NCBI GenBank assembly: GCA_965214095.1
Contig: OZ243938.1
Span: 4,768,001-4,832,000 of the forward strand
Length of the DNA: 64,000 nucleotides
Direction of reading: 5' to 3'
From: Candidatus Poribacteria bacterium
GTDB lineage: Bacteria > Poribacteria > WGA-4E > WGA-3G
A program made the translations under genes and the position numbers. Shown here in pieces: positions 1-64,000 of the stretch. Position 1 is the stretch's first letter. Every line of letters starts with the position of its first letter. The notes beneath the pieces were generated by a model, which searched no databases, was not told where the DNA came from, and saw only the letters and a program-made list of their open reading frames with translations.

Positions 1-1
1 T

Positions 2-358
2 AAAAAAGCAAACGAGCGCGGCGCGTTACAAAACCTAATGGATATTCCTGATATTGAGCTTGATGTTTATACACACAACACAAGAATGATTGTTACAGAA
101 GAAGGTAAAACGCTAACACCCAGTTTGAATAATTTTGCATCTGACAGAACGTTTCCTCTGGATCAGCTTGAAGGTGAATGGTTTGCTGAAAAGATTTTAG
201 CGACTGATACCGGCGGCTTGAATGCAACCTTTGCTGACCCCATTATTGTTCGAGATGGGGATCGTGGCAGAATAGCAGTTGTGTTTCATACACAGTATAA
301 AGATAATCCAAAAGGTGAAGTTGCAGCCGAGATAATCCAATATCTATTGTCTGAATAA
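2..358 (+). CDS. hypothetical protein, 3' part (frame open from the window edge)
   Basis: Frame of ORF 38..358 is open back to position 2; no family recognised. Confidence 0.6.
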   Translation, partial: KKANERGALQNLMDIPDIELDVYTHNTRMIVTEEGKTLTPSLNNFASDRTFPLDQLEGEWFAEKILATDTGGLNATFADPIIVRDGDRGRIAVVFHTQYKDNPKGEVAAEIIQYLLSE

Positions 359-372
359 GACAGATCTGCAAA

Positions 373-1341
373 TTATTGTGTTATATCAATGACGGCACCC
401 AAACCTTTTTCTTCTGCCTCTGACAGAACAACTGATGCAGCGACGGCATCCTGCACTGCAACGCCTACAGACTTGAAGAAAGTGATTTCGTCATCAGATT
501 GTCGTCCAAGTTTGTTGCCATTGATAATTTCCCCTATTTCCGCATCAATTTGAGCATTTGGAATAATAAGGTCACCCGCTTCCTCTAAACAATCCTCTCG
601 TGAATCCACTGCAATAAGGTCTGCACGGCGTATAGTGGTAGTATCAACTTCGCGCTTCTCTGGTATGAAAGTGCCGACTGCAGTGATATGTGTCCCCTGT
701 TGAAGGTCATTCCCATCAAAAAGTGGTGTCGCAGAAGTTGTGGCACATAAGACAATATCGGCACCTACAACGACCTGTTTTGAGTGAGAAACGATGTTTA
801 CTTCTGGTGCATCTGTCCACTCCGATATCTCAGCTGCAAGCCGTTCTGCAGAAGTCTGTGTACGACTCATGAGATTAACTCGCTTTATTGTCCTTACCGC
901 CATGACGGCTTGCAGCTGCACTCTTGCTTGAACACCCGCTCCGAAAAGACCAACTGTTGATGCATTCGGACGTGCCAGCAAATCAGCTGCAATACCCCCT
1001 CCTGCACCTGTTCGAATTGCTGTGAGACTTGCACCATCCATGATTGCTTTTGGTTCACCTGTTGTTGGATCAAGAACTAACACTGTTGCTGTGATTCGAG
1101 GTAGATTCTGCTTTGGGTTTTCATCATATACTGATACGACTTTAATGCCAAATTCATTTCCTTCAGGAAGGTATGCAGGCATTATTAGTGTCACACCATT
1201 GTCTGTGGATATATGTTGGCGGGAGGGCATGGTTACTTTATCCGCTGAAAGTTGACTGTATGCATGACGCATAGCATCAATTGCCTTCGGCATAGGCAGT
1301 GCAGCTGTTACATCTGAAGCAGTAAGGATTCTTATTGCCAT
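373..1341 (-). CDS. ornithine cyclodeaminase/mu-crystallin family, probable delta1-pyrroline-2-carboxylate reductase
   Basis: Motifs LTAIRTGA, GAGVQA, FKSVGVAVQD; directly downstream of the hydroxyproline dehydratase; start taken at MAIRIL. Confidence 0.85.
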   Translation of the reverse strand: MAIRILTASDVTAALPMPKAIDAMRHAYSQLSADKVTMPSRQHISTDNGVTLIMPAYLPEGNEFGIKVVSVYDENPKQNLPRITATVLVLDPTTGEPKAIMDGASLTAIRTGAGGGIAADLLARPNASTVGLFGAGVQARVQLQAVMAVRTIKRVNLMSRTQTSAERLAAEISEWTDAPEVNIVSHSKQVVVGADIVLCATTSATPLFDGNDLQQGTHITAVGTFIPEKREVDTTTIRRADLIAVDSREDCLEEAGDLIIPNAQIDAEIGEIINGNKLGRQSDDEITFFKSVGVAVQDAVAASVVLSEAEEKGLGAVIDITQ

Positions 1342-1345
1342 AGCA

Positions 1346-2449
1346 TTATTCCACATTCACAACCACATCACCTAACACTTCCATCCGCGGTTTTATACCT
1401 AAACCCGGTTCGGTTGAGGCAGCCATTCTTCCGTTTTTTCTTTGTGGTGCTCCATCCGCGGTGCTGACAGAGACATAACTATTGAAATCTGTTGCTGTGA
1501 ATAAAAACTCAGTAGGTGTACTATGCGCGAGATGAGCAATTGCTGCTGTTGTAATATCTCCTCCCCAACTATCTTCAATCGTCATGGCGATGCCGAGTTC
1601 AACACACAGGTCTCTTGCTAATTTTGCCTTAGTAAGACCACCGAATTTGCTAATCTTAATGTTGACGACATCCATTGCTCTATCTGCATGTCCACGTAAC
1701 AAAGTATGGATGCTGTCAATTGTTTCGTCAAGCACAAACGGATGATCTGTGCGTTCGCGTATTGCCAAACATTCTTCATAAGACAAACACGGTTGTTCAA
1801 TATATACATCCACACCACTCACACCTCGGACGACTCTGGCAGCTTGATGCATTAACCATCCAGTGTTTGCATCTGCAATCAGAACATCACCGGGCTGCAG
1901 GAGTTGAGAGACGGCGTGGATACGTTCTATATCGGTGTTTGGATCACCACCCACTTTCAACTGGAATTTGCGATAACCTTCTGCACGGTAGGTTGCTACT
2001 TTCTTCGCCATCTCATCAGGAGATTGCTGTGAAATTGCACGATAGAGCATGAAATCATCACCATATCTACCACCAAGAAGTGTGCAGACCGGTTGTTCTG
2101 AGACCTTGCCCAAAATATCCCAACACGCGATGTCAATCCCAGACTTCACATAAGGATGTCCCTTGATAGCAATATCCATACGTTGATTCAACGGTAGCAG
2201 TTGCGTTGGATCTTCACCGATGAGATGCGGTGCAAGTTCAGCAATACCAGTACGTGTGCCTTCTGCATAAGCAGGTAAGTAGAATGGTCCCAAAGGACAG
2301 ACCTCTCCATAACCTGTTATACCTTCATCCGTTTCAACAGCGACGATTGTGCTATCAAACACGGATACAGATTTTCCTCCTGACCAGTTGTAACTGCCTT
2401 CGTGTAGCGGAAGATCAACTTGATAAGCTTTGATAGATTGTATTTTCAA
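1346..2449 (-). CDS. enolase superfamily (MLE subgroup), probable cis-3-hydroxy-L-proline dehydratase
   Basis: [17 protein letters not shown]-terminus, [21 protein letters not shown]; paired with an OCD-family reductase. Confidence 0.8.
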
Positions 2450-2510
2450 TATTACTCCAAACGATTTAGATGATGTTTAAATCCTGATAATACAGGTTTA
2501 GTCTGACAAA

Positions 2511-2533
2511 ATCGGGGTTAGAAACCCTCCTAC
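2511..2533 (-). repeat. GTAG-type REP-like palindrome
   Basis: Reverse complement GTAGGAGGGTTTCTAACCCCGAT; related copies at 15743-15766 and 19134-19157. Confidence 0.6.
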
Positions 2534-2958
2534 AATGCGGATGGCAGACACCAAATCAAGAAATTAAGAAATCAATGGTATGAATGCCATTGAGGCATTC
2601 TCCGGGTTTTTAGTAGCAGGATAGCCGTTCTCTATTCACCTATCAGTCCTCTGGGAATTTCTACATTATTCTTACAGGTTTGTTGACTAATATAATAGGT
2701 TATTTTGGCGAAGGTATTGTTATAAGATGATACCTTTTCAATACCACGCTCACTCAGGGTTATATATCATCAAATTTATCTAATAGCGTTGTGAATTCAT
2801 TGGTAAGTGTCCTGAAGTGTTGGTGCCTCTGTCATCGTTGGCCTGGTAGTGGAACGTATGATTCAAGGACAATCGGAATAACACACCCTAAAAAAGATAT
2901 GAAATACGTTTGGTACTGATCTGAAGTCTTAGGGTTATTATTGTGATTGTTATTCCTT

Positions 2959-3772
2959 TCAGGGATTGTGCACACAACGAAAACCGCCAAAAGCACTTGC
3001 ATAATTTGGGATTCCAGCATCACGGTTATCCACCCGTAAAAAAATGATGTTATCTGACCAACTACCGCCTCGGAAGACGCGAGAAGTCTTTCTATTCTTG
3101 AAATTATCTATCACATCTGTTATAGAATCCTTGTTGAAGGGATTCTGGTTCTTAGATTTCACATAAAACTCATTATCATATTCATCTAAACACCATTCCC
3201 ACACATTGCCAGCCATATCGTATAATCCGTATCCGTTGGGATCATACTGTCCAACAAGTTCGGTATCATTGACATACCTTGCATGGTTAGCCTGCTCAGG
3301 ATCCGTATCATCACCCCATGGATATGCCATACCGACCAGACCACCACGAGCCGCTTTTTCCCATTCCGCTTCTGTCGGTAATCGTTTTCTTGCCCATTGT
3401 GCGTAAGCCATAGCGGCATACCAGCTGACATAAATAACTGGATGATTACCTTTTCCCGTGGGGTAGTTGTTCTTATCCCATAACCTTAGATATGTGCTAT
3501 CATGGAACCGATCAGCAATGTTTTCTTTTTGCCATTCTGGATTAGCATCAATGAACTCTTTGAATTGTTCGTTCGTTACTTCGTAGATGTCCATGTAAAA
3601 ATCATCAACGTAAACGACATGTCTCGGACTTTCATCTGTGGGACCATCGTTACGGCCCATTTCAAACTCACCTGCAGGTATAAACACCATACCTTCAGGT
3701 ACAACAATTGCGTGCGAAATACAGCTTAGAAGCACACACAAAAAAAAGTTGAAATATTCTTCCTTTAATCAT
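2959..3772 (-). CDS. formylglycine-generating enzyme (FGE-sulfatase/SUMF1) domain protein; 5' end frameshifted at an A8 run
   Basis: MVFIPAGEFEMG, YEVTN, RLPTEAEWEKAARGG, NGYGLYDMAGNVWEW, RGGSW, GFRC; ATG at 3772 joins the 2959..3741 frame only if the run at 3740-3747 were 7 nt. Confidence 0.85.
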
Positions 3773-4193
3773 AACTCTTTAAAATAAGCACGCAAAGGAG
3801 TAAAAATGAATTTCATTTATCACCTCCATAATATTCTTTATGTATGAGTTTTACCTCAAATTAGTTTGTGTGTATGAAACAATCAACTTCTTTCCGTGCT
3901 AAAATCCTTCCTGATTTTGAAACGGCACTTATACTGTAGAAAACGCCGTTTATCCTGTAAAACCTTTTTTTGTAATTCTTTCTATGAGATACTGCCATTT
4001 CAATATCCCTTCAATGTCTTCCTTGTTGGTCTGATGGCGATTCTCGTATTAGAGATCAATTATTCTACATTCCTCATCACTTGATTCTATTCATGTCATC
4101 TCCTTGCTTATTGTAACGTGAGTTTGATAATTAAATCTAATATCCGTTATAGGTTAGGTTGAGGAACGAAACCTATAGGTCTCAATTTAAATA

Positions 4194-4919
4194 TCAACCA
4201 CTTGGAACTTGCTCAATAATTCGGTCAGCCAACTTGGAAAATGGTAAACTCTGTAGATATACGGTGCCAGTACCTTGTAATGTAGCAAGGAACAGTCCTT
4301 CACCACCGAAGAACATAGACTTCAGTCCCTTAACCCTTTCAATACTATAATTGATACCTGGGGTAAAAGCGACAAGACATCCAGTATCAAGTCGAATAGC
4401 CTCGTTATTCAGTTCCTTTTTTATAACTGTACCGCCAGCATGTACAAAAGCCATTCCATCACCGCGTAGTAGTTGGAGGATAAAACCTTCTCCTCCGAAG
4501 AAACCTGCTCCCAATTTTTGTGTAAAGGCAATAGTAAGCTCAGTTCCATGTGCAGCACAAAGAAATGCATCCTTCTGACAAGTCAGTTCTCCACCGACTT
4601 CACTCAGATCTATAGGTATAATATGTCCAGGATATGGTGCTGCAAATGCAACACGTCTTTTGTTATTGCCTGTGTTGGTGAAGTGAGTCATAAACAGTGA
4701 TTCCCCAGTGAGAGCACGTTTTCCGGCACTGAAGAGTTTTCCGACCAATCCGTCACCACCACTGGTGCCATCACCCATCTTGGCTTCAAACTCAATATCA
4801 TCATCCATCCAGTTCATTGCACCGGCTTCCGCGACGATTGTTTCACCTAAATCCAGTTCTACTTCAACGACTTGCATATCGTTTCCAAAAATTTCGTAAT
4901 CTATTTCATGGCTACGCAT
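4194..4919 (-). CDS. TIGR00266/AIM24 family protein
   Basis: [33 protein letters not shown]; GGAGG RBS before ATG 4919. Confidence 0.9.
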
Positions 4920-5219
4920 TTGTTCCTCCAACAGATATTGGGAAAAATTAGTATATGTTAGTTCAATTTGGTTTGATTGTTGGGACAGATAACTACGAAA
5001 TGTCCTTAATAATTTAAATTAATAATAACATAATTCCATCTTGATACTCAAGGTATATTTAGTTTATAGGACAACACGGTCTTGTATAGAATACCGTCAA
5101 CTTTTCTTCAACCTTTTACCAAAAAACACGTTAAATAAAGATACCATATTAGTTTACAACACTTTCATATACACATCAGGAGTACCAATTATATAAATTA
5201 CTTCTATGAGGTTTGATTT

Positions 5220-7718
5220 ATGCACGGACCATCATCGGGTTCAAGACGCGGTAGATCGCATCGGATGGGAATGGGATCATTTGGTAGTAAACCACGCAAT
5301 AGAAAAAAAGGTGATAATGAATTAACGACCAAGGAAGAAATCCCGGAAATCCTTGAAAAACGTGCCCAAGAACTGCTTGATAATGGAGAAGAAATAAAGG
5401 TTGCCGTTTCAACCGATTTACAGTTTGATGGCACTTATGGTAAAGATTGGCTATTAGCAACAGATAAAAGACTTATTGCGTTCAATCAGAACGGTGCACT
5501 TGGTCACGACATACAAGAAGTGTCTCTCACTGCAGTAGAAGATATTGAAATCCTTGAAATGTACGGCAATAACATTCTCAAGGTTACCACTTCCGAAAGT
5601 GCTGTTGAGTTGGCGCGATATTCTAAGCGGTTAACTCCAAAATTCAACATGACAGTCGCTGAATTAGAGACCTTGTCTTCATCAAAAGGTTCCGTTCTTT
5701 CAGAAAAGCGTGGCCGTAGAAGACCTGGACTAGGTGGACGTGGTGGTCCTCCCGGTTTTCGAAGCGGCGGAGATAGATCACGATGTGAGAAATGTGGTGA
5801 ACCCATCCCAAGTTGGTCAGGTGTCTGTATCAACTGTGTCCAAAAAAGCAAACTCATTTTCCGTCTATTCAAATATGCCCTTCCATTCCTATATGTCATT
5901 ATTCCTGCCTTCCTAATGATGTTAGTGATCCGATTTATTGATGTGTATCCTGGTAAACTTAGCAGAGAATTGGTGGATAATATCCTGGTACCTGCTGGCA
6001 ATGTTTTTGCAGTTGCAAATGCCGATGGACAAGCAATTCCTGAGCAGCTACCAGAGACATCTTGGGGACACCTTGAGGGTCTCAGTAATACATTAAGCAG
6101 TTGGTTTGGGAGCATGCCGCTTGCCGGTAGTTTCGGGCATTTCCTAACCATTATCCTTATTATGGTTGGTCTTAGTGTCTTTAATATGGGTTTATCCTCA
6201 GTACGCGGCTATATGATGGCTTGGGTAGGTCAGAACATTACAAGGCGGCTGCAAAATCAGACTTATGAACATCTGAATACGCTTTCTATTGATTTTTTCC
6301 ATGATCGTGACACTGGCAATCTGATGTCCAGAATTACGCACGATGTGTCAAGGCTTAGAGATTTCATTGCAAACGGACTTCAAGATATTATCGGTGATTC
6401 ACTCACACTGATATTTATGTGTGCTTTAATGTTCGCTGCAAGTTGGAAGCTTGCGTTATGGGTTCTAATTCCGATTCCTTGTCTCATCTTTTTTACAATT
6501 TTATTTGGTAAACAGATGAGTAAAGTATATCAGGTTTTGTGGAAACGTTATGCGAATATCAGTACAATTCTGGCAAGTGTAATTCCCGGTGTTCGTGTTG
6601 TCAAAGCCTTTGCAAGAGAACGATATGAGATAAATAGATTCAGTGAACTGACATATCAAGTGTTTTCTGGTGAATTGAACGCAGCAAAACTAGGGTCACT
6701 TTACCGACCCATCATGCAGTTTATAACCTACTCAGCTTCAATAATCATCTGGTTAGTGGGTGGATGGCAGATACTTCAAGGAGAATTGACACTTGGTATA
6801 CTATTTGAGTTTCAATATTATATGGTGCGTTTCTTTGGTCCTGTAAGGACTCTCTGTGAAATGAATGAAAGATTTATCCGAGCGGGTACTTCCGCAGAAC
6901 GCGTCTTTGAGATATTAGACACGCCTCCTACCGTCTCAGATAGAGATGATGCACAAACAATTGACAACATTAAAGGTGACATTGAATTTAGAGAGGTATT
7001 CTTCACTTACGATAACGAGAAGAATGCTATAAATGGTGTGAGTTTCCAAGTTGAGGCAGGTGAGATGATCGGCTTGGTCGGACACAGTGGTGCAGGAAAA
7101 AGCACTCTCGTCAATCTCATTACGCGGTTCTATGACCCAATGCAAGGGTCAATCGTTATTGATGGACATGATAGCAAAGACATACGCGTTAAATCATTGC
7201 GTCAACAGATTGGTGTTGTCCTGCAAGACCCTTTCCTCTTTGATGGAACAATCGCAGAAAATATCGGTTATTCAAAACCAGGTGCATCTCGGATAGAGAT
7301 CATTGCATCAGCGAAAGCTGCAAATGCACATGATTTTATAGTCAAATTTCCTGATGGATATGATACTATGGTCGGTGAAAGAGGCGCACGCGTTTCTGGT
7401 GGTGAAAGACAAAGAATTTCCATCGCTCGTGCCATTTTGAAGAATCCACGTATCTTGATCCTTGACGAAGCCACATCTTCTATTGACACTGAAACAGAAT
7501 CTAAAATCCAAGAAGCGTTGGAACGACTTGTCAGAGGGAGAACAGTGTTTGCAATTGCACATAGACTCTCAACGCTAAAATATGCAGATCGTCTCGTCGT
7601 TTTGAAAGATGGTGAAGTGGATGAGATTGGCACACATGAGCAATTGATTGCACAAGACGGCACTTATGCTAATCTGTGTCAGAAACAGACTGAATTATCA
7701 AGAATCCGTGCATGGTAA
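5220..7718 (+). CDS. ABC exporter (fused TMD + ATPase) with N-terminal PH-like and zinc-ribbon extension
   Basis: Walker A GHSGAGKST, signature VSGGERQR, Walker B ILILDE, multiple TM helices, CxxC..CxxC. Confidence 0.9.
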   Translation: MHGPSSGSRRGRSHRMGMGSFGSKPRNRKKGDNELTTKEEIPEILEKRAQELLDNGEEIKVAVSTDLQFDGTYGKDWLLATDKRLIAFNQNGALGHDIQEVSLTAVEDIEILEMYGNNILKVTTSESAVELARYSKRLTPKFNMTVAELETLSSSKGSVLSEKRGRRRPGLGGRGGPPGFRSGGDRSRCEKCGEPIPSWSGVCINCVQKSKLIFRLFKYALPFLYVIIPAFLMMLVIRFIDVYPGKLSRELVDNILVPAGNVFAVANADGQAIPEQLPETSWGHLEGLSNTLSSWFGSMPLAGSFGHFLTIILIMVGLSVFNMGLSSVRGYMMAWVGQNITRRLQNQTYEHLNTLSIDFFHDRDTGNLMSRITHDVSRLRDFIANGLQDIIGDSLTLIFMCALMFAASWKLALWVLIPIPCLIFFTILFGKQMSKVYQVLWKRYANISTILASVIPGVRVVKAFARERYEINRFSELTYQVFSGELNAAKLGSLYRPIMQFITYSASIIIWLVGGWQILQGELTLGILFEFQYYMVRFFGPVRTLCEMNERFIRAGTSAERVFEILDTPPTVSDRDDAQTIDNIKGDIEFREVFFTYDNEKNAINGVSFQVEAGEMIGLVGHSGAGKSTLVNLITRFYDPMQGSIVIDGHDSKDIRVKSLRQQIGVVLQDPFLFDGTIAENIGYSKPGASRIEIIASAKAANAHDFIVKFPDGYDTMVGERGARVSGGERQRISIARAILKNPRILILDEATSSIDTETESKIQEALERLVRGRTVFAIAHRLSTLKYADRLVVLKDGEVDEIGTHEQLIAQDGTYANLCQKQTELSRIRAW

Positions 7719-7749
7719 CAGTAATCAGTGGGTTGTAGGAGAAAACTTG

Positions 7750-8259
7750 ATGCATGAAGCAATTAAAGTTACAGACGAATTAGAATTCCTTGATGTCAAT
7801 AGCATGAGTATCAGTCGCAATGCATTTGCAGAACTTGTTGTGGACTTTTCCGATGGAACAACATATACAAGAATTGAACCTGCACGTAGTTTTCCTATTA
7901 GTGATACGATGCGTTATATCACTCTATTTGATAGTGATGGTAATGAAATTGGGGTAGTTGAAGATGTGAATAAACTTTCATCCAATTCTCGTGATGTTCT
8001 CATAGAAGAACTGCAAAAAAGATATTTTATGCCGAAGATTACTAAGATTAACTCACTTTATGGACAATTCGGTGTCACGACGTGGCAGGTTGAAACATCA
8101 CAAGGAGATGTAGAATTCGGTGTCCGCACACGATACGATATAGTTACCCTTGAAAATGGTCGTGTTTTAATTAAAGATGCTGATGGTAACCGATACGAAA
8201 TTGAGGACTATAAAAAATTAGACACAAAAAGCTACAATCTCTTACAGACTCAATTGTAA
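7750..8259 (+). CDS. DUF1854 domain protein
   Basis: RSFPIS, RYFMPKITKI, WQVETSQG, IKDADGNRY; usual partner of this ABC type; AGGAG RBS before ATG 7750. Confidence 0.8.
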   Translation: MHEAIKVTDELEFLDVNSMSISRNAFAELVVDFSDGTTYTRIEPARSFPISDTMRYITLFDSDGNEIGVVEDVNKLSSNSRDVLIEELQKRYFMPKITKINSLYGQFGVTTWQVETSQGDVEFGVRTRYDIVTLENGRVLIKDADGNRYEIEDYKKLDTKSYNLLQTQL

Positions 8260-8275
8260 TTGATATGGAATTTAT

Positions 8276-8441
8276 TATAGTGAAATGTAAAAATACATGC
8301 ACACTCCCCGGAAGATGCGGTTTCCTAACCAATGCAGAATGCCATACGCGCATTCTGTCTAACTATGAGACTGAACAAACACCGGTTCGATTAGGAAACC
8401 GAACCTACCGTAGTGTGTAAATAATTATGGTTTTTACTATA
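8276..8441. mobile_element. MITE/REPIN-like element family A, copy 1
   Basis: TATAG...CTATA ends, imperfect ~30 bp terminal inverted repeats, internal REP palindromes; near-identical inverted copy at 10378-10533. Confidence 0.8.
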
Positions 8442-8453
8442 AGGAGAGTAAAT

Positions 8454-9578
8454 TTGGATAACGTCAAAATAGAACGTATTGAATGGGGACGGTTGACAGG
8501 AGAACGTCCGCGTAAAGCAGGATGCAATTCACGTCTTGGTGAACACGGTTTACACGTACGACCTGCATTCGCAAGACTCACTACCACTGAAGGTGTCTGT
8601 GGTATAGGCACTTCATCAATATCTCGTGAAAAAGCTGAATCTATCATTGGTTTCAACCTATCAGATGTTTTTGATAGTGAAAACGGTGTAAATGAAGATT
8701 ATCAATTCATGGAATATCCGATATGGGATTTAGTTGGACAGTTGGAACAAAAACCTGTCTACTCAATGTTATCAGGTAAAAATGGAGACTTCAAAGCACC
8801 TTGTTATGATACTTCTCTTTACATTGATGACTTGCACATTGATGATAATGCTGAAGCTGCTGCCCTCATTGCCTCTGAAGCACTTGAAGGTAAGGCACGC
8901 GGACATAATGCATATAAAATCAAGGTTGGTCGTGGCGCGATGCACATGTCACTTGAAAAGGGAACACAACGTGATATTGATGTTATCAAAGCCGTGCGTG
9001 AAGCTGTGGGGTCCGATGCCACTATCCTTATTGACGCAAACAACGGATACAATCTCAACATTACAAAACAGGTTTTAGGTGGTGCAGCTGAAGCAAATGT
9101 CTATTGGATGGAAGAAGCATTTCATGAAGATGCACGTGTTTATGGCATATTAAAGGAATGGTTAGACACTGAAGGTATAAAAACTAAAATCGCTGATGGT
9201 GAAGGCGGTGCTTCTCCAAACCTGATTAATTGGGCAAAAAATGGACTTATAGACATTGTGCAATACGACATATTCCATCCCGGTTTCACAAGATGGCTTG
9301 AATTGGGACCTGAATTAGATGCAGTCAACGTTGGCACAGCACCGCATCACTATGGAGGATATTACGGAAACTTTGTAACAGGTCATTTGGCTGCGAAGAT
9401 TGAGAAATTTGAGTTTGTTGAATGGGATCATGCTGATACACCTGGTATAGACGATTCCAATTATTCTATTTCAAACGGCTATGTAAATATACCAAATCTT
9501 CCCGGCTTTGGATTGAGTATTGAAGAAGATGCATATCAAAAAGTCGTTAAAGAAAACGGGTTTATTGTTACTTCATAA
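8454..9578 (+). CDS. mandelate racemase/muconate lactonizing enzyme family protein
   Basis: KIKVGRG, DANNGY, WMEEAF, DGE; AAGGAG RBS before TTG 8454. Confidence 0.85.
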   Translation: MDNVKIERIEWGRLTGERPRKAGCNSRLGEHGLHVRPAFARLTTTEGVCGIGTSSISREKAESIIGFNLSDVFDSENGVNEDYQFMEYPIWDLVGQLEQKPVYSMLSGKNGDFKAPCYDTSLYIDDLHIDDNAEAAALIASEALEGKARGHNAYKIKVGRGAMHMSLEKGTQRDIDVIKAVREAVGSDATILIDANNGYNLNITKQVLGGAAEANVYWMEEAFHEDARVYGILKEWLDTEGIKTKIADGEGGASPNLINWAKNGLIDIVQYDIFHPGFTRWLELGPELDAVNVGTAPHHYGGYYGNFVTGHLAAKIEKFEFVEWDHADTPGIDDSNYSISNGYVNIPNLPGFGLSIEEDAYQKVVKENGFIVTS

Positions 9579-9598
9579 TAATTGAGGAATACAAATCT

Positions 9599-10336
9599 AT
9601 GGCTTATCTAACAGACGCAGACAAAGAGTTCTTCAAAGAGAACGGATATCTGGTTGTACGGGGTGCACTTGATCAGAATGAAATTGATGCTGCACTGGAT
9701 AGAGTATGGGAATCTTTAGACGAAGATAGAAATGATCCTGAATCCTGGATTCAGAAAGGATATCGTACTGCTCCTATTGGTGGCGAAGATGTTATCAAGG
9801 GAACAATCTACGGAAATAAAGTATTTGATATGGCTGAGGAAATGGTTGGTAAAGATAAACTTCATACAGGTGGAGGGGCAGGTCCACACATCAATTTTCC
9901 TGATCCTGACAGAGAATTTCGCGAACCACTCGGTCATCTTGATGGGTACCATACACCGTCAAACGGTGTTCCCAAAGGTGTCGTTGGCGCATTTACGCTC
10001 GGTGCATCTGTATATTTGGATACTGTGGAAAAACACGGCGGCGGGTTTACGATATGGCCTGGAAGTCATCGTATCTGGGCAGAATACTTCAGGCATCACG
10101 ACTTGGATAGCCTACCTGGCGGCGTTGCTCCGTTTGATTTGGGAGCCAGCTATGAATTCACAGGTGAAGGCGGGGATGTATGTTTCTGGCATCATCAGAT
10201 GAGTCATACAGCAGGACCAAATTGTGGACGTAATGTCAGAATCGCTCTTATCGGCAGATACCGTAGGAAAGACCTTGATGAGATTAAGTTTGACACCCCT
10301 GAAGATATGTGGAGGTATTGGGATGGTTTAGCATAG
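9599..10336 (+). CDS. phytanoyl-CoA dioxygenase (PhyH) family Fe(II)/2-oxoglutarate oxygenase
   Basis: FFKENGYLV, HLD, WPGSH, GDVCFWHHQMSH, distal Arg. Confidence 0.85.
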   Translation: MAYLTDADKEFFKENGYLVVRGALDQNEIDAALDRVWESLDEDRNDPESWIQKGYRTAPIGGEDVIKGTIYGNKVFDMAEEMVGKDKLHTGGGAGPHINFPDPDREFREPLGHLDGYHTPSNGVPKGVVGAFTLGASVYLDTVEKHGGGFTIWPGSHRIWAEYFRHHDLDSLPGGVAPFDLGASYEFTGEGGDVCFWHHQMSHTAGPNCGRNVRIALIGRYRRKDLDEIKFDTPEDMWRYWDGLA

Positions 10337-10377
10337 AATCATTTGGATAACCATGTGAAGTGCCATCGATTTTTTAG

Positions 10378-10533
10378 ACCATAATTATTTACACACTACG
10401 GTAGGTTCGGTTTCCTAACCGAACCGGTGTTTGTTCAGTCTCATAGTTAGGCAGAATGCGCGTATGGCATTCTGCATTGGTTAGGAAACCGCATCTACCG
10501 GAGAGTGTGCACGTATTTTTGCATTTCACTATA
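10378..10533. mobile_element. MITE/REPIN-like element family A, copy 2 (inverted relative to copy 1)
   Basis: Reverse complement aligns almost base for base with 8276-8431. Confidence 0.85.
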
Positions 10534-10584
10534 AATAAATTAATTACAATAATTGACATAATTCAATAGAAAGTTAGGAGTTTC

Positions 10585-12198
10585 TTGATGTTGAAAAAAA
10601 TCGTAAATTTGTATCTGTTTCTTGTGCTTATGTTGACTGTATCTTCAGCTGTGTTTGGACACAGCGATTCCCCTACTTTGTTAGAGGATGTAAACAAGGA
10701 CGGGGTGGTAAATATTCAAGATTTAGTACTTGTCGCTGCTGCTTTTGGACAGCCGCGGGATCGCACGGCTCTACATGACCCTGATGTCAATCGCGATGGT
10801 ATTATCAACATACTTGATCTTGTTCGCGTCAGCAATCGTTTTGGCGAAACATTACCGGAGGAGCATTCAACTTATCACGCTATTCAAGAGTATATTTTTG
10901 ATAAAAGCTGCGTGAATAGTGCGTGCCATGCGGCACCGACAAATGTTGCAAGTTTGGACCTCAGCTATACGGCTTCTTATGAGGAGCTAATTGGACAAGC
11001 CCCAGAGAACCCGTCGGCATCGGATTCGGGTATGAAACTTGTTGATCCAGGCAATCCTGAAAATAGTTTCCTGTTGACGAAACTGATTACCCCTATATCA
11101 CAGGAGCATGGACAAATAATGCCCCTTAGTAGTGGTGTGCTTCACGACGGCAAAATAGATGCTATTCGGAAATGGATTGCTGCTGGTGCGCCACAGACAG
11201 GTAAAATAGAAGGGGTTGGTGATCTTGGTTTGCTACGAGACCCCGAAGAAAGATTTGTGCCACCGGCAGCACCGCTACCTGGGCAGGGGTATCAGTTGCA
11301 TTTACCGCCTTACACAATTGAACCGGGTACCGAACGCGAGGTCTTTTACGCAACACAGATCCGAGATGAAAATGGTGATCTGATAGAAGGCGATATATTC
11401 ATCAGTGGATTCGAGATATTCTACCCGACAGGTAGTCATCACTTTATCTTATACAGACTCACCGATGCAGCAATAGAAGAAGACATTCTGCAAGCGGGTG
11501 TCACGCCGGGAATAGGCGTTGACCCGAACCACGTTTTTCGTGAACTGGATCCAGAGGATCCGCAAGCATTTGGAAATATAGGGATTCACCGGTTCTTTGT
11601 TGGCGGGACACAATCTAAGGATCTCTCCTTTGAGTTTCCTGAAGGTGTTGCGCTGCGTCTCCCTGGTGACACGCTGTTCGACTTAAACTCTCACTACATC
11701 AACTTATTAGGCACAGAAACACTCGTCGGTGAGGTTTATATAAATATTTACACGGTTCCGCCTGAAGAAGTCAAGCATGAGGCGAAAGAGATTTTCGTTT
11801 CCAATACGAATCTTAACATTCCACCGGGTCTCACCCGTATAGCAAAAATGGACTGGTATGTTGAAGATGAACTTGATCGACGCGGTGTCCCTTCCGATGC
11901 CATCATGAATATAATGACACTGTCATCTCACATGCATAGACATGGTGAGTTGTTTGAAATTACGCGGATGTCAACGAATGAATTGCTTCACAGGAGTATC
12001 GTCTATGATAACGCACCGATCACGTTCTATAACCCACCGCTAATGCTTGATGCGACCGATGGACTAAGTTTTCAGTGCACCCATAACAACTACGATCGCG
12101 ATGTGTCGATTGAGTTCGGATTTACATCTGAGGACGAGATGTGTATAATCGTCGGGTATTATTATCTTTCAACGGAAGCGGAGATGACCGAAGACTGA
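10585..12198 (+). CDS. secreted dockerin-like + cytochrome c-like + copper type II monooxygenase-like protein
   Basis: Signal peptide; two DVNxDGxxNIxDL repeats; CVNSACH...MP...IRKWIAAGA; GSHHFILY, SHY, SHMHRHG, EDEMC. Confidence 0.75.
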   Translation: MMLKKIVNLYLFLVLMLTVSSAVFGHSDSPTLLEDVNKDGVVNIQDLVLVAAAFGQPRDRTALHDPDVNRDGIINILDLVRVSNRFGETLPEEHSTYHAIQEYIFDKSCVNSACHAAPTNVASLDLSYTASYEELIGQAPENPSASDSGMKLVDPGNPENSFLLTKLITPISQEHGQIMPLSSGVLHDGKIDAIRKWIAAGAPQTGKIEGVGDLGLLRDPEERFVPPAAPLPGQGYQLHLPPYTIEPGTEREVFYATQIRDENGDLIEGDIFISGFEIFYPTGSHHFILYRLTDAAIEEDILQAGVTPGIGVDPNHVFRELDPEDPQAFGNIGIHRFFVGGTQSKDLSFEFPEGVALRLPGDTLFDLNSHYINLLGTETLVGEVYINIYTVPPEEVKHEAKEIFVSNTNLNIPPGLTRIAKMDWYVEDELDRRGVPSDAIMNIMTLSSHMHRHGELFEITRMSTNELLHRSIVYDNAPITFYNPPLMLDATDGLSFQCTHNNYDRDVSIEFGFTSEDEMCIIVGYYYLSTEAEMTED

Positions 12199-12254
12199 CA
12201 ACGAAACGCCTATTTCAATATGATTAACTCACAACCTAACAGTGTTATATAACG

Positions 12255-15200
12255 CTATTCTTCTGGTAATGCATATACGCCGCGGCGTATTCTGACGATT
12301 TCATTTGACTCTACGAGTCGTGTGAGTTCATGTTGTATCGCTTCTGGATGTCCGTCGATGGCTGCGGTGATTTCGGCAGTTTTTTTCTCGCCGTCCGTGA
12401 GGAGAGAAAGGATTTGCTCTTTGAAGGTTTTACGTGGTATATTTCCGCCTCTAAGTCTTTGCAAGACGCGGTTTGCTTGTCTTTGAGAACACCCTAATAC
12501 GCGTTGCACTTCTTCTCTGCTGGAGTCTGCGGTTAGGTTTTCGCGCTCCTGTTCAAATCGTTCGCGTATGGCGATTATCTCCGGGAGTTTATCTAATCCG
12601 CCTGCGATTTCAAAATCTTCCCAGTCAAAGATTGCAGTTTCTGGTCTGTTGGTAATGTTGGGAAGTGGTACGCCTGCTATCAACACAATCCGTCTGTCAG
12701 TCAATCTGTCGAGTTCAGCCTGTACAATAATCTGCGTGAGTGAATAAATAGCCTGTTCCTCGTAAATACTTTGGAGTCGTGGGTCTTTGTATGTGCTGGA
12801 TTCCATTTCGTATTCATAAGAGAGCTGTTTTTCATCGTTTCCGAACAACATTTGTGCGCGTCGCCAAATGGCATTCGTTGTGCGTTGTGGTGTTCCAATG
12901 ACCCATATAACATCTGCCTCTTCAGGAAGAGTATCTGTCATTCTGCTTTTCTGGAAGTGATCTACGAAGCATACATTCCTATTCTTTGCGATGTCGTGCA
13001 ACCGTCTGGCAATATCTTGATTGGTTATGATTCCGTGTTTGACGTTCAAATTGCTTTCAATTTCAGTTTGAATGCCGCGTAGGAATCGTTGTCCAGTTTC
13101 TGAGAGTCTGACATGGCTCCAGTTGTCGTAATCGAGGATAGCTTCTGATGGATATGTGCCTGTGCGCACCTGAAAGACTCGGCTTCCGTGGCTCCATGGT
13201 ATGGGTTCCGTCCAATGTGTCTGTAGGTTTTGATTGGCGAACACTCTGTGTAGATGTTCATCAGAAAAGACGGAGGATACCAATAGGAGTCGTTTGACGT
13301 TGGGGTGAAGGACTGGTGGTACCCAAAATCGTAGGACTTCGCCATCCCATCGGATCGGTGCGTCCGTGTTTCTTTCATAATGTGTGAAGAATTGTTTGAG
13401 TTGGTGCCAATATGTCCAGTCTTGCTGCCGACACACGGTTGGGAATTGTTGAATGTTGTCAACAGTATCTGTATTCAAGATACCTGATTCAATAGCCTGT
13501 GTCAAAGACATTGGCACATCTGTTTCTACTGCGTTTGTGTGTGTGATGACTTGACACATCTGTTGGATAAGTTTTTCTTCTTGCCATTCAAAGGTTTGGA
13601 TGACTGCGCGGACACCTTTAACAGCGTCCCCGTAGTGTTTGTCTTTAATATCCAATGCGCTGAGGAGTGTTTTGGCGAAGTTGCCTAATTCGGTGCCTTG
13701 CCAGATCGTAGTCCATTCCTCCATAACGTTTTTTGTGAGTCTACATTCAAGGAAAAACTTATGTGTTCGTTGTTGGTTGATGACAATCAGTCGTTCGGTT
13801 CCGTCTTCTCGTTGTAGTATCTGTTCAACTAATTCGTTGTATTGTGGGTCAAGAAAGAGTTGTGGGATTGTCAAGAGTTGCACTGTTGCGTTTTGTGCTG
13901 CGTTGAATTGGGATAGGTATCCGCTTTGCTGACACTCGGTATAGACGGGACAGTGTGGACAGATGCTTTCGTTTGGGTTTCCGCCTTTTTCTTCAAGTGC
14001 GGTGCATCTATCTGCGTCTTCACAGACGTTTCCATTTTGAAATGGGGTTTTCATCCGTTCTTGTTGTGGAATATCTTTTACTTCTTCCCATCGGTGTGTT
14101 CGTAGTTTCCAGTAGAGAACGCCAGGTATGTTCTGTTCTTGAAAGTGTTTTTCTGCGCCTTCTGCGAACATTTTATCTGGCGTATTCACAGTAATTGCCC
14201 CACCGCTATGGAAATATGTTTCTTCTGCTTGTTCGTCCCACGGACCTATGCCAGTAATGATTCCGAGTATGCGTACACCTCTGTTGAACACGTCTTCAAT
14301 TTGAAACACATCTCTTTGGAGTATGTCATCTTTTTCGGTGTTATCGTCTTGTCCTAAGACGGGTGGTGGTCGTTTTATCGCTAATGGACTGAGTTGATCT
14401 TGTCGGACTTGGTTGATTTTGCCGCGAATAGGTAGTTTCGCATTATCTATTATGAAGGAGATGCCTGTATCGTCCCACACATCTGTGATTGGTGTTGGTT
14501 TGGTTGGGAGTCCACTGTTTGACGTGGCTGCGCGGATCCATACGACTCCGTCTCTTTCAAATAGTGAGACTTCATCCGTGTGTTCTGTTTCTTGGGATTG
14601 CGTCCAGCGGTGGATATCGTCCTCTTGTCGGACATAGGCAAATCCGCGTTGTAGGAATGCTTCTTTTGCGAGGTCAAGGTTTTCTGAACCGAGAGATTGG
14701 GGAACACGGGTGACAATTTGTTTGACTTCTGTGTTATCAGGTGCGGGTTCGTGAAGTTTTGCGCGGAGGACATCGATGGGTGCAAATAATACGTCTTTGT
14801 CAACGACTGGTGGGTCTAATAGGTTTCCGGTGAGGATTTCATAGCGTGCATCCCAACGTATATGTCCTTCGTCGCCATATATCTCAAGATATACGTCGCG
14901 CTGATAGGTGTTTTCTGCTTTCGGTGTGTCTTTGTATATATAGTATTTGGCAGTTTCTGTGTTGGGATGTAGATAATCTTGGACTCTACATGAGAAGCGG
15001 AGTCCACCGGATTTTCCTAATGTTAGGAGCGGGTTGTAGACGATATTGGTCAGTGCTTCAATACAATCGGCAACAGCGTCTGGTGCTGCACAGATTGCTT
15101 CATATTTGAAGTGCAGATTGTGCCATTGTGCGCCTTTGCGTTCTGATGGCGTGCCTGTGTATATTTTTATGCCCCACGATGTATGCCACTGTGATATATC

Positions 15201-15472
15201 CCAATCAGTTATTCTTTGGCGTTTTAAGAATCGTTTTCCTTTGAAATCTTCTGGACCTTGATCATTCCACGGGGCGCGTCCTATAGGCATGAATGAGATC
15301 TGTGCTTGTTCTAAGTCGCGAAGCATCAATGGGTGGCGGTGTGCACAGTATACGGTGTATTGGTGCGGGTGATCCTTTGTGTACATCGCAGGTGTTGCCT
15401 CTGTTTTGCGTTGACGTAGCGGCTTCTGATGTCGTTGATGACATTGCTGGATTATCCTATTTAGAGTCTTCA
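12255..15472 (-). CDS. large hypothetical protein: degenerate Prim-Pol-like N-terminus, Cys cluster, C-terminal HTH domains
   Basis: WGIKIYTG and GKSGGLRFS resemble primase-polymerase motifs; CEDADRC..CPHCPVYTEC; EEVQRVLGCSQRQANR and wHTH-like IVRIRRGVY; ORF runs to 15485, start uncertain. Confidence 0.6.
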
Positions 15473-15598
15473 TTGTTGTTGGCAACCCCCTATTGATATG
15501 GAACGTTAAATTATATTATACAGGGTTTTTTTATTTAATTCAAGTGTTGTTGTGAATCGGGGGTTTTTGTTTGTGATGGCGCGGAAATGTAAGGGGAG

Positions 15599-15742
15599 TG
15601 TCTGAACCAGGATTTTCAGGATTATGAGTTTGGCTCTCCAAAGTTCCTATTTGCAGGTTGATATTTGTTCTCTGGATGGCACTTTGATGCACCAATGTCT
15701 TATCCTGGAAATCTGGAAATCCTGTGAATCCTGGTTCAGACA
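15599..15742. repeat. inverted-repeat element family B (TGTCTGAACCAGGATT...AATCCTGGTTCAGACA)
   Basis: ~25 bp terminal inverted repeats built from 9-bp CAGGATTTT-like units; second copy at 21203-21360. Confidence 0.8.
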
Positions 15743-15766
15743 ATCGCGGTTGGAAACCGCTCATAC
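15743..15766 (-). repeat. REP-like palindrome overlapping the R-M gene stop codon
   Basis: ATCGCGGTTGGAAACCGCTCATAC, similar to 19134-19157 and 2511-2533. Confidence 0.6.
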
Positions 15767-18700
15767 AAGGGATGGTAAAATGTCGTCTATTGTATCCATT
15801 ATTCGTATGGTTTCGGCTATGGCGACGAGTATTTTGCGGTATTGGTTGAGGTCGTCTGTGGTTAAGCGTCTGTCCTTCCTGTCTTTTAGCCACTTATGGC
15901 AGACTTGATATGCTCCGATCTCATATTCCCAGACTTCTTGGGGGATATCGGCGAAGTGTTGGGTGGTGTTTATCCAGACTTTGTTATCGATATAGCGGAC
16001 GCGTTCTACTATGCCATCGCCTTCTCCTTCAAAGCGATGGGTGGGTTGTGGGACGTTTTTCAGGAGGTGTAGGTCAATTAGTTCTTGTCCTAACTCTGCG
16101 AGGGTGTGGAAGTGGTCTGTGTTCTGTGGTAATGGGATGCGGGGGAAGTCGTATCGGAGGAATTCGTAGTATCTGTTGCGATAGGTGGGACTGTATAGCA
16201 CGGCGTAGATGTAGGCGAGGATTTGTTCGGGTGTGATGCCGTCTGGGAGTCGGTGGGGGTCGGTTTGAGGGAGTCCTAACGACTCTGCAAGTGCAGTGAG
16301 GTATTCGAGTTTAAAGTTGAGTTTGATTCCTGTTTCCAGTAAACCATCGGGCTCGGGGTATAGGTAGAGTGGAAATAGATGTGTAGCTTCACTTCCTCTA
16401 TTTGAAACATAACTCTTTTCAGTTATGTTTTCTGTTATCAAAACATGGTTCCATGCAGCACTTGTAACAATTCTACACACAGAGAGCACTATATTTTCAA
16501 CGTCATGCAAATGTCGTATAATACTATAGTTTGGACGAGAATGAAAACCTGTTTGTCCAGTATAATATGTCCATCGTATGTCAAATGGACGGTAGCGAAT
16601 TGCCGTTAAGTGCTTTTCAACATCTGGGTTATTGCGGAGATCTGTTTGGGCGCGAGGTATTTGCCAATGATGCGTATCCTTTCCCAAGTTAAACCTTTCA
16701 CGGGCTTCCTCAGGATCAAGTGATACAAAGTCAGTTACCGTTTGCTTTACATCTTCAGCTGTCCAATGAATTGTCAATTTATCCCGTCCTGTAGCCATCC
16801 CTACTGACTCCGTATGAAAGATGTCACTTATTCTCCAACCTTTTGTATATTGAACTTGGAAATCTGTTTCATGTATGACAAACAAATAATAAGGTGATTC
16901 AGGGAGGATCTCAGACCAGTTTGTAGTCCGAACATTAGTTTCTGAGAGTTCGTGGTATTTTTCTTGACGTGTTCCCCACACATCCTCATATAAAACGTTT
17001 GCTTGTGTTCGGTTATCCCTTTCTTTAACACACAATAAAATACAAACACCTTGTGAAATGTCAAACACATTTTCGTTTTTCTCACCATCAGGGACTCTTT
17101 CTTGTATTCTTATGCTTCCGTGTAAATTGAGTATGTAGATTGAGTTGAAACTATCTAACAAACTTTTCCGCATCCCGCGAAAGCCAGGTCCGTTAAGGAA
17201 ACTATTGTTCACAATATAGCCAATAACACCTTCACCGTTTTCATCAATTCGCCACTGCGCCCACCGTGTAAATTTGACATAATCTGATTGGAGCATTTTC
17301 AAGTTTCTATCATTGAGTCGTTCCCCATTTATCTGTTTGTAATCCTCAATAAGTCTACCAATGAAAGTTAAATCGCCATTACTATCACGACTTGGGTTAG
17401 CGGAATCTTCAGGATATGGAGGATTGCCGATGATGGCGAGGATGGGTTCGTCGCGTTTTACGGAGAGGGCAGCGTTCACCTCGTCTGATATAAACGCTGC
17501 AAATGGGATGGATTCCACCATCTCTGCGGGTTGTTCCAATGTGTTGGTGAGATAGATGCGCAGGTTTTCATTGGATTGCCAACCTTGTGTCTGTAGGAAT
17601 AGACTCAACTTGAGATGCGCGATGGTATATGGGGCAACGAGCAATTCAAATCCGATGATGCGATTGACTAACTTTTCATTGACATATTGATGCCAAGTGC
17701 CTGTGCCGTCTGTCGTTGAGACATAATCACGTATGTTGTTAAGCACAGAGAGTAGGAATCCACCTGTTCCGGTTGCGGGGTCAAGGATGAGCGTGTTTTC
17801 ATCTGCGAGTCCGCTGGGTTTGTTGAGTTCTGTTTTGAGCAGGCTATCCACAGATCGCACGATGTAGGATATAACCTGTGGCGGTGTGTAGTAGACACCC
17901 CGATCAATGCGCCTTTGCGGGTCGTATTGAGCGAGGAAGGTTTCGTAGAAGTGGATCACCGGGTCTTCAAGGTGGTTTCTGGGTGTGAAAGCAGTGCGGA
18001 GCATCTCGGTCGGGACGTTCTGGAGTAGCGTTACGATGTCGTCAAGGATGTATGTGACGTTCTGTTCGGATGACATGCCTGCAACGTGACGGAAAAGTCG
18101 TTTCAGAAACCGATTGGATTGTGGTAGCGATTCGGTTGCGGTGAGTCGTGAGAAATGGGTAGCGTTTGGGAGTGTGCATCGTGCGGCGAACAATCCGTAA
18201 GAGAGCGTTTGTGCATACATATCCGAGAAGTCGGCTTTTGTGAGTGTAAGAAGGAGCGTTTCTCTGAATGCTTCGTATATGCCGAAGGTTTCGGTGGTCT
18301 CATCGGTGAGTGTGGTTGCTATCTGTGTTTTGAGTTCGCGTGTGCGTCTTGCGAGGTATCCTGCGAGTGCTTCTGGTGTGCCGATTTGGATGGCGTGATC
18401 CAGAAATCGTTGTATGAGTGCCCTGAGATCGTCTGTGTTGTCGGTAATTCGTGCGGTGTTGATTCGTTGTCCGTCTTTATACAACTCAAAATCTATGAAG
18501 TTGGTGAGGATGAAGTTGTCAAGGTTTTCCTTGAATCTGTCGTTTTGCTCTTCTGCGTGTCCTGTGAGATTGTCAAGGTCTGTGTCGGGTGCTTCTGCTT
18601 CAATGTATCCGATGGGTAGCAGACCGTCTTTGGCGATGATGTCGGGTCGTCCGATTTCGCTTATGTTTCTGGGTTCCAGTGTGTATCGGACGTTGGGGTT

Positions 18701-18838
18701 GTTGAGGCATTCAGCGGTGACGTTTTCAAGGAGTGTTTTTAGGTCTGGATGGAGTGATAGTTCTGCGGTGGCTTCGTCTGTGGCGCGGGTTTGGTCTATC
18801 TGTTGTAGGTAGTGGTTGCAGTGTGATTGGAATGGCAT
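15761..18838 (-). CDS. single-chain restriction-modification enzyme (PD-(D/E)xK-like nuclease + N6-adenine methyltransferase + type ISP-like specificity domain; no helicase)
   Basis: GRPD..GYIEAE, GVYYTP, ILDPATGTGGF, IIGNPPY, YRPFDIRW, YIYAVLYSPTYR, DFPRIP, IGAYQVCHKWLKDRK. Confidence 0.9.
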   Translation of the reverse strand: MPFQSHCNHYLQQIDQTRATDEATAELSLHPDLKTLLENVTAECLNNPNVRYTLEPRNISEIGRPDIIAKDGLLPIGYIEAEAPDTDLDNLTGHAEEQNDRFKENLDNFILTNFIDFELYKDGQRINTARITDNTDDLRALIQRFLDHAIQIGTPEALAGYLARRTRELKTQIATTLTDETTETFGIYEAFRETLLLTLTKADFSDMYAQTLSYGLFAARCTLPNATHFSRLTATESLPQSNRFLKRLFRHVAGMSSEQNVTYILDDIVTLLQNVPTEMLRTAFTPRNHLEDPVIHFYETFLAQYDPQRRIDRGVYYTPPQVISYIVRSVDSLLKTELNKPSGLADENTLILDPATGTGGFLLSVLNNIRDYVSTTDGTGTWHQYVNEKLVNRIIGFELLVAPYTIAHLKLSLFLQTQGWQSNENLRIYLTNTLEQPAEMVESIPFAAFISDEVNAALSVKRDEPILAIIGNPPYPEDSANPSRDSNGDLTFIGRLIEDYKQINGERLNDRNLKMLQSDYVKFTRWAQWRIDENGEGVIGYIVNNSFLNGPGFRGMRKSLLDSFNSIYILNLHGSIRIQERVPDGEKNENVFDISQGVCILLCVKERDNRTQANVLYEDVWGTRQEKYHELSETNVRTTNWSEILPESPYYLFVIHETDFQVQYTKGWRISDIFHTESVGMATGRDKLTIHWTAEDVKQTVTDFVSLDPEEARERFNLGKDTHHWQIPRAQTDLRNNPDVEKHLTAIRYRPFDIRWTYYTGQTGFHSRPNYSIIRHLHDVENIVLSVCRIVTSAAWNHVLITENITEKSYVSNRGSEATHLFPLYLYPEPDGLLETGIKLNFKLEYLTALAESLGLPQTDPHRLPDGITPEQILAYIYAVLYSPTYRNRYYEFLRYDFPRIPLPQNTDHFHTLAELGQELIDLHLLKNVPQPTHRFEGEGDGIVERVRYIDNKVWINTTQHFADIPQEVWEYEIGAYQVCHKWLKDRKDRRLTTDDLNQYRKILVAIAETIRIMDTIDDILPSLV

Positions 18839-18972
18839 AGTTTTAGTGTTTGTGCCTTCGTTCAGTTTGTGGCGTTAGTTCTATGGTTATTTATTATATG
18901 ATTCTTGGGTTTTTTGTCAAGTGTTTGTTTGTGAGTTGTGCTTGCACGTTGGCTGTGTTTGTTTGTGAGCAG

Positions 18973-19157
18973 TGCGGACATGTAAGTGGTGGCATGTCCG
19001 CATTTTTTGTGTGTCGCCCCTCTGGGGCTTATTTGATGGTGGAGCATTTGATCTATACACCTTTCGCACCTCTGGTGCTGAAGATTGCGGGGCACGGAGA
19101 CCCCGTACTACAATGGATGGTATGGTGGCTTTAATCGCGGTTAGAAACCGCTCCAAC
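18973..19157. repeat. cluster of distinct palindromic/REP-like elements
   Basis: TGCGGACATG..CATGTCCGCA-T6 (18973-19008); GCCCCTCTGGGGC and GCACCTCTGGTGC; GCGGGGCACGGAGACCCCGTACTAC (19084-19111); ATCGCGGTTAGAAACCGCTCCAAC (19134-19157). Confidence 0.65.
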
Positions 19158-19205
19158 AATGAAGATCAAATGGGTGAGGGAAGTGATGGGTTTGTTTTGG
19201 GTTGG

Positions 19206-19607
19206 TTAGGATTGCATTATTTCTAGCGTGTCGGTTTTGTGGTCTGTATCTCGGTGGTCTTCGGTTAGTGTTGGTGCTTTTTGATAGTCTGATTCAATAC
19301 CGTCTAATGGGACTATTGATAGACGACATCCAATTGCTTTGAGGACGGTTGTTAGCGTGTCGATGTGTAGGGATTCTTTGTTTGTTAGGACATCGGAAAG
19401 GATTTGTGGGTCAATGTCTGTTTGCTTTGCGACTTCGGCGATTCCACCCTTCGCTTCAATGATACTTTCTAAGGAAATCTGAATGATGGCGGCATTCCCA
19501 TGGCTTTCGTATTCTTCCATTACGGCAGAAAGGAAACTGCTCATATCTTCCTCTTCGGCAAGTTGTTCAATCAGGAACTTGTCCCAAGTTCCAAGTTTTT
19601 TAGTCAT
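19206..19607 (-). CDS. putative addiction-module antitoxin (HTH, HI1420-like)
   Basis: EAKGGIAEVAKQTDI..LS..LHIDTLTTVLKAIGCRL; overlaps the toxin stop codon. Confidence 0.85.
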   Translation of the reverse strand: MTKKLGTWDKFLIEQLAEEEDMSSFLSAVMEEYESHGNAAIIQISLESIIEAKGGIAEVAKQTDIDPQILSDVLTNKESLHIDTLTTVLKAIGCRLSIVPLDGIESDYQKAPTLTEDHRDTDHKTDTLEIMQS

Positions 19608-19941
19608 TTATCCTCTCCTTGTATTCTGTCCAATAGTTTTTTGCACGTTCAATATCTCTATTCTGTGAAGATTTGCCTCCACCACAAAGCAGGAGAACGA
19701 TTGTTTGGTCAACTTGAGCATAATAGACACGATAACCTGTACCAACATCAATCTTTAACTCCCAAACGCCATCACCAACAAATTTATGTTCACCAAGGTT
19801 GCCAAGCTTAACAGATTGTAGTCGTGCTCGAATCCGTTCTTTTGCTCTTGTATCTCGAATTGAATTGAACCATTCGGTGAAAGGATCATTTCCGTTTGGA
19901 AGTTGATAAGTATCAATTGTCCGTGGTTGGGCATCTCGCAT
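19600..19941 (-). CDS. type II toxin-antitoxin RelE/ParE (HigB-like, HI1419-like) toxin
   Basis: PFTEWFNSI, GNLGEHKFVGDGVWELKIDVGTGYRVYY, LLLCGGGKSSQNRDIERAK. Confidence 0.9.
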   Translation of the reverse strand: MRDAQPRTIDTYQLPNGNDPFTEWFNSIRDTRAKERIRARLQSVKLGNLGEHKFVGDGVWELKIDVGTGYRVYYAQVDQTIVLLLCGGGKSSQNRDIERAKNYWTEYKERIND

Positions 19942-20019
19942 TTACAAATTTCACATGTGAATAAGCAACAATTATCAATTCAGTATTATGTTAAACAGGA
20001 TCAAAACAAACTTTAGATA

Positions 20020-20122
20020 TATAGTAGATTTTAAAATTACTTGAACACTTTGCATCGGCGAGGTTAGGAAACCTCGCATACCATGGGACGAAAGTGTCAA
20101 CTTATATTTATAATTCACTATA
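20020..20122. mobile_element. MITE-like element with TATAG ends and central REP palindrome
   Basis: TATAGTAGATTTTAAAATTACTTGAACACTTT...AAAGTGTCAACTTATATTTATAATTCACTATA enclosing GCGAGGTTAGGAAACCTCGC. Confidence 0.65.
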
Positions 20123-20161
20123 TAGTATCATGTTTCCTATCCAAAGTCAAGATTCAGATTT

Positions 20162-20223
20162 TATGGTAAATTATTGAATTAATTCTACACATTGTTGAGG
20201 CGAGGTGGGGAAACCTTGCATAC
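20162..20223. repeat. half-element similar to the reverse complement of 28691-28753
   Basis: TATGGTAAATTATTGAATTAATTCTACACATTG followed by a degenerate GCGAGG..AAACCTTGC palindrome. Confidence 0.7.
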
Positions 20224-20846
20224 CGATGGGAAGGGATGTCTGTATCGGGGGTTTGCACGGATGGCGCGGAGAATATAAGAATGGCACATGGAGTGTGCCT
20301 ACTACTATGAAGAGACGCAATGATTGCGCGTCTACGAAGGGCGAAGTTGGGAATGCGCGAAGATGAAAGGTGTGTAGGTGAGTTTTTTGCACTTTAATTT
20401 GACTTATCAATTAAGGTAAAGTATAATTTACTGATATTAAGACGGTACATTATGTAGTATAGTTTGCATATTTTATGTCCTTATATTAGTTTTTAACTTT
20501 GCCTTGTTGTGATATAGCATCTTTCTGAGTATTTCGCTCAAGACACTATTTGTCAATTGATTGTAATCAAAGGAAACATTATATGATCTATGCTTTCATC
20601 AACTTTTCAATAACATACGATATCTTATCTCAAATTGATCTGTATGTTAATGTTACAGACTCCTTTCCTTGAAAACAACCTAATCTGGTGCCCTGACCAG
20701 TTGATACCAAACAACCTTTAAAAGTTAGGATTTATGATAATTGTTACATTATCATCTGTAAAGATGGATTTTCTAATTTATATACATTCTTGCTCAGGCA
20801 GGGGAGGACTCTTGAGATTTTCGCTTGAGGGTCGGACACATACATT

Positions 20847-21197
20847 ATGATCATCAAAGTATCTAAGAAAGAAGAAATCGTTATCTTTAGACTGAAGGGA
20901 CGTTTTATCACACCGAATAACCGTAAGGTTTTGGAAACTGTGGAGCGAACTATCTGTGGACGCATACCCTATCCAAAACTTGTGTTTGATTTTAAAGAGG
21001 TTACGCTCATAGATTGCGCTGGACTCGGTACACTTATGAAAATATCTACCGACATCCTGCGACGTGGTGGGAGACTCGCAATAATTAATATGAACGAACA
21101 CATTAAAAAGATTACTGTTATGACTCATTTATCTACGGTTTTTGAATGCTTTAATTGCGAAAATGATGCTGTTACTACATTGTTAGAGCAGTCCTAA
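20847..21197 (+). CDS. STAS domain protein (anti-sigma factor antagonist)
   Basis: LVFDFKEVTLIDCAGLGTL; the usual phospho-acceptor DSS/DST reads DCA. Confidence 0.85.
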   Translation: MIIKVSKKEEIVIFRLKGRFITPNNRKVLETVERTICGRIPYPKLVFDFKEVTLIDCAGLGTLMKISTDILRRGGRLAIINMNEHIKKITVMTHLSTVFECFNCENDAVTTLLEQS

Positions 21198-21202
21198 CAT
21201 GA

Positions 21203-21360
21203 GTTTAAACCAGGATTTTCAGGATTCAAGGATTTTCAGGATAAGAGTTGTCACGCTGAAGTTCGCATCTAAAAGATGATACTTACCTCTTGAGTGGCAC
21301 TTAGAAACACCAAGGAGTTATCTTGGTCACCCTTGTATCCTGTCCATCCTGGTTCAGACA
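21203..21360. repeat. inverted-repeat element family B, copy 2
   Basis: AACCAGGATTTTCAGGATTCAAGGATTTTCAGGATAAGA...ATCCTGTCCATCCTGGTTCAGACA. Confidence 0.75.
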
Positions 21361-21384
21361 ATATAGGTGTATAGGAGTTTCCTA

Positions 21385-21816
21385 ATGAAAAATCAACTAA
21401 ATCTGCCACTCCTTTTTGTTGTTGTCGTCGTTATCGGATGCGGTAAACCCGTAGCACACTATGAAATAGATACTTTCTCTGCACCAGCAGTTGATAAGAT
21501 AGAAAGAGAACAAATCCGATTACAAGCACGCCAGCATGCAGCCGAAGATCACAAACAAAAACGCAAAAGCAAAAAACAGGACATCACTGTTCACCCACCC
21601 ATGACCCCTCCTTCTGGAGGAAGTATCAGAATTCCATCCCATAGATTAACAACATATAGTATAAAGAAAGACTCAGCGCGCGCTCTTATCTATTATAGGG
21701 AATATGCAACAGAAATCAGACGACTGGAAAAGTTCGCAACCCAACCGCGTGTTATAGCACTTGTATGCCTTGCGTGCCTTGCCATTGCCGCTATCATTGT
21801 ATCAGAAACTCGGTAA
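21385..21816 (+). CDS. hypothetical lipoprotein with C-terminal TM helix
   Basis: AGGAG RBS, lipobox-like VVIGC, hydrophobic C-terminus. Confidence 0.6.
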   Translation: MKNQLNLPLLFVVVVVIGCGKPVAHYEIDTFSAPAVDKIEREQIRLQARQHAAEDHKQKRKSKKQDITVHPPMTPPSGGSIRIPSHRLTTYSIKKDSARALIYYREYATEIRRLEKFATQPRVIALVCLACLAIAAIIVSETR

Positions 21817-21830
21817 TAAACCTGGACATC

Positions 21831-21895
21831 ACCATAGGTGTCAATTTAGGAGGAAGGACGCTATAATCCCAGGACGCTAAATTGATGCCTATGGT
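21831..21895. repeat. 19-bp inverted repeat (MITE-like)
   Basis: ACCATAGGTGTCAATTTAG...CTAAATTGATGCCTATGGT, 17/19 Watson-Crick pairs, the other two G-U compatible. Confidence 0.7.
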
Positions 21896-22068
21896 AAACC
21901 GCACTATCGCACCACGCAACCAGTAAGATATTTGGTTTACTTGTGCTCCTCTTCTTTTTAGATATGGGTAAGACCAGGACAATGATGGTCTTTGGCAAAT
22001 CCTTCATTTTTCTTGACATTTTACACTGAACATTGTAATATAAATCAACTCACCAAGGGAACAGAAAT

Positions 22069-22932
22069 GTGGATAATTTATTTGATCAATTCTATACGAA
22101 ACCTGAAGTCGCAGCTAATTGTTGGGAACACTTCCTTGAAGAACTTTCATCAGTAAACCGTTCTGTCAATGACATATTTTTTATTGAACCATCTGCAGGA
22201 ACTGGGACATTTTTTAAGCTCTTGCCTCCTCAGCAGCGATTGGGTATAGACATCAACCCAAAATGTATAGATGTAAATCAGCAAGACTTCTTTTCCATAA
22301 TTGATCTACCTAATTCTCCAGAAAACACTGCAATTATTGGGAATCCGCCATTCGGGAAACGTGGAAAGATGGCAATTGCTTTTTTCAATCATGCTGCTGT
22401 TTTAGCAGATATAGTTGCGTTTATCGTTCCTGTCAACTTTAGGAAATATATCGTGCATAAGCAACTTGATGAAAGTATGCGATTTATTAGTAGATTAGGA
22501 CTCCAAAGAGATGCTTTCTACCTTGATTCAGGTAAATCTTATTCTGTAAATACAGAATTTCAGATTTGGACACGTTTACCAAGCAACCATCAAGACATGA
22601 GACAATATACCTCTTTACCTATCAGGCATGATGATTTTCAGTTATGGCAATATAACAATACAGTTGATGCTCAAAAAGTATTTCAAAATAAGTTTGATTT
22701 CGCTGTTCCCTGTCAAGGTTGGCAAGATTATTCACGCAAAGAGACAGATGAGAAAAAATGTGAACGAAATAAACAGTGGATACTGATTAAAGCCAACAGT
22801 AGTGAAATATTATCTCGGTTAAAACAACTTGACTATGCTGGTTTAGCTAATGAATGTGGTACCGCAGTTCCAGGTTTTCGCAAAGGTGATCTTGTGAAAG
22901 AATATACAAAGCATTTTGATTATCAGTCTTAA
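22069..22932 (+). CDS. solitary SAM-dependent amino (N6A/N4C) DNA methyltransferase
   Basis: DQFYT, IEPSAGTGTF, IIGNPPFG. Confidence 0.8.
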   Translation: MDNLFDQFYTKPEVAANCWEHFLEELSSVNRSVNDIFFIEPSAGTGTFFKLLPPQQRLGIDINPKCIDVNQQDFFSIIDLPNSPENTAIIGNPPFGKRGKMAIAFFNHAAVLADIVAFIVPVNFRKYIVHKQLDESMRFISRLGLQRDAFYLDSGKSYSVNTEFQIWTRLPSNHQDMRQYTSLPIRHDDFQLWQYNNTVDAQKVFQNKFDFAVPCQGWQDYSRKETDEKKCERNKQWILIKANSSEILSRLKQLDYAGLANECGTAVPGFRKGDLVKEYTKHFDYQS

Positions 22933-23932
22933 CGGTAGGGTGATTTTGACTAAGACGCGACTTCAGAAAATTGCCAGATTTGTTATTCCGACTGTATTAG
23001 CAGTTATAATCTCATATTTCTTACTAAAAGAGATTGACCTAAGAAAGATACCAGAGACCCTCAGTGGAATACCAATTCATGCGTTAATAGTTGGGTTTAT
23101 ATGTTATTGTCTATTGGTGATTGCAAAGACGCTACGATTTAGAACTTTATTGGGTTTGAAGTCCAGTGTACTTCAAATATTTCCTATTCTGGCAATGCAC
23201 ACATTTTGGGGTAATATCCTCCCAATGCGGACAGGAGACATTTCCTATGTCTATCTAATGCAAAAGCGACAAAATGTAGATGCTACACAGGGAATTGCAT
23301 CACTCTTGATGGCAAGTCTTATTGATTTAGTGTTGTTAATAGCATTGATGGTTTTTTCTGCAACGCTCCTATTGCCAAAATTGAGTAATCAATTTACTTG
23401 GTCTGTGTTATTTTTGATGCCATTAATTGTGGGAATAGGTTTGTTGTTTGTAATGGTTTTGGCGTGTATAGCACCAGACTTCTGTACATCGGTAGCATTG
23501 AGATGTGCAAGACCACTATTGAAATTGGATAAGTCGTCAATTACATGGATTGTCAACAAATTACTCAGTATACTTGATCAGATAACGGCGTTCCGACTGA
23601 ACCTACAACTTTTGAAGGTGTGGGGTTATTCACTCCTATGTCTTACAATCCGTTTCGGATTTCAGTGTTATCTTGTTTCAAAGATGGGTGTGAGTATTCC
23701 CTTGTCGGAAGTGTTGTTTGCACTTGCATTTACTAACGGGTTCAATCTACTGCCAATACAAACAGTAGGTAACTTTGGAACAACCGAATTGCCATTTGCT
23801 TGGTTCTTAAACTATTTTGGCACTTCAATGGAAAATGCGATCGTTACAGGATTTAGCCTGCGTATCCTAATTCTCCTTTACTGTCTGCCATTAGGAGTAT
23901 ATGGATATTTAAGAAAACCTAAGGAGAATTAA
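22916..23932 (+). CDS. lysylphosphatidylglycerol synthase TM/flippase-like membrane protein
   Basis: Multi-TM, NILPMRTGD, LPIQTVGNFGTTE; start may be a few codons downstream. Confidence 0.8.
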   Translation: MIISLNGRVILTKTRLQKIARFVIPTVLAVIISYFLLKEIDLRKIPETLSGIPIHALIVGFICYCLLVIAKTLRFRTLLGLKSSVLQIFPILAMHTFWGNILPMRTGDISYVYLMQKRQNVDATQGIASLLMASLIDLVLLIALMVFSATLLLPKLSNQFTWSVLFLMPLIVGIGLLFVMVLACIAPDFCTSVALRCARPLLKLDKSSITWIVNKLLSILDQITAFRLNLQLLKVWGYSLLCLTIRFGFQCYLVSKMGVSIPLSEVLFALAFTNGFNLLPIQTVGNFGTTELPFAWFLNYFGTSMENAIVTGFSLRILILLYCLPLGVYGYLRKPKEN

Positions 23933-23933
23933 T

Positions 23934-24746
23934 ATGAGAATAATTGATCCGCATGTTCACGTGTGGAAAAACGACCCAAAGTTTCCGTGGGCACGGGAAA
24001 GAAATCATCCTGCTGATGATGCTACTCCAGAAATGTTGTTGGAACTAATGGAAGCAAACGGTGTTGAAAAGACTGTGCTTGTTCAGGTTATCCATTATCT
24101 GTGGGATAATAGTTTCGCTGCTGATGCGATGAAAAGATACCCAGACAAATTTATGGGTGTGTGTAGAATTAATCCTGAAGATTCGGATGCTCCTAATCAT
24201 CTAACTTACTGGACTGAGGAACATGGATTTCACGGTGTTCGTTTAAGTCCATCTGTTGGTGCTGATGGAGATTGGTTTAAAGGTCCATTGATGCCGCCTA
24301 TCTTCAGTCGTGCGGAGTCATTAGGTGTGCCGATGTTAATTCTAACGAGGGCAGAGAGATTGGTTGACTTGGTACCACTGTTAGAGCAGCATCCTGATCT
24401 TGATGTGGTGATTGACCACATGGCAGACTGTTCACCGGAGGAACCAGAGAAGCTGCAATTGTTGTTAGATTTAGCAAGATATCCTCGTGTTTATGTGAAG
24501 ATAAGTCATACTTGGTCTATTTCAAAAGCAAGTTATCCATGGACAGATACATACGAACAGGTGAAGAAAGTGTATCAAGCATTTGGCGCAGACCGTATTA
24601 TGTGGGGAACTGATTGGCCTGTCTGTTTAAGTCGTGCCACCTATTCAGAGACTTTGTCGGTTGTTCGTGATGAGATGGAATTCTTTACACCTGGCGATTT
24701 AGAATGGGTTTTAGGCAAAACAGCACTTAGTCTATGGCAATTTTAG
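23934..24746 (+). CDS. amidohydrolase 2 family (sugar-lactonase-like)
   Basis: IDPHVHVW, VVIDHMA, VYVKIS, RIMWGTDWP. Confidence 0.9.
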   Translation: MRIIDPHVHVWKNDPKFPWARERNHPADDATPEMLLELMEANGVEKTVLVQVIHYLWDNSFAADAMKRYPDKFMGVCRINPEDSDAPNHLTYWTEEHGFHGVRLSPSVGADGDWFKGPLMPPIFSRAESLGVPMLILTRAERLVDLVPLLEQHPDLDVVIDHMADCSPEEPEKLQLLLDLARYPRVYVKISHTWSISKASYPWTDTYEQVKKVYQAFGADRIMWGTDWPVCLSRATYSETLSVVRDEMEFFTPGDLEWVLGKTALSLWQF

Positions 24747-24757
24747 CGCAATAAAGA

Positions 24758-24818
24758 ACATAAGAATTACATTGACATAAGAATTACATTGACATAAGAA
24801 GAATTAAAATGTTAATAT
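24758..24818 (+). promoter_or_regulatory. 17-bp tandem repeat carrying a sigma70-like promoter
   Basis: ACATAAGAATTACATTG x2.5 (24758-24800); TTGACA 24789-24794, 18-nt spacer, TAATAT 24813-24818 preceded by TG. Confidence 0.5.
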
Positions 24819-24936
24819 TTAGACAAAATAAGTCTGAATCTGGTCACAACACGTTGTCAACAATAGAGGTTGATGTTAACACATATTCAATATACATAGC
24901 AAAAAATACAATCAGATTGTATTAAAGGGAACTAAA

Positions 24937-25992
24937 ATGAAACATCTGCTTTTGATGATATTATCTATCCAATTCATATTTCTACCCCTCGGTTTTGCAC
25001 AAGAGAGCTGAGGCGCGTGAAGTAATCCCACTATCCCTCAGGGAGGTGGAAGTGAAGTTAGTTTAACTTCAGAGAATAAGAGATTTCAAATTAGTCTTGG
25101 TACACGGACATTCAACGCCGAGGGTGGACATATTGAATACAATGGATTGTCTCAGGTTGGCAGCCTTCCTGAACAAGTTCCAGAACATAGACATGAAGTT
25201 AAGTTGAACGTTGTTCGGTTTGATATTGGGTTTAAATATCAAATCAGTAGACAGTTTCAGTTGGACGCAATGTTGCCTTATGAAATAAAAGATCAAGATG
25301 CAAATGTTGGTGGACTTGATAAAATAGATAATGAAGAGATGAGAAGAAAAATCTTACTCTATCAAGAAATCCATCATCGCGACGAAACATATCGCGGTTT
25401 TTCAGATATGGATCTTTTATTGGGTTATCAAAGACATGGGATCTTTCTGAATCATGACATGCTATCAGCAAAATTCGGCACAACAATCCCATTGGGAAAA
25501 ATTGAAGATAATCCGTGGACACTTGGAGAAATGGGGATGGAGCATCTCCATATTCAATTCGGTACTGGCACGTTTAATCCAATTGCAGATTTGCGCTACA
25601 GTTTTCCGATACTTAGTGGGTTGAGAGCGAATGCAAGTATCCGTGGTAAGTATCCTTTCTATGAGAATAGGAAAGAATATCTCGGTTCAAAGGACATTAC
25701 CTATACTGCAGGTCTGAATTATCGGGCTGCTGATTGGCTGTCGTTTCAGACAAGTTATCTTGGATTATATCAATCCTACGCGCATTGGGCAGGAGAAATA
25801 GATATCAATACGGGGCTGCGGTTTAGTATGGTATCATTCGGAACATCTATAGCCACTCCATACAATGTTCCTCTTTCTATAACGTTTATGCTGCCAATTC
25901 AACAGGAAACTCTATATGATGATAGTGCATCTGGGAACGATGCATTCAAGTTGGGATCGTTAGTATCCGTTAGGGCTTTGTATTCCTTTTGA
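24937..25992 (+). CDS. putative di-selenoprotein (UxxU) outer-membrane beta-barrel, 351 aa by readthrough
   Basis: AAGGGA RBS, ATG 24937, signal peptide MKHLLLMILSIQFIFLPLGFA, then QES-TGA(25009-11)-G-A-TGA(25018-20)-SNP, open in frame into ORF 25147..25992; QFGTGT motif, alternating beta-strand pattern, C-terminal YSF. Confidence 0.8.
25028..25071 (+). promoter_or_regulatory. candidate SECIS hairpins
   Basis: CCACT-A-TCCC-TCA-GGGA-GGTGG (25028-25049) and TGAAGTTA-GTT-TAACTTCA (25053-25071), directly after the two TGAs. Confidence 0.5.
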
Positions 25993-26092
25993 GTAGAATT
26001 CCGGGATTTGGTGAGCTGCGAAAATAGTCAGTTGGAGTTCCTCATCAAATAATTCATAGACAGGTGGTTTGCCGCTTAGTTCTTCGCTTTCG

Positions 26093-26332
26093 TTATTGTG
26101 TATCCTTAATTTTAACGATTAAGTATAAACTTGCAAAAATGAAGAATGTTCCTGTTAATAAATAACTACAACCCTTAATTTCATTTGTATAGTTCATAAA
26201 TGGATTACCAGCAAAAACATTCCATTCTCTATTATTTGGACTTTCGTATTCGTAAATTCCAGCAATTATGAATACGATACCCGCAATTATCAATAGTGCT
26301 AATATACTTTGTGAGAAAATTTTGTTGATCAT
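26093..26332 (-). CDS. small two-TM membrane protein
   Basis: Two hydrophobic segments, AGGA RBS. Confidence 0.55.
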   Translation of the reverse strand: MINKIFSQSILALLIIAGIVFIIAGIYEYESPNNREWNVFAGNPFMNYTNEIKGCSYLLTGTFFIFASLYLIVKIKDTQ

Positions 26333-26508
26333 AAGTGTTTCCTGATTTGAATGTTCATGGTCAAATAGTCATCTAAAATAGAAATATATTAGTTGTTAGA
26401 TCATTGCTGAGGGAAAGACACGCTTAGATGTCATACTTACCATGAAGATGTGATTTCAATTATGTGTCAAATTGCTTGTATTACCTAATTTCATGCTATT
26501 TTGGACTT

Positions 26509-27189
26509 TCATGCCAGCGTTTCAATCCATTCACTTAGTACACGCGCCATTTCAACAAAGACATCCTCGTCAGATTTACGCGAACGTTTTAGGGTTTTAA
26601 ATCCGTGGTCTGCGGTGTCCAACAAATGTAAGGTTGCTATGTCACCAAGATTTTCACAGACCGGTTCCAACAACTCCAATTTTGCCAACTTATCTCGTGT
26701 ACCAGAGAGAAATAACATCGGTATAGTTACATCCGCAAGGTGTTCTGCGCGTTCTATACCTTCTTTCCCAGATGGATGTAGTGGAAATGCGAAGAATACA
26801 AGACCCTTTACATTCTCAATCGGTTCCTTTGCAGCCGACATTGAGGACATTCGTCCGCTATAGGAGTGTCCACCGACAAGTATGAATAAGTCGCTTGCTG
26901 CCTCGTGTGCTGCTGCGGCAGCAGAGCGGACAGTTTGTAGTGCGACTGCCTCGGATTCTCTACCACCACCGCCACGTTCCATATATGGAAACTGATAACG
27001 GAACGTTGCGATATTTATATCTGCAAGTCTTTCTGCGATGGTCTGTAGCGTGGAAGAACGCATATTCGTTCCCGAGCCATGCCCAAGTACCAGAAGCCAT
27101 CTTGCGTTCTCTGGTTTGATAAGAAGTGAGGATACTTCTCCTTTTTCTGCGGTTGCGATAAACTTAGATTCTATTGCTTCATAATTCAT
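26509..27189 (-). CDS. alpha/beta hydrolase (KANL3/Tex30-like, dienelactone hydrolase-like)
   Basis: LGHGSG, GGHSYSGR nucleophile elbow, GTRD, ADHGF. Confidence 0.85.
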   Translation of the reverse strand: MNYEAIESKFIATAEKGEVSSLLIKPENARWLLVLGHGSGTNMRSSTLQTIAERLADINIATFRYQFPYMERGGGGRESEAVALQTVRSAAAAAHEAASDLFILVGGHSYSGRMSSMSAAKEPIENVKGLVFFAFPLHPSGKEGIERAEHLADVTIPMLFLSGTRDKLAKLELLEPVCENLGDIATLHLLDTADHGFKTLKRSRKSDEDVFVEMARVLSEWIETLA

Positions 27190-27231
27190 GTTTTCTCTCC
27201 TGTAATGCCATGCCTCATATAAATGTATAGA

Positions 27232-27792
27232 CTATTTTAGACACTGTTGTACGATTTCTTTATAAGTTTCTAACCCAGCAGTTTCTTGTCCTTTTACTTT
27301 AGCCTGATCGTCCCATCTGCGCAATGTCAATGCATCCTGATAGTGGGGAATATCTTCAAATTCATTGCATGCGTCGTCTGACATGATACCACCTTGCAGT
27401 TTCAGACTTCGTTTAGATGCATCCGATAGTCCATCATAATAAGATGCATCAACCGTGCATAAGTATCTTTTCGCAGGCACATGTAGACGAATCGGTGTTG
27501 TGACTGCCTCTGGGAAAAATGGTTGCAGATACTTTGCTCCAATCTCTTCATGGTTTAGATCTGTGTCCAGAAACGATACCTCCGCATTGTGTTCGTCCAT
27601 AACAAAATGCCCAATGTCGTGAAGGAGCGCGCTTGTAATCAGTGTCTTGCTTGCACTGTGCTGTATGGCAAGCGCAGCACACTGAAGTGCGTGTTCCAAC
27701 TGTGTAATTGCCTCATCGTAAAAAGTCTGTCCTTGATGTAGCATGTAGCTGAATAGTTCGTCAACCTTTTGTTGAGGGTTGGCATTACTCAT
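27232..27792 (-). CDS. phnZ: HD-domain di-iron oxygenase, PhnZ/TmpB-like
   Basis: TQLEHALQCA, ALLHDIGH, HEEIGA, LHVPAKRYL, SLKLQGG, LRRWDDQAK; overlaps the upstream dioxygenase. Confidence 0.8.
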   Translation of the reverse strand: MSNANPQQKVDELFSYMLHQGQTFYDEAITQLEHALQCAALAIQHSASKTLITSALLHDIGHFVMDEHNAEVSFLDTDLNHEEIGAKYLQPFFPEAVTTPIRLHVPAKRYLCTVDASYYDGLSDASKRSLKLQGGIMSDDACNEFEDIPHYQDALTLRRWDDQAKVKGQETAGLETYKEIVQQCLK

Positions 27793-28603
27793 CTTCTGAG
27801 TTAAGGTGTGGTCTATCAAATTCTGCATGTTTTATGGCTTTTCCTTGAAAATGTGCGATTTTACTTATTTGAGCATCTCGATTGGAACCGTCTTTTGCAT
27901 ATTGTGCAAAGGCTTTTCGTTTGTCTGCATAATACTTCTCACGCCAGTCACCTTGTGATTTTGCATTATAAGTAAGATAAATAATTCGTCTCGGTTCATG
28001 CGATAGGTTAAGTGGACTCTTGTGTGGGATATATGAACCGAAAAGTAGGATGTCTCCAGGTTCAGTTGGAACTGCAACCCAATTCATTGTTTTCGCAACA
28101 TTAGGGGAAATGCATCCTTGTTCATCAAGTGCGATGAAACCTTCCCGGTGTCTCCCAGGTGAAAAATAGAGACACCCACTTTCTGATGTAGCAACATCAA
28201 CTGAAATAAGACAAGTAACATGATAATCAATGAATTCATAAGCGGGTGCGTCTTGATGCGCTGCATACCCGCCTCCACCTGGGTACTTGTAGTTTATTTT
28301 TTCTTTATAAAGTATTGCCGGTTCAGACATCAATTCAGACACAACCTCAATGACTTTTCCGCTGGTTACGATGTTCTTTAAGTGAATATGGTAAGGAACG
28401 AAATTTTCTGAACGGGAGAGTCGTATTCCATCTTCAGTAGATTCGTGATGATGCATCCACTTGTCTTCTGTCGGTTGCCACGATGAGATTTCTGATACCC
28501 ATGTTTGAATTGATTTGACTTCCTTTTCGTTAAAGAATGCCGGTAGTTTTAGAAAACCGTTGAGTTGCCAATCATTGTGTTGTCTCAAATTTAGGTGTGC
28601 CAT
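27785..28603 (-). CDS. phnY: PhyH-family dioxygenase, PhnY-like phosphonate hydroxylase
   Basis: KEKINYKYPGGGGYAAHQD, PHKS..N..RRIIYLTYN, YYADKR; coupled to phnZ. Confidence 0.75.
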   Translation of the reverse strand: MAHLNLRQHNDWQLNGFLKLPAFFNEKEVKSIQTWVSEISSWQPTEDKWMHHHESTEDGIRLSRSENFVPYHIHLKNIVTSGKVIEVVSELMSEPAILYKEKINYKYPGGGGYAAHQDAPAYEFIDYHVTCLISVDVATSESGCLYFSPGRHREGFIALDEQGCISPNVAKTMNWVAVPTEPGDILLFGSYIPHKSPLNLSHEPRRIIYLTYNAKSQGDWREKYYADKRKAFAQYAKDGSNRDAQISKIAHFQGKAIKHAEFDRPHLNSEDE

Positions 28604-28690
28604 GATTCCATCCTTGAGGAAAACCTGATAATATTAATATAACTTGAATTTCTTATTTTGTCAAACAATAGTCTGTACTTTCTATCAACG

Positions 28691-28753
28691 GTAGGCGAGG
28701 TTTCCTAACCTCGTCTGATCAATGTGTAGAATTAATTGAATAATTTACCATAG
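28691..28753. repeat. GTAG-REP plus AT-rich TIR half-element
   Basis: GTAGGCGAGGTTTCCTAACCTCGTC...AATTAATTGAATAATTTACCATA; inverse of 20162-20223. Confidence 0.7.
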
Positions 28754-28845
28754 TTCTAAATGTGATTGAACACAAGACCTGAATATGTTAACATATAGAT
28801 AGTAAGGAGATTGTCTATATACAGAATCATATTCAGGAGAATACA

Positions 28846-30354
28846 ATGCAAGCCAAATACAATGAACTCAAAAGTCGTTTGATTGAAGTAAATGACATTA
28901 ATTCAGCCGCAGGATTGCTTCATTGGGATCAATCCACATATATGCCAACTGGAGGTGCAGCAGCACGTGCACGTCAATCTGCGACACTTAGACGTTTAGC
29001 ACATGAGAAGTTCACGGATCCAACCATAGGAAAACTGCTCGATGCATTGGTGCCTTATGAGCAAAGTTTGGATTACGGTTCTGATGAAGCAGGTCTACTA
29101 CGAGTCACGCGAAGACAATATGAACGTGCTATAAAAATACCCGCAAATTTCATGGCAGAAGTAACTACCCATACATCAGAATCATATCAAGTATGGACAG
29201 AAGCGCGACCAGCGAATGACTTTGAGAGAGTTCGTCCTTATCTTGAAAAAACACTTGAATATAGTCGTAAATGTGCTAATTTTTTTCCTGGATATGACCA
29301 TATCGCTGATCCAATGATTGAACCGAGAGATTACGGGTTGAAGGCTGCAGATGTCAGTCGTGTTTTTTCTGCGCTGCGAAAAGAACTTGTTCCAATAGCT
29401 GCTGCAATTACATCACAACCTACAGCTGATGATTCATGTCTTCATAAACATTTTCCTGAAGAACAGCAGTTAGAATTTGGTATGGAGGTTGCCAAGAAGT
29501 TTGGCTATGACCTCAACCGTGGACGACAAGATAAAACGCACCACCCATTCATGACTAAGTTCTCTCTCGGTGATGTCCGTATCACAACACGTTCAAAAGA
29601 AGATAGTCTTGGAGAGGCACTTTTCTGCACAATGCATGAAACAGGTCATGCACTCTATGAACAAGGTATCCGTATGGATTTTGAGGGCACACCTCTTGCA
29701 CGAGGAACATCTGCTGGTGTTCATGAAAGTCAATCGCGTCTATGGGAGAATATCGTTGGTCGGAGTAAAGGTTTCTGGAAATGCTTTTATCCGCAATTAC
29801 AAGATATCTTTCCAGATCAACTTGGTTCTGTTGAACTTGATACATTCCATCGTGCAATAAATAAGGTAGAACGTTCACTGATACGGACAGAAGCAGATGA
29901 GGTAACATATAACTTACACGTCATGCTGCGTTTTGATTTTGAGTTGGCACTGCTTGAAGGAGAGATGAAAATAAAAGATTTGCCAAATGCTTGGCGTGAA
30001 AGATTTCAAGAGGATTTTGGTATTATTCCACCCGATGACAAAGATGGTGTATTACAAGACGTGCACTGGTATTTTGGACTTATCGGGGGTTCTTTTCAAG
30101 GATACACATTGGGCAATATCTTAGGGGCACAATTCTACACGAGTGCGTTGGAAACGCATCCGGAAATACCAAGCGAGATAGAAGCAGGTGAATTCAACAC
30201 ACTACATAATTGGTTAAAAGACAATGTATATCAACACGGATCAAAATACACAGCACCTGAGATCATAGAACGTGCAACAGGTAAATCTATGACAATCGAA
30301 CCATATATCAACTATTTACGCACAAAATATGGTGAATTGTATTCACTAAACTAA
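28846..30354 (+). CDS. carboxypeptidase M32 (Taq family)
   Basis: WDQSTYMP, HPF, DVRITTR, HETGH, HESQS, IRTEADE, GVLQDVHW. Confidence 0.95.
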   Translation: MQAKYNELKSRLIEVNDINSAAGLLHWDQSTYMPTGGAAARARQSATLRRLAHEKFTDPTIGKLLDALVPYEQSLDYGSDEAGLLRVTRRQYERAIKIPANFMAEVTTHTSESYQVWTEARPANDFERVRPYLEKTLEYSRKCANFFPGYDHIADPMIEPRDYGLKAADVSRVFSALRKELVPIAAAITSQPTADDSCLHKHFPEEQQLEFGMEVAKKFGYDLNRGRQDKTHHPFMTKFSLGDVRITTRSKEDSLGEALFCTMHETGHALYEQGIRMDFEGTPLARGTSAGVHESQSRLWENIVGRSKGFWKCFYPQLQDIFPDQLGSVELDTFHRAINKVERSLIRTEADEVTYNLHVMLRFDFELALLEGEMKIKDLPNAWRERFQEDFGIIPPDDKDGVLQDVHWYFGLIGGSFQGYTLGNILGAQFYTSALETHPEIPSEIEAGEFNTLHNWLKDNVYQHGSKYTAPEIIERATGKSMTIEPYINYLRTKYGELYSLN

Positions 30355-30363
30355 AACAGGAAT

Positions 30364-30882
30364 TTGGTTTTGGACAATAGTAAGCTAATAACTCTTTTCA
30401 CATTATCCGTTTGTCTATTAGGATGTGGGGTCGTAAAATTGGTTGATATTCAGAAAAGTACTACTGAACTTCAACTCACAAGTAATCAAAGACAGACGAT
30501 TGAACCCAAGCTGAAACTTATTCGCGACATTGTTGATGATTACGAGTTTGAAAGAAAACAGTTGGAAGGAGACCTCCGCGAATATCGGACGCTTGCAAAC
30601 GATAGAGGACTGTACAGATATGATGGAGGATTGAGCACACAACAAAGAAGGCGCGGACTAACAGAAATAAGGACAAAAGTACGAAAGTTTATTACGCATC
30701 GGAATATATTATTGAAAGAAATTGAAGATCTGTTACGAGAAATTCAGATTGAACTTACAGATGAACAACGTGTTAAATTCGCCAAACTTAAAATGCCCGA
30801 ATTAGATATTCCCCGTTCTCTTAAACCGGACCCGCATGCTGACCTAAGACATATACCTTCACACTTGATTGGGGTGCAGTAG
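30364..30882 (+). CDS. hypothetical helical lipoprotein
   Basis: Lipobox LLGC, coiled-coil, LTDEQR motif. Confidence 0.6.
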   Translation: MVLDNSKLITLFTLSVCLLGCGVVKLVDIQKSTTELQLTSNQRQTIEPKLKLIRDIVDDYEFERKQLEGDLREYRTLANDRGLYRYDGGLSTQQRRRGLTEIRTKVRKFITHRNILLKEIEDLLREIQIELTDEQRVKFAKLKMPELDIPRSLKPDPHADLRHIPSHLIGVQ

Positions 30883-30888
30883 TCGAAT

Positions 30889-31854
30889 TTAACTTAGAAG
30901 CCGTTCAAAAAAGTGCTCTAAAAACTTGTCTGAATCTACATTGATACAAATATTTGCATTTGGTGTCGCGTTCACACGATCACTACGTAAGTCTGCAACA
31001 GTCATCCCACTCGTTAGATTACCTTCGGTTTCGACCTGTACAAAAGCAGCTACGTTTTCGAATAGATGAGGATACGCCAATATACCGATAGGTAATGCAT
31101 CATGGACATGTAAACCGTAGAAACCAACATTTTCATGGTAAAATTCCATGCACGCTTGTGTGGATTCTATTAGGAAATTGGTTAGTTTATAGTCGTGTCC
31201 TTCAGTTTCTGCAATCAATCGTTCGCCTGTCAAAACTACCTGATGGGTTACATCTAACGGGACAATGTGAATTGGTACACCTGAATTGAATACTTCATGT
31301 GCAGCATGAGGATCAACATAGACATTGAACTCCGCAGTTGTTGTAACATTACCATATTCACTGAAGACTCCACCCATCATGATGATGCTTTTAAGTTTCC
31401 GCATGCATTCAGGATCCTTTTGGATTGCAACTGATATGTTCGTCAAAGGACCCAAAGCAACGATGACTAATTCATTAGAAAAACGGTTAACCATCTCAAG
31501 AATTAAGTCTACACCAGAAATCTTTTCAATTTCACAGTTTGCTAAAGGATAACGAGGACTGCTGTCCGGATTTTGGAGTTCGCTAATGTTTCCTAATCCA
31601 TCTTTTCCATGAACGTCTTCAGCCTTTACAAGTGGTTTTACCAAGGGTTGTGCTTCGCCTTTCGCAATAATCGGATATTCAGATAATTCAAGGAGTTTTA
31701 AGATTCTCAATAGGTTTTGGGTCGCTTGGTCAACATGGACGTTTCCACTCACAGTCGTTATTGCTTCAATACGTAATTCTGGAGATTTTAATGCAAGTAG
31801 CAGTGCAAGTGCGTCATCTACACCAGGATCCGTATCTATCAGTATTCGATTCAT
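30889..31854 (-). CDS. inosine/uridine-preferring nucleoside hydrolase
   Basis: DTDPGVDD, VHGKDGLG, LGPLTN, AEFNVYVDP, HD. Confidence 0.95.
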   Translation of the reverse strand: MNRILIDTDPGVDDALALLLALKSPELRIEAITTVSGNVHVDQATQNLLRILKLLELSEYPIIAKGEAQPLVKPLVKAEDVHGKDGLGNISELQNPDSSPRYPLANCEIEKISGVDLILEMVNRFSNELVIVALGPLTNISVAIQKDPECMRKLKSIIMMGGVFSEYGNVTTTAEFNVYVDPHAAHEVFNSGVPIHIVPLDVTHQVVLTGERLIAETEGHDYKLTNFLIESTQACMEFYHENVGFYGLHVHDALPIGILAYPHLFENVAAFVQVETEGNLTSGMTVADLRSDRVNATPNANICINVDSDKFLEHFFERLLS

Positions 31855-32076
31855 GATTTCATAACCATATCATCTTAACGTGAGTTGATAATTAAAAACT
31901 AGCAAATAGAGAGCACCTTTGTTATTATGAGATATTACAATACATACAAAGGAGTTCTCTGATGGATATCATAACACTTTTCTATGAAATTGACGACTTT
32001 TTTCTTATACATCCATAGCATCAATTTACATTGAATATTACACATAGATTTGCTATCATGATGGATATAATAAAAA

Positions 32077-32793
32077 GTGAAGGCATTAAAGATGAACGCA
32101 GATGTATCAACCATAGATACCATATTATCTCATATCCGTGAATATCTACTTCCACAGGTGGCAAATCCATCAGAATTTCAGACTGCTGTTGACTTGCAGA
32201 GATTCCGCAGTCGTTTGCACAGTGTCCACAATTTCTGTTTACGCGGGCAGATGCCTGATGAAATAAATTCACAAGTTGAAATACTACTTTCAACGAGCGC
32301 GAGTTTTTGGAACCTTATCAGTGAAAATGAATTTTTGATGACAAATTTGAAAGATTTTACACGTGTTCGTACTTTCTCCGCTGAAGCAGAAGGTATCACA
32401 AATATTGAGGAATTGCTTTCAGGTGAAGATTCATTACGTGATGTTTTAATCAATAGTGTAGCATTCATGTTGAATTGGAAAGCGAATACTATCTGGGTCG
32501 ATTCTGCTAAGAAGGCACGTACTGCTATGACGAAAAACTATATGCTTGAAATACAAGACAGGATATGGCAGTACATAAAAGAAAGTAATAAGCAAGCAGA
32601 ACCGATTGATCTGGAACAGTCGGAAGAAATCCGAGATCGTGCAGAGAAATTTATGCAACTAATACAAGTCAGTGATCTAACGACAGATGCACAGGTAACG
32701 TTGCTACTCCAAATATACACTATGTTACTCAGATTCCAGCTTGGACAACTTATACTCCAATTAGAAAACCTCCATGAAAATGACACCGAATAA
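32077..32793 (+). CDS. hypothetical all-helical protein
   Basis: 238-aa ORF directly upstream of mazG; no family recognised. Confidence 0.6.
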   Translation: MKALKMNADVSTIDTILSHIREYLLPQVANPSEFQTAVDLQRFRSRLHSVHNFCLRGQMPDEINSQVEILLSTSASFWNLISENEFLMTNLKDFTRVRTFSAEAEGITNIEELLSGEDSLRDVLINSVAFMLNWKANTIWVDSAKKARTAMTKNYMLEIQDRIWQYIKESNKQAEPIDLEQSEEIRDRAEKFMQLIQVSDLTTDAQVTLLLQIYTMLLRFQLGQLILQLENLHENDTE

Positions 32794-32808
32794 AGGAATA
32801 GTAACTTT

Positions 32809-33588
32809 ATGAATGATGATTTATTTGAATCTCTCGTTGAAGTAATAGCGACATTACGAAGCGAAAACGGATGTCCTTGGGATCGAGAACAGACGCATAA
32901 ATCACTGAAATCAACACTTATAGAGGAAACCTACGAAACAGTTGAAGCCATAGATTCAGAGGATCCGTCAAAACTGAGAGAGGAATTGGGAGACCTTTTA
33001 CTGAATGTAATGCTTCAAGCACAGATTGCTGCTGAAAACCAAGATTTTACAATATATGATGTGATTGAAACTTTGACTGAGAAATTAATTCGTAGACACC
33101 CACATGTATTTGGTAATGTTCAAGTTGATAATGCTGAAGATGTTGTGAATAATTGGGAGAAAATAAAGAGTCAAGAAGCAGGATATGAAGATAGAAAATC
33201 AGTACTTGACGGTATTCCAAACGCTTTGCCAGCCCTGTTAAGAGGACAGAAAATACAAAAACGTGTAGCGCGGGTTGGATTTGATTGGGATAACATCACT
33301 GATGTCGTTGACAAAGTAGATGAAGAATTAGACGAAGTGAAGGAGAGTCTGAAAGATAGTGATATTAATGCAATAGAGAATGAGATCGGCGATTTGTTTT
33401 TTTCTATAGTGAATTTGTGTCGTTTTTTGGATTTGCAAGCAGAAGAAACATTGCGAAGAACTAATCGTAAATTTATCAATCGTTTCAAAAGAATGGAAGA
33501 TGTATTAGAGAACCAAGGAAAAAGTATATCTGATCAAACACTTACCGAACTTGATGCAATTTGGGAAGAAGTGAAAAAGGATGAGTAA
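32809..33588 (+). CDS. mazG: nucleoside triphosphate pyrophosphohydrolase MazG
   Basis: GCPWDREQT, EETYE, EELGDLL, KLIRRHPHVF, GFDW, EIGD. Confidence 0.95.
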   Translation: MNDDLFESLVEVIATLRSENGCPWDREQTHKSLKSTLIEETYETVEAIDSEDPSKLREELGDLLLNVMLQAQIAAENQDFTIYDVIETLTEKLIRRHPHVFGNVQVDNAEDVVNNWEKIKSQEAGYEDRKSVLDGIPNALPALLRGQKIQKRVARVGFDWDNITDVVDKVDEELDEVKESLKDSDINAIENEIGDLFFSIVNLCRFLDLQAEETLRRTNRKFINRFKRMEDVLENQGKSISDQTLTELDAIWEEVKKDE

Positions 33589-34328
33589 TGCAATGCCTTG
33601 ACAAGTTTCACAACTATCCTGATTTTGAAGAATACTCACATCTTATCAATGAATTAAACACAAATGCCGCTCCTGAAATAGTGATTGTACATCGGTCTGC
33701 ATATCCGATAAGTGAAACCGGTGAAAAGTTAGGAATTTTCTCTGGTTCATTTAATCCTATCACTATTGCACATATCAAAATGTTTGAAGAAGCACAAGTG
33801 CGTTTCCAACTGGATGAAATGCTGCTTCTACTTGCAAAAGCAAATGTTGATAAAGATGAATGTGGGATGCCGTTAGCAGGACGAATTCTTACGTTGAAAG
33901 GTTTTGCTGAGGAAGGGAACAATGTGTCAATCGGTATCTCCAGTCATGGTCGTTATATAGATAAGATAAGTGCATTGAAAGCAGTATATCCTGAAAATAC
34001 AGAATATCACTTCATAGTTGGATATGATACATTAGTGAGAATATTTGATCCGAAGTATTATACAGAAATAAATAATGAACTAAGAGATTTATTTTCGCAA
34101 TGTAGATTTATAGTAGCAAATCGTGAGAACGTAAATACTGAAACAATAAAAGAGTTTCTTGACACCCCAATGGTTCAACCCTATAGTTCATATATATCGT
34201 GTCTGAAACTTCCCGACTTTTATGCTGATGTTTCTTCTACAAAAGTTCGTAAACGTTTAGATCAAGGTGAATCTATCTCACATTTAGTACCCGCAGTTGT
34301 AGAAGACATTTTAGTTTCGTTATCTTAG
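33588..34328 (+). CDS. nicotinate/nicotinamide-nucleotide adenylyltransferase-like nucleotidyltransferase
   Basis: GSFNPITIAH, FIVGYDT, VSSTKVR, LVP. Confidence 0.8.
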   Translation: MQCLDKFHNYPDFEEYSHLINELNTNAAPEIVIVHRSAYPISETGEKLGIFSGSFNPITIAHIKMFEEAQVRFQLDEMLLLLAKANVDKDECGMPLAGRILTLKGFAEEGNNVSIGISSHGRYIDKISALKAVYPENTEYHFIVGYDTLVRIFDPKYYTEINNELRDLFSQCRFIVANRENVNTETIKEFLDTPMVQPYSSYISCLKLPDFYADVSSTKVRKRLDQGESISHLVPAVVEDILVSLS

Positions 34329-35189
34329 TTACTGTTTATTCGTATATATTGGGTTTTCAAGGATAGATTGAACTTCATAGATTGAACCTTTTTTGTCAGA
34401 ATAAGGTTCTGGCATTCGGACAGGAGTTGATACGATTCTGGGTTGGTTTGTTGGTTCACCTTGAATAATGAAGTCGTTGAAAGTCTCCCAATCAGGAATG
34501 CCTTTGAGGGGCCAAGCATCTACAGCACAGTATTGGAACAACAACAAACGACGTGACTTCTCCGATGTATTTGGTGCAGACCCGTGCAATGTCCTAACGT
34601 GGTGTATTGTAATGCCACCAGCCGTTATTTCAATAGGCACAGCACCTTCTGGTTTGAAATTTGGATCAGTAACAGCACCAACAAACGCACCGTTCTGATG
34701 ATGATCTAAAGTAGGACCTTTGTGTGAACTTGGGATCACCATCAATGCGCCATTCTCAACAGTCATATCGTCAATTACTACACCAACTGCAAGCAGATCA
34801 TCGTTTGTATGCGGGTAAAACGCCCAATCTTGATGCCATTCAACAGGACTGCCATATTCGGGATACTTCATGTTTAGTTTATGTCCATTATACCGAAGAT
34901 CTGGTCCGATGAGTTGTGATACAATTTCAAGGATATTCTGGTGTCTTAAGGTTTGGTCGTAGACTGAATGGTATAGACATGGATTTTTGATACGTCGTAC
35001 ACGCGGGTTGGCAGGAGTATGTCCTGGTTCTAAATCAAAAACGTCGTTATGCTCAGTAACCTCTCTGGATTTTTCAACAAATTCATCAGTAACACGGCGA
35101 AGTGCTAACACCTCCTCCCCTGATAGAACTGAAGCGACAGCAATATAACCGTTTTTCTGATAAGAATCAATCTGTTCCTGTGTTAGCAT
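34329..35189 (-). CDS. phytanoyl-CoA dioxygenase family protein
   Basis: KLNMK, WHQD, ENGALMVIPSSH, LHGSAPN..RR. Confidence 0.9.
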   Translation of the reverse strand: MLTQEQIDSYQKNGYIAVASVLSGEEVLALRRVTDEFVEKSREVTEHNDVFDLEPGHTPANPRVRRIKNPCLYHSVYDQTLRHQNILEIVSQLIGPDLRYNGHKLNMKYPEYGSPVEWHQDWAFYPHTNDDLLAVGVVIDDMTVENGALMVIPSSHKGPTLDHHQNGAFVGAVTDPNFKPEGAVPIEITAGGITIHHVRTLHGSAPNTSEKSRRLLLFQYCAVDAWPLKGIPDWETFNDFIIQGEPTNQPRIVSTPVRMPEPYSDKKGSIYEVQSILENPIYTNKQ

Positions 35190-35264
35190 TCAAAATGCTC
35201 CTATATTCAATGAAACTATCCCATTCCCATTCAATTGTATCTCGTTCCTACATATATAAAACAA

Positions 35265-36209
35265 TCAAGATTCTTCCTGATTATTTAGTATATTCTTAAA
35301 TTCCTGAAGGTTTTCTATCCTCTGAACTGTTTTAAATAAATGCTTAAGCTGGTCTAAATCATCAATTTCATCAAGAAACGGTTTTAATTCTTGAACATTG
35401 TCATCTTGAAAACGATCAGCAAGTGATTCAAGAATAAGATCAATTACAACTAATATTTGTCCGCGTTCCATACCGCGTTCCATACCGCGTTCCATACCGC
35501 GCATTATTCCTTGTTCTAAACCACGTTCTTTTGCTTCCTGAATATATTCTTGAATTAAAGGAAAATCCAACCAAAAACTATCAGGGAAAGACTGTTTTAA
35601 ATTTTCCATATCATACACTAAACTACTAAATATGCCCATTGATGCAAACATAATACTCTTGATGTCCGTATCTACACCTGCATTAATCGTTGCATCTACA
35701 CATTCGTCCAACCATTGCGTTGGATTCATCCCTTGAGACGGTTTCATCAAAGGTGTAAGTGGGAGCAAACTTGGTATTTGAGCCTCCAATATTTGTTGTC
35801 CATCAATTTCATTCAACCTTATGACTTTATATTTTATTTTGTATTCACATCCATTACCATTATACTCATAGTATCCAGGATCATTTCTACCTGCCCGTGG
35901 ATGTAAGTAAAGGACACTTGTGTACACATTCAATTGATATTCTCTGATAAGAAAACCGTTATATCCAGCAATGCGGTAATGCATTGGTTCTTGGCTGTCG
36001 TGTGTCTGAAACTCATTATGGAGAATAGCAACTTCATCAGGAAATTGAACTCTTAAAGTACTATCCGTTACAGATGACTTCAGTGTAATTTGTTCAGTCG
36101 TCAGGTTTTCCAACACGGTTACATTTTGATAACCGAGAATCAATTCAGTAAAAGGTTTAGGATTATCTGTAGTTATAAATTTTGTTATATTATCGTAGTC
36201 TTGTCTCAT
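35265..36209 (-). CDS. Rpn/YhgA-like PD-(D/E)xK domain protein with C-terminal GMER repeats
   Basis: D...LHNEFQ..MHYR, VLYL, YKVIRL, LLPLTPL; 12-bp tandem repeat at 35461-35501. Confidence 0.75.
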   Translation of the reverse strand: MRQDYDNITKFITTDNPKPFTELILGYQNVTVLENLTTEQITLKSSVTDSTLRVQFPDEVAILHNEFQTHDSQEPMHYRIAGYNGFLIREYQLNVYTSVLYLHPRAGRNDPGYYEYNGNGCEYKIKYKVIRLNEIDGQQILEAQIPSLLPLTPLMKPSQGMNPTQWLDECVDATINAGVDTDIKSIMFASMGIFSSLVYDMENLKQSFPDSFWLDFPLIQEYIQEAKERGLEQGIMRGMERGMERGMERGQILVVIDLILESLADRFQDDNVQELKPFLDEIDDLDQLKHLFKTVQRIENLQEFKNILNNQEES

Positions 36210-36252
36210 TACATAAAGTATACTGAAAAATTGAGGATTTTGTCAAGCAATT

Positions 36253-37356
36253 TTATTTGAAATTGTTTAGCAGTCTCAAATAAATCGTTTGCATTTTTTG
36301 GCTTTGTAAATCTATATTAAAACTCTCCTCTGCATGTTTTCTCCCCGCATTTCCCATTTTGTTGCAGAGTTCACGGTTATTAACAAATTGAACAATCTTA
36401 TTTGATATTGAGTCAATTGAGTCTAACGTCTCAACCCATCCTGTCACACCATCAACAATCATATCTGATGTACTACCGATTTGTGTCCCAATGACAGGTA
36501 ATCCCGATGCCATAGCCTCAGCAATGACACTGCCGGCTGATAAGGTTACTAATATATCCATCTCATGCAATGCACTTTGCATGTTGTTTTGATGTCCGGT
36601 AAACTGTATCACATTATCCAGATTGTATTTTCCGACCAATTCTCTCACTTCACGTTCATAAGCCTTATGTTTCGGAGTATCAAGTGATGACCCGATGATT
36701 TGAAATCTGACATTCTGACACTGGTTATATACCCTTGATGCTATCTCAACAAATTCTTTCTGTCGTTTGAATGGTTCAATTCGTCCCACCAATCCTACAA
36801 CAAAAAGATCAGACTGATTTTTCTCTGATATCTGTTTTGGTTGAAATTCTGACAAGTCAACACAGTTTAGAATAACATCTATTTTATTCGATGCGATACC
36901 GTGATCCAATAGAAATTCTTTGTACTGACTGGAAATAACAATAACTTGATCCATACGATCAAAGTCGTACTTAGCAATCTGTGTAGGATTGAGTATATTC
37001 CTTACATGTGAGATAACTGGAATGTTCAGACTTTTTCTCAATTGCCGAAGGTATGGATTGAACCATGAATCTGAAGTATGCACTACTTGGATATTGTAAT
37101 GTTTAGCAAAATCTATTAATTTTGAAGAAGATATATATCGGGATAGAATAGATTTAGTTTTTCGCCAATGTGGAATCTTAATAATTGTGGTATGAATATT
37201 GGCATTTCTCAACTGTTGTGCGAAAATACCATCATCAGGACAAATTACATAAGGATGGAATAATGTCTTGTCCAAATGCGTTACAAGGTAATAGAGTTGT
37301 TTTTCGCCCCCACCGATATTTGATCCACAATGACTAAGATAAAGTATAGGAATCAT
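36253..37356 (-). CDS. glycosyltransferase family 4
   Basis: GGGEK, VGRIEPFK, EAMASGLPVI. Confidence 0.9.
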   Translation of the reverse strand: MIPILYLSHCGSNIGGGEKQLYYLVTHLDKTLFHPYVICPDDGIFAQQLRNANIHTTIIKIPHWRKTKSILSRYISSSKLIDFAKHYNIQVVHTSDSWFNPYLRQLRKSLNIPVISHVRNILNPTQIAKYDFDRMDQVIVISSQYKEFLLDHGIASNKIDVILNCVDLSEFQPKQISEKNQSDLFVVGLVGRIEPFKRQKEFVEIASRVYNQCQNVRFQIIGSSLDTPKHKAYEREVRELVGKYNLDNVIQFTGHQNNMQSALHEMDILVTLSAGSVIAEAMASGLPVIGTQIGSTSDMIVDGVTGWVETLDSIDSISNKIVQFVNNRELCNKMGNAGRKHAEESFNIDLQSQKMQTIYLRLLNNFK

Positions 37357-37384
37357 TTATTGTTCAGCAAGAGCGAAAACATAG

Positions 37385-38377
37385 TTACACTGCAAAATCC
37401 AGATGTTTATCACGAAAAACTTGACTCACAGACCTTTGTTGATGGACTCTTAATATAGCTTCAGCGAGCAGTGGAGCAATGGAAAGCACTTTTATTTTTC
37501 CATCAAGTTGCTTTTCAACTGGAATCGGGATTGTATCTGTTGTAACAACTTCACGAATTGATGGATGCTTCAGTCTTTCTAATGCAGGACCTACGAGAAC
37601 AGCATGTGCTATGCTCACATAGGCAGGTTCTGCACCTGCTTCAGCCAAGGCTTGTGCTTGCTGATAAATACTGCCACCCGTAGCAATTTCATCGTCAATA
37701 ATAATCGGAGTCTTGCCTTTTACATCCCCGACCAACTCAACGAATTCCACATCTTGACCATCTGCACCATTCCGTCTTTTGTGCATAATAGCTAAAGGTA
37801 GACGTAGAATTTTGGCATATTTTTCAGCGAGCTTAGCACGTCCTACATCAGGTGCAACAATGACACCGTTTTCAATATCCTTTCCACGAAAATAGTCTGC
37901 TAATGTGGTGAGTGCAGTGAGATGATCCATTGGAATATCAAAAAACCCTTGAATTTGTGGGACGTGTAGATCGATAGCAATAACACGACTCGCTCCTGCA
38001 GTAGTCAATAGATTAGCAACGAGTTTTGCACTTATAGGTTCTCTACCAGTGGTTTTGTGATCTTGTCGTGCATAGCCAAAATATGGGATAATCGCCGTGA
38101 TCTGTCGTGCAGATGCACGTTTCATAGCATCAATTGTTATAAGGAGTTCCATCAGATTTTCGTTGGCAGGTTCTGACGTTGGTTGTACGATGTAGATATC
38201 GGTTCCCCGTATACTTTCTTCAATCTGTACACGTGTTTCACTATTTGGAAACGGACCGACAGTTATTTTTCCCAGTTCGACACCTAATTTCGCAGCAATT
38301 TCTTTTGCTAAAACGGGGTTTGCGCGACCCGCAAATAGCCTGAAATCACTACGAACTTGTTCTATCAAATTGGACAT
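37385..38377 (-). CDS. prs: ribose-phosphate pyrophosphokinase
   Basis: PYFGYARQD, DLHVPQIQGFFD, APDVG, IIIDDEIATGGS. Confidence 0.95.
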   Translation of the reverse strand: MSNLIEQVRSDFRLFAGRANPVLAKEIAAKLGVELGKITVGPFPNSETRVQIEESIRGTDIYIVQPTSEPANENLMELLITIDAMKRASARQITAIIPYFGYARQDHKTTGREPISAKLVANLLTTAGASRVIAIDLHVPQIQGFFDIPMDHLTALTTLADYFRGKDIENGVIVAPDVGRAKLAEKYAKILRLPLAIMHKRRNGADGQDVEFVELVGDVKGKTPIIIDDEIATGGSIYQQAQALAEAGAEPAYVSIAHAVLVGPALERLKHPSIREVVTTDTIPIPVEKQLDGKIKVLSIAPLLAEAILRVHQQRSVSQVFRDKHLDFAV

Positions 38378-38434
38378 TCCAAAATCTCCTTAGTAATTAT
38401 AGAGACAATTTATTTGGGTATAGTTTGAACTCAT

Positions 38435-40054
38435 TCAAGTTAGGGATTCGCCTGTCATCTCAGAAGGTTGTGGTAGACCGAGAAGTTGTAGTGCTGTCGG
38501 GGCAATATCTGCCAATCTACCACCAGTTCGGAGTTGATGCTCTTTATATTTATCATTCACAACAATTAGATCAACATCATAAGTTGTGTGTGCTGTATGA
38601 ATGCCACCTGTATCCGGATCAATCATCTGCTCACAGTTGCCGTGGTCTGCAGTGACAATAAGTGATCCACCTTTTTCCAAAACTGCATTTACAATTTTTC
38701 CGACACCTTCATCCACGGCCTCAACTGCCTCAATTGCAGCCGAAAGTGAACCTGTATGTCCTACCATATCACCATTTGCATAGTTCAGAATCATCAGGTC
38801 ATATTTATCCATGGCTATTCTACGCAACATCTCATCAGTGACCCCTGGAGCTGACATTTCAGGCTTTTGGTCATAAGTAGTAACGTCGCGCGGTGAAGCG
38901 ATAATTTGACGTTCTTCTCCTATATATGGTTCATCTCGGTAATCATTGAAAAAGAATGTTACATGTGGGAACTTTTCTGTTTCTGCACAACGGAATTGCG
39001 TTAATCCATTATCACTGATATAAGCACCAAGTGTATTAGACATCTTCGGTGGTTTTATAACCGCCGCTTCAACGGGTAATCCCTGTTCATATTCAGTCAT
39101 TGTTATAAATTTAACGCTCGTTTTCGAATTCCGTTTAAAACCCATTTCGCGCTTTACACCGTCTTTTCCTTCAGCATGGTATGGGAAAGAATCTAAACAG
39201 AATGCTTTTGTAAGTTCACGGGGACGATCACCTCTAAAATTATAAAAAATAACAGCATCCCCATCAGAAATACGGGGAAGTGGTTTACCATTACTATCAA
39301 GAACTACAGAGGGGCTGATAAATTCATCACCTTTGCGATTTGCATCGTCAGGGTTTTTGTAGTAATCACTATACGCTTGTGTCGCTGTGGTTACATGTGA
39401 GCCAACACCTTCGGTTAACAGACGGTATGCAACTTCAACACGATCCCATCTGTCATCTCTGTCCATTGCATAGAAACGACCGATAACAGAGGCAATTTGT
39501 CCAATACCTATTTGTTTAGTTTTCGCTTCAATTTGTTCACAAAACTTAATGCCGAGATCAGGTTGACAATCGCGACCATCACTGAAATTGTGTAGTAAAA
39601 CTTGATTGGATTCTAACCCGTTGTTCTTGGCAAGCGAGAGTAATCCATAGAGATGTTCAAGGGAACTGTGAACACCAGCATCACTCGCCAAACCCATGAG
39701 ATGTAGATTAGTATTATTATTCTTGACATGTGCGATTGCATTTAAAAACACTTCGTTCCGCGTGAACTCACCGGAACGAATCATTGTGCTGATGCGTAGG
39801 AGTTCTTGATTGACAATCCGTCCTGCACCGATATTTTGATGTCCAACTTCACTGTTGCCGATAACTCCAGCGGGTAGTCCCACATCTTCACCTGAAGTGT
39901 GGATAAGGACATTTGGATAGTTCTGCCTTAACCAGTCATCTACAGGAGTTTTTGCAAGGTGAACAGCGTTTGATTCCTGATATTCAGGATAAGGATTCTT
40001 GCCCCATCCATCTCGTATGATGAGTACGACGGGGCGTTTCTGGTGGGTTGCCAT
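38435..40054 (-). CDS. gpmI: 2,3-bisphosphoglycerate-independent phosphoglycerate mutase
   Basis: DGWG, GNSEVGH, GRFYAMDRD, AETEKFPHVTFF, DMVGHTG, TADHGN. Confidence 0.95.
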   Translation of the reverse strand: MATHQKRPVVLIIRDGWGKNPYPEYQESNAVHLAKTPVDDWLRQNYPNVLIHTSGEDVGLPAGVIGNSEVGHQNIGAGRIVNQELLRISTMIRSGEFTRNEVFLNAIAHVKNNNTNLHLMGLASDAGVHSSLEHLYGLLSLAKNNGLESNQVLLHNFSDGRDCQPDLGIKFCEQIEAKTKQIGIGQIASVIGRFYAMDRDDRWDRVEVAYRLLTEGVGSHVTTATQAYSDYYKNPDDANRKGDEFISPSVVLDSNGKPLPRISDGDAVIFYNFRGDRPRELTKAFCLDSFPYHAEGKDGVKREMGFKRNSKTSVKFITMTEYEQGLPVEAAVIKPPKMSNTLGAYISDNGLTQFRCAETEKFPHVTFFFNDYRDEPYIGEERQIIASPRDVTTYDQKPEMSAPGVTDEMLRRIAMDKYDLMILNYANGDMVGHTGSLSAAIEAVEAVDEGVGKIVNAVLEKGGSLIVTADHGNCEQMIDPDTGGIHTAHTTYDVDLIVVNDKYKEHQLRTGGRLADIAPTALQLLGLPQPSEMTGESLT

Positions 40055-40065
40055 ACAGTTTCCTT

Positions 40066-40812
40066 TTATTTTTCTTTTATATCCGCCCAAGTTGTAGTAA
40101 GTTTTCCTTGCGGTTCTACATCTGCTGGTGTGTCCATGACGTTTTGGATATCCGCTTCTGTTAGGACCTTGTCATAAAGACGCACCTCATCAATTTTACC
40201 TGGAAAATGATCCGTTGGTCTGCCAAAATCGTCACCACCAATCCAAAGTTCTAAGTCTGATGGTGTAATTGGAATGTTATTCGCACCTTCTCCTTCAAGT
40301 ATACCGTTTATATAGACCTTTAGTGTTTTTCCATCAAACGTCCCTGCAAAGTGATACCATTCACCAATCTTCCAATCTGTTGTTTTGGATTCAGCAAAGT
40401 TGTTATCTGGTTTCACAAGGAAATCAATACTATCCTTAGAAGCACCGAAGTCGAAAATAACGAAGATAGAATCGTTTTTAACCATCAACCTCCTACTTGT
40501 CAGTGCTTCATTAGGACTAAACCATGCCATTAGTGTGATTTTATCAGTTAGGTCTAATGCGTCGTCATCATCCACAACAACATGATCGTCAGCACCATCG
40601 AATTCAAGGGCAGTACCAAACTTTCCTGCGACCCATTTCGGATCTCCAGCAAATTCTCCATCATGTCCATTGCCAGTTATATCTGCGGCAGTTTTTCCAT
40701 TCCCTTCATCAAAGGACCAATAGCCGACAAGTCCATCATCAGCAGGATTAGCAAGACATATACTCGGGACAACAAACGAGCATATAAATAACACCAAGAA
40801 AACTTTAGACAT
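40066..40812 (-). CDS. secreted LamG-like jellyroll domain protein
   Basis: Signal peptide, YWSFDEG, WYHFAGTFDG, GKIDEVRLY, C-terminal VEPQGKLTTTWADIK. Confidence 0.9.
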   Translation of the reverse strand: MSKVFLVLFICSFVVPSICLANPADDGLVGYWSFDEGNGKTAADITGNGHDGEFAGDPKWVAGKFGTALEFDGADDHVVVDDDDALDLTDKITLMAWFSPNEALTSRRLMVKNDSIFVIFDFGASKDSIDFLVKPDNNFAESKTTDWKIGEWYHFAGTFDGKTLKVYINGILEGEGANNIPITPSDLELWIGGDDFGRPTDHFPGKIDEVRLYDKVLTEADIQNVMDTPADVEPQGKLTTTWADIKEK

Positions 40813-40987
40813 TGTAATTTCTCCTTTATGATAGTAAAGTATGATATGTTTTTGAGCATATTAATATTATACCATGTTTTGTGAGAAGGATGGGAATTAA
40901 AATATAAGCAGTGTGTGAAGTTTTGTCAGGTATGTCCGACTATGTTAACCGAACATGGTACACGCTGAGTTGAGATTTATGTGGTAA

Positions 40988-42841
40988 CTAACGCAAGTCC
41001 CATAAAAGGATAGTACCATCTCTGCTTGCACTTGCGAGTGTAGTGCCATCCGGAGAATACGCAATACAAGTAATCCCGCTCGTATGTCCTACAAGATCAA
41101 CTTTTTGCTGGTTTGTGTGTGTATCCCACAGATGCACTTTAAACCAACCCGCACCTGCGAGTGTAGTGCCATCCGGGGAATATGCCAAAGAAGCAACTCC
41201 ACTCCTCTCCCCGGTGAGAGTGGTTTTGTACTGCCCCGTGTGTGCGTCCCACAAACGCAGCCTCCCGCCCAAATCCGCACTGATGATTGTTTTTCCATCT
41301 GGGGCAAATACAATGGAAGCAATTTCCAATCTATGCCCAGTGAGAGTGGCTTTATACTGTCCTGTGTGTGCATTCCATAAACATACTGTTCTGTCCTTGC
41401 TTCCACTTGCGAGTATAGTGCCATCCGGAGAATACTCAACACAAGTGACACGCCCCGTATGTCTCGCGGGGGTGATTTTGTATTCTCCAGTCGCAACATC
41501 CCATAAAAACACACGGTTCTCCCTACCTCCACTTGCGATTGTTTCTCCATCTGGTGAAAACGCCATGGCAGTTATAGAAGTAGCAAGTCCACTACGTACA
41601 GAGAGGATGGCTTTGTGTAGTCCGGTGACCGTATCCCATAAACGTATTTCGTCCTCACTCCCACTGGCGAGTGTAGTACCATCCGGAGAATACTCAACAA
41701 AATAGACATTCTCACTGTGACCTATGAGTGTTGTTTCATGCTGTCCTGTAGCAGTATTGAACAGACGCACTGAATGATCTAAATTTGCGCTTGCGATTGT
41801 TTTTCCATCTGGTGAAAACGCGATAGAATTGACATACTTTGAATGTCCCGTCAGGGATGCCTTGTGTCTCCCTGTGATTGCATTCCATAGATGCACCGTT
41901 TCCACACTTGCGCTTGCGATTGTTTTTCCATCTGGTGAAAACGCGATGGAACGTACAGGCCCTATATGCCCTATGAGTGTTGTTTTTTTCTCTCCAGTGT
42001 GTGCATCCCACAGAAACACCGTCTTATCCTCACTTGCGCTTGCGATTGTTTTTCCATCTGGTGAAAACGCGATGGAACGTACAGGCCCTATATGCCCTAT
42101 GAGTGTTGTTTTTTTCTCTCCAGTGTGTGCATCCCACAGAAACACCGTCTTATCCTCACTCGCACTTGCGATTGTTTTTCCATCTGGAGAATACGCTATA
42201 GAAGTAACATGTCCAGTATGCCCTACGAGGATATTTTTGTGCATACCGGTGTTGGTATCCCACAGATGCACTGTATGATCTAAACTCCCGCTCACGACAG
42301 TTGTACCATCCGGTGCATAAGCTACACAAGTGATAAAACTTGCATGTCCTATAAAAACCCTTTTATGTAAACCCGTAGATAGGTCCCACAAACGTACTAC
42401 TGCATCCTCACCTCCACTTGCAAGTGTAGTCCCATCCGGAGAAAAACCTACAACTCGGACAGCATCCGAATGTCCTATAAGAGAGGCTTTGAGCTTTCTT
42501 GTGGTCGGATCCAACAGCCGTACAGTCTCATCACTCCCAGTTGCAATTGTTTTTCCATCTGGTGAAAACGCGATGGATTGGACATACCACTTATGCTTTG
42601 TGAGTAATGCATGTTCTTTGTAGGTGTGTGCATCGTATATCCAAATACCGATTGAACTTGCTACAGCGAGTTGATTACCATCTGGGGAATATACGATATT
42701 GCCAGTTATGCTACCTTTACCCAGACGAGTTTTAGCACCTTTGGGTAAACCCCATTGACTGTAATTATTGGCAAGCACGTTTGGCAATAACAAGGCAAAA
42801 AACAGGAACAAGATGACGACAAACATGTATGTCTTTTTCAT
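40988..42841 (-). CDS. secreted WD40-repeat protein
   Basis: Signal peptide, LPKGAKTRLGKG, many GH..V..AFSPDG..LAS...LWD repeats. Confidence 0.95.
   Translation of the reverse strand: MKKTYMFVVILFLFFALLLPNVLANNYSQWGLPKGAKTRLGKGSITGNIVYSPDGNQLAVASSIGIWIYDAHTYKEHALLTKHKWYVQSIAFSPDGKTIATGSDETVRLLDPTTRKLKASLIGHSDAVRVVGFSPDGTTLASGGEDAVVRLWDLSTGLHKRVFIGHASFITCVAYAPDGTTVVSGSLDHTVHLWDTNTGMHKNILVGHTGHVTSIAYSPDGKTIASASEDKTVFLWDAHTGEKKTTLIGHIGPVRSIAFSPDGKTIASASEDKTVFLWDAHTGEKKTTLIGHIGPVRSIAFSPDGKTIASASVETVHLWNAITGRHKASLTGHSKYVNSIAFSPDGKTIASANLDHSVRLFNTATGQHETTLIGHSENVYFVEYSPDGTTLASGSEDEIRLWDTVTGLHKAILSVRSGLATSITAMAFSPDGETIASGGRENRVFLWDVATGEYKITPARHTGRVTCVEYSPDGTILASGSKDRTVCLWNAHTGQYKATLTGHRLEIASIVFAPDGKTIISADLGGRLRLWDAHTGQYKTTLTGERSGVASLAYSPDGTTLAGAGWFKVHLWDTHTNQQKVDLVGHTSGITCIAYSPDGTTLASASRDGTILLWDLR
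41905..42160. repeat. exact 126-bp tandem duplication of one WD40 blade
   Basis: 41905-42030 repeats at 42031-42156. Confidence 0.9.
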
Positions 42842-42983
42842 TGGGAATATCCTCTTTTAAAGCAACAGGTTCATTACGGATAATTGTATTTTTTGATTGG
42901 TGCAAAGGGGTACTACAAATGACATCAGAAGTCAAGTTTTTGGGAGCGGGATGGTTAACGCTTAGATTCTTCATAAACGGATC

Positions 42984-43750
42984 TTATGAAGTCAACTCCT
43001 GCCTTTCCAAATCGATTGCAGATTTCATCGGCAATATCTTTATGCCCTTTCTTCGTCTTGCCTCGGATTTTAAGAGGTTGTGCAACGTTCCCTTGTTGTA
43101 CCTTGTAGGTTCTGCATTCCGAATCCAGTCCAATCTGTCAAGCAGATTAAGGTAACTCCCAACTCAATCAACTAATATAACTTCAAACTCAAGCCAGAAA
43201 CCCTGGAATTCTTCTATCCTACGTGGATCCTTCCAAGCCCCACGACGATGGACATATTTGGTGAAGTCCTTAGTGACATTTATCCACCTTTCAGCAAGTG
43301 GTGATAGTTCGTCAATTCCCAACGATTGTAGAATTGATGCTTTGTGTTTTCCTTCAATAGGTCCATACTTAATTTTTACGTTACCAGGTCTATTAATGTC
43401 AAAAGCAAAGTCACCTTTCTTCTTCTTTTTATATTGCAAGACTTCATCATCGGGTGTACTAATGGTAAACTCAAGTTCCTCTTTTATATCTTCGGACAGG
43501 ATATCCCTTAAACCCCATCAATTTCCCGTGCAATATGTGCTAATAGACTTGCCGCTGTTTCTAAACCTTCGTATTGTAAAATCCTAATCCCATCCAGATA
43601 ATAGGCAGCTATCTCAGGTCCAATAGATTTCAGGTTACGGTGAATTTCAACTTGTTGTGCGGATAACTCTACACCAAGACTTGAAGTGTCACCTGGTCCC
43701 TGCGATGAGTCATACTCATCATCAAACCCATCATTCACTTTTTCTTTCAC
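42984..43750 (-). pseudogene. truncated, disrupted gene (frameshift plus internal stop)
   Basis: ORF 43508..43750 (AHIAREIDG) continues after a 1-nt shift as GLRDILSE into ORF 43164..43439, then past a TGA as VGSYLNLLDRLD to TAA near 42984. Confidence 0.65.
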
Positions 43751-44019
43751 CTCTAAGTTTTAAAACTCTTTAGTCACATAATAACATACCTCAAAGCAAA
43801 TATCAACATATCTAACCATGGATATCCAAATGTGTCACTATCTGATAGACAGAAAATATGAAAACTAATACACATATCAAAATGATTGACAAGGCACGAA
43901 AATCATGCTATAATCGTTTTAGGATTACAAAGGAATCCATAAGTTTATTTTCCACCGTTAAACACATGAAATAGTCGTAATTGACGAAAAAAGTAACCAT
44001 ATACTTTGGAGAACCATTT

Positions 44020-45207
44020 ATGAAATCGTATAGGCAAATCGTAGAGGAGGCAAAAACAGAGATTCCAGAAGTCACAGCCACAGACGTTAAAGAAGACAAG
44101 GAAAACGGAAGTGACTTTGTCCTGTTGGATGTGCGCGATGAAGATGAATACCGTGCGGGTTATATACCCGATGCTGTTCACGTAACTCGTGGGATGCTGG
44201 AATTCTCTGTTGAAGATTACATTCCGGACCGAGATCAAAAGGTAGTGGTGTATTGTGCTGCTGGATCACGTTCACTCCTCGCTGCAAAATCCCTGCGTGA
44301 GATGGGATATACAGATACCGTATCCATGGCGGGTGGATACAGAGGCTGGTCTACTGCTGGATTCCCAACTGCACAAGATAAAGAGATGTCACATGATCAA
44401 CTTGACAGATATAGTCGTCACTTCATGCTTACCGAAGTCGGTGAACGCGGACAAGCAAAGCTACTTGATGCGAAAGTGTTACTCGTCGGTGCTGGTGGGT
44501 TAGGTTCGCCTGCTGGTGTATATCTTGGTGCTGCTGGTATAGGACAGATGGGGATTATTGACTCAGATGTTGTGGAGTTGAGCAACCTACAACGTCAGAT
44601 CCTTCACCGCACAGAAGCAGTTGGCACCCCGAAAGTTCAGTCGGCAACTACAACGATAAAATCACTCAATCCAGATGTTGAGATTACACCGTATAACCTT
44701 CGACTCACTGCAGACAATGTTGAGGAGATATTCTCTGAATACGATCTGATTGTTGATGGATGCGACAACTTCGCAACGCGATTCCTTGTCAACGATGCTG
44801 CTGTGCTGATGAATAAACCGATTGTGCATGGTAGTATTTTTCAGTTTGAGGGGCAAGTATCGCTCTTTAAACCCAACGAAGGTCCCTGCTACCGATGCAT
44901 GTATCCTACGCCTCCACCACCCGGCTTGGTGCCAAGCTGAAGTGAAGCCGGTGTCCTGGGCGTGCTCCCAGGCGTAATTGGCGTGATGATGGCAACTGAA
45001 GCGATCAAGTATATTCTTGGTCTCGGTGAACCGCTTATCGGTAGGCTAATCCTTTATGATGCACTTAGTATGACTTATCGCGAAATGAAAGTCCCTCGTG
45101 ATGAAAATTGCCCACTATGCGGTGAAAATCCGAGTATAACAAAACTGATTGAAGATTACGATGCAGCAGCTGAAAATCCTGAAACCTTCGCTCCTGCCGC
45201 TGATTGA
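44020..45207 (+). CDS. moeB: rhodanese-MoeB/ThiF fusion (MoeB/MoeZ-like adenylyltransferase), putative selenoprotein with Sec307
   Basis: Rhodanese YCAAGSRS; RYSRH, GAGGLG, SNLQRQ, CYRC, PPPGLVPS-TGA(44938-40)-SEAGVLGVLPG, in frame with ORF 44962..45207 containing CPLC. Confidence 0.9.
44947..44982 (+). promoter_or_regulatory. candidate bacterial SECIS element
   Basis: Lower stem GCCGGT/ATTGGC, upper stem CCTGGG/CCCAGG, loop CGTGCT starting 20 nt after the TGA. Confidence 0.7.
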
Positions 45208-45231
45208 TTTTGTCTGATCTGTGGATTATAT

Positions 45232-45370
45232 TATAGCAAAAAATCATAATTACTTACACACTACGGTAGGTTCGGTTTCCTAACCGAACCGGTGTTTGTT
45301 CAGTGTTATAGATGCGGTTAGGAAACCGCATCTACCTGGGAGTGTGGACGTAATTTTACATTTCACTATA
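45232..45370. mobile_element. MITE/REPIN-like element family A, copy 3 (shorter)
   Basis: Same ends and GTAGGTTCGGTTTCCTAACCGAACC as 10378-10533 but lacks the central GCAGAATG..CATTCTGC hairpin. Confidence 0.8.
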
Positions 45371-45386
45371 AGAGTTGGTGATTGGC

Positions 45387-46679
45387 ATGATTACCCATAT
45401 TCGAATGAAAAACTTCAAATCATGGAAAGATAGTGGTGAGGTCCAACTTGCACCTTTGACTGGCTTTTTCGGGACAAATAGTTCTGGGAAGAGTAGTCTG
45501 TTGCAGATGCTGCTATTGCTTAAACAGACTGCAGAGAGGAAAGATGCAGAGGAAGTTATTTTTTTTGGTGATGAAACTTCTTATGTAAATCTCAGAGATT
45601 TTCGCGAGGTGATTCATGAACATGACCCTGGAAATGAACTATATTTTATGATAGAGGCTGCAGTCAGTTCTCCGAATTTAATCAAAGATTGGGCACTTAT
45701 GCCTATATCTAGGTTTACTTTTGAGACAGAAATCATTGAGAATAGAGACAAACTATGTGTTAATTCTTTATGCTATAAAAGTCTATATAATAACACTAAA
45801 TACTCATGGCAATCGGAGCACACAGTGAATAATGATGAAAATACTTCTGACATCAATATAAAGAGCTGCTACGGTCTTACATCCTCAAAAGATATTGAAG
45901 AATCAGAAATGCTTGATACTTTTTCATCAGGATTTGAGCTACACTTTTCTCATGTATTCTATCTTGGTCCTATTCGCGCACATCCACAAAGACAGTATCA
46001 TTGGGAAGGCGATCATCCTAAAGATATTGGTAAATTGGGGGATAAAACAATTGACGCTTTACTCTCTGCACGTATTGATAGAAAAACAATTCTATACGAC
46101 GAGGGAGAAGTATCAATTGAGGAGAGAATATCTGAATGGTTACGTGAAATGAAACTTGCCAATTCTTTTATGTTAGAACGATCAAACAATCATAATGGTA
46201 AAGATTATGATGTCCGTATCCAGATGAAAGAAGATGGTCCAAAAATTGCACTTGCTGATATGGGGTATGGATTATCCCAATTTTTACCCGTTTTAGTTCT
46301 CTGCTACTATGCTCCTGAAGGTTCAACCTTGATTCTGGAACAACCAGGAATTCACCTACATCCGATGGTTCAAGCACAACTTGCTGACCTACTGATAGAA
46401 GTTGTCAACGAACGAAAATTACAAATCTTGGTGGAAAGTCATAGTGAACATCTATTGTCGCGTTTGCAGTTGCGAGTAGCAGAAGAAAAAATTGCAGCAA
46501 ATCAGACGGCACTCTATTTCTGTGAAAATGAGAATGGAACATCTAAAATCAAGTCGCTTGAGTTAGATGATCTTGGCAATATTACAAATTGGCCAAAAAA
46601 CTTTTTTGGTAATGTGAGAGGTGATCTTACGAAAATGGCACGTCTACAGATAAAGCGGCAGAAGGAAGCAGAGGGTTAA
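45387..46679 (+). CDS. AAA_15/AAA_21-type ABC-fold ATPase (DUF3696-like C-terminus)
   Basis: NFKS, GTNSSGKSS, YLGPIR, MGYGLSQFLP, LEQPGIHLHP, ESHSEH, WPKNFF. Confidence 0.85.
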   Translation: MITHIRMKNFKSWKDSGEVQLAPLTGFFGTNSSGKSSLLQMLLLLKQTAERKDAEEVIFFGDETSYVNLRDFREVIHEHDPGNELYFMIEAAVSSPNLIKDWALMPISRFTFETEIIENRDKLCVNSLCYKSLYNNTKYSWQSEHTVNNDENTSDINIKSCYGLTSSKDIEESEMLDTFSSGFELHFSHVFYLGPIRAHPQRQYHWEGDHPKDIGKLGDKTIDALLSARIDRKTILYDEGEVSIEERISEWLREMKLANSFMLERSNNHNGKDYDVRIQMKEDGPKIALADMGYGLSQFLPVLVLCYYAPEGSTLILEQPGIHLHPMVQAQLADLLIEVVNERKLQILVESHSEHLLSRLQLRVAEEKIAANQTALYFCENENGTSKIKSLELDDLGNITNWPKNFFGNVRGDLTKMARLQIKRQKEAEG

Positions 46680-47209
46680 TGTCAGCAGTTGTTATAGATA
46701 CAAATGTGATCCTTGTCGCAAAAGGTATGTCTGAACAGGCTTGGGACGAATGTGTAGTAACATGTCAGGAACGATTAGATAAGATTATTGATGGTAGCGA
46801 AAAAGTCGTAATTGATGATCAAAGGTTAATACTCGGAGAATATTTAGATTACCTTGATGAGGATGATACAACAACCAATGGACGTAATAGCGGTCACTTT
46901 TTGGAATGGTTCATAAGAAACTATCAGAATCCAGAGCAATGTATACAAGTGAATATTTCACCAACCGACCATTTGCGCGGTTTTGAAGAATTACCCGACG
47001 TATTCATAAACTTTGACTCTGACGACAAGAAGTTTATTGCAGTATCAGTCGTATATGAAAATGAATACCAGCAAAAGACTACTATTCTACAATCGGTTGA
47101 TAGCCAATGGTATGGATTAAGAAGTGTATTCATTGAGTATGGTTTGGTTATAGAATTTCTCTGCGAAGATAATATCCGTCACATTTACGAAAGACGTGAG
47201 AGTAGGTGA
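46679..47209 (+). CDS. PIN domain protein
   Basis: VVIDTNVI, ILGEY, DSDDKKFIAV; translationally coupled to the ATPase. Confidence 0.75.
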   Translation: MSAVVIDTNVILVAKGMSEQAWDECVVTCQERLDKIIDGSEKVVIDDQRLILGEYLDYLDEDDTTTNGRNSGHFLEWFIRNYQNPEQCIQVNISPTDHLRGFEELPDVFINFDSDDKKFIAVSVVYENEYQQKTTILQSVDSQWYGLRSVFIEYGLVIEFLCEDNIRHIYERRESR

Positions 47210-47307
47210 ATCAGAACAATTCATTCAACAAATGTTGTCATGTACTTTCAAGGAAAACACCCATCTGTGGAAAATTCAAAACAATGTCTATCAATATATG
47301 ACACAAA

Positions 47308-48156
47308 ATGCCACGTAATATCCGCATCCTAATCCTACTCTCCCCCGTTATCTTCTGGCTTCTCATATTCTTCTTTCTTCCTCTCATTTCTGTATTTATC
47401 TATAGTTTCCTAAAACGCGGTACGTACGGTGGTATAGAAGCACATTTCACTTTAGAAAACTACCAACGTTTTTTTGATCCAATCTATCTACGCATCCTCT
47501 GGCGGTCAGTCTCAACGGCATTCGTTTGCACTGCCATTTGCCTACTTGTGGGCTACCCTTTTGCTTATTACCTTGCATACTACCGTCCTAAATTCCGTAA
47601 TGTCCTGTTGCTGCTTGTCGTAGTGCCATTCTGGATCAACTTTCTCATTCGCACTTATGCGTGGATACTCATACTCCGCACAGAAGGACTTCTGAACTCA
47701 TCGCTTTCAGTTCTAATTCCAGGTTTTCAACCTCTTGAACTCTTAAACACACCATTGGCTGTGCAGATAGGTCTGGTATATGGATATTTACCATTTATGA
47801 TCCTCCCACTATATGTTGCGTTAGAACAGATGGATTTATCTCTAATAGATGCAGCAAAGGATTTGGGAGCATCTGCAAGACATGCTTTCTGGCACATAAC
47901 ATTACCATTGAGTCTACCCGGTATACTTGCTGGGTCAATGTTAGTCTTTATTCCAACCGTAGGTGCATTTCTAACACCAGACATCCTTGGTGGTGGAAAA
48001 GTCAGTTTTATTGGAAATGTTATTGAACGACAATTTAAGACAGCGAGAGATTTTCCCTTTGGTGCTGCGCTCTCTTTCATACTCATGTTAATCGTGCTTA
48101 TGGGAACGGTGTTGTATTTTCGCGCCTTAAAAGGTCGTGAATCTATAGAAACTTAA
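47308..48156 (+). CDS. potB: spermidine/putrescine ABC permease PotB-like
   Basis: PFWINFLIRTYAW, YLPFMILPLY, EAA-like DAAKDLGA. Confidence 0.85.
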   Translation: MPRNIRILILLSPVIFWLLIFFFLPLISVFIYSFLKRGTYGGIEAHFTLENYQRFFDPIYLRILWRSVSTAFVCTAICLLVGYPFAYYLAYYRPKFRNVLLLLVVVPFWINFLIRTYAWILILRTEGLLNSSLSVLIPGFQPLELLNTPLAVQIGLVYGYLPFMILPLYVALEQMDLSLIDAAKDLGASARHAFWHITLPLSLPGILAGSMLVFIPTVGAFLTPDILGGGKVSFIGNVIERQFKTARDFPFGAALSFILMLIVLMGTVLYFRALKGRESIET

Positions 48157-48196
48157 AGAGACTTATGACAAACAAATACTACTGCTAAACAAAAGA

Positions 48197-48973
48197 ATGA
48201 AACGATTACTTGAAGCCAATATAATCTTAGTCTTTCTATTTCTTTATCTTCCTATTTTCGTAGTCATTGTTTTCTCGTTCAACAGTGGCAATCAGATATC
48301 AGTATGGGATGGATTTTCGTTTGCTTGGTATGGGAAACTGTTTAAGAACCCTAATGTGTGGCGTGCATGCAAGAATAGTCTGATAATTGCAGGTGTCGCA
48401 ACTTTTATCTCAACTATCATTGGAACAGCAGCAGCACTTGCGATAGAAAAATATCGGTTTCGATTTCGTGGTACACTCATTAAAGCTTTATTCCTTCCAA
48501 TGATTATTCCAGATATAGTTCTGGCTATCGCAGTGTTGACGTTCTATAGAACGGTGGTTGACTATCCATTAGGACTAACTTCAGTAATTTTTGCACATGT
48601 AGTCTTCAACATAGCCTATGTTACAATTGTTGTTCGTGCCCGTTTAGAAGGATACGATGCAACGGTAGAGGAAGCAGCACTTGACCTTGGGGCAAATGAA
48701 TGGCAAACATTTTGGCGGATAACCTTACCGCTCATCGCTCCAGGGATCATTGGTGGGGCACTACTTGCATTTACACTCTCTATAGACGATTTTGTCATCA
48801 CATTCTTCACTGCAGGTGTTGGCTATACCACCTTATCTGTCCATATATATTCAAGTATAAAATTTGGTATCACACCTGAACTAAATGCCATTTCAACAAT
48901 GTTGCTTGTGAATTCTATCGTCCTCATTTTATTGTTCCTGTGGTTTCGAGGAAGAAAAACAGAATCAATCTAA
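48197..48973 (+). CDS. potC: spermidine/putrescine ABC permease PotC-like
   Basis: FLYLPI..FSFN, EEAALDLGA, FTLSIDDFVITFF, PELNAIST. Confidence 0.85.
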   Translation: MKRLLEANIILVFLFLYLPIFVVIVFSFNSGNQISVWDGFSFAWYGKLFKNPNVWRACKNSLIIAGVATFISTIIGTAAALAIEKYRFRFRGTLIKALFLPMIIPDIVLAIAVLTFYRTVVDYPLGLTSVIFAHVVFNIAYVTIVVRARLEGYDATVEEAALDLGANEWQTFWRITLPLIAPGIIGGALLAFTLSIDDFVITFFTAGVGYTTLSVHIYSSIKFGITPELNAISTMLLVNSIVLILLFLWFRGRKTESI

Positions 48974-49008
48974 TCATTATACCATTATAATGGTATAATA
49001 TAAATTAT

Positions 49009-49761
49009 ATGAAAAACAGATATATACAAATCCATATTCTACTAATCTTCGGCCTAATTTCACTCTGTGTTCTTACTGGTTGTGATATAAACGATCCACT
49101 AAGTTTAGATTCAGAGATGCTTGATGTAGATTTAGCATCCGCCTCCAATAGCATCAATATTGGAGATACCACAACTATCTCTGCTAACATAACATACTCT
49201 GGAAATACTGATGTGCTGGTCTACAAATGGAGTACAACGGGTGGAAGAATATCTGGTGAAGGTTCGAACGTTGTTTATATTGCACCTGAAACAGAAGGTT
49301 CTTACACCATTACCCTTGAAGTCTCTGATGGCACTGTAACAGAATGGGATGAACTAAGGATTACTGTCAATATTGGACCTGCCATAGTTGCCTCTCCTAA
49401 TCGCTACTGGCAAGGGAATTCGTTCACACAATCCCTAACATTTCAATTGAACGTGCAGCAAATAATCCAGGAGAACTTACGTCTAAGATACGATATTTTA
49501 CAGGACACAGCACGCACAGGTGCATTCTTAAGTATCTCAATCAACGGTGCATCCGTTGTAAGAAATCGTGCAATCGGTGAAGTCCAACCTTTAGAAATGA
49601 TTCCCATTGCCGATGAAGTAGATGTATCTTCTGTTATCCGTGAACGTGGAAACTATGAGTTGACTATGACGTTGGAAGTTGTGAATGTAATGGAAAACGC
49701 GTGGTTATTGAGAAAACTCACGTTGATCGGTGCTGAAGGAACGATATCTGAAATACGTTAA
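49009..49761 (+). CDS. lipoprotein with Ig/PKD-like domain
   Basis: Lipobox LTGC; [25 protein letters not shown]. Confidence 0.7.
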
Positions 49762-49777
49762 TCGTATAGGAACGATT

Positions 49778-50899
49778 GTGGACCAGCAATATCATACGCA
49801 CATAGAAATTGACCTTGATGCAATCCTTCAAAACGTTGTTGCAATTAAAGAACATACGGGAAAGTCATTAATAGCAGTCCTTAAGGCAGATGCTTATGGA
49901 CATGGTGCAGTTCGTGTTGCCGATCTTTTGCGCAATAAAGTTGATATGTTTGCTGTTGCTACAGTTGAGGAAGCGAATGAACTACGTGACGCAGGAATTA
50001 CAAACAACATACTTGTTCTGTTTACACCATTATCAGCGTACAGTATTCCAATTATTTTGAATGAAATAACGACAACTGTAGATAATTTGTCTTTTGCAGA
50101 ATTGTTGAGTACGCAATTCTCACATCTAAAAAAGACAATGGGTATTTCATCAAGGGCAAAAGTTCATGTTGATATAAACACAGGAATGAATCGTAGTGGA
50201 ATACAGTACTCAGAAACAGACAATTTTCTGAACAAGTTAAAAACGCTACCTGGAATTGAGATTACAGGTATGTTCACGCATCTCGCAACTGCAGAAGAAC
50301 CAGATAAGAGTTTTTCACTTATGCAGTTAGAGCGATTCAATTCAGCAATTGAGAATGTATCAGATGATATAATATTACATGCAGCAAACAGTGCAGCTGC
50401 TTTAGCCATACCTGAATCCCATTATGATGCTGTCCGTCCCGGTTTGAGTTTATACGGTATATATCCAGGAGAAGAGAGACCGATTCCATTAAAACCTGCT
50501 CTCACATGGAAGGCATATATCAGTTGGATAGAAGACATAGAAGCGGGAGAAGGTGTAAGCTATGGACTGACCTACAAGACACAAACACAAACACGCGTTG
50601 CTGGTATAAGAGTTGGCTATGGTGATGGGTATCCTCGCGCGTTGTCAAATTGCGGTGAGATGTTGATAGGTGGGAAACGTTGTCCTATTATTGGAACAAT
50701 ATGCATGGACTTGATTATCGTCAAATTAGAACTTTCAGGTAGCTACTCAGTAGGAGATGAGGCAGTATTGATTGGCAAGCAAGGAGACGAAGAAATCAGT
50801 GTTAATGAACTGGCAGAGAAAGTAGATACGATCCCTTATGAAATATTAACCCGGATTGGAAAACGCGTCCAACGTATATATAAAGAGAGAGATTTTTAA
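49778..50899 (+). CDS. alr: alanine racemase
   Basis: AVLKADAYGHG, TGMNRSG, HAANS, VRPG, VSYG, GYGDG, ICMD, IPYE. Confidence 0.95.
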   Translation: MDQQYHTHIEIDLDAILQNVVAIKEHTGKSLIAVLKADAYGHGAVRVADLLRNKVDMFAVATVEEANELRDAGITNNILVLFTPLSAYSIPIILNEITTTVDNLSFAELLSTQFSHLKKTMGISSRAKVHVDINTGMNRSGIQYSETDNFLNKLKTLPGIEITGMFTHLATAEEPDKSFSLMQLERFNSAIENVSDDIILHAANSAAALAIPESHYDAVRPGLSLYGIYPGEERPIPLKPALTWKAYISWIEDIEAGEGVSYGLTYKTQTQTRVAGIRVGYGDGYPRALSNCGEMLIGGKRCPIIGTICMDLIIVKLELSGSYSVGDEAVLIGKQGDEEISVNELAEKVDTIPYEILTRIGKRVQRIYKERDF

Positions 50900-50902
50900 C
50901 AA

Positions 50903-51823
50903 ATGCTATTAGATGTAAATAACGTCTCAGTCTTTTTTGGGACAAATCCTGCTTTAGATGAATTATCTGTGAAATTAGAGAGTGGTGGCGCAATCGGACT
51001 GCTTGGTCCCAATGGTGCGGGGAAAAGCACATTGATTAAGATGCTACTCGGTTTCCTAAATCCAAGTCGTGGGAATGCGTCTGTTTTCGGTTTAGATGTG
51101 CGAATTGATAATTTATCAATTCGTCAACAGGTAGGATATATGCCAGAAGACGATTGTTTAATACCACAGATGACTGCCGTTCAACTTGTCGCTTATGCAG
51201 GTGAACTCTGTGGCATGCCAGTAAGAGATGCAATGCAACGTGCACATGAAGTGTTATATTATGTTGGTCTTGATGAAGAACGATACCGTCCTATCAGTGG
51301 ATATTCAGCGGGAATGCGGCAACGTGTGAAGTTAGCACAGGCATTGGTGCACGATCCAAAGATGTTGCTACTTGATGAACCAACAAATGGTATGGATACA
51401 ACGGGTAGAGAGGAAATGTTAACACTTGTTAAGGACATTGCTGTGGATAAAGGTATTGATGTGATTCTATCTTCCCACCTATTACCCGATGTAGAATCGA
51501 CATGTAGTTATGTAATTGCTTTATCTCACGGGAGTCTTGTCATCAGCGGAGAAATAGAGGCATTGCGAAAAAATCAGGGACAAGTTTACGATCTTAAAAT
51601 AGTTGGAGATCGTGATGCTTATGTTGCAGCATTGGATAGGCTTCCTTATGACACCGAGTTACGTTCAGATGGACGCGTCCGCGTCACATCAACAGCAAAT
51701 GAACAGACTGATGGAAGGTTCTTCTTTAATTTAGCACATGAAACTGGAGTTCAATTGCGCCAATTGCGTGAGGTAAAACATTCACTTGAAGATGTGTTTG
51801 CTGATGCTATGGAAATGGAGTAG
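50903..51823 (+). CDS. ABC-2 type transporter ATP-binding protein
   Basis: GPNGAGKST, YSAGMRQR, LLLDEPT, SLEDVF. Confidence 0.9.
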   Translation: MLLDVNNVSVFFGTNPALDELSVKLESGGAIGLLGPNGAGKSTLIKMLLGFLNPSRGNASVFGLDVRIDNLSIRQQVGYMPEDDCLIPQMTAVQLVAYAGELCGMPVRDAMQRAHEVLYYVGLDEERYRPISGYSAGMRQRVKLAQALVHDPKMLLLDEPTNGMDTTGREEMLTLVKDIAVDKGIDVILSSHLLPDVESTCSYVIALSHGSLVISGEIEALRKNQGQVYDLKIVGDRDAYVAALDRLPYDTELRSDGRVRVTSTANEQTDGRFFFNLAHETGVQLRQLREVKHSLEDVFADAMEME

Positions 51824-51893
51824 ATAGGAAATATTGTAATAGGATAGGTAAGCCAATTATCTGTATGAAATATAATTGTAAAGGAATTAAGTA

Positions 51894-53216
51894 ATGGCAG
51901 AAAAAGAAAATCTTTTTGAAGTTGGTGTTGCACAAATTGACATTACCCCTGAGTACCCAATCCGTCTCAACGGGTATGGCAGTCGACGAACAGTATCCGA
52001 AGGAATCATTCAACGGATATGGGCGAAGGCTCTTGTTATCGGTGGTGATGACGAAGACCCTGTCCTTATGATAACCGTTGAAAACTGCGGATTACCTGAT
52101 GAATTCACAGAGGATTTGGCAGCTCGTATTGAAGGTAAAACAGGAATTCCTCGTGAGAATTTTGTTGCATGTTTTACACACACGCACAGTGCACCCTGTC
52201 TGACTAACTCAGCAGCATTCATATTCAGTGGAGATATTTCACCTGAAGAACAGGAAACAATAGACCGTTACACTCGTGAACTTGGCAATTGGTTGGAAGC
52301 ACTTGCAATGGAAGCAATCACAAGACGAGAACCATGTCATTTAACGTGGAACATTGGTGAAGTTGGTTTTGCTAAGAACCGGCGAACAGATGGTGGACCA
52401 GTAGATCATTCGCTACCTGTAATGCAGTTTACAAATGTTGATGGAGACCTTCATGCTGTATGGGCAAGTTATGCCTGCCACTGCACAACCTTAGCAGGTT
52501 CGGATAACCATATCTGCGGTGACTGGGCAGGATTTGCACAAGAGGAGATACAGAAAGCACATCCAAATGTAACCGCATTAATTACTATCGGATGTGGGGC
52601 AGATGCAAATCCAGAATCTCGGATGCGTCCTATGCCTGAAGGAAAACAGGAAGTATTTGAAACACGTCTCGCTTATGCAAAGGAACACGGTCGTGCACTT
52701 GCTGAAGAGGTTAATCATCAACTTGAGAGAAAAGCAACTTCTCTTACCAATATACCTGTAGGTACCTTTGAAAGAGTAAATTTGCTATTTGATAAATTAC
52801 CTACTCAGGAAGAATGGAAAGAAAAAGCAGCACAAGGTGGTGCAACCGCATATCATGCCCAAAAACATCTTGAAATGATAGAAGATGGACTGGAAATCAA
52901 AACAGATATTTCATATCCAGTACAAGCATGGACTTTTGGTGAGGAGTTAGCTATCATCTTCCTTGCAAGTGAGGTAGTAGTAGATTTTTCTCTACGTCTC
53001 AAGAAAGAGTATGATGCCAAACGTCTATGGGTAGGTGCATACTCAAATGCTTTTCCCGGCTATATTCCATCTGAACGGGTGTTAGCTGAAGGCGGATATG
53101 AAGGTGGCGGTGCGATGATATATTTCGGACAACCAACGTGTTTTGCTCCCAGTGTTGAACAATTAGTAATTGATACAGTTCATAAAGTCCTACCAGAAGA
53201 ATTCCTGGTAAAATAG
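51894..53216 (+). CDS. neutral/alkaline ceramidase-like metallohydrolase
   Basis: DITP..LNGY, THTHSAP, YACHCT, GCGADANP, GYIPS..GGYEG. Confidence 0.8.
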   Translation: MAEKENLFEVGVAQIDITPEYPIRLNGYGSRRTVSEGIIQRIWAKALVIGGDDEDPVLMITVENCGLPDEFTEDLAARIEGKTGIPRENFVACFTHTHSAPCLTNSAAFIFSGDISPEEQETIDRYTRELGNWLEALAMEAITRREPCHLTWNIGEVGFAKNRRTDGGPVDHSLPVMQFTNVDGDLHAVWASYACHCTTLAGSDNHICGDWAGFAQEEIQKAHPNVTALITIGCGADANPESRMRPMPEGKQEVFETRLAYAKEHGRALAEEVNHQLERKATSLTNIPVGTFERVNLLFDKLPTQEEWKEKAAQGGATAYHAQKHLEMIEDGLEIKTDISYPVQAWTFGEELAIIFLASEVVVDFSLRLKKEYDAKRLWVGAYSNAFPGYIPSERVLAEGGYEGGGAMIYFGQPTCFAPSVEQLVIDTVHKVLPEEFLVK

Positions 53217-53238
53217 AATTATTGAAAGTGAGAATATA

Positions 53239-53994
53239 ATGGAAATTAGACCAAATAAGATTAAGCAAAAATTAGCAAATGGTGAACCTGCATACATCGT
53301 TGCAGGACTGACGAATGCAGATGACATAGATGCCTTCGGACCCAACGGTTTTGATGGTGTGTGGTTAGAAGGTGAACACGGCAGTGCAGACGCAACAAAT
53401 CTCGGTGATCTCACACGCGCTTGTGATTTATGGGGGATGACATCAGTCGTGCGGGTCAATCGTAATGACCAAGGACTAATTTACCGCACATTGGACTGCG
53501 GTGCTATGGGGATTGTCGTCCCGCATGTTAACACTAAAGCAGAGGCACAGAACGTAGTGGATGGTGGAAAGTTCGCACCTATTGGACACCGAGGAATGTT
53601 CACGAGTCGACAAGGCTATGGTGTGGACAACTATTTTGAGGTGGCAAATGAACAGTCGTTGTTAGTTGTTCTCATTGAGGATATTGAAGCAGTGAACAAC
53701 TTAGCTGAGATTCTCACTGTTGACCACATAGATGTGTTCTTTGTAGCACCATCAGATTTAGCGACCTCTATGGGACACATCGGTAATCATCAGCACCTTG
53801 ATGTGCAGAACACAATTGACAGCACCTTGTCACGTATCCAAGATGCAGGACGTATTGCTGGCACATTGGCTTTAGATGATTCCGTTGAGAAATATGTGAA
53901 AGCAGGTGTGCAGTTTCTACTCGTAGGTGTTGGTGGATGGATTTCAACTGGTGCGGCAGATTATAAACAAATGGCGACAAATGCAAGAAACTGA
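53239..53994 (+). CDS. HpcH/HpaI aldolase family protein
   Basis: EGEHG, VVRV, LDCGAMGIVVPHV, PIGHRG, IED, APSDL. Confidence 0.9.
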   Translation: MEIRPNKIKQKLANGEPAYIVAGLTNADDIDAFGPNGFDGVWLEGEHGSADATNLGDLTRACDLWGMTSVVRVNRNDQGLIYRTLDCGAMGIVVPHVNTKAEAQNVVDGGKFAPIGHRGMFTSRQGYGVDNYFEVANEQSLLVVLIEDIEAVNNLAEILTVDHIDVFFVAPSDLATSMGHIGNHQHLDVQNTIDSTLSRIQDAGRIAGTLALDDSVEKYVKAGVQFLLVGVGGWISTGAADYKQMATNARN

Positions 53995-54026
53995 GCATAC
54001 ATTTTGAATAGACATAAGGTGGACCT

Positions 54027-54323
54027 ATGAAAGATTTCTTGAATTTAAAAAGGATACTAATCCCAACTATCGTACCTGTTGTGTTTAGGCTTGGACTATA
54101 TGTCTGTATTTTTGTAGGTATCCGTCAAATTGTTACGAATTTACTGACTTTTGGTAGTACAAATTTGTATGAATTACCTTTCGTTCTATTTTATTGGTTT
54201 GTCTTATTTCCAGTCATATTACGTATCGTCTGTGAAGTCTTAATCATATTAGCAAGAATGAACGCCTCGTTGACAGATATAAAGGAGCAGCTAAATACAC
54301 AACAAGAGGATGAACACACATAG
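54027..54323 (+). CDS. small membrane protein (DUF4282-like)
   Basis: Two TM helices, RIVCEVLIIL.RMN..L..I. Confidence 0.65.
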   Translation: MKDFLNLKRILIPTIVPVVFRLGLYVCIFVGIRQIVTNLLTFGSTNLYELPFVLFYWFVLFPVILRIVCEVLIILARMNASLTDIKEQLNTQQEDEHT

Positions 54324-54348
54324 TGGAGTGTCCATTCGGACATTGTCC

Positions 54349-54426
54349 GTCGGGTAGAGGCACGAAAGCCGAGCTTATTGATGATAAATGGATGCATGTC
54401 GGGTTTCGTGCCTCTACCCGACCTAC
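54349..54426. repeat. REP doublet/long hairpin between convergent genes
   Basis: Perfect 19-bp inverted repeat GTCGGGTAGAGGCACGAAA / TTTCGTGCCTCTACCCGAC ending in CTAC. Confidence 0.8.
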
Positions 54427-54472
54427 AAGATTAGTGTAGACAGAACAATAGAGAACATTGGTTTGATGCAAA

Positions 54473-55819
54473 TTATGCTAAAAACGTTATCCCTCCAGAT
54501 GTTTCTCTGCCTTGCCACACGGCACCTGTAGGATAGATATGCTTTTCCACAAAATCTGGATGCATTTCTAAACCCCATCCTGGAACTGTTGGAGCGACAT
54601 AAGCACCATCGCGCACTTGAATCAGTTCAAGAAATACACCTTCTTGTAGAAATTCAAGATATTCAACAACCTGTGTATCTGAATGTGCAGCAACAGAGAT
54701 TTGATCCCACATTGCATAGTGTTGAATCATATTGCACAAACCGATGCCACCCCCGTGTGGACATACAGGCACATCATACTTCACAGCCATCAATATCACA
54801 GCAATCACATCGTTGACTCCGCCAAGTCTTGTTGCATCAATTTGGCAGAATTGAATTGCATTACTTGTAAGAAGTTGTTTGAAGATGACAGGTGATGGAA
54901 CTTGTTCACCGGCAGCAACCCCAATATCATATTTCTCCAATGCGCGTGCGATTTTGACAAAACCGAGAACATCATCTCGCGCAGTCGGTTCTTCAATCCA
55001 AGTCGGTCGGAATTCTGTCAATGCTTCCATGTGGGTAATTGCTTCATCAACTCCCCACACCTGATTGGCATCCAACATCAATTGCGCATTGTAACCTATT
55101 GCTTTCCTAATGAAAGCAAGTCGTTTCTTATCAAAATCTAAATCTTGTCCAACTTTCATCTTGAAGCAGTCCAAACCTGATGCTTTCACCTTATTGACAG
55201 TCTCAATGATCTGTTCATCAGTCAAACCAAGCCAACCCGCAGTAGAATACGCCTTCGGTCCCTTCTGACATAGAACGTTCTCTCTTGTTTCACGTGTATC
55301 CAAGTTTGATTTCAGTATATCAACTGCTTCATCAGGTGTTAGGGCATCCCGTAGGTAACGCCAATCGATACACTGTACAATCTTGTCTGGCGGTAAATCA
55401 ACAAGCAGTTTCCACAAAGGTTTTTCAACAACTTTTGCCCAGAGATCCCACATTGCATTCACAATACAACCGATTGCCATACGATTGACACCATCTGCAA
55501 GCCACCGCAATTGATGATGATCAATGAGTAGACGGAAAAACGCACCCGGATCATCGATAAAGGTATTCAGTTCCATGTCGGTTATAAGTTGAGCAAGGTC
55601 TTTAACACCGTAAGCGATCCAGTCGTTTCCAGCACCTGCAGTGAATGCAACTGAAATTCCTTGATGTTCTGTGTTCGTTTCTATCGTTGTTAGGACAGCA
55701 GAATAGTTCGGTTTTTTGTGGAACGGGTCTGAACCGAGAAGTGTATCAGAAGTAGGCACACGCAAATCTATAACGTTGACCATTTCTATTTTACAATCTA
55801 TGTTTGGTAAATTATTCAT
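54473..55819 (-). CDS. L-fuconate dehydratase (ENOSF1/FucD-like)
   Basis: DLRVPTS..GSD, PNYSA, NAMWDLWAK, YSTAGWLG, KMKVG, DANQ, WIEEPT, PVCPHGGGIGL. Confidence 0.85.
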   Translation of the reverse strand: MNNLPNIDCKIEMVNVIDLRVPTSDTLLGSDPFHKKPNYSAVLTTIETNTEHQGISVAFTAGAGNDWIAYGVKDLAQLITDMELNTFIDDPGAFFRLLIDHHQLRWLADGVNRMAIGCIVNAMWDLWAKVVEKPLWKLLVDLPPDKIVQCIDWRYLRDALTPDEAVDILKSNLDTRETRENVLCQKGPKAYSTAGWLGLTDEQIIETVNKVKASGLDCFKMKVGQDLDFDKKRLAFIRKAIGYNAQLMLDANQVWGVDEAITHMEALTEFRPTWIEEPTARDDVLGFVKIARALEKYDIGVAAGEQVPSPVIFKQLLTSNAIQFCQIDATRLGGVNDVIAVILMAVKYDVPVCPHGGGIGLCNMIQHYAMWDQISVAAHSDTQVVEYLEFLQEGVFLELIQVRDGAYVAPTVPGWGLEMHPDFVEKHIYPTGAVWQGRETSGGITFLA

Positions 55820-55862
55820 ATATGCTTGACTCCTTTCGGAACACAGTATAGAATAAATCAAC

Positions 55863-56405
55863 ATGAAAATCTATACAAAATTTGGCGATTCTGGTGAAAC
55901 AGCACTCTACGGTGGTACACGTGTTCCTAAAGATACACTGCAGATTGAGGCATTAGGGTCTATTGACGAACTGAACGCTTACATCGGTTATGCACAGACA
56001 CTGATATATGATGCAGATTTATCTGATATGCTTACTCGCATTCAGAACCATCTGTTTTCTGTTGGAGCGGATATTGCAACACCAGAGACACATACAAAGT
56101 CTGCTGATATGCGTATCTCTTCGGATTTTACAACCGAGATGGAATCCATGATTGATACTCTCTCAGACGAGTTACCGCCACTTACAAACTTTATTCTACC
56201 GGGTGGTTGTCAGGCAGGATCAATTATACATGTGGCGCGTGCTGTCTGCCGTAGAAGTGAACGGTGTGTTGTGCGTCTTACACGAAAATCAAAAGTCAAC
56301 CCAGAAATCATCCGTTGTCTTAACCGACTTTCAGATCTATTATTTGTCTTAGCACGTGTAGTAAACTACCGAGCTCAAACAGAAGAACCGATTTGGGAAT
56401 CATAG
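55863..56405 (+). CDS. pduO: cob(I)alamin adenosyltransferase, PduO type
   Basis: KIYTKFGDSGET, GSIDELNA, FILPGG, RAVCRRSER, LNRLSDLLF. Confidence 0.9.
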   Translation: MKIYTKFGDSGETALYGGTRVPKDTLQIEALGSIDELNAYIGYAQTLIYDADLSDMLTRIQNHLFSVGADIATPETHTKSADMRISSDFTTEMESMIDTLSDELPPLTNFILPGGCQAGSIIHVARAVCRRSERCVVRLTRKSKVNPEIIRCLNRLSDLLFVLARVVNYRAQTEEPIWES

Positions 56406-56417
56406 GGTATTGCATCA

Positions 56418-56831
56418 ATGACCAAAAAACAGGCATCCACAAATCTTGAGAGTGTTGTTGAGAGACACTATTGGCGTGGTGTCGCGTTTCTGATTATTCT
56501 CATTCTGGTTGGCACGGGGTTCTGGTGTCTACGACGTTTTAATCCCACACTATTCCTTGGTAAACCTGATTTTATTGCAGTGCCTAATGAACCTATTTCT
56601 GAACAAGAACAACAACTATCTGTTGACGAAAATCCAGACCTTCTCAATATAAACACCGCTTCTGCAGAAGAACTTCAGACACTTCCAAGTATCGGTCCTC
56701 AGACGGCACAAAAAATAATCAAATATCGTGAAGAACACGGTGATTTTACATCGGTAGATGCGCTCACTGGAGTGAAGGGTATTGGTGAAAAGACCTTAGA
56801 AAAACTGAAACCGTATATTAGCATTGAATAA
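56418..56831 (+). CDS. comEA: ComEA-family helix-hairpin-helix DNA-binding protein
   Basis: N-terminal [28 protein letters not shown]. Confidence 0.8.
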
Positions 56832-59381
56832 TTATTTCCGTATCAACATTTTACGCGTTGCAGAATACTGACCGGCAGTTAACGTATAGAAATAAACGCC
56901 GCTCGCGACAGGTTCACCTATATCATTTTTGCCATTCCAATATGCCGCGTGACCCTTGGTTTGATACAGTCCAGCAGACTGTTCACCAATATCTAAAGTC
57001 TGTATTAGCTGCCCTTCAGAAGAATATATCTCTATTTTCACATCCGATGACTCTGATAACTGATACGGTATCCAGGTTTCAGGGTTGAATGGGTTTGGAT
57101 AGTTTGCAAGAAGTTGTGTCTTAGTTGGTGTCAGCGATAGTATAAGTTGCTCCAGAAATTGGATTCCTCTCTGCACTCCTAAATCTGAACTATCAAGTTC
57201 TTGTGCTTGTGTCAGCCAGCCTTGCACAATAGATTTTGTTAAAGTAAATTCCTCACTGAAATCTAATATTGTCGGGGTAGCAGCTGCATTTACAATCGCA
57301 CCTGCTACTAAAATTAGATCCGCTATGTCAACAACTCCATCTCCATTCACATCCGCATCGTTTATTCCAGTTTTCCCAAAATTTGCAGCGACGACTACTA
57401 AATCATGTATATCAACAACACCATCATTGTTGACATCTGCAGCATGGCTTGATGTGTTAAAGAATGACCCATAATCCCAAAGAAGTATTGTCCCATGTTC
57501 ATGCGATGACGCAAACGTCTTGCCATCTGGACTAAACGCTAACATATATACGCCAAGTGGCATGCGTAACATCAGTTTGAAAGCACCAGTTTCCGGATCC
57601 CAAAATTGCAACCTCCCATCTTCCCATCCACCAGCAGTTACCATGGTTTCTCCATCTGGACTGAAAAGTACTGTTTTAAATAGACCCTCATGCCCTGTGA
57701 TAAAAGTCCTTCTCTCTCCAGTATATACCTTCCATAGATGCACTTCCTGACCAACACCACCCGCAGCAATAGTGTTCCCATCAGGACTGAAAGCAATATT
57801 TGTAGTTAATGGTATAGAACCGTTGTATCTTGCAATTTGTTTCCTACCAATAACATCCCAGAGATATATGCCATCGGTATTGCCATATACGATTTTTCGT
57901 CCATCTGGACTGAATGCCATATACCCAACACCTTCCCAAGTTCCGGTGAATGTCCATAGATAATTGCCTGTGGTTGCATCCCAAAAAATCGGTTTTCTGT
58001 TAGTTGCGTAAGTCGTGAGTAACCCTCCATCCGGACTAAAGTTGACACGGTAGGTATCCCACTCATGGCCAATTATTGTTGCTATCTGAGAACCAGAGGA
58101 AACATCCCATAACCTAATCGGGTAGTCTTCAGCGAACCATCTATCACCAAATACAATTCCGCCGCTACTTGCTATAGTCCGTCCATCTGGACTAAAGTCG
58201 ACTGATATAACCGGACCTATATGTCCAACAATGGATCTTGTATTTCTACCTGTTGTAGTATCCCATAGTCTCAAGGTTTTATCACTACTTCCACTTACAA
58301 TTGTATTTCCATCTGGACTAAATGCTATCCTTGGGAAACCTGAAATATGTCCAGTGATTGTTGTTCTTTGTTCAAAATCCTTTGTATCCCACAGAATAAT
58401 AGTTCCATCCTGACTATAACTTGCAAATGTAGATCCATCAGGACTGTATGCAATACTCTTAATGTAGTCAGTATGTGCTATGATTGTAGAATTATGATCA
58501 CCTGTAGCAACATCCCACAGACAGACTGTTTTATCAAAACTGCCACTTGCAAGTGTGTTCCCATCAGGACTAAATGCAATATCGTAGACACCACCGGTAT
58601 GTCCTATCAGTGTGTTTTTTAGTGAACCACTTGCTATATCCCAAAGAAAAATATGTGCTGGCCATCTTCCGCCACAAGTTGCAATTGTGTTACCGTCTGG
58701 ACTAAATGCAATTTTAGTGTCGTATGAAAACCTATCTTCTACCAAAATGAAAGATGTATTGAGTTCATTTGTTTCAACATCCCATAATTTCATCGTAGTA
58801 ATTTCACCTTCATAACTGCTACTTGCCAGATTCGTTCCATCTGGACTGAAGGTGATGGTTTTAATACCACTATCATGAGCAATGATTGTGCTTATTAATG
58901 CCCCCGTTGAGACATCCCAAAATTTGATAGTGCCATCTTTGTAATAATTACTACATGTCGCGAACGTTTCGCCAGTGGGGTTAAATGCTATACCTGAAAT
59001 ATCTCGGCTATGTGCAGATATTGTCAGTTTGAGGTTACCAGTGTCAACATCCCATAAATAAACTTCGTTGGAATTAGTACACGCAACAGTTTTACCATTA
59101 GGACTGACTGCAAGGTTTGAGCCATAATCTAAATCGGCTGTTAGCAATTTGAGGTCTTTTCCCGTATGTCCATCATAAATCCAGACACCGACAGAACTTG
59201 CAGCTACAAGCAAGGAACTATCTGGTGAAAATGCTATTTTACCGTATATTTCTCCTTTTCCAATACGCATTTTCGCACCTTCTGGCAAACCCCACTGCAT
59301 GTAATCTTGCGAAAAAGCACTTGATAAAAAGATAGTTGAAAACAGAACAACCAGTATAATAATGTATCGTGTTGTCTTCAT
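56832..59381 (-). CDS. secreted WD40 + dockerin-like + FlgD-Ig/T9SS-like C-terminal domain protein
   Basis: Signal peptide, WD40 repeats, DVNxDG pair, NYPNPFNPETWIPYQL..VASGVYFYTL..RKMLIRK. Confidence 0.9.
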   Translation of the reverse strand: MKTTRYIIILVVLFSTIFLSSAFSQDYMQWGLPEGAKMRIGKGEIYGKIAFSPDSSLLVAASSVGVWIYDGHTGKDLKLLTADLDYGSNLAVSPNGKTVACTNSNEVYLWDVDTGNLKLTISAHSRDISGIAFNPTGETFATCSNYYKDGTIKFWDVSTGALISTIIAHDSGIKTITFSPDGTNLASSSYEGEITTMKLWDVETNELNTSFILVEDRFSYDTKIAFSPDGNTIATCGGRWPAHIFLWDIASGSLKNTLIGHTGGVYDIAFSPDGNTLASGSFDKTVCLWDVATGDHNSTIIAHTDYIKSIAYSPDGSTFASYSQDGTIILWDTKDFEQRTTITGHISGFPRIAFSPDGNTIVSGSSDKTLRLWDTTTGRNTRSIVGHIGPVISVDFSPDGRTIASSGGIVFGDRWFAEDYPIRLWDVSSGSQIATIIGHEWDTYRVNFSPDGGLLTTYATNRKPIFWDATTGNYLWTFTGTWEGVGYMAFSPDGRKIVYGNTDGIYLWDVIGRKQIARYNGSIPLTTNIAFSPDGNTIAAGGVGQEVHLWKVYTGERRTFITGHEGLFKTVLFSPDGETMVTAGGWEDGRLQFWDPETGAFKLMLRMPLGVYMLAFSPDGKTFASSHEHGTILLWDYGSFFNTSSHAADVNNDGVVDIHDLVVVAANFGKTGINDADVNGDGVVDIADLILVAGAIVNAAATPTILDFSEEFTLTKSIVQGWLTQAQELDSSDLGVQRGIQFLEQLILSLTPTKTQLLANYPNPFNPETWIPYQLSESSDVKIEIYSSEGQLIQTLDIGEQSAGLYQTKGHAAYWNGKNDIGEPVASGVYFYTLTAGQYSATRKMLIRK

Positions 59382-59391
59382 TTCTTGCCTC

Positions 59392-61917
59392 CTATTTTCG
59401 TATGACCATTCGGCGTGTTGCTGTAAAATTCCCAGCAGTTAGTGTATAGAAATAGATGCCGCTTGCGACAGGTTCACCATGTTCATTGTTCCCGTCCCAA
59501 TATGCAGCGCGACTACGATTCTGGTATATCCCAGGGGATTGTTTACCCAATGCTATTGTCCGAATCAACTGTCCATCAGCAGAATAGATGTGTAATGTTA
59601 CATCCGTATGCACCGCCAACTGATACGGTATCCAAGTTTCAGGATTGAATGGATTTGGATAGTTAGCCAAAAGCAATGTCTTATCTGGACTCATCGCAGC
59701 TAATAGTTGCTTAAGAACTGCAATACCTATCTGGAATTTCGGTATATTCCTGTTGAGATGTTGTGCTTGAATTAACCATTGTTCAACTACTGCAGCATCT
59801 AATACTCTATCTGAATTAGTATAATTAGATGGTGCTGCATTCTCATTAGCAAGTGCAGCAGCAACTAATAGGATATCCGCGATATTGATAACGCCATCCC
59901 CATTGACATCAGCTGTATTGGAATTTCCGACTCGTCCAAATTGGGATGCAACAAAAATCAAGTCCTGAAGATTTATAATGCCATCACGATTCGCATCTTC
60001 AGCTATTTCTTGTGTTTCAACATCTTCACCAATTAACTGATTGTAATCCCAAAACAGAATAGTTCCATCTCTACTCCCACTTATTAGAGTTCTACCATCA
60101 GGACTAAAGTCAACTACGCCACCTCCATAAGTATGTGCTGTGATATTTGTAATCAATTCCGCATTAGTAACATCCCATATCTGTATGATCGAATCCTCCC
60201 AATTTCCACAGCTGACAAGTGTCTTCCCATCAATGCTAAATGTAAGTTCGTGTACCCCTTCAGTATGATTCGTCTGAATTACCTTCGCCTGCCCAGTTGC
60301 CATATCCCTTATGATAATCGTCCTATCATCACTTCCACTTGCAACAATACTGTCATCAGGACTTAATGCAATGGAATTGATTTTATCTGTATGTCCGGCG
60401 AAAGTTTCTAAATTTGTTCGGGAAGTAAAATCCCATAAACGTACTGTGCCATCATAACTACCACTAACAAGTGTGGGACTATCTCTAAAGAATGCAATTG
60501 AAGTTACCTCGTCAGTATGTCCTTTAAGCGCGTCTATATAGGTTCGTCCTTTATACCAAAAATGTATTGTATTGTCACAATGTCCAGATGCAATGTATTG
60601 TCCATCCGGACTAAAGGCAACTGAGGTATATCCGTCTGATGAAGTAGATGTACATCCCTGTCCATGTCCATGTCCAAACCACTGATAAATGGTCGTTATT
60701 TGTGTTTTGTTTGAAATATCCCAAAGGTGAATTGCCCCATAATCTATACTGGCAAGTGTGTTCCCATCGGGGCTGAAAACTAAATTAGTATGATGTGAGA
60801 GCCATCCACGTCCATATATCATCTGCTTGTATTCACCTGTGTTAGGATCCCACAAGTGGATGTTATCCCAATTTGAAGTGGCGAGGATATTACCGTTTGG
60901 ACCGATTGCTAAGCTTACAACCCCCTTTGTATGTCCAGAAATCGTTAACTTACGATCACCACTTGCTACATCCCACAGATACAGTTCATTACTCCCACCA
61001 CTTGCCAACGTTTTACCATCTGGACTAAATGCAATAGAAAAGAATCCCCACTGATGTTCACCAAATTTAGCAAGATGATTCCCTGTTTCCATGTCCCAAG
61101 AATGTAATCCTTCTTGACCACCAGTTACAAGTTTGTTTCCATCTGGACTTACAGCAAGTTTATGGAAGTCTGGAGTCCTGAAATTGAGGGTTCTTTTCCC
61201 AGCAGCAATATCCCAAAATTGGATAGAGTTTTCACTTCCACTTATAATTGTATTGCTGTCGGGAGTGAATACAAGCTCGCTAATATTGTACGCAAATCTG
61301 GACAATGTGGTTATATGTGAACCTGTAGCTACATCCCATAATTGAAAAACACAATCTTTTGAATCTTTACTAATGCTCGCAAGTTTTGTTCCATCTGGAC
61401 TCAAGACTACATCATATATCCAATCTGTTTCTAAATCAATAGAGGTCCTTAGCTCACCTGTGGTGAGATCCCACACACGTATTTCACTACCAATGTCACT
61501 TGCAAGTATATTCTCTTCAAGATTAAATCGCACATAATAGATATCAGAATTATCTCCTTGTAAAGTTGTTATGACACTACGATCTGATAAATTTCGGACA
61601 TTAACTGTATGGTCTACAGTTCTTTCTACATACATCCGTGCATCTGGACTTACGCCAATTATATTATTTGGATTCACTGGTATTAGATCCAGTTCCACAC
61701 CAGAATGTGCGTCATATATCCAATAACCAATGCTACCACCAACAATTAGTCGATTGCCATCATGTGAAAACCGTAAACTACCCACACCTCCCTTGCCAAT
61801 ACGTAACTTTGCACCTTCAGGCAAACTCCAGTTAGAATAATCTTCAGCAAAGGCACTTGAGGGAAGAAAAACAAGAATGGAAATACATAATGCGATTGAC
61901 AGTTGTAATGTTCTCAT
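59392..61917 (-). CDS. secreted WD40 + dockerin-like + FlgD-Ig/T9SS-like C-terminal domain protein
   Basis: Same architecture as its neighbours. Confidence 0.9.
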   Translation of the reverse strand: MRTLQLSIALCISILVFLPSSAFAEDYSNWSLPEGAKLRIGKGGVGSLRFSHDGNRLIVGGSIGYWIYDAHSGVELDLIPVNPNNIIGVSPDARMYVERTVDHTVNVRNLSDRSVITTLQGDNSDIYYVRFNLEENILASDIGSEIRVWDLTTGELRTSIDLETDWIYDVVLSPDGTKLASISKDSKDCVFQLWDVATGSHITTLSRFAYNISELVFTPDSNTIISGSENSIQFWDIAAGKRTLNFRTPDFHKLAVSPDGNKLVTGGQEGLHSWDMETGNHLAKFGEHQWGFFSIAFSPDGKTLASGGSNELYLWDVASGDRKLTISGHTKGVVSLAIGPNGNILATSNWDNIHLWDPNTGEYKQMIYGRGWLSHHTNLVFSPDGNTLASIDYGAIHLWDISNKTQITTIYQWFGHGHGQGCTSTSSDGYTSVAFSPDGQYIASGHCDNTIHFWYKGRTYIDALKGHTDEVTSIAFFRDSPTLVSGSYDGTVRLWDFTSRTNLETFAGHTDKINSIALSPDDSIVASGSDDRTIIIRDMATGQAKVIQTNHTEGVHELTFSIDGKTLVSCGNWEDSIIQIWDVTNAELITNITAHTYGGGVVDFSPDGRTLISGSRDGTILFWDYNQLIGEDVETQEIAEDANRDGIINLQDLIFVASQFGRVGNSNTADVNGDGVINIADILLVAAALANENAAPSNYTNSDRVLDAAVVEQWLIQAQHLNRNIPKFQIGIAVLKQLLAAMSPDKTLLLANYPNPFNPETWIPYQLAVHTDVTLHIYSADGQLIRTIALGKQSPGIYQNRSRAAYWDGNNEHGEPVASGIYFYTLTAGNFTATRRMVIRK

Positions 61918-61928
61918 AGCTATGTCTC

Positions 61929-63998
61929 CTATTTCCGTATCAACATTTTACGCGTTGCAGAATACTGACCGGCACTTAGCGTATAGAAATAAACGCCGCT
62001 CGCGACAGGTTCACCTATATCATTTTTGCCATCCCAATATGCCGCCTGCCCCTTGATTTGATACAGTCCAGCAGACCGTTCTCCAATATCTAAAGTCCGT
62101 ATCAACTGTCCTTCAGAAGAATATATCTCTATTGATACAGCCGATGACTCTGATAACTGATACGGGATCCAGGTTTCTGGATTGAATGGGTTTGGGTAAT
62201 TTGGAAGAAGTAATGTCTCTCTTGGGGTTATGGCTAATAGCATCTGTTCAAGAATGTGAATTCCTCTTCGAGATATTACATCCGTTGGGTTCAATTGTTG
62301 TGCTTGCCTCAACCAGTCTTGCAAATCGGCTTTGGTAGGTGATATGTAATAATCCCGGTTTGTTTCTATAGGAGCAGCTGCTACTTCATCCATAGCCCCC
62401 GCAACTATCAATAGATCCGCAATATCAACGATACCATCACCATTCACATCTGCTGCGTTAAAACCTGTTTGTCCAAAGTTACTTGCAACAAATACCAAAT
62501 CGGTAATGTCAACAACACCGTCACCATTCACATCAGCGTTATTTCTGTTTGGATTGATTATTGAATGATAGTTCCATATTAATATTGTTCCCCATTCGTC
62601 TAATGTTGCAAATGTGCTGCCATCTGGACTGAATTTGATTTGATGCACACCGTTGGGAATACCATGAATAGTCATTTTTTCCTTACCACTGACCACATCC
62701 CAAAATTTGATTGTTCTATCACCATCATTCCCAGTAGTGATGAGTGTTCTGCTATCTGGACCAAACACTGCATTGATTTGAGGATATCTACCAACATGTC
62801 CAGTGGCGATTGTCTTTATATCACCTGAATGAACATTCAATAAATGCACTTCATCACCACTACCACCCTTAACAATTGTTTGTCCATCTGGACTGTAGAC
62901 GACGTAGCTGTATGTCTGCCAGTAGGTAGTAAATGTCTTGATTAACCGTCTTGTTGCAATATCAAATAGATGTACTTCTGATTGATTACTCAATGCCAGA
63001 GTACTCCCATCTGGACTGAAAGCAACTCTAAAATTATCGTTCTGCTCGCCAGTTACCGTCCACAAAGAGTTACCAGTTGTAGTATCCCACAAAATGAATT
63101 TTGAACGGTCAGTACTTGCCAGTTTGTTATCTATCGGACTGAAGGTAAGACTCCCACCATAATCTCTGTGTCCAATAATAATTGACTTTTGTCTGCCAGT
63201 TTTTGCATCCCATAGCCTTATTGTATTATCACCATAATCCCATGCCCTATCAAAAGAGGTGCTTCCACTACTTGCTATCGTCAGTCCATCCCAACTGAAC
63301 GCTACAGAAACGACTTGTCCTCTGTGTCCGCGAAGTGTTGATACATTTCGTCCAGAAAAAATGTCCCATATACGAACAGTTGTATCCGAACAACCAGTAA
63401 CGATCTTCTTGCCATCAGGACTAAATGCTATACCAGCACCCCATGCAGTGTGTTCAGTAATGGTAGTTCTTTCCTTAAGACTCTCGGCATCCCACAAAAT
63501 CACAGTACCATCATAACTTGCACTTGCCAGAGTACGTCCATCAGGACTGAATTCAACACTGTTTATGGCATGTCTATGGGCAATCAAAGTTGTTTTATAT
63601 GTCCCACTGTCAACATCCCATAGACATACCGTATTATCATAACTACCACTTGAAAGTGACTTTCCATCAGCACTAAAGGAAACACTATTGACACTCTCAA
63701 CATGTCCCCTGAGAGTTGATTGCAGTGTCAATGAAGCAACATCCCAAATCTTAACTGTAGTGTCACCATAATCCCACCAACCTTGACAACTTGCGATTTT
63801 ACTTCCGTCTAGACTAAAGGCAATATCTTGAACACCCCATATCGCAGATTCTTCACTTGTTGTCAGAGTAGCTTCCAGTTCTCCGTTAGAGGAATTCCAA
63901 AATTTAATTATTGCAGTTTCATCATCTTCACCACCTGTTGCAAGTGTCTTGCCATCTGGACTGAAGACAATACAATTCACAGTATCGGTATGTGATTT
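61929..63998 (-). CDS. WD40 + dockerin-like + FlgD-Ig/T9SS-like protein, 5'-truncated by the window edge
   Basis: Same architecture; frame open to the end of the window. Confidence 0.9.
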   Translation of the reverse strand, partial: KSHTDTVNCIVFSPDGKTLATGGEDDETAIIKFWNSSNGELEATLTTSEESAIWGVQDIAFSLDGSKIASCQGWWDYGDTTVKIWDVASLTLQSTLRGHVESVNSVSFSADGKSLSSGSYDNTVCLWDVDSGTYKTTLIAHRHAINSVEFSPDGRTLASASYDGTVILWDAESLKERTTITEHTAWGAGIAFSPDGKKIVTGCSDTTVRIWDIFSGRNVSTLRGHRGQVVSVAFSWDGLTIASSGSTSFDRAWDYGDNTIRLWDAKTGRQKSIIIGHRDYGGSLTFSPIDNKLASTDRSKFILWDTTTGNSLWTVTGEQNDNFRVAFSPDGSTLALSNQSEVHLFDIATRRLIKTFTTYWQTYSYVVYSPDGQTIVKGGSGDEVHLLNVHSGDIKTIATGHVGRYPQINAVFGPDSRTLITTGNDGDRTIKFWDVVSGKEKMTIHGIPNGVHQIKFSPDGSTFATLDEWGTILIWNYHSIINPNRNNADVNGDGVVDITDLVFVASNFGQTGFNAADVNGDGIVDIADLLIVAGAMDEVAAAPIETNRDYYISPTKADLQDWLRQAQQLNPTDVISRRGIHILEQMLLAITPRETLLLPNYPNPFNPETWIPYQLSESSAVSIEIYSSEGQLIRTLDIGERSAGLYQIKGQAAYWDGKNDIGEPVASGVYFYTLSAGQYSATRKMLIRK

Positions 63999-64000
63999 AA

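What the first reader, a model, noticed from the sequence alone, without database searches (positions are those of the whole stretch)
24937..25992. Hidden di-selenoprotein candidate: outer-membrane beta-barrel with a UxxU motif at its mature N-terminus
Seen in sequence: the ORF track starts this gene at TTG 25147, leaving a barrel-like protein with no signal peptide. An RBS and ATG 210 nt upstream in the same frame give MKHLLLMILSIQFIFLPLGFA|QES*GA*SNPTIPQGG..., and the only interruptions are TGA 25009-25011 and TGA 25018-25020, spaced exactly like CxxC. The rest is His-rich (GGH, EHRHE, IHHRDE, EHLH), has a QFGTGT motif and ends in YSF. Established: a terminal Phe is the BAM beta-signal, and Sec is encoded by UGA at Cys-equivalent positions. 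Inference: a secreted outer-membrane channel (possibly related to MetA-pathway/'transporter' barrels) with two selenocysteines acting as a soft-metal ligand or a diselenide redox gate. Two independent nonsense mutations that both give TGA in CxxC register in an otherwise intact gene is an unlikely alternative. I do not recognise this as a described selenoprotein family.
Basis: partly seen in the sequence, partly recalled or inferred. Interest (0 to 1): 0.93.

Follow-up and report, generated by a model that had tools for sequence, protein, structure and literature searches.

The report
Two-selenocysteine outer-membrane barrel, metal-linked
This gene almost certainly encodes a previously unlisted selenoprotein, an outer-membrane barrel with two selenocysteines at its mature tip, whose cysteine-bearing relatives sit in mercury and copper detoxification operons.

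Summary
ATG 24937 opens a 351-codon frame that ends at TGA 25990-25992. Its only interruptions are TGA 25009-25011 and TGA 25018-25020.

The reading as a di-selenoprotein is strongly supported:
- 140 of 176 genomes of the phylum (Candidatus Poribacteria) carry a homologue. Every listed match has in-frame TGA, down to 36% identity.
- In 58 extracted genes the second site is TGA in 58. The first is TGA in 51 and TGY (Cys) in 7. Their true stop codons vary between TAA, TAG and TGA.
- Uninterrupted homologues in Bacteroidota have CxxC in the same columns.
- The genome has tRNA-Sec, selA, selB and selD, and uses TGA as an ordinary stop.
- Two hairpins with covariation follow the TGAs. They are absent from the Cys forms.

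The predicted fold is a 12-stranded outer-membrane barrel like FapF and COG4313.

Function is inferred from relatives. Cys forms follow an exported HMA-thioredoxin gene inside a mer-like operon. One carries a fused HMA domain. The Poribacteria CxxU paralogue lies in a Cus-like efflux operon. I therefore read it as a soft-metal (Hg/Cu) handling barrel. The window's own copy has no such neighbours.

It matches no Pfam or NCBIfam model and none of 119 catalogued selenoprotein families.

The parts
24789..24818 (+). Promoter-like site (TTGACA, 18-nt spacer, TAATAT, TG before the -10 hexamer), about 120 nt upstream of the ATG.
   Evidence: Consensus scan, 10 of 12 matches. This is a pattern match only. 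The scan found 13 sites in the region against 7.6 expected.
24924..24930 (+). Purine-rich AAAGGGA, a possible ribosome-binding site 7 nt before the ATG.
   Evidence: Read directly from the sequence. Not tested.
24937..25992 (+). Full coding sequence of the selenoprotein: 351 codons plus stop TGA 25990-25992. The ORF lister shows only 25147-25992.
   Evidence: match over residues 1-351 with 2 TGA. Codon-position diversity follows the order 3>1>2 upstream of the annotated start, as in the rest of the gene.
24937..24999 (+). Signal peptide, residues 1-21 (MKHLLLMILSIQFIFLPLGFA). The likely cleavage site is GFA|QES.
   Evidence: It has a K-rich n-region, a hydrophobic core and small residues at -3 and -1. 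It varies in sequence but stays hydrophobic and in frame in all 58 homologues. AlphaFold models residues 2-18 as a helix. No signal-peptide predictor was available.
25009..25011 (+). First UGA (codon 25), read as selenocysteine.
   Evidence: TGA in 51 of 58 homologues and TGT/TGC (Cys) in 7. Bacteroidota homologues have Cys here.
25018..25020 (+). Second UGA (codon 28), read as selenocysteine.
   Evidence: TGA in 58 of 58 homologues. CxxC-type homologues have Cys here.
25028..25049 (+). Hairpin 1 (CCACU.UCCC / GGGAGGUGG, loop UCA). Its apical loop lies 20-22 nt after the second UGA and 29-31 nt after the first.
   Evidence: Folding. A hairpin occupies this position in nearly all homologues, in shifting register. 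Covariation is seen at pairs 30:55 (CG 27 / UA 22) and 34:48 (AU 25 / GC 18).
25053..25071 (+). Hairpin 2 (UGAAGUUA-GUU-UAACUUCA). The apical loop GUU lies 43-45 nt after the second UGA.
   Evidence: It is the RNAalifold consensus. 98% of cells are paired, with pair 66:72 as UA 31 / CG 26 and pair 67:71 as AU 47 / GC 6. Synonymous sites are most conserved at codons 38-49. Acidobacteriota UxxU genes show the same GGU[UC] loop.
25084..25989 (+). Beta-barrel domain, residues about 50-351. It has invariant His65, His84, His86, His146, His147, His203 and His205, and a C-terminal YSF.
   Evidence: AlphaFold2 gives pLDDT 79.4 and pTM 0.78. Foldseek matches FapF and the COG4313 channel. Invariant columns come from alignments A2 and A3.

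Best explanation
The gene runs from ATG 24937 to TGA 25992. It encodes an exported outer-membrane protein whose mature N-terminus, QES-U-G-A-U-SNP, carries two selenocysteines.

Both UGAs are decoded by the genome's SelA/SelB/SelD/tRNA-Sec system. Decoding is directed by the conserved hairpins at 25028-25049 and 25053-25071.

After the signal peptide is cleaved, residues about 50-351 form a 12-stranded barrel of the FapF/COG4313 type.

The inferred mechanism is as follows.
- The UxxU pair is the selenium version of the vicinal CxxC of MerP, MerT and HMA proteins.
- It chelates a soft metal ion, Hg(II), Cu(I) or Ag(I).
- It passes the ion between the barrel and periplasmic metal carriers. The barrel has seven invariant histidines.
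- The direction of transport is unresolved.

My sub-claim odds are:
- genuine di-selenoprotein, about 0.9;
- outer-membrane barrel, about 0.85;
- soft-metal handling as its job, about 0.55.

The conserved recoding signature, the Cys homologues, the Sec machinery, the RNA structure, the fold and the gene contexts of relatives are shown. Selenium incorporation, metal binding, direction of transport and the role of the window's own copy are inferred.
For: Recoding:
- 140 of 176 genomes of the phylum match, and every listed match holds in-frame TGA. Most hold two, eight hold one and one holds three. A paralogue lies in the same genome.
- Homologues at 36-49% identity still carry the TGAs.
- In 58 genes codon 28 is TGA in 58 of 58, and codon 25 is TGA in 51 and TGY in 7. 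The intervening codons vary synonymously and the true stops vary.
- Codon-position diversity of 3>1>2 holds in codons 2-24 and 29-70.

Cys/Sec pairs:
- Uninterrupted homologues read CPACSNP, CAGCRNP and similar in the same columns.
- 18 Bacteroidota loci are CxxC. 25 loci are UxxU (Poribacteria, 5 Acidobacteriota and 2 unclassified). 37 are CxxU.
- On a tree of 82 rows the Sec forms lie on one side of a branch with SH-aLRT 89. CxxU arises at least 3 times inside UxxU.

Machinery:
- tRNA-Sec scores 78 bits with anticodon tca, and it is the only tca tRNA among 46.
- selA scores 616 bits and selB 355 bits. selD scores 361 bits and itself has a TGA.
- TGA ends 259 of 1367 long open frames, so it is an ordinary stop.
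- selA is over its cut-off in 4 of 5 Acidobacteriota genomes with UxxU and in 0 of 5 Bacteroidota genomes with CxxC.

RNA:
- There are two hairpins. 94.4% of cells are paired and 7 of 13 pairs show changes on both sides. 0 of 500 shuffles reach the observed score, and slid controls give 28-56% paired.
- The 54 nt after codon 28 fold better than synonymous recodings. Mean z is -2.44 for 18 Poribacteria representatives and -2.12 for 7 Acidobacteriota/unclassified genes. It is -0.26 for 18 CxxC genes and -0.2 for 162 control windows.

Fold:
- AlphaFold2 gives pLDDT 79.4 and pTM 0.78.
- Foldseek matches FapF at E 1e-13 with TM 0.66-0.73, and COG4313 channel 4rl8 at E 8e-10 with TM 0.70.
- The protein atlas places it beside PF13557 clusters.

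Metal link:
- The gene directly upstream is an exported HMA+thioredoxin fusion in L080, L099, L104, L109 and L113. Homologous ORFs lie at that position in 24 loci by clustering.
- In L080 the operon is ArsR, MerT-HMA, MerA-like (HMA + pyridine-nucleotide disulfide oxidoreductase, 565 aa), CsoR-like, Trx, MerT-like, HMA-Trx and then the barrel.
- P0134 has a fused C-terminal HMA domain at 43 bits.
- In L123 the CxxU paralogue is followed by two OEP genes and a CusB-like fusion protein with four heavy-metal-binding domains. The same neighbour clusters recur in 17-34 loci.
- The same genome holds three HMA proteins with in-frame TGA in the metal-binding motif.
Against: - No experiment shows selenium or a metal in this protein.
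- The window's gene and its paralogue in the same genome have no metal-related neighbours.
- The 18 UxxU Poribacteria loci share no conserved neighbour.
- The genome has no MerA over the family cut-off: the best match is 383 bits against 454.
- Neither hairpin fits what I recall of the bacterial SECIS consensus on both counts. Hairpin 1 is at a usual distance but has no conserved G in its loop. Hairpin 2 has a G-U loop but lies 43-54 nt from the UGAs.
- For the window's own sequence the folding excess is modest, z -1.64, and 7.7% of recodings fold as well.
- The peak of synonymous conservation is not unique; a second peak lies near codon 245.
- The N-terminal segment, residues 19-45, has pLDDT below 50. 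Where the UxxU sits relative to the barrel is therefore unknown.
- One Acidobacteriota genome with UxxU (that of L099) has no selA over the cut-off, though its completeness is unknown.
- Related genomes are not independent, so all the counts overstate the support.
Confidence: 0.6

Rival explanations
1. It is a genuine di-selenoprotein barrel, but the UxxU is a redox centre rather than a metal ligand. It would cycle between diselenide and selenol, and would reduce or gate something at the outer membrane using electrons from a periplasmic thioredoxin.
For: - The conserved upstream partner in relatives carries a thioredoxin domain with an invariant WCxPC motif.
- Most catalogued prokaryotic selenoproteins with UxxC or CxxU motifs are thought to be redox proteins (review PMC13188914, section 7 read).
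- The window's copy has no metal genes nearby.
Against: - The same partner always also carries an HMA metal-binding domain.
- One family member has an HMA domain fused to the barrel.
- The operons in relatives are a mer-like one and a Cus-like one.
- Seven invariant histidines fit a metal site better than a pure redox relay.
Confidence: 0.2
2. It is a genuine selenoprotein barrel that serves as a passive channel for hydrophobic or other small molecules, as proposed for COG4313 and FadL-type barrels. The UxxU segment would act only as a plug or lock.
For: - The nearest folds are FapF, the COG4313 channel and FadL/TodX.
- There are weak Pfam hints to Phenol_MetA_deg.
- The atlas neighbours are PF13557 'transporter' clusters.
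- The UxxU copies stand alone in Poribacteria.
Against: - No Pfam match reaches the threshold: 12.6 bits against 22.
- The motif pair and the His columns are invariant across phyla.
- Relatives are linked to HMA, MerT, MerA-like and CusB-like genes, not to hydrocarbon or fatty-acid genes.
Confidence: 0.12
3. The TGAs are read, but not as selenocysteine. They would be read as Cys by a tRNA-ReC-type recoding system, or as Trp or Gly under a variant genetic code.
For: - Genomes with UxxU-type hydrogenases often carry tRNA-ReC-like tRNAs (PMC13582414, passages read).
- Two database entries translate these codons as W.
Against: - Only one tRNA in the genome has anticodon tca. ARAGORN and Rfam both call it tRNA-Sec.
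- The sub-threshold tRNA-Sec hits are ordinary tRNA-Ser, tRNA-Leu and others.
- selA and selD are present.
- TGA ends 259 of 1367 long open frames, and it ends this very gene.
- Homologues show Cys, never Trp, at these columns.
Confidence: 0.04
4. The annotated short ORF (TTG 25147 to 25992) is the real protein, or the gene is a pseudogene. The upstream stretch would then be conserved for some other reason.
For: - Every gene caller made this choice. All of the best 120 database proteins cover at most 89% of the read-through product.
Against: - The short form would be a barrel without a signal peptide and without its first strand, residues 50-70 in the model.
- The upstream 70 codons evolve like coding sequence.
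- Nonsense mutations would not stay TGA in 58 of 58 genes while the real stops vary.
- Uninterrupted Cys homologues align from the signal peptide onward.
Confidence: 0.03

Closest known systems
COG4313 outer-membrane channel (PDB 4rl8) and Pfam PF13557 Phenol_MetA_deg ('MetA-pathway/transporter' barrels)
   Same: Both have a 12-stranded outer-membrane barrel fold (Foldseek E 8e-10, TM 0.70). The atlas neighbours are PF13557 clusters.
   Different: The Pfam match is below threshold, 12.6 bits against 22. This family adds an N-terminal [U/C]xx[U/C]xNP motif and seven invariant histidines, and it is linked to metal genes.
FapF amyloid secretion barrel (PDB 5o65, 5o67)
   Same: It is the best structural match (E 1e-13, TM 0.66-0.73 on the target).
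   Different: Sequence identity is 11-12%. No fap genes appeared among the neighbours scanned. FapF has no Sec/Cys pair.
Vicinal-cysteine mercury and copper carriers (MerP, MerT, HMA domains), including the catalogued UxxU metal-binding selenoprotein NF041115 and Sec-containing MerT forms
   Same: A CxxC-type pair replaced by Sec is set in a heavy-metal context. The same genome carries HMA proteins with U in the motif.
   Different: The motif here sits on an outer-membrane barrel, not on a ferredoxin-like HMA fold or an inner-membrane helix. No HMM of those families matches the barrel.
Catalogued outer-membrane selenoproteins: the FCYXU-type TonB-dependent receptor (NF049945) and the GSU2204 MtrB/PioB-family barrel (NF041027)
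   Same: These are selenocysteine in an outer-membrane beta-barrel protein (review table).
   Different: They are different barrel families with one Sec each. NCBIfam returns no match for this protein.
UXXU-type Group 4 [NiFeSe] hydrogenases (PMC13582414)
   Same: They have two UGA codons three codons apart, possibly served by one downstream SECIS. CxxU and UxxU forms interconvert on the tree. Poribacteria are among the phyla reported (passages read).
   Different: They are cytoplasmic Ni-binding enzyme subunits, unrelated in sequence and location.

Membership tests
Bacterial selenoprotein (UGA decoded as Sec) | The in-frame UGA is conserved among orthologues while the true stop codons vary. 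| tested here: met
   Codon 28 is TGA in 58 of 58, and codon 25 is TGA in 51 and TGY in 7. The stops are TAA, TAG or TGA.
Bacterial selenoprotein (UGA decoded as Sec) | Homologues have Cys in the same column. | tested here: met
   There are CxxC forms in 18 Bacteroidota loci and in library representatives, and CxxU in Poribacteria paralogues.
Bacterial selenoprotein (UGA decoded as Sec) | A SECIS-like stem-loop lies just downstream of the UGA. | tested here: inconclusive
   There are two conserved hairpins with covariation, and they are absent from the Cys forms. Neither fits both the distance and the loop rule that I recall for bacterial SECIS elements. Which one binds SelB is unknown.
Bacterial selenoprotein (UGA decoded as Sec) | The genome encodes tRNA-Sec, SelA, SelB and SelD. 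| tested here: met
Bacterial selenoprotein (UGA decoded as Sec) | Selenium is shown in the protein. | not testable with these tools
   This needs 75Se labelling or mass spectrometry.
PF13557 / COG4313 outer-membrane channel | The Pfam model matches above the gathering score. | tested here: not met
   12.6 bits against 22. The Cys homologues are also below threshold.
PF13557 / COG4313 outer-membrane channel | The fold is a 12-stranded barrel. | tested here: met
   (4rl8: E 8e-10, TM 0.70).
FapF amyloid transporter | The gene lies in a fap operon. | tested here: not met
   No Fap family appeared among the neighbours scanned. Only the fold is alike.
mer (mercury resistance) operon component | The gene is linked with merA and merT in one operon. 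| tested here: not met
   The feature is not met for the window's gene, and no MerA in the genome is over its cut-off. It is met for the Cys homologue in L080.
mer (mercury resistance) operon component | A vicinal Cys (or Sec) pair is present for Hg(II) binding. | tested here: met
   The [U/C]xx[U/C] motif is invariant across the family.
mer (mercury resistance) operon component | There is Hg(II) binding, or an effect on Hg tolerance. | not testable with these tools
   This needs biochemistry or genetics.
NCBIfam selenoprotein models (NF041115 UxxU metal-binding, NF049945 TonB receptor, NF041027 GSU2204 and the others in release 20.0) | The HMM matches. | tested here: not met
   P0001 gave 0 families at E up to 1. 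Among 10 Cys homologues, only the fused HMA domain of P0134 matched anything.

The most novel reading that the evidence does not exclude
This family may be the missing outer-membrane step of bacterial mercury and copper traffic. It would be a dedicated barrel that grips Hg(II) or Cu(I) with an N-terminal Cys or Sec pair and hands it to exported HMA-thioredoxin carriers. Poribacteria and some Acidobacteriota would have upgraded both ligands to selenocysteine.

In addition, the two UGAs nine nucleotides apart may be served by a sliding SECIS. The 5' arm of hairpin 1 is duplicated 8-9 nt apart (CCCAC..CCCAC). The hairpin could therefore re-form at the same distance once the ribosome has moved from the first UGA to the second.
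Probability: 0.25. Interest if true: 0.85.

Novelty: new variant of a known kind. Interest (0 to 1): 0.72.

Why it matters
- **Annotation.** Every public gene call I saw truncates this protein after the TGAs or misreads them as Trp. A protein present in 140 of 176 Poribacteria genomes, usually in two copies, is thus wrongly annotated and lacks its functional tip.
- **Selenoprotein catalogue.** It adds a family with two Sec residues to the catalogue. It is also a rare case of selenocysteine in an outer-membrane protein.
- **SECIS mechanism.** The tandem UGAs with two conserved hairpins give a natural system for asking how one mRNA directs two closely spaced Sec insertions.
- **Metal traffic.** The Cys relatives define an uncharacterised barrel in mer-like operons of Bacteroidota. 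The generic mer scheme draws passage of Hg across the outer layer as diffusion (figure legend of PMC8261052). A dedicated component would change that picture.
- **Ecology.** For sponge symbionts it points to selenium-based handling of soft metals in the cell envelope.

Tried and rejected
- **Family libraries.** Pfam and NCBIfam scans of the read-through protein gave nothing over threshold. A profile search of PDB sequences gave 0 hits. Rfam gave only chance-level matches in 24700-26200.
- **Neighbours of the window gene.** They are LPG synthase TM, amidohydrolase, alpha/beta hydrolase, an HD domain, PhyH and an M32 peptidase, none linked to metals. Neighbours of the paralogue in the same genome are likewise unrelated. 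Neighbours of the tandem HMA selenoproteins include a cation-efflux-family gene but no clear operon.
- **Terminator scan.** None was found.
- **Variant genetic code and tRNA-ReC.** I considered both and rejected them.
- **Sequencing runs.**
  - Runs X1 and X4 hold the stretch without any difference, but they may be the assembly's own source, so they are not independent.
  - In RNA-library run X21, a contig of a relative (30 differences in 415 nt) spans 24926-25340.
  - Both TGAs are unchanged in that contig, and there is a C>T change at 25014 between them.
  - Contigs of an RNA library do not prove transcription, so I use this only as a weak hint.
  - Small-share runs were not used for habitat.
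- **Complex prediction.** The barrel with its HMA-thioredoxin neighbour (A5 with A6) did not complete, so there is no result either way.
- **Tree.** The careful tree search did not finish within the time limit. The tree cited is the quick IQ-TREE one with SH-aLRT support only, and it has several long branches.
- **Literature.**
  - Searches for this family found nothing that describes it.
  - Of PMC13188914 I read section 7, parts 1 and 2, which include the whole of Table 1.
  - Of PMC13582414 and PMC8261052 I read only matched passages.
  - Supplementary tables were closed. Lists of unnamed candidate families in supplements of the selenoproteome surveys could hold this family without my seeing it.
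Full report
**Observation.** The window holds an ATG at 24937 preceded by a purine-rich AAAGGGA. A frame of 351 codons runs from it to TGA 25990-25992. Its only interruptions are TGA 25009-25011 and TGA 25018-25020. The mechanical ORF list starts the gene at TTG 25147. Read through, the product is MKHLLLMILSIQFIFLPLGFA|QESUGAUSNPTIPQGG....

**Are the TGAs conserved?** I searched 176 genomes of the same phylum in six frames with the read-through protein. 140 genomes had a match: 111 of 111 in the window's own family, and 11 of 11, 10 of 29 and 7 of 7 in three further families.
- Every listed match had in-frame TGA. Most had two, eight had one and one had three. The list was cut, and 99 further matches were not shown.
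- The window's own genome has a second copy at 52% identity, also with two TGAs.
- Ten more distant genomes, at 36-49% identity, again showed one or two TGAs.

I extracted 58 genes. All have a signal peptide followed by Q-[ED]-S-[U/C]-x-x-U-[ST]-N-P.
- Codon 28 is TGA in 58 of 58.
- Codon 25 is TGA in 51, TGT in 4 and TGC in 3.
- Codons 26 and 27 vary synonymously.
- The true stop codon varies among TAA, TAG and TGA.
- Among 30 orthologues of the genus, nucleotide diversity by codon position follows the coding order 3>1>2 in codons 2-24 and 29-70, as in the rest of the gene.

Database gene calls all miss this. The best 120 of 444 related proteins cover at most 89% of the query.

**Cysteine homologues.** A profile search of 1.84 billion representative proteins found 481 relatives.
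- The full-length, uninterrupted ones carry CxxC exactly at the two Sec columns: QACPACSNP in the nearer ones, and ACAGCRNP, ACAACGNP and similar in distant ones.
- Two entries read QDSWGAWSNP and ACSLWSNP. These are the same genes translated by some caller with TGA=W.

In named genome records the split follows taxonomy.
- 18 Bacteroidota loci are CxxC.
- 25 loci are UxxU: Candidatus Poribacteria, five Acidobacteriota and two unclassified.
- 37 Poribacteria loci are CxxU.
- One locus (L087) did not match my pattern. Five other pattern hits were off-target, and I dropped them.

A quick maximum-likelihood tree of 82 rows puts all 55 Sec-containing rows on one side of a branch (SH-aLRT 89) and the 27 CxxC rows on the other. 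CxxU arises at least three times inside UxxU, and the second Sec is never lost. The careful search did not finish, and the tree has long branches.

**Machinery and code.**
- The genome has one tRNA-Sec (78 bits, anticodon tca). It is the only tca tRNA among 46.
- It has selA (616 bits), selB (355 bits, next to the tRNA) and selD (361 bits, itself with an in-frame TGA).
- The sub-threshold tRNA-Sec hits are ordinary tRNAs.
- TGA ends 259 of 1367 long open frames, so it is a normal stop here.
- selA is over its cut-off in 4 of 5 Acidobacteriota genomes that carry the UxxU form and in 0 of 5 Bacteroidota genomes with the CxxC form. Completeness of these genomes is unknown.

**RNA.** Two hairpins follow the second UGA.
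- Hairpin 1 is at 25028-25049.
- Hairpin 2 is at 25053-25071, with sequence UGAAGUUA-GUU-UAACUUCA.
- RNAalifold recovers hairpin 2 as the consensus of the 58 sequences.
- With both helices named, 94.4% of cells pair and 7 of 13 pairs show changes on both sides. Examples are CG 27 / UA 22, AU 25 / GC 18 and UA 31 / CG 26.
- 0 of 500 shuffles reach the observed score, and slid controls fall to 28-56% paired.
- The structure was derived from these same related sequences, so these figures lean in its favour.

A control that keeps the protein fixed compares the 54 nt after codon 28 with synonymous recodings.
- The real sequence folds better by mean z -2.44 in 18 Poribacteria representatives, with a range of -1.2 to -3.9. 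The window's own value is -1.64.
- Mean z is -2.12 in 7 Acidobacteriota/unclassified UxxU genes.
- Mean z is only -0.26 in 18 CxxC genes and -0.2 in 162 control windows.
- Synonymous sites are most conserved at codons 38-49, though a second peak lies near codon 245.
- The Acidobacteriota genes have the same layout, and hairpin 2 again has a GGU[UC] loop.
- In many sequences the 5' arm of hairpin 1 occurs twice, 8-9 nt apart. This matches the 9-nt spacing of the two UGAs. That is an idea, not a result.
- From memory, a bacterial SECIS has its apical loop 16-37 nt from the UGA and a G early in the loop. Hairpin 1 fits the distance, and hairpin 2 fits the loop.

**Protein.**
- AlphaFold2 on a 46-sequence alignment gives pLDDT 79.4 and pTM 0.78. 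It shows a signal-peptide helix, a low-confidence segment at residues 19-45 and then a barrel.
- Foldseek against the PDB finds FapF (E 1e-13, TM 0.66-0.73 on the target) and the COG4313 channel 4rl8 (E 8e-10, TM 0.70), then FadL and TodX.
- A protein atlas places a Cys homologue beside PF13557 'MetA-pathway/transporter' clusters and a Poribacteria hypothetical cluster.
- Pfam matches stay below threshold, and NCBIfam gives none.
- The names given by sources are 'hypothetical protein'.
- Across the whole family, at 24-61% identity, the invariant columns are the two Cys/Sec, N-P, His71, His91, HHR, E, G and D. An HxH is nearly invariant.
- Within the Sec clade seven histidines are invariant.

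**Function from context.** In Bacteroidota and Acidobacteriota the gene directly upstream, often overlapping the barrel's start by 4 nt, is an exported fusion of an HMA domain (GMxCxxC) and a thioredoxin (WCxPC).
- Pfam confirms it in L080, L099, L104, L109 and L113. L098 shows the thioredoxin only.
- Clustering finds related ORFs at that position in 24 of 24 loci that had the motif. That cluster also absorbs other HMA proteins, so the count is an upper bound.
- In L080 the operon reads ArsR-type regulator, MerT-HMA, a 565-aa MerA-like reductase, CsoR-like repressor, thioredoxin, MerT-like, HMA-Trx, barrel and YdjM.
- One family member has a C-terminal HMA domain fused to the barrel.

In Poribacteria the CxxU paralogue has a conserved operon.
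- The order is a Cys-rich 146-aa ORF, the barrel, a 209-aa unknown, two OEP genes and a CusB-like fusion protein with four heavy-metal-binding domains.
- Pfam annotation comes from L123. The neighbour clusters recur in 34, 23, 22 and 17 loci, limited by flank length.

The UxxU copies, the window's included, have no conserved neighbours, and the genome has no MerA over its cut-off. It does have three exported HMA proteins with U in the metal motif: GMTUGSC, GLAUGSC and GMTUSAC. Selenium-based metal ligands are therefore a habit of this organism.

**Literature.**
- A May 2026 review lists 119 prokaryotic selenoprotein families (Table 1 read in full), and none is this one.
- The nearest in kind are an FCYXU-type TonB-dependent receptor, a GSU2204 MtrB/PioB barrel, a UxxU HMA protein and Sec-containing MerT. 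All have NCBIfam models that do not match here.
- A September 2026 paper describes UXXU hydrogenases, names Poribacteria among Sec-using phyla and raises the single-SECIS question (passages read).
- Seven searches found no description of this barrel.
- Supplements were closed.

**Verdict.**
- The gene is, with about 0.9 probability, a genuine di-selenoprotein. It is the Sec form of an uncharacterised outer-membrane barrel family.
- The most likely job is binding and relaying a soft metal (Hg, Cu, Ag) with the U-x-x-U pair and the histidines. I put this at about 0.55, and it rests on the contexts of relatives.
- A redox role or a plain channel role remains possible.

Noticed in passing
G000:C1:4077548-4078226 (L164, L166) and G000:C1:648574-648747 (L165), outside the window: There are three HMA-domain proteins with an in-frame TGA in the metal-binding motif. 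Two are small exported proteins in tandem (GMTUGSC and GLAUGSC). The third is a large repeat protein with a C-terminal HMA domain (GMTUSAC). Neighbours of the tandem pair include a cation-efflux-family gene.
   Followed up: partly
G000:C1:1272212-1273138 (L019), outside the window: selD itself carries one in-frame TGA, so it is a selenoprotein form of SelD.
   Followed up: no
L076 (G119:C5:3400-6467): One homologue has a third in-frame TGA at a column where all the others have Trp (MMRUFD against MMRWFD). It could be a sequencing error, a fresh nonsense mutation or something else.
   Followed up: no
L103 (motifs at 6019 and 8590); G055:C1:6235495-6239088 (L056, L061): In some Poribacteria a CxxU copy and a UxxU copy lie in tandem about 2.5 kb apart. 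In L051 and L052 the upstream reading frame ends in FYSF, the tail of another copy.
   Followed up: partly
P0165, P0166 (library proteins): Public protein entries translate the two TGAs of this family as Trp (QDSWGAWSNP). This is probably gene calling under a TGA=W code, and such entries could mislead homology-based checks.
   Followed up: no
L123:5240-5680 (+), with homologues in 34 loci: A Cys-rich 146-aa ORF with a signal-like N-terminus lies directly upstream of the CxxU paralogue, and a conserved 209-aa ORF lies directly downstream. Neither has a Pfam match.
   Followed up: no
L080:1334-8045: A mer-like operon in a Saprospiraceae record has an unusual make-up: ArsR-type and CsoR-type regulators, MerT-HMA, a MerA-like reductase, two thioredoxin-type genes, the CxxC barrel and YdjM.
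   Followed up: partly
L167:4147-5730 (-) = G000:C1:2759589-2761172: An IS605 OrfB/TnpB-like gene (Cas12f1-like TNB domain) lies two genes from the paralogue in the same genome.
   Followed up: no
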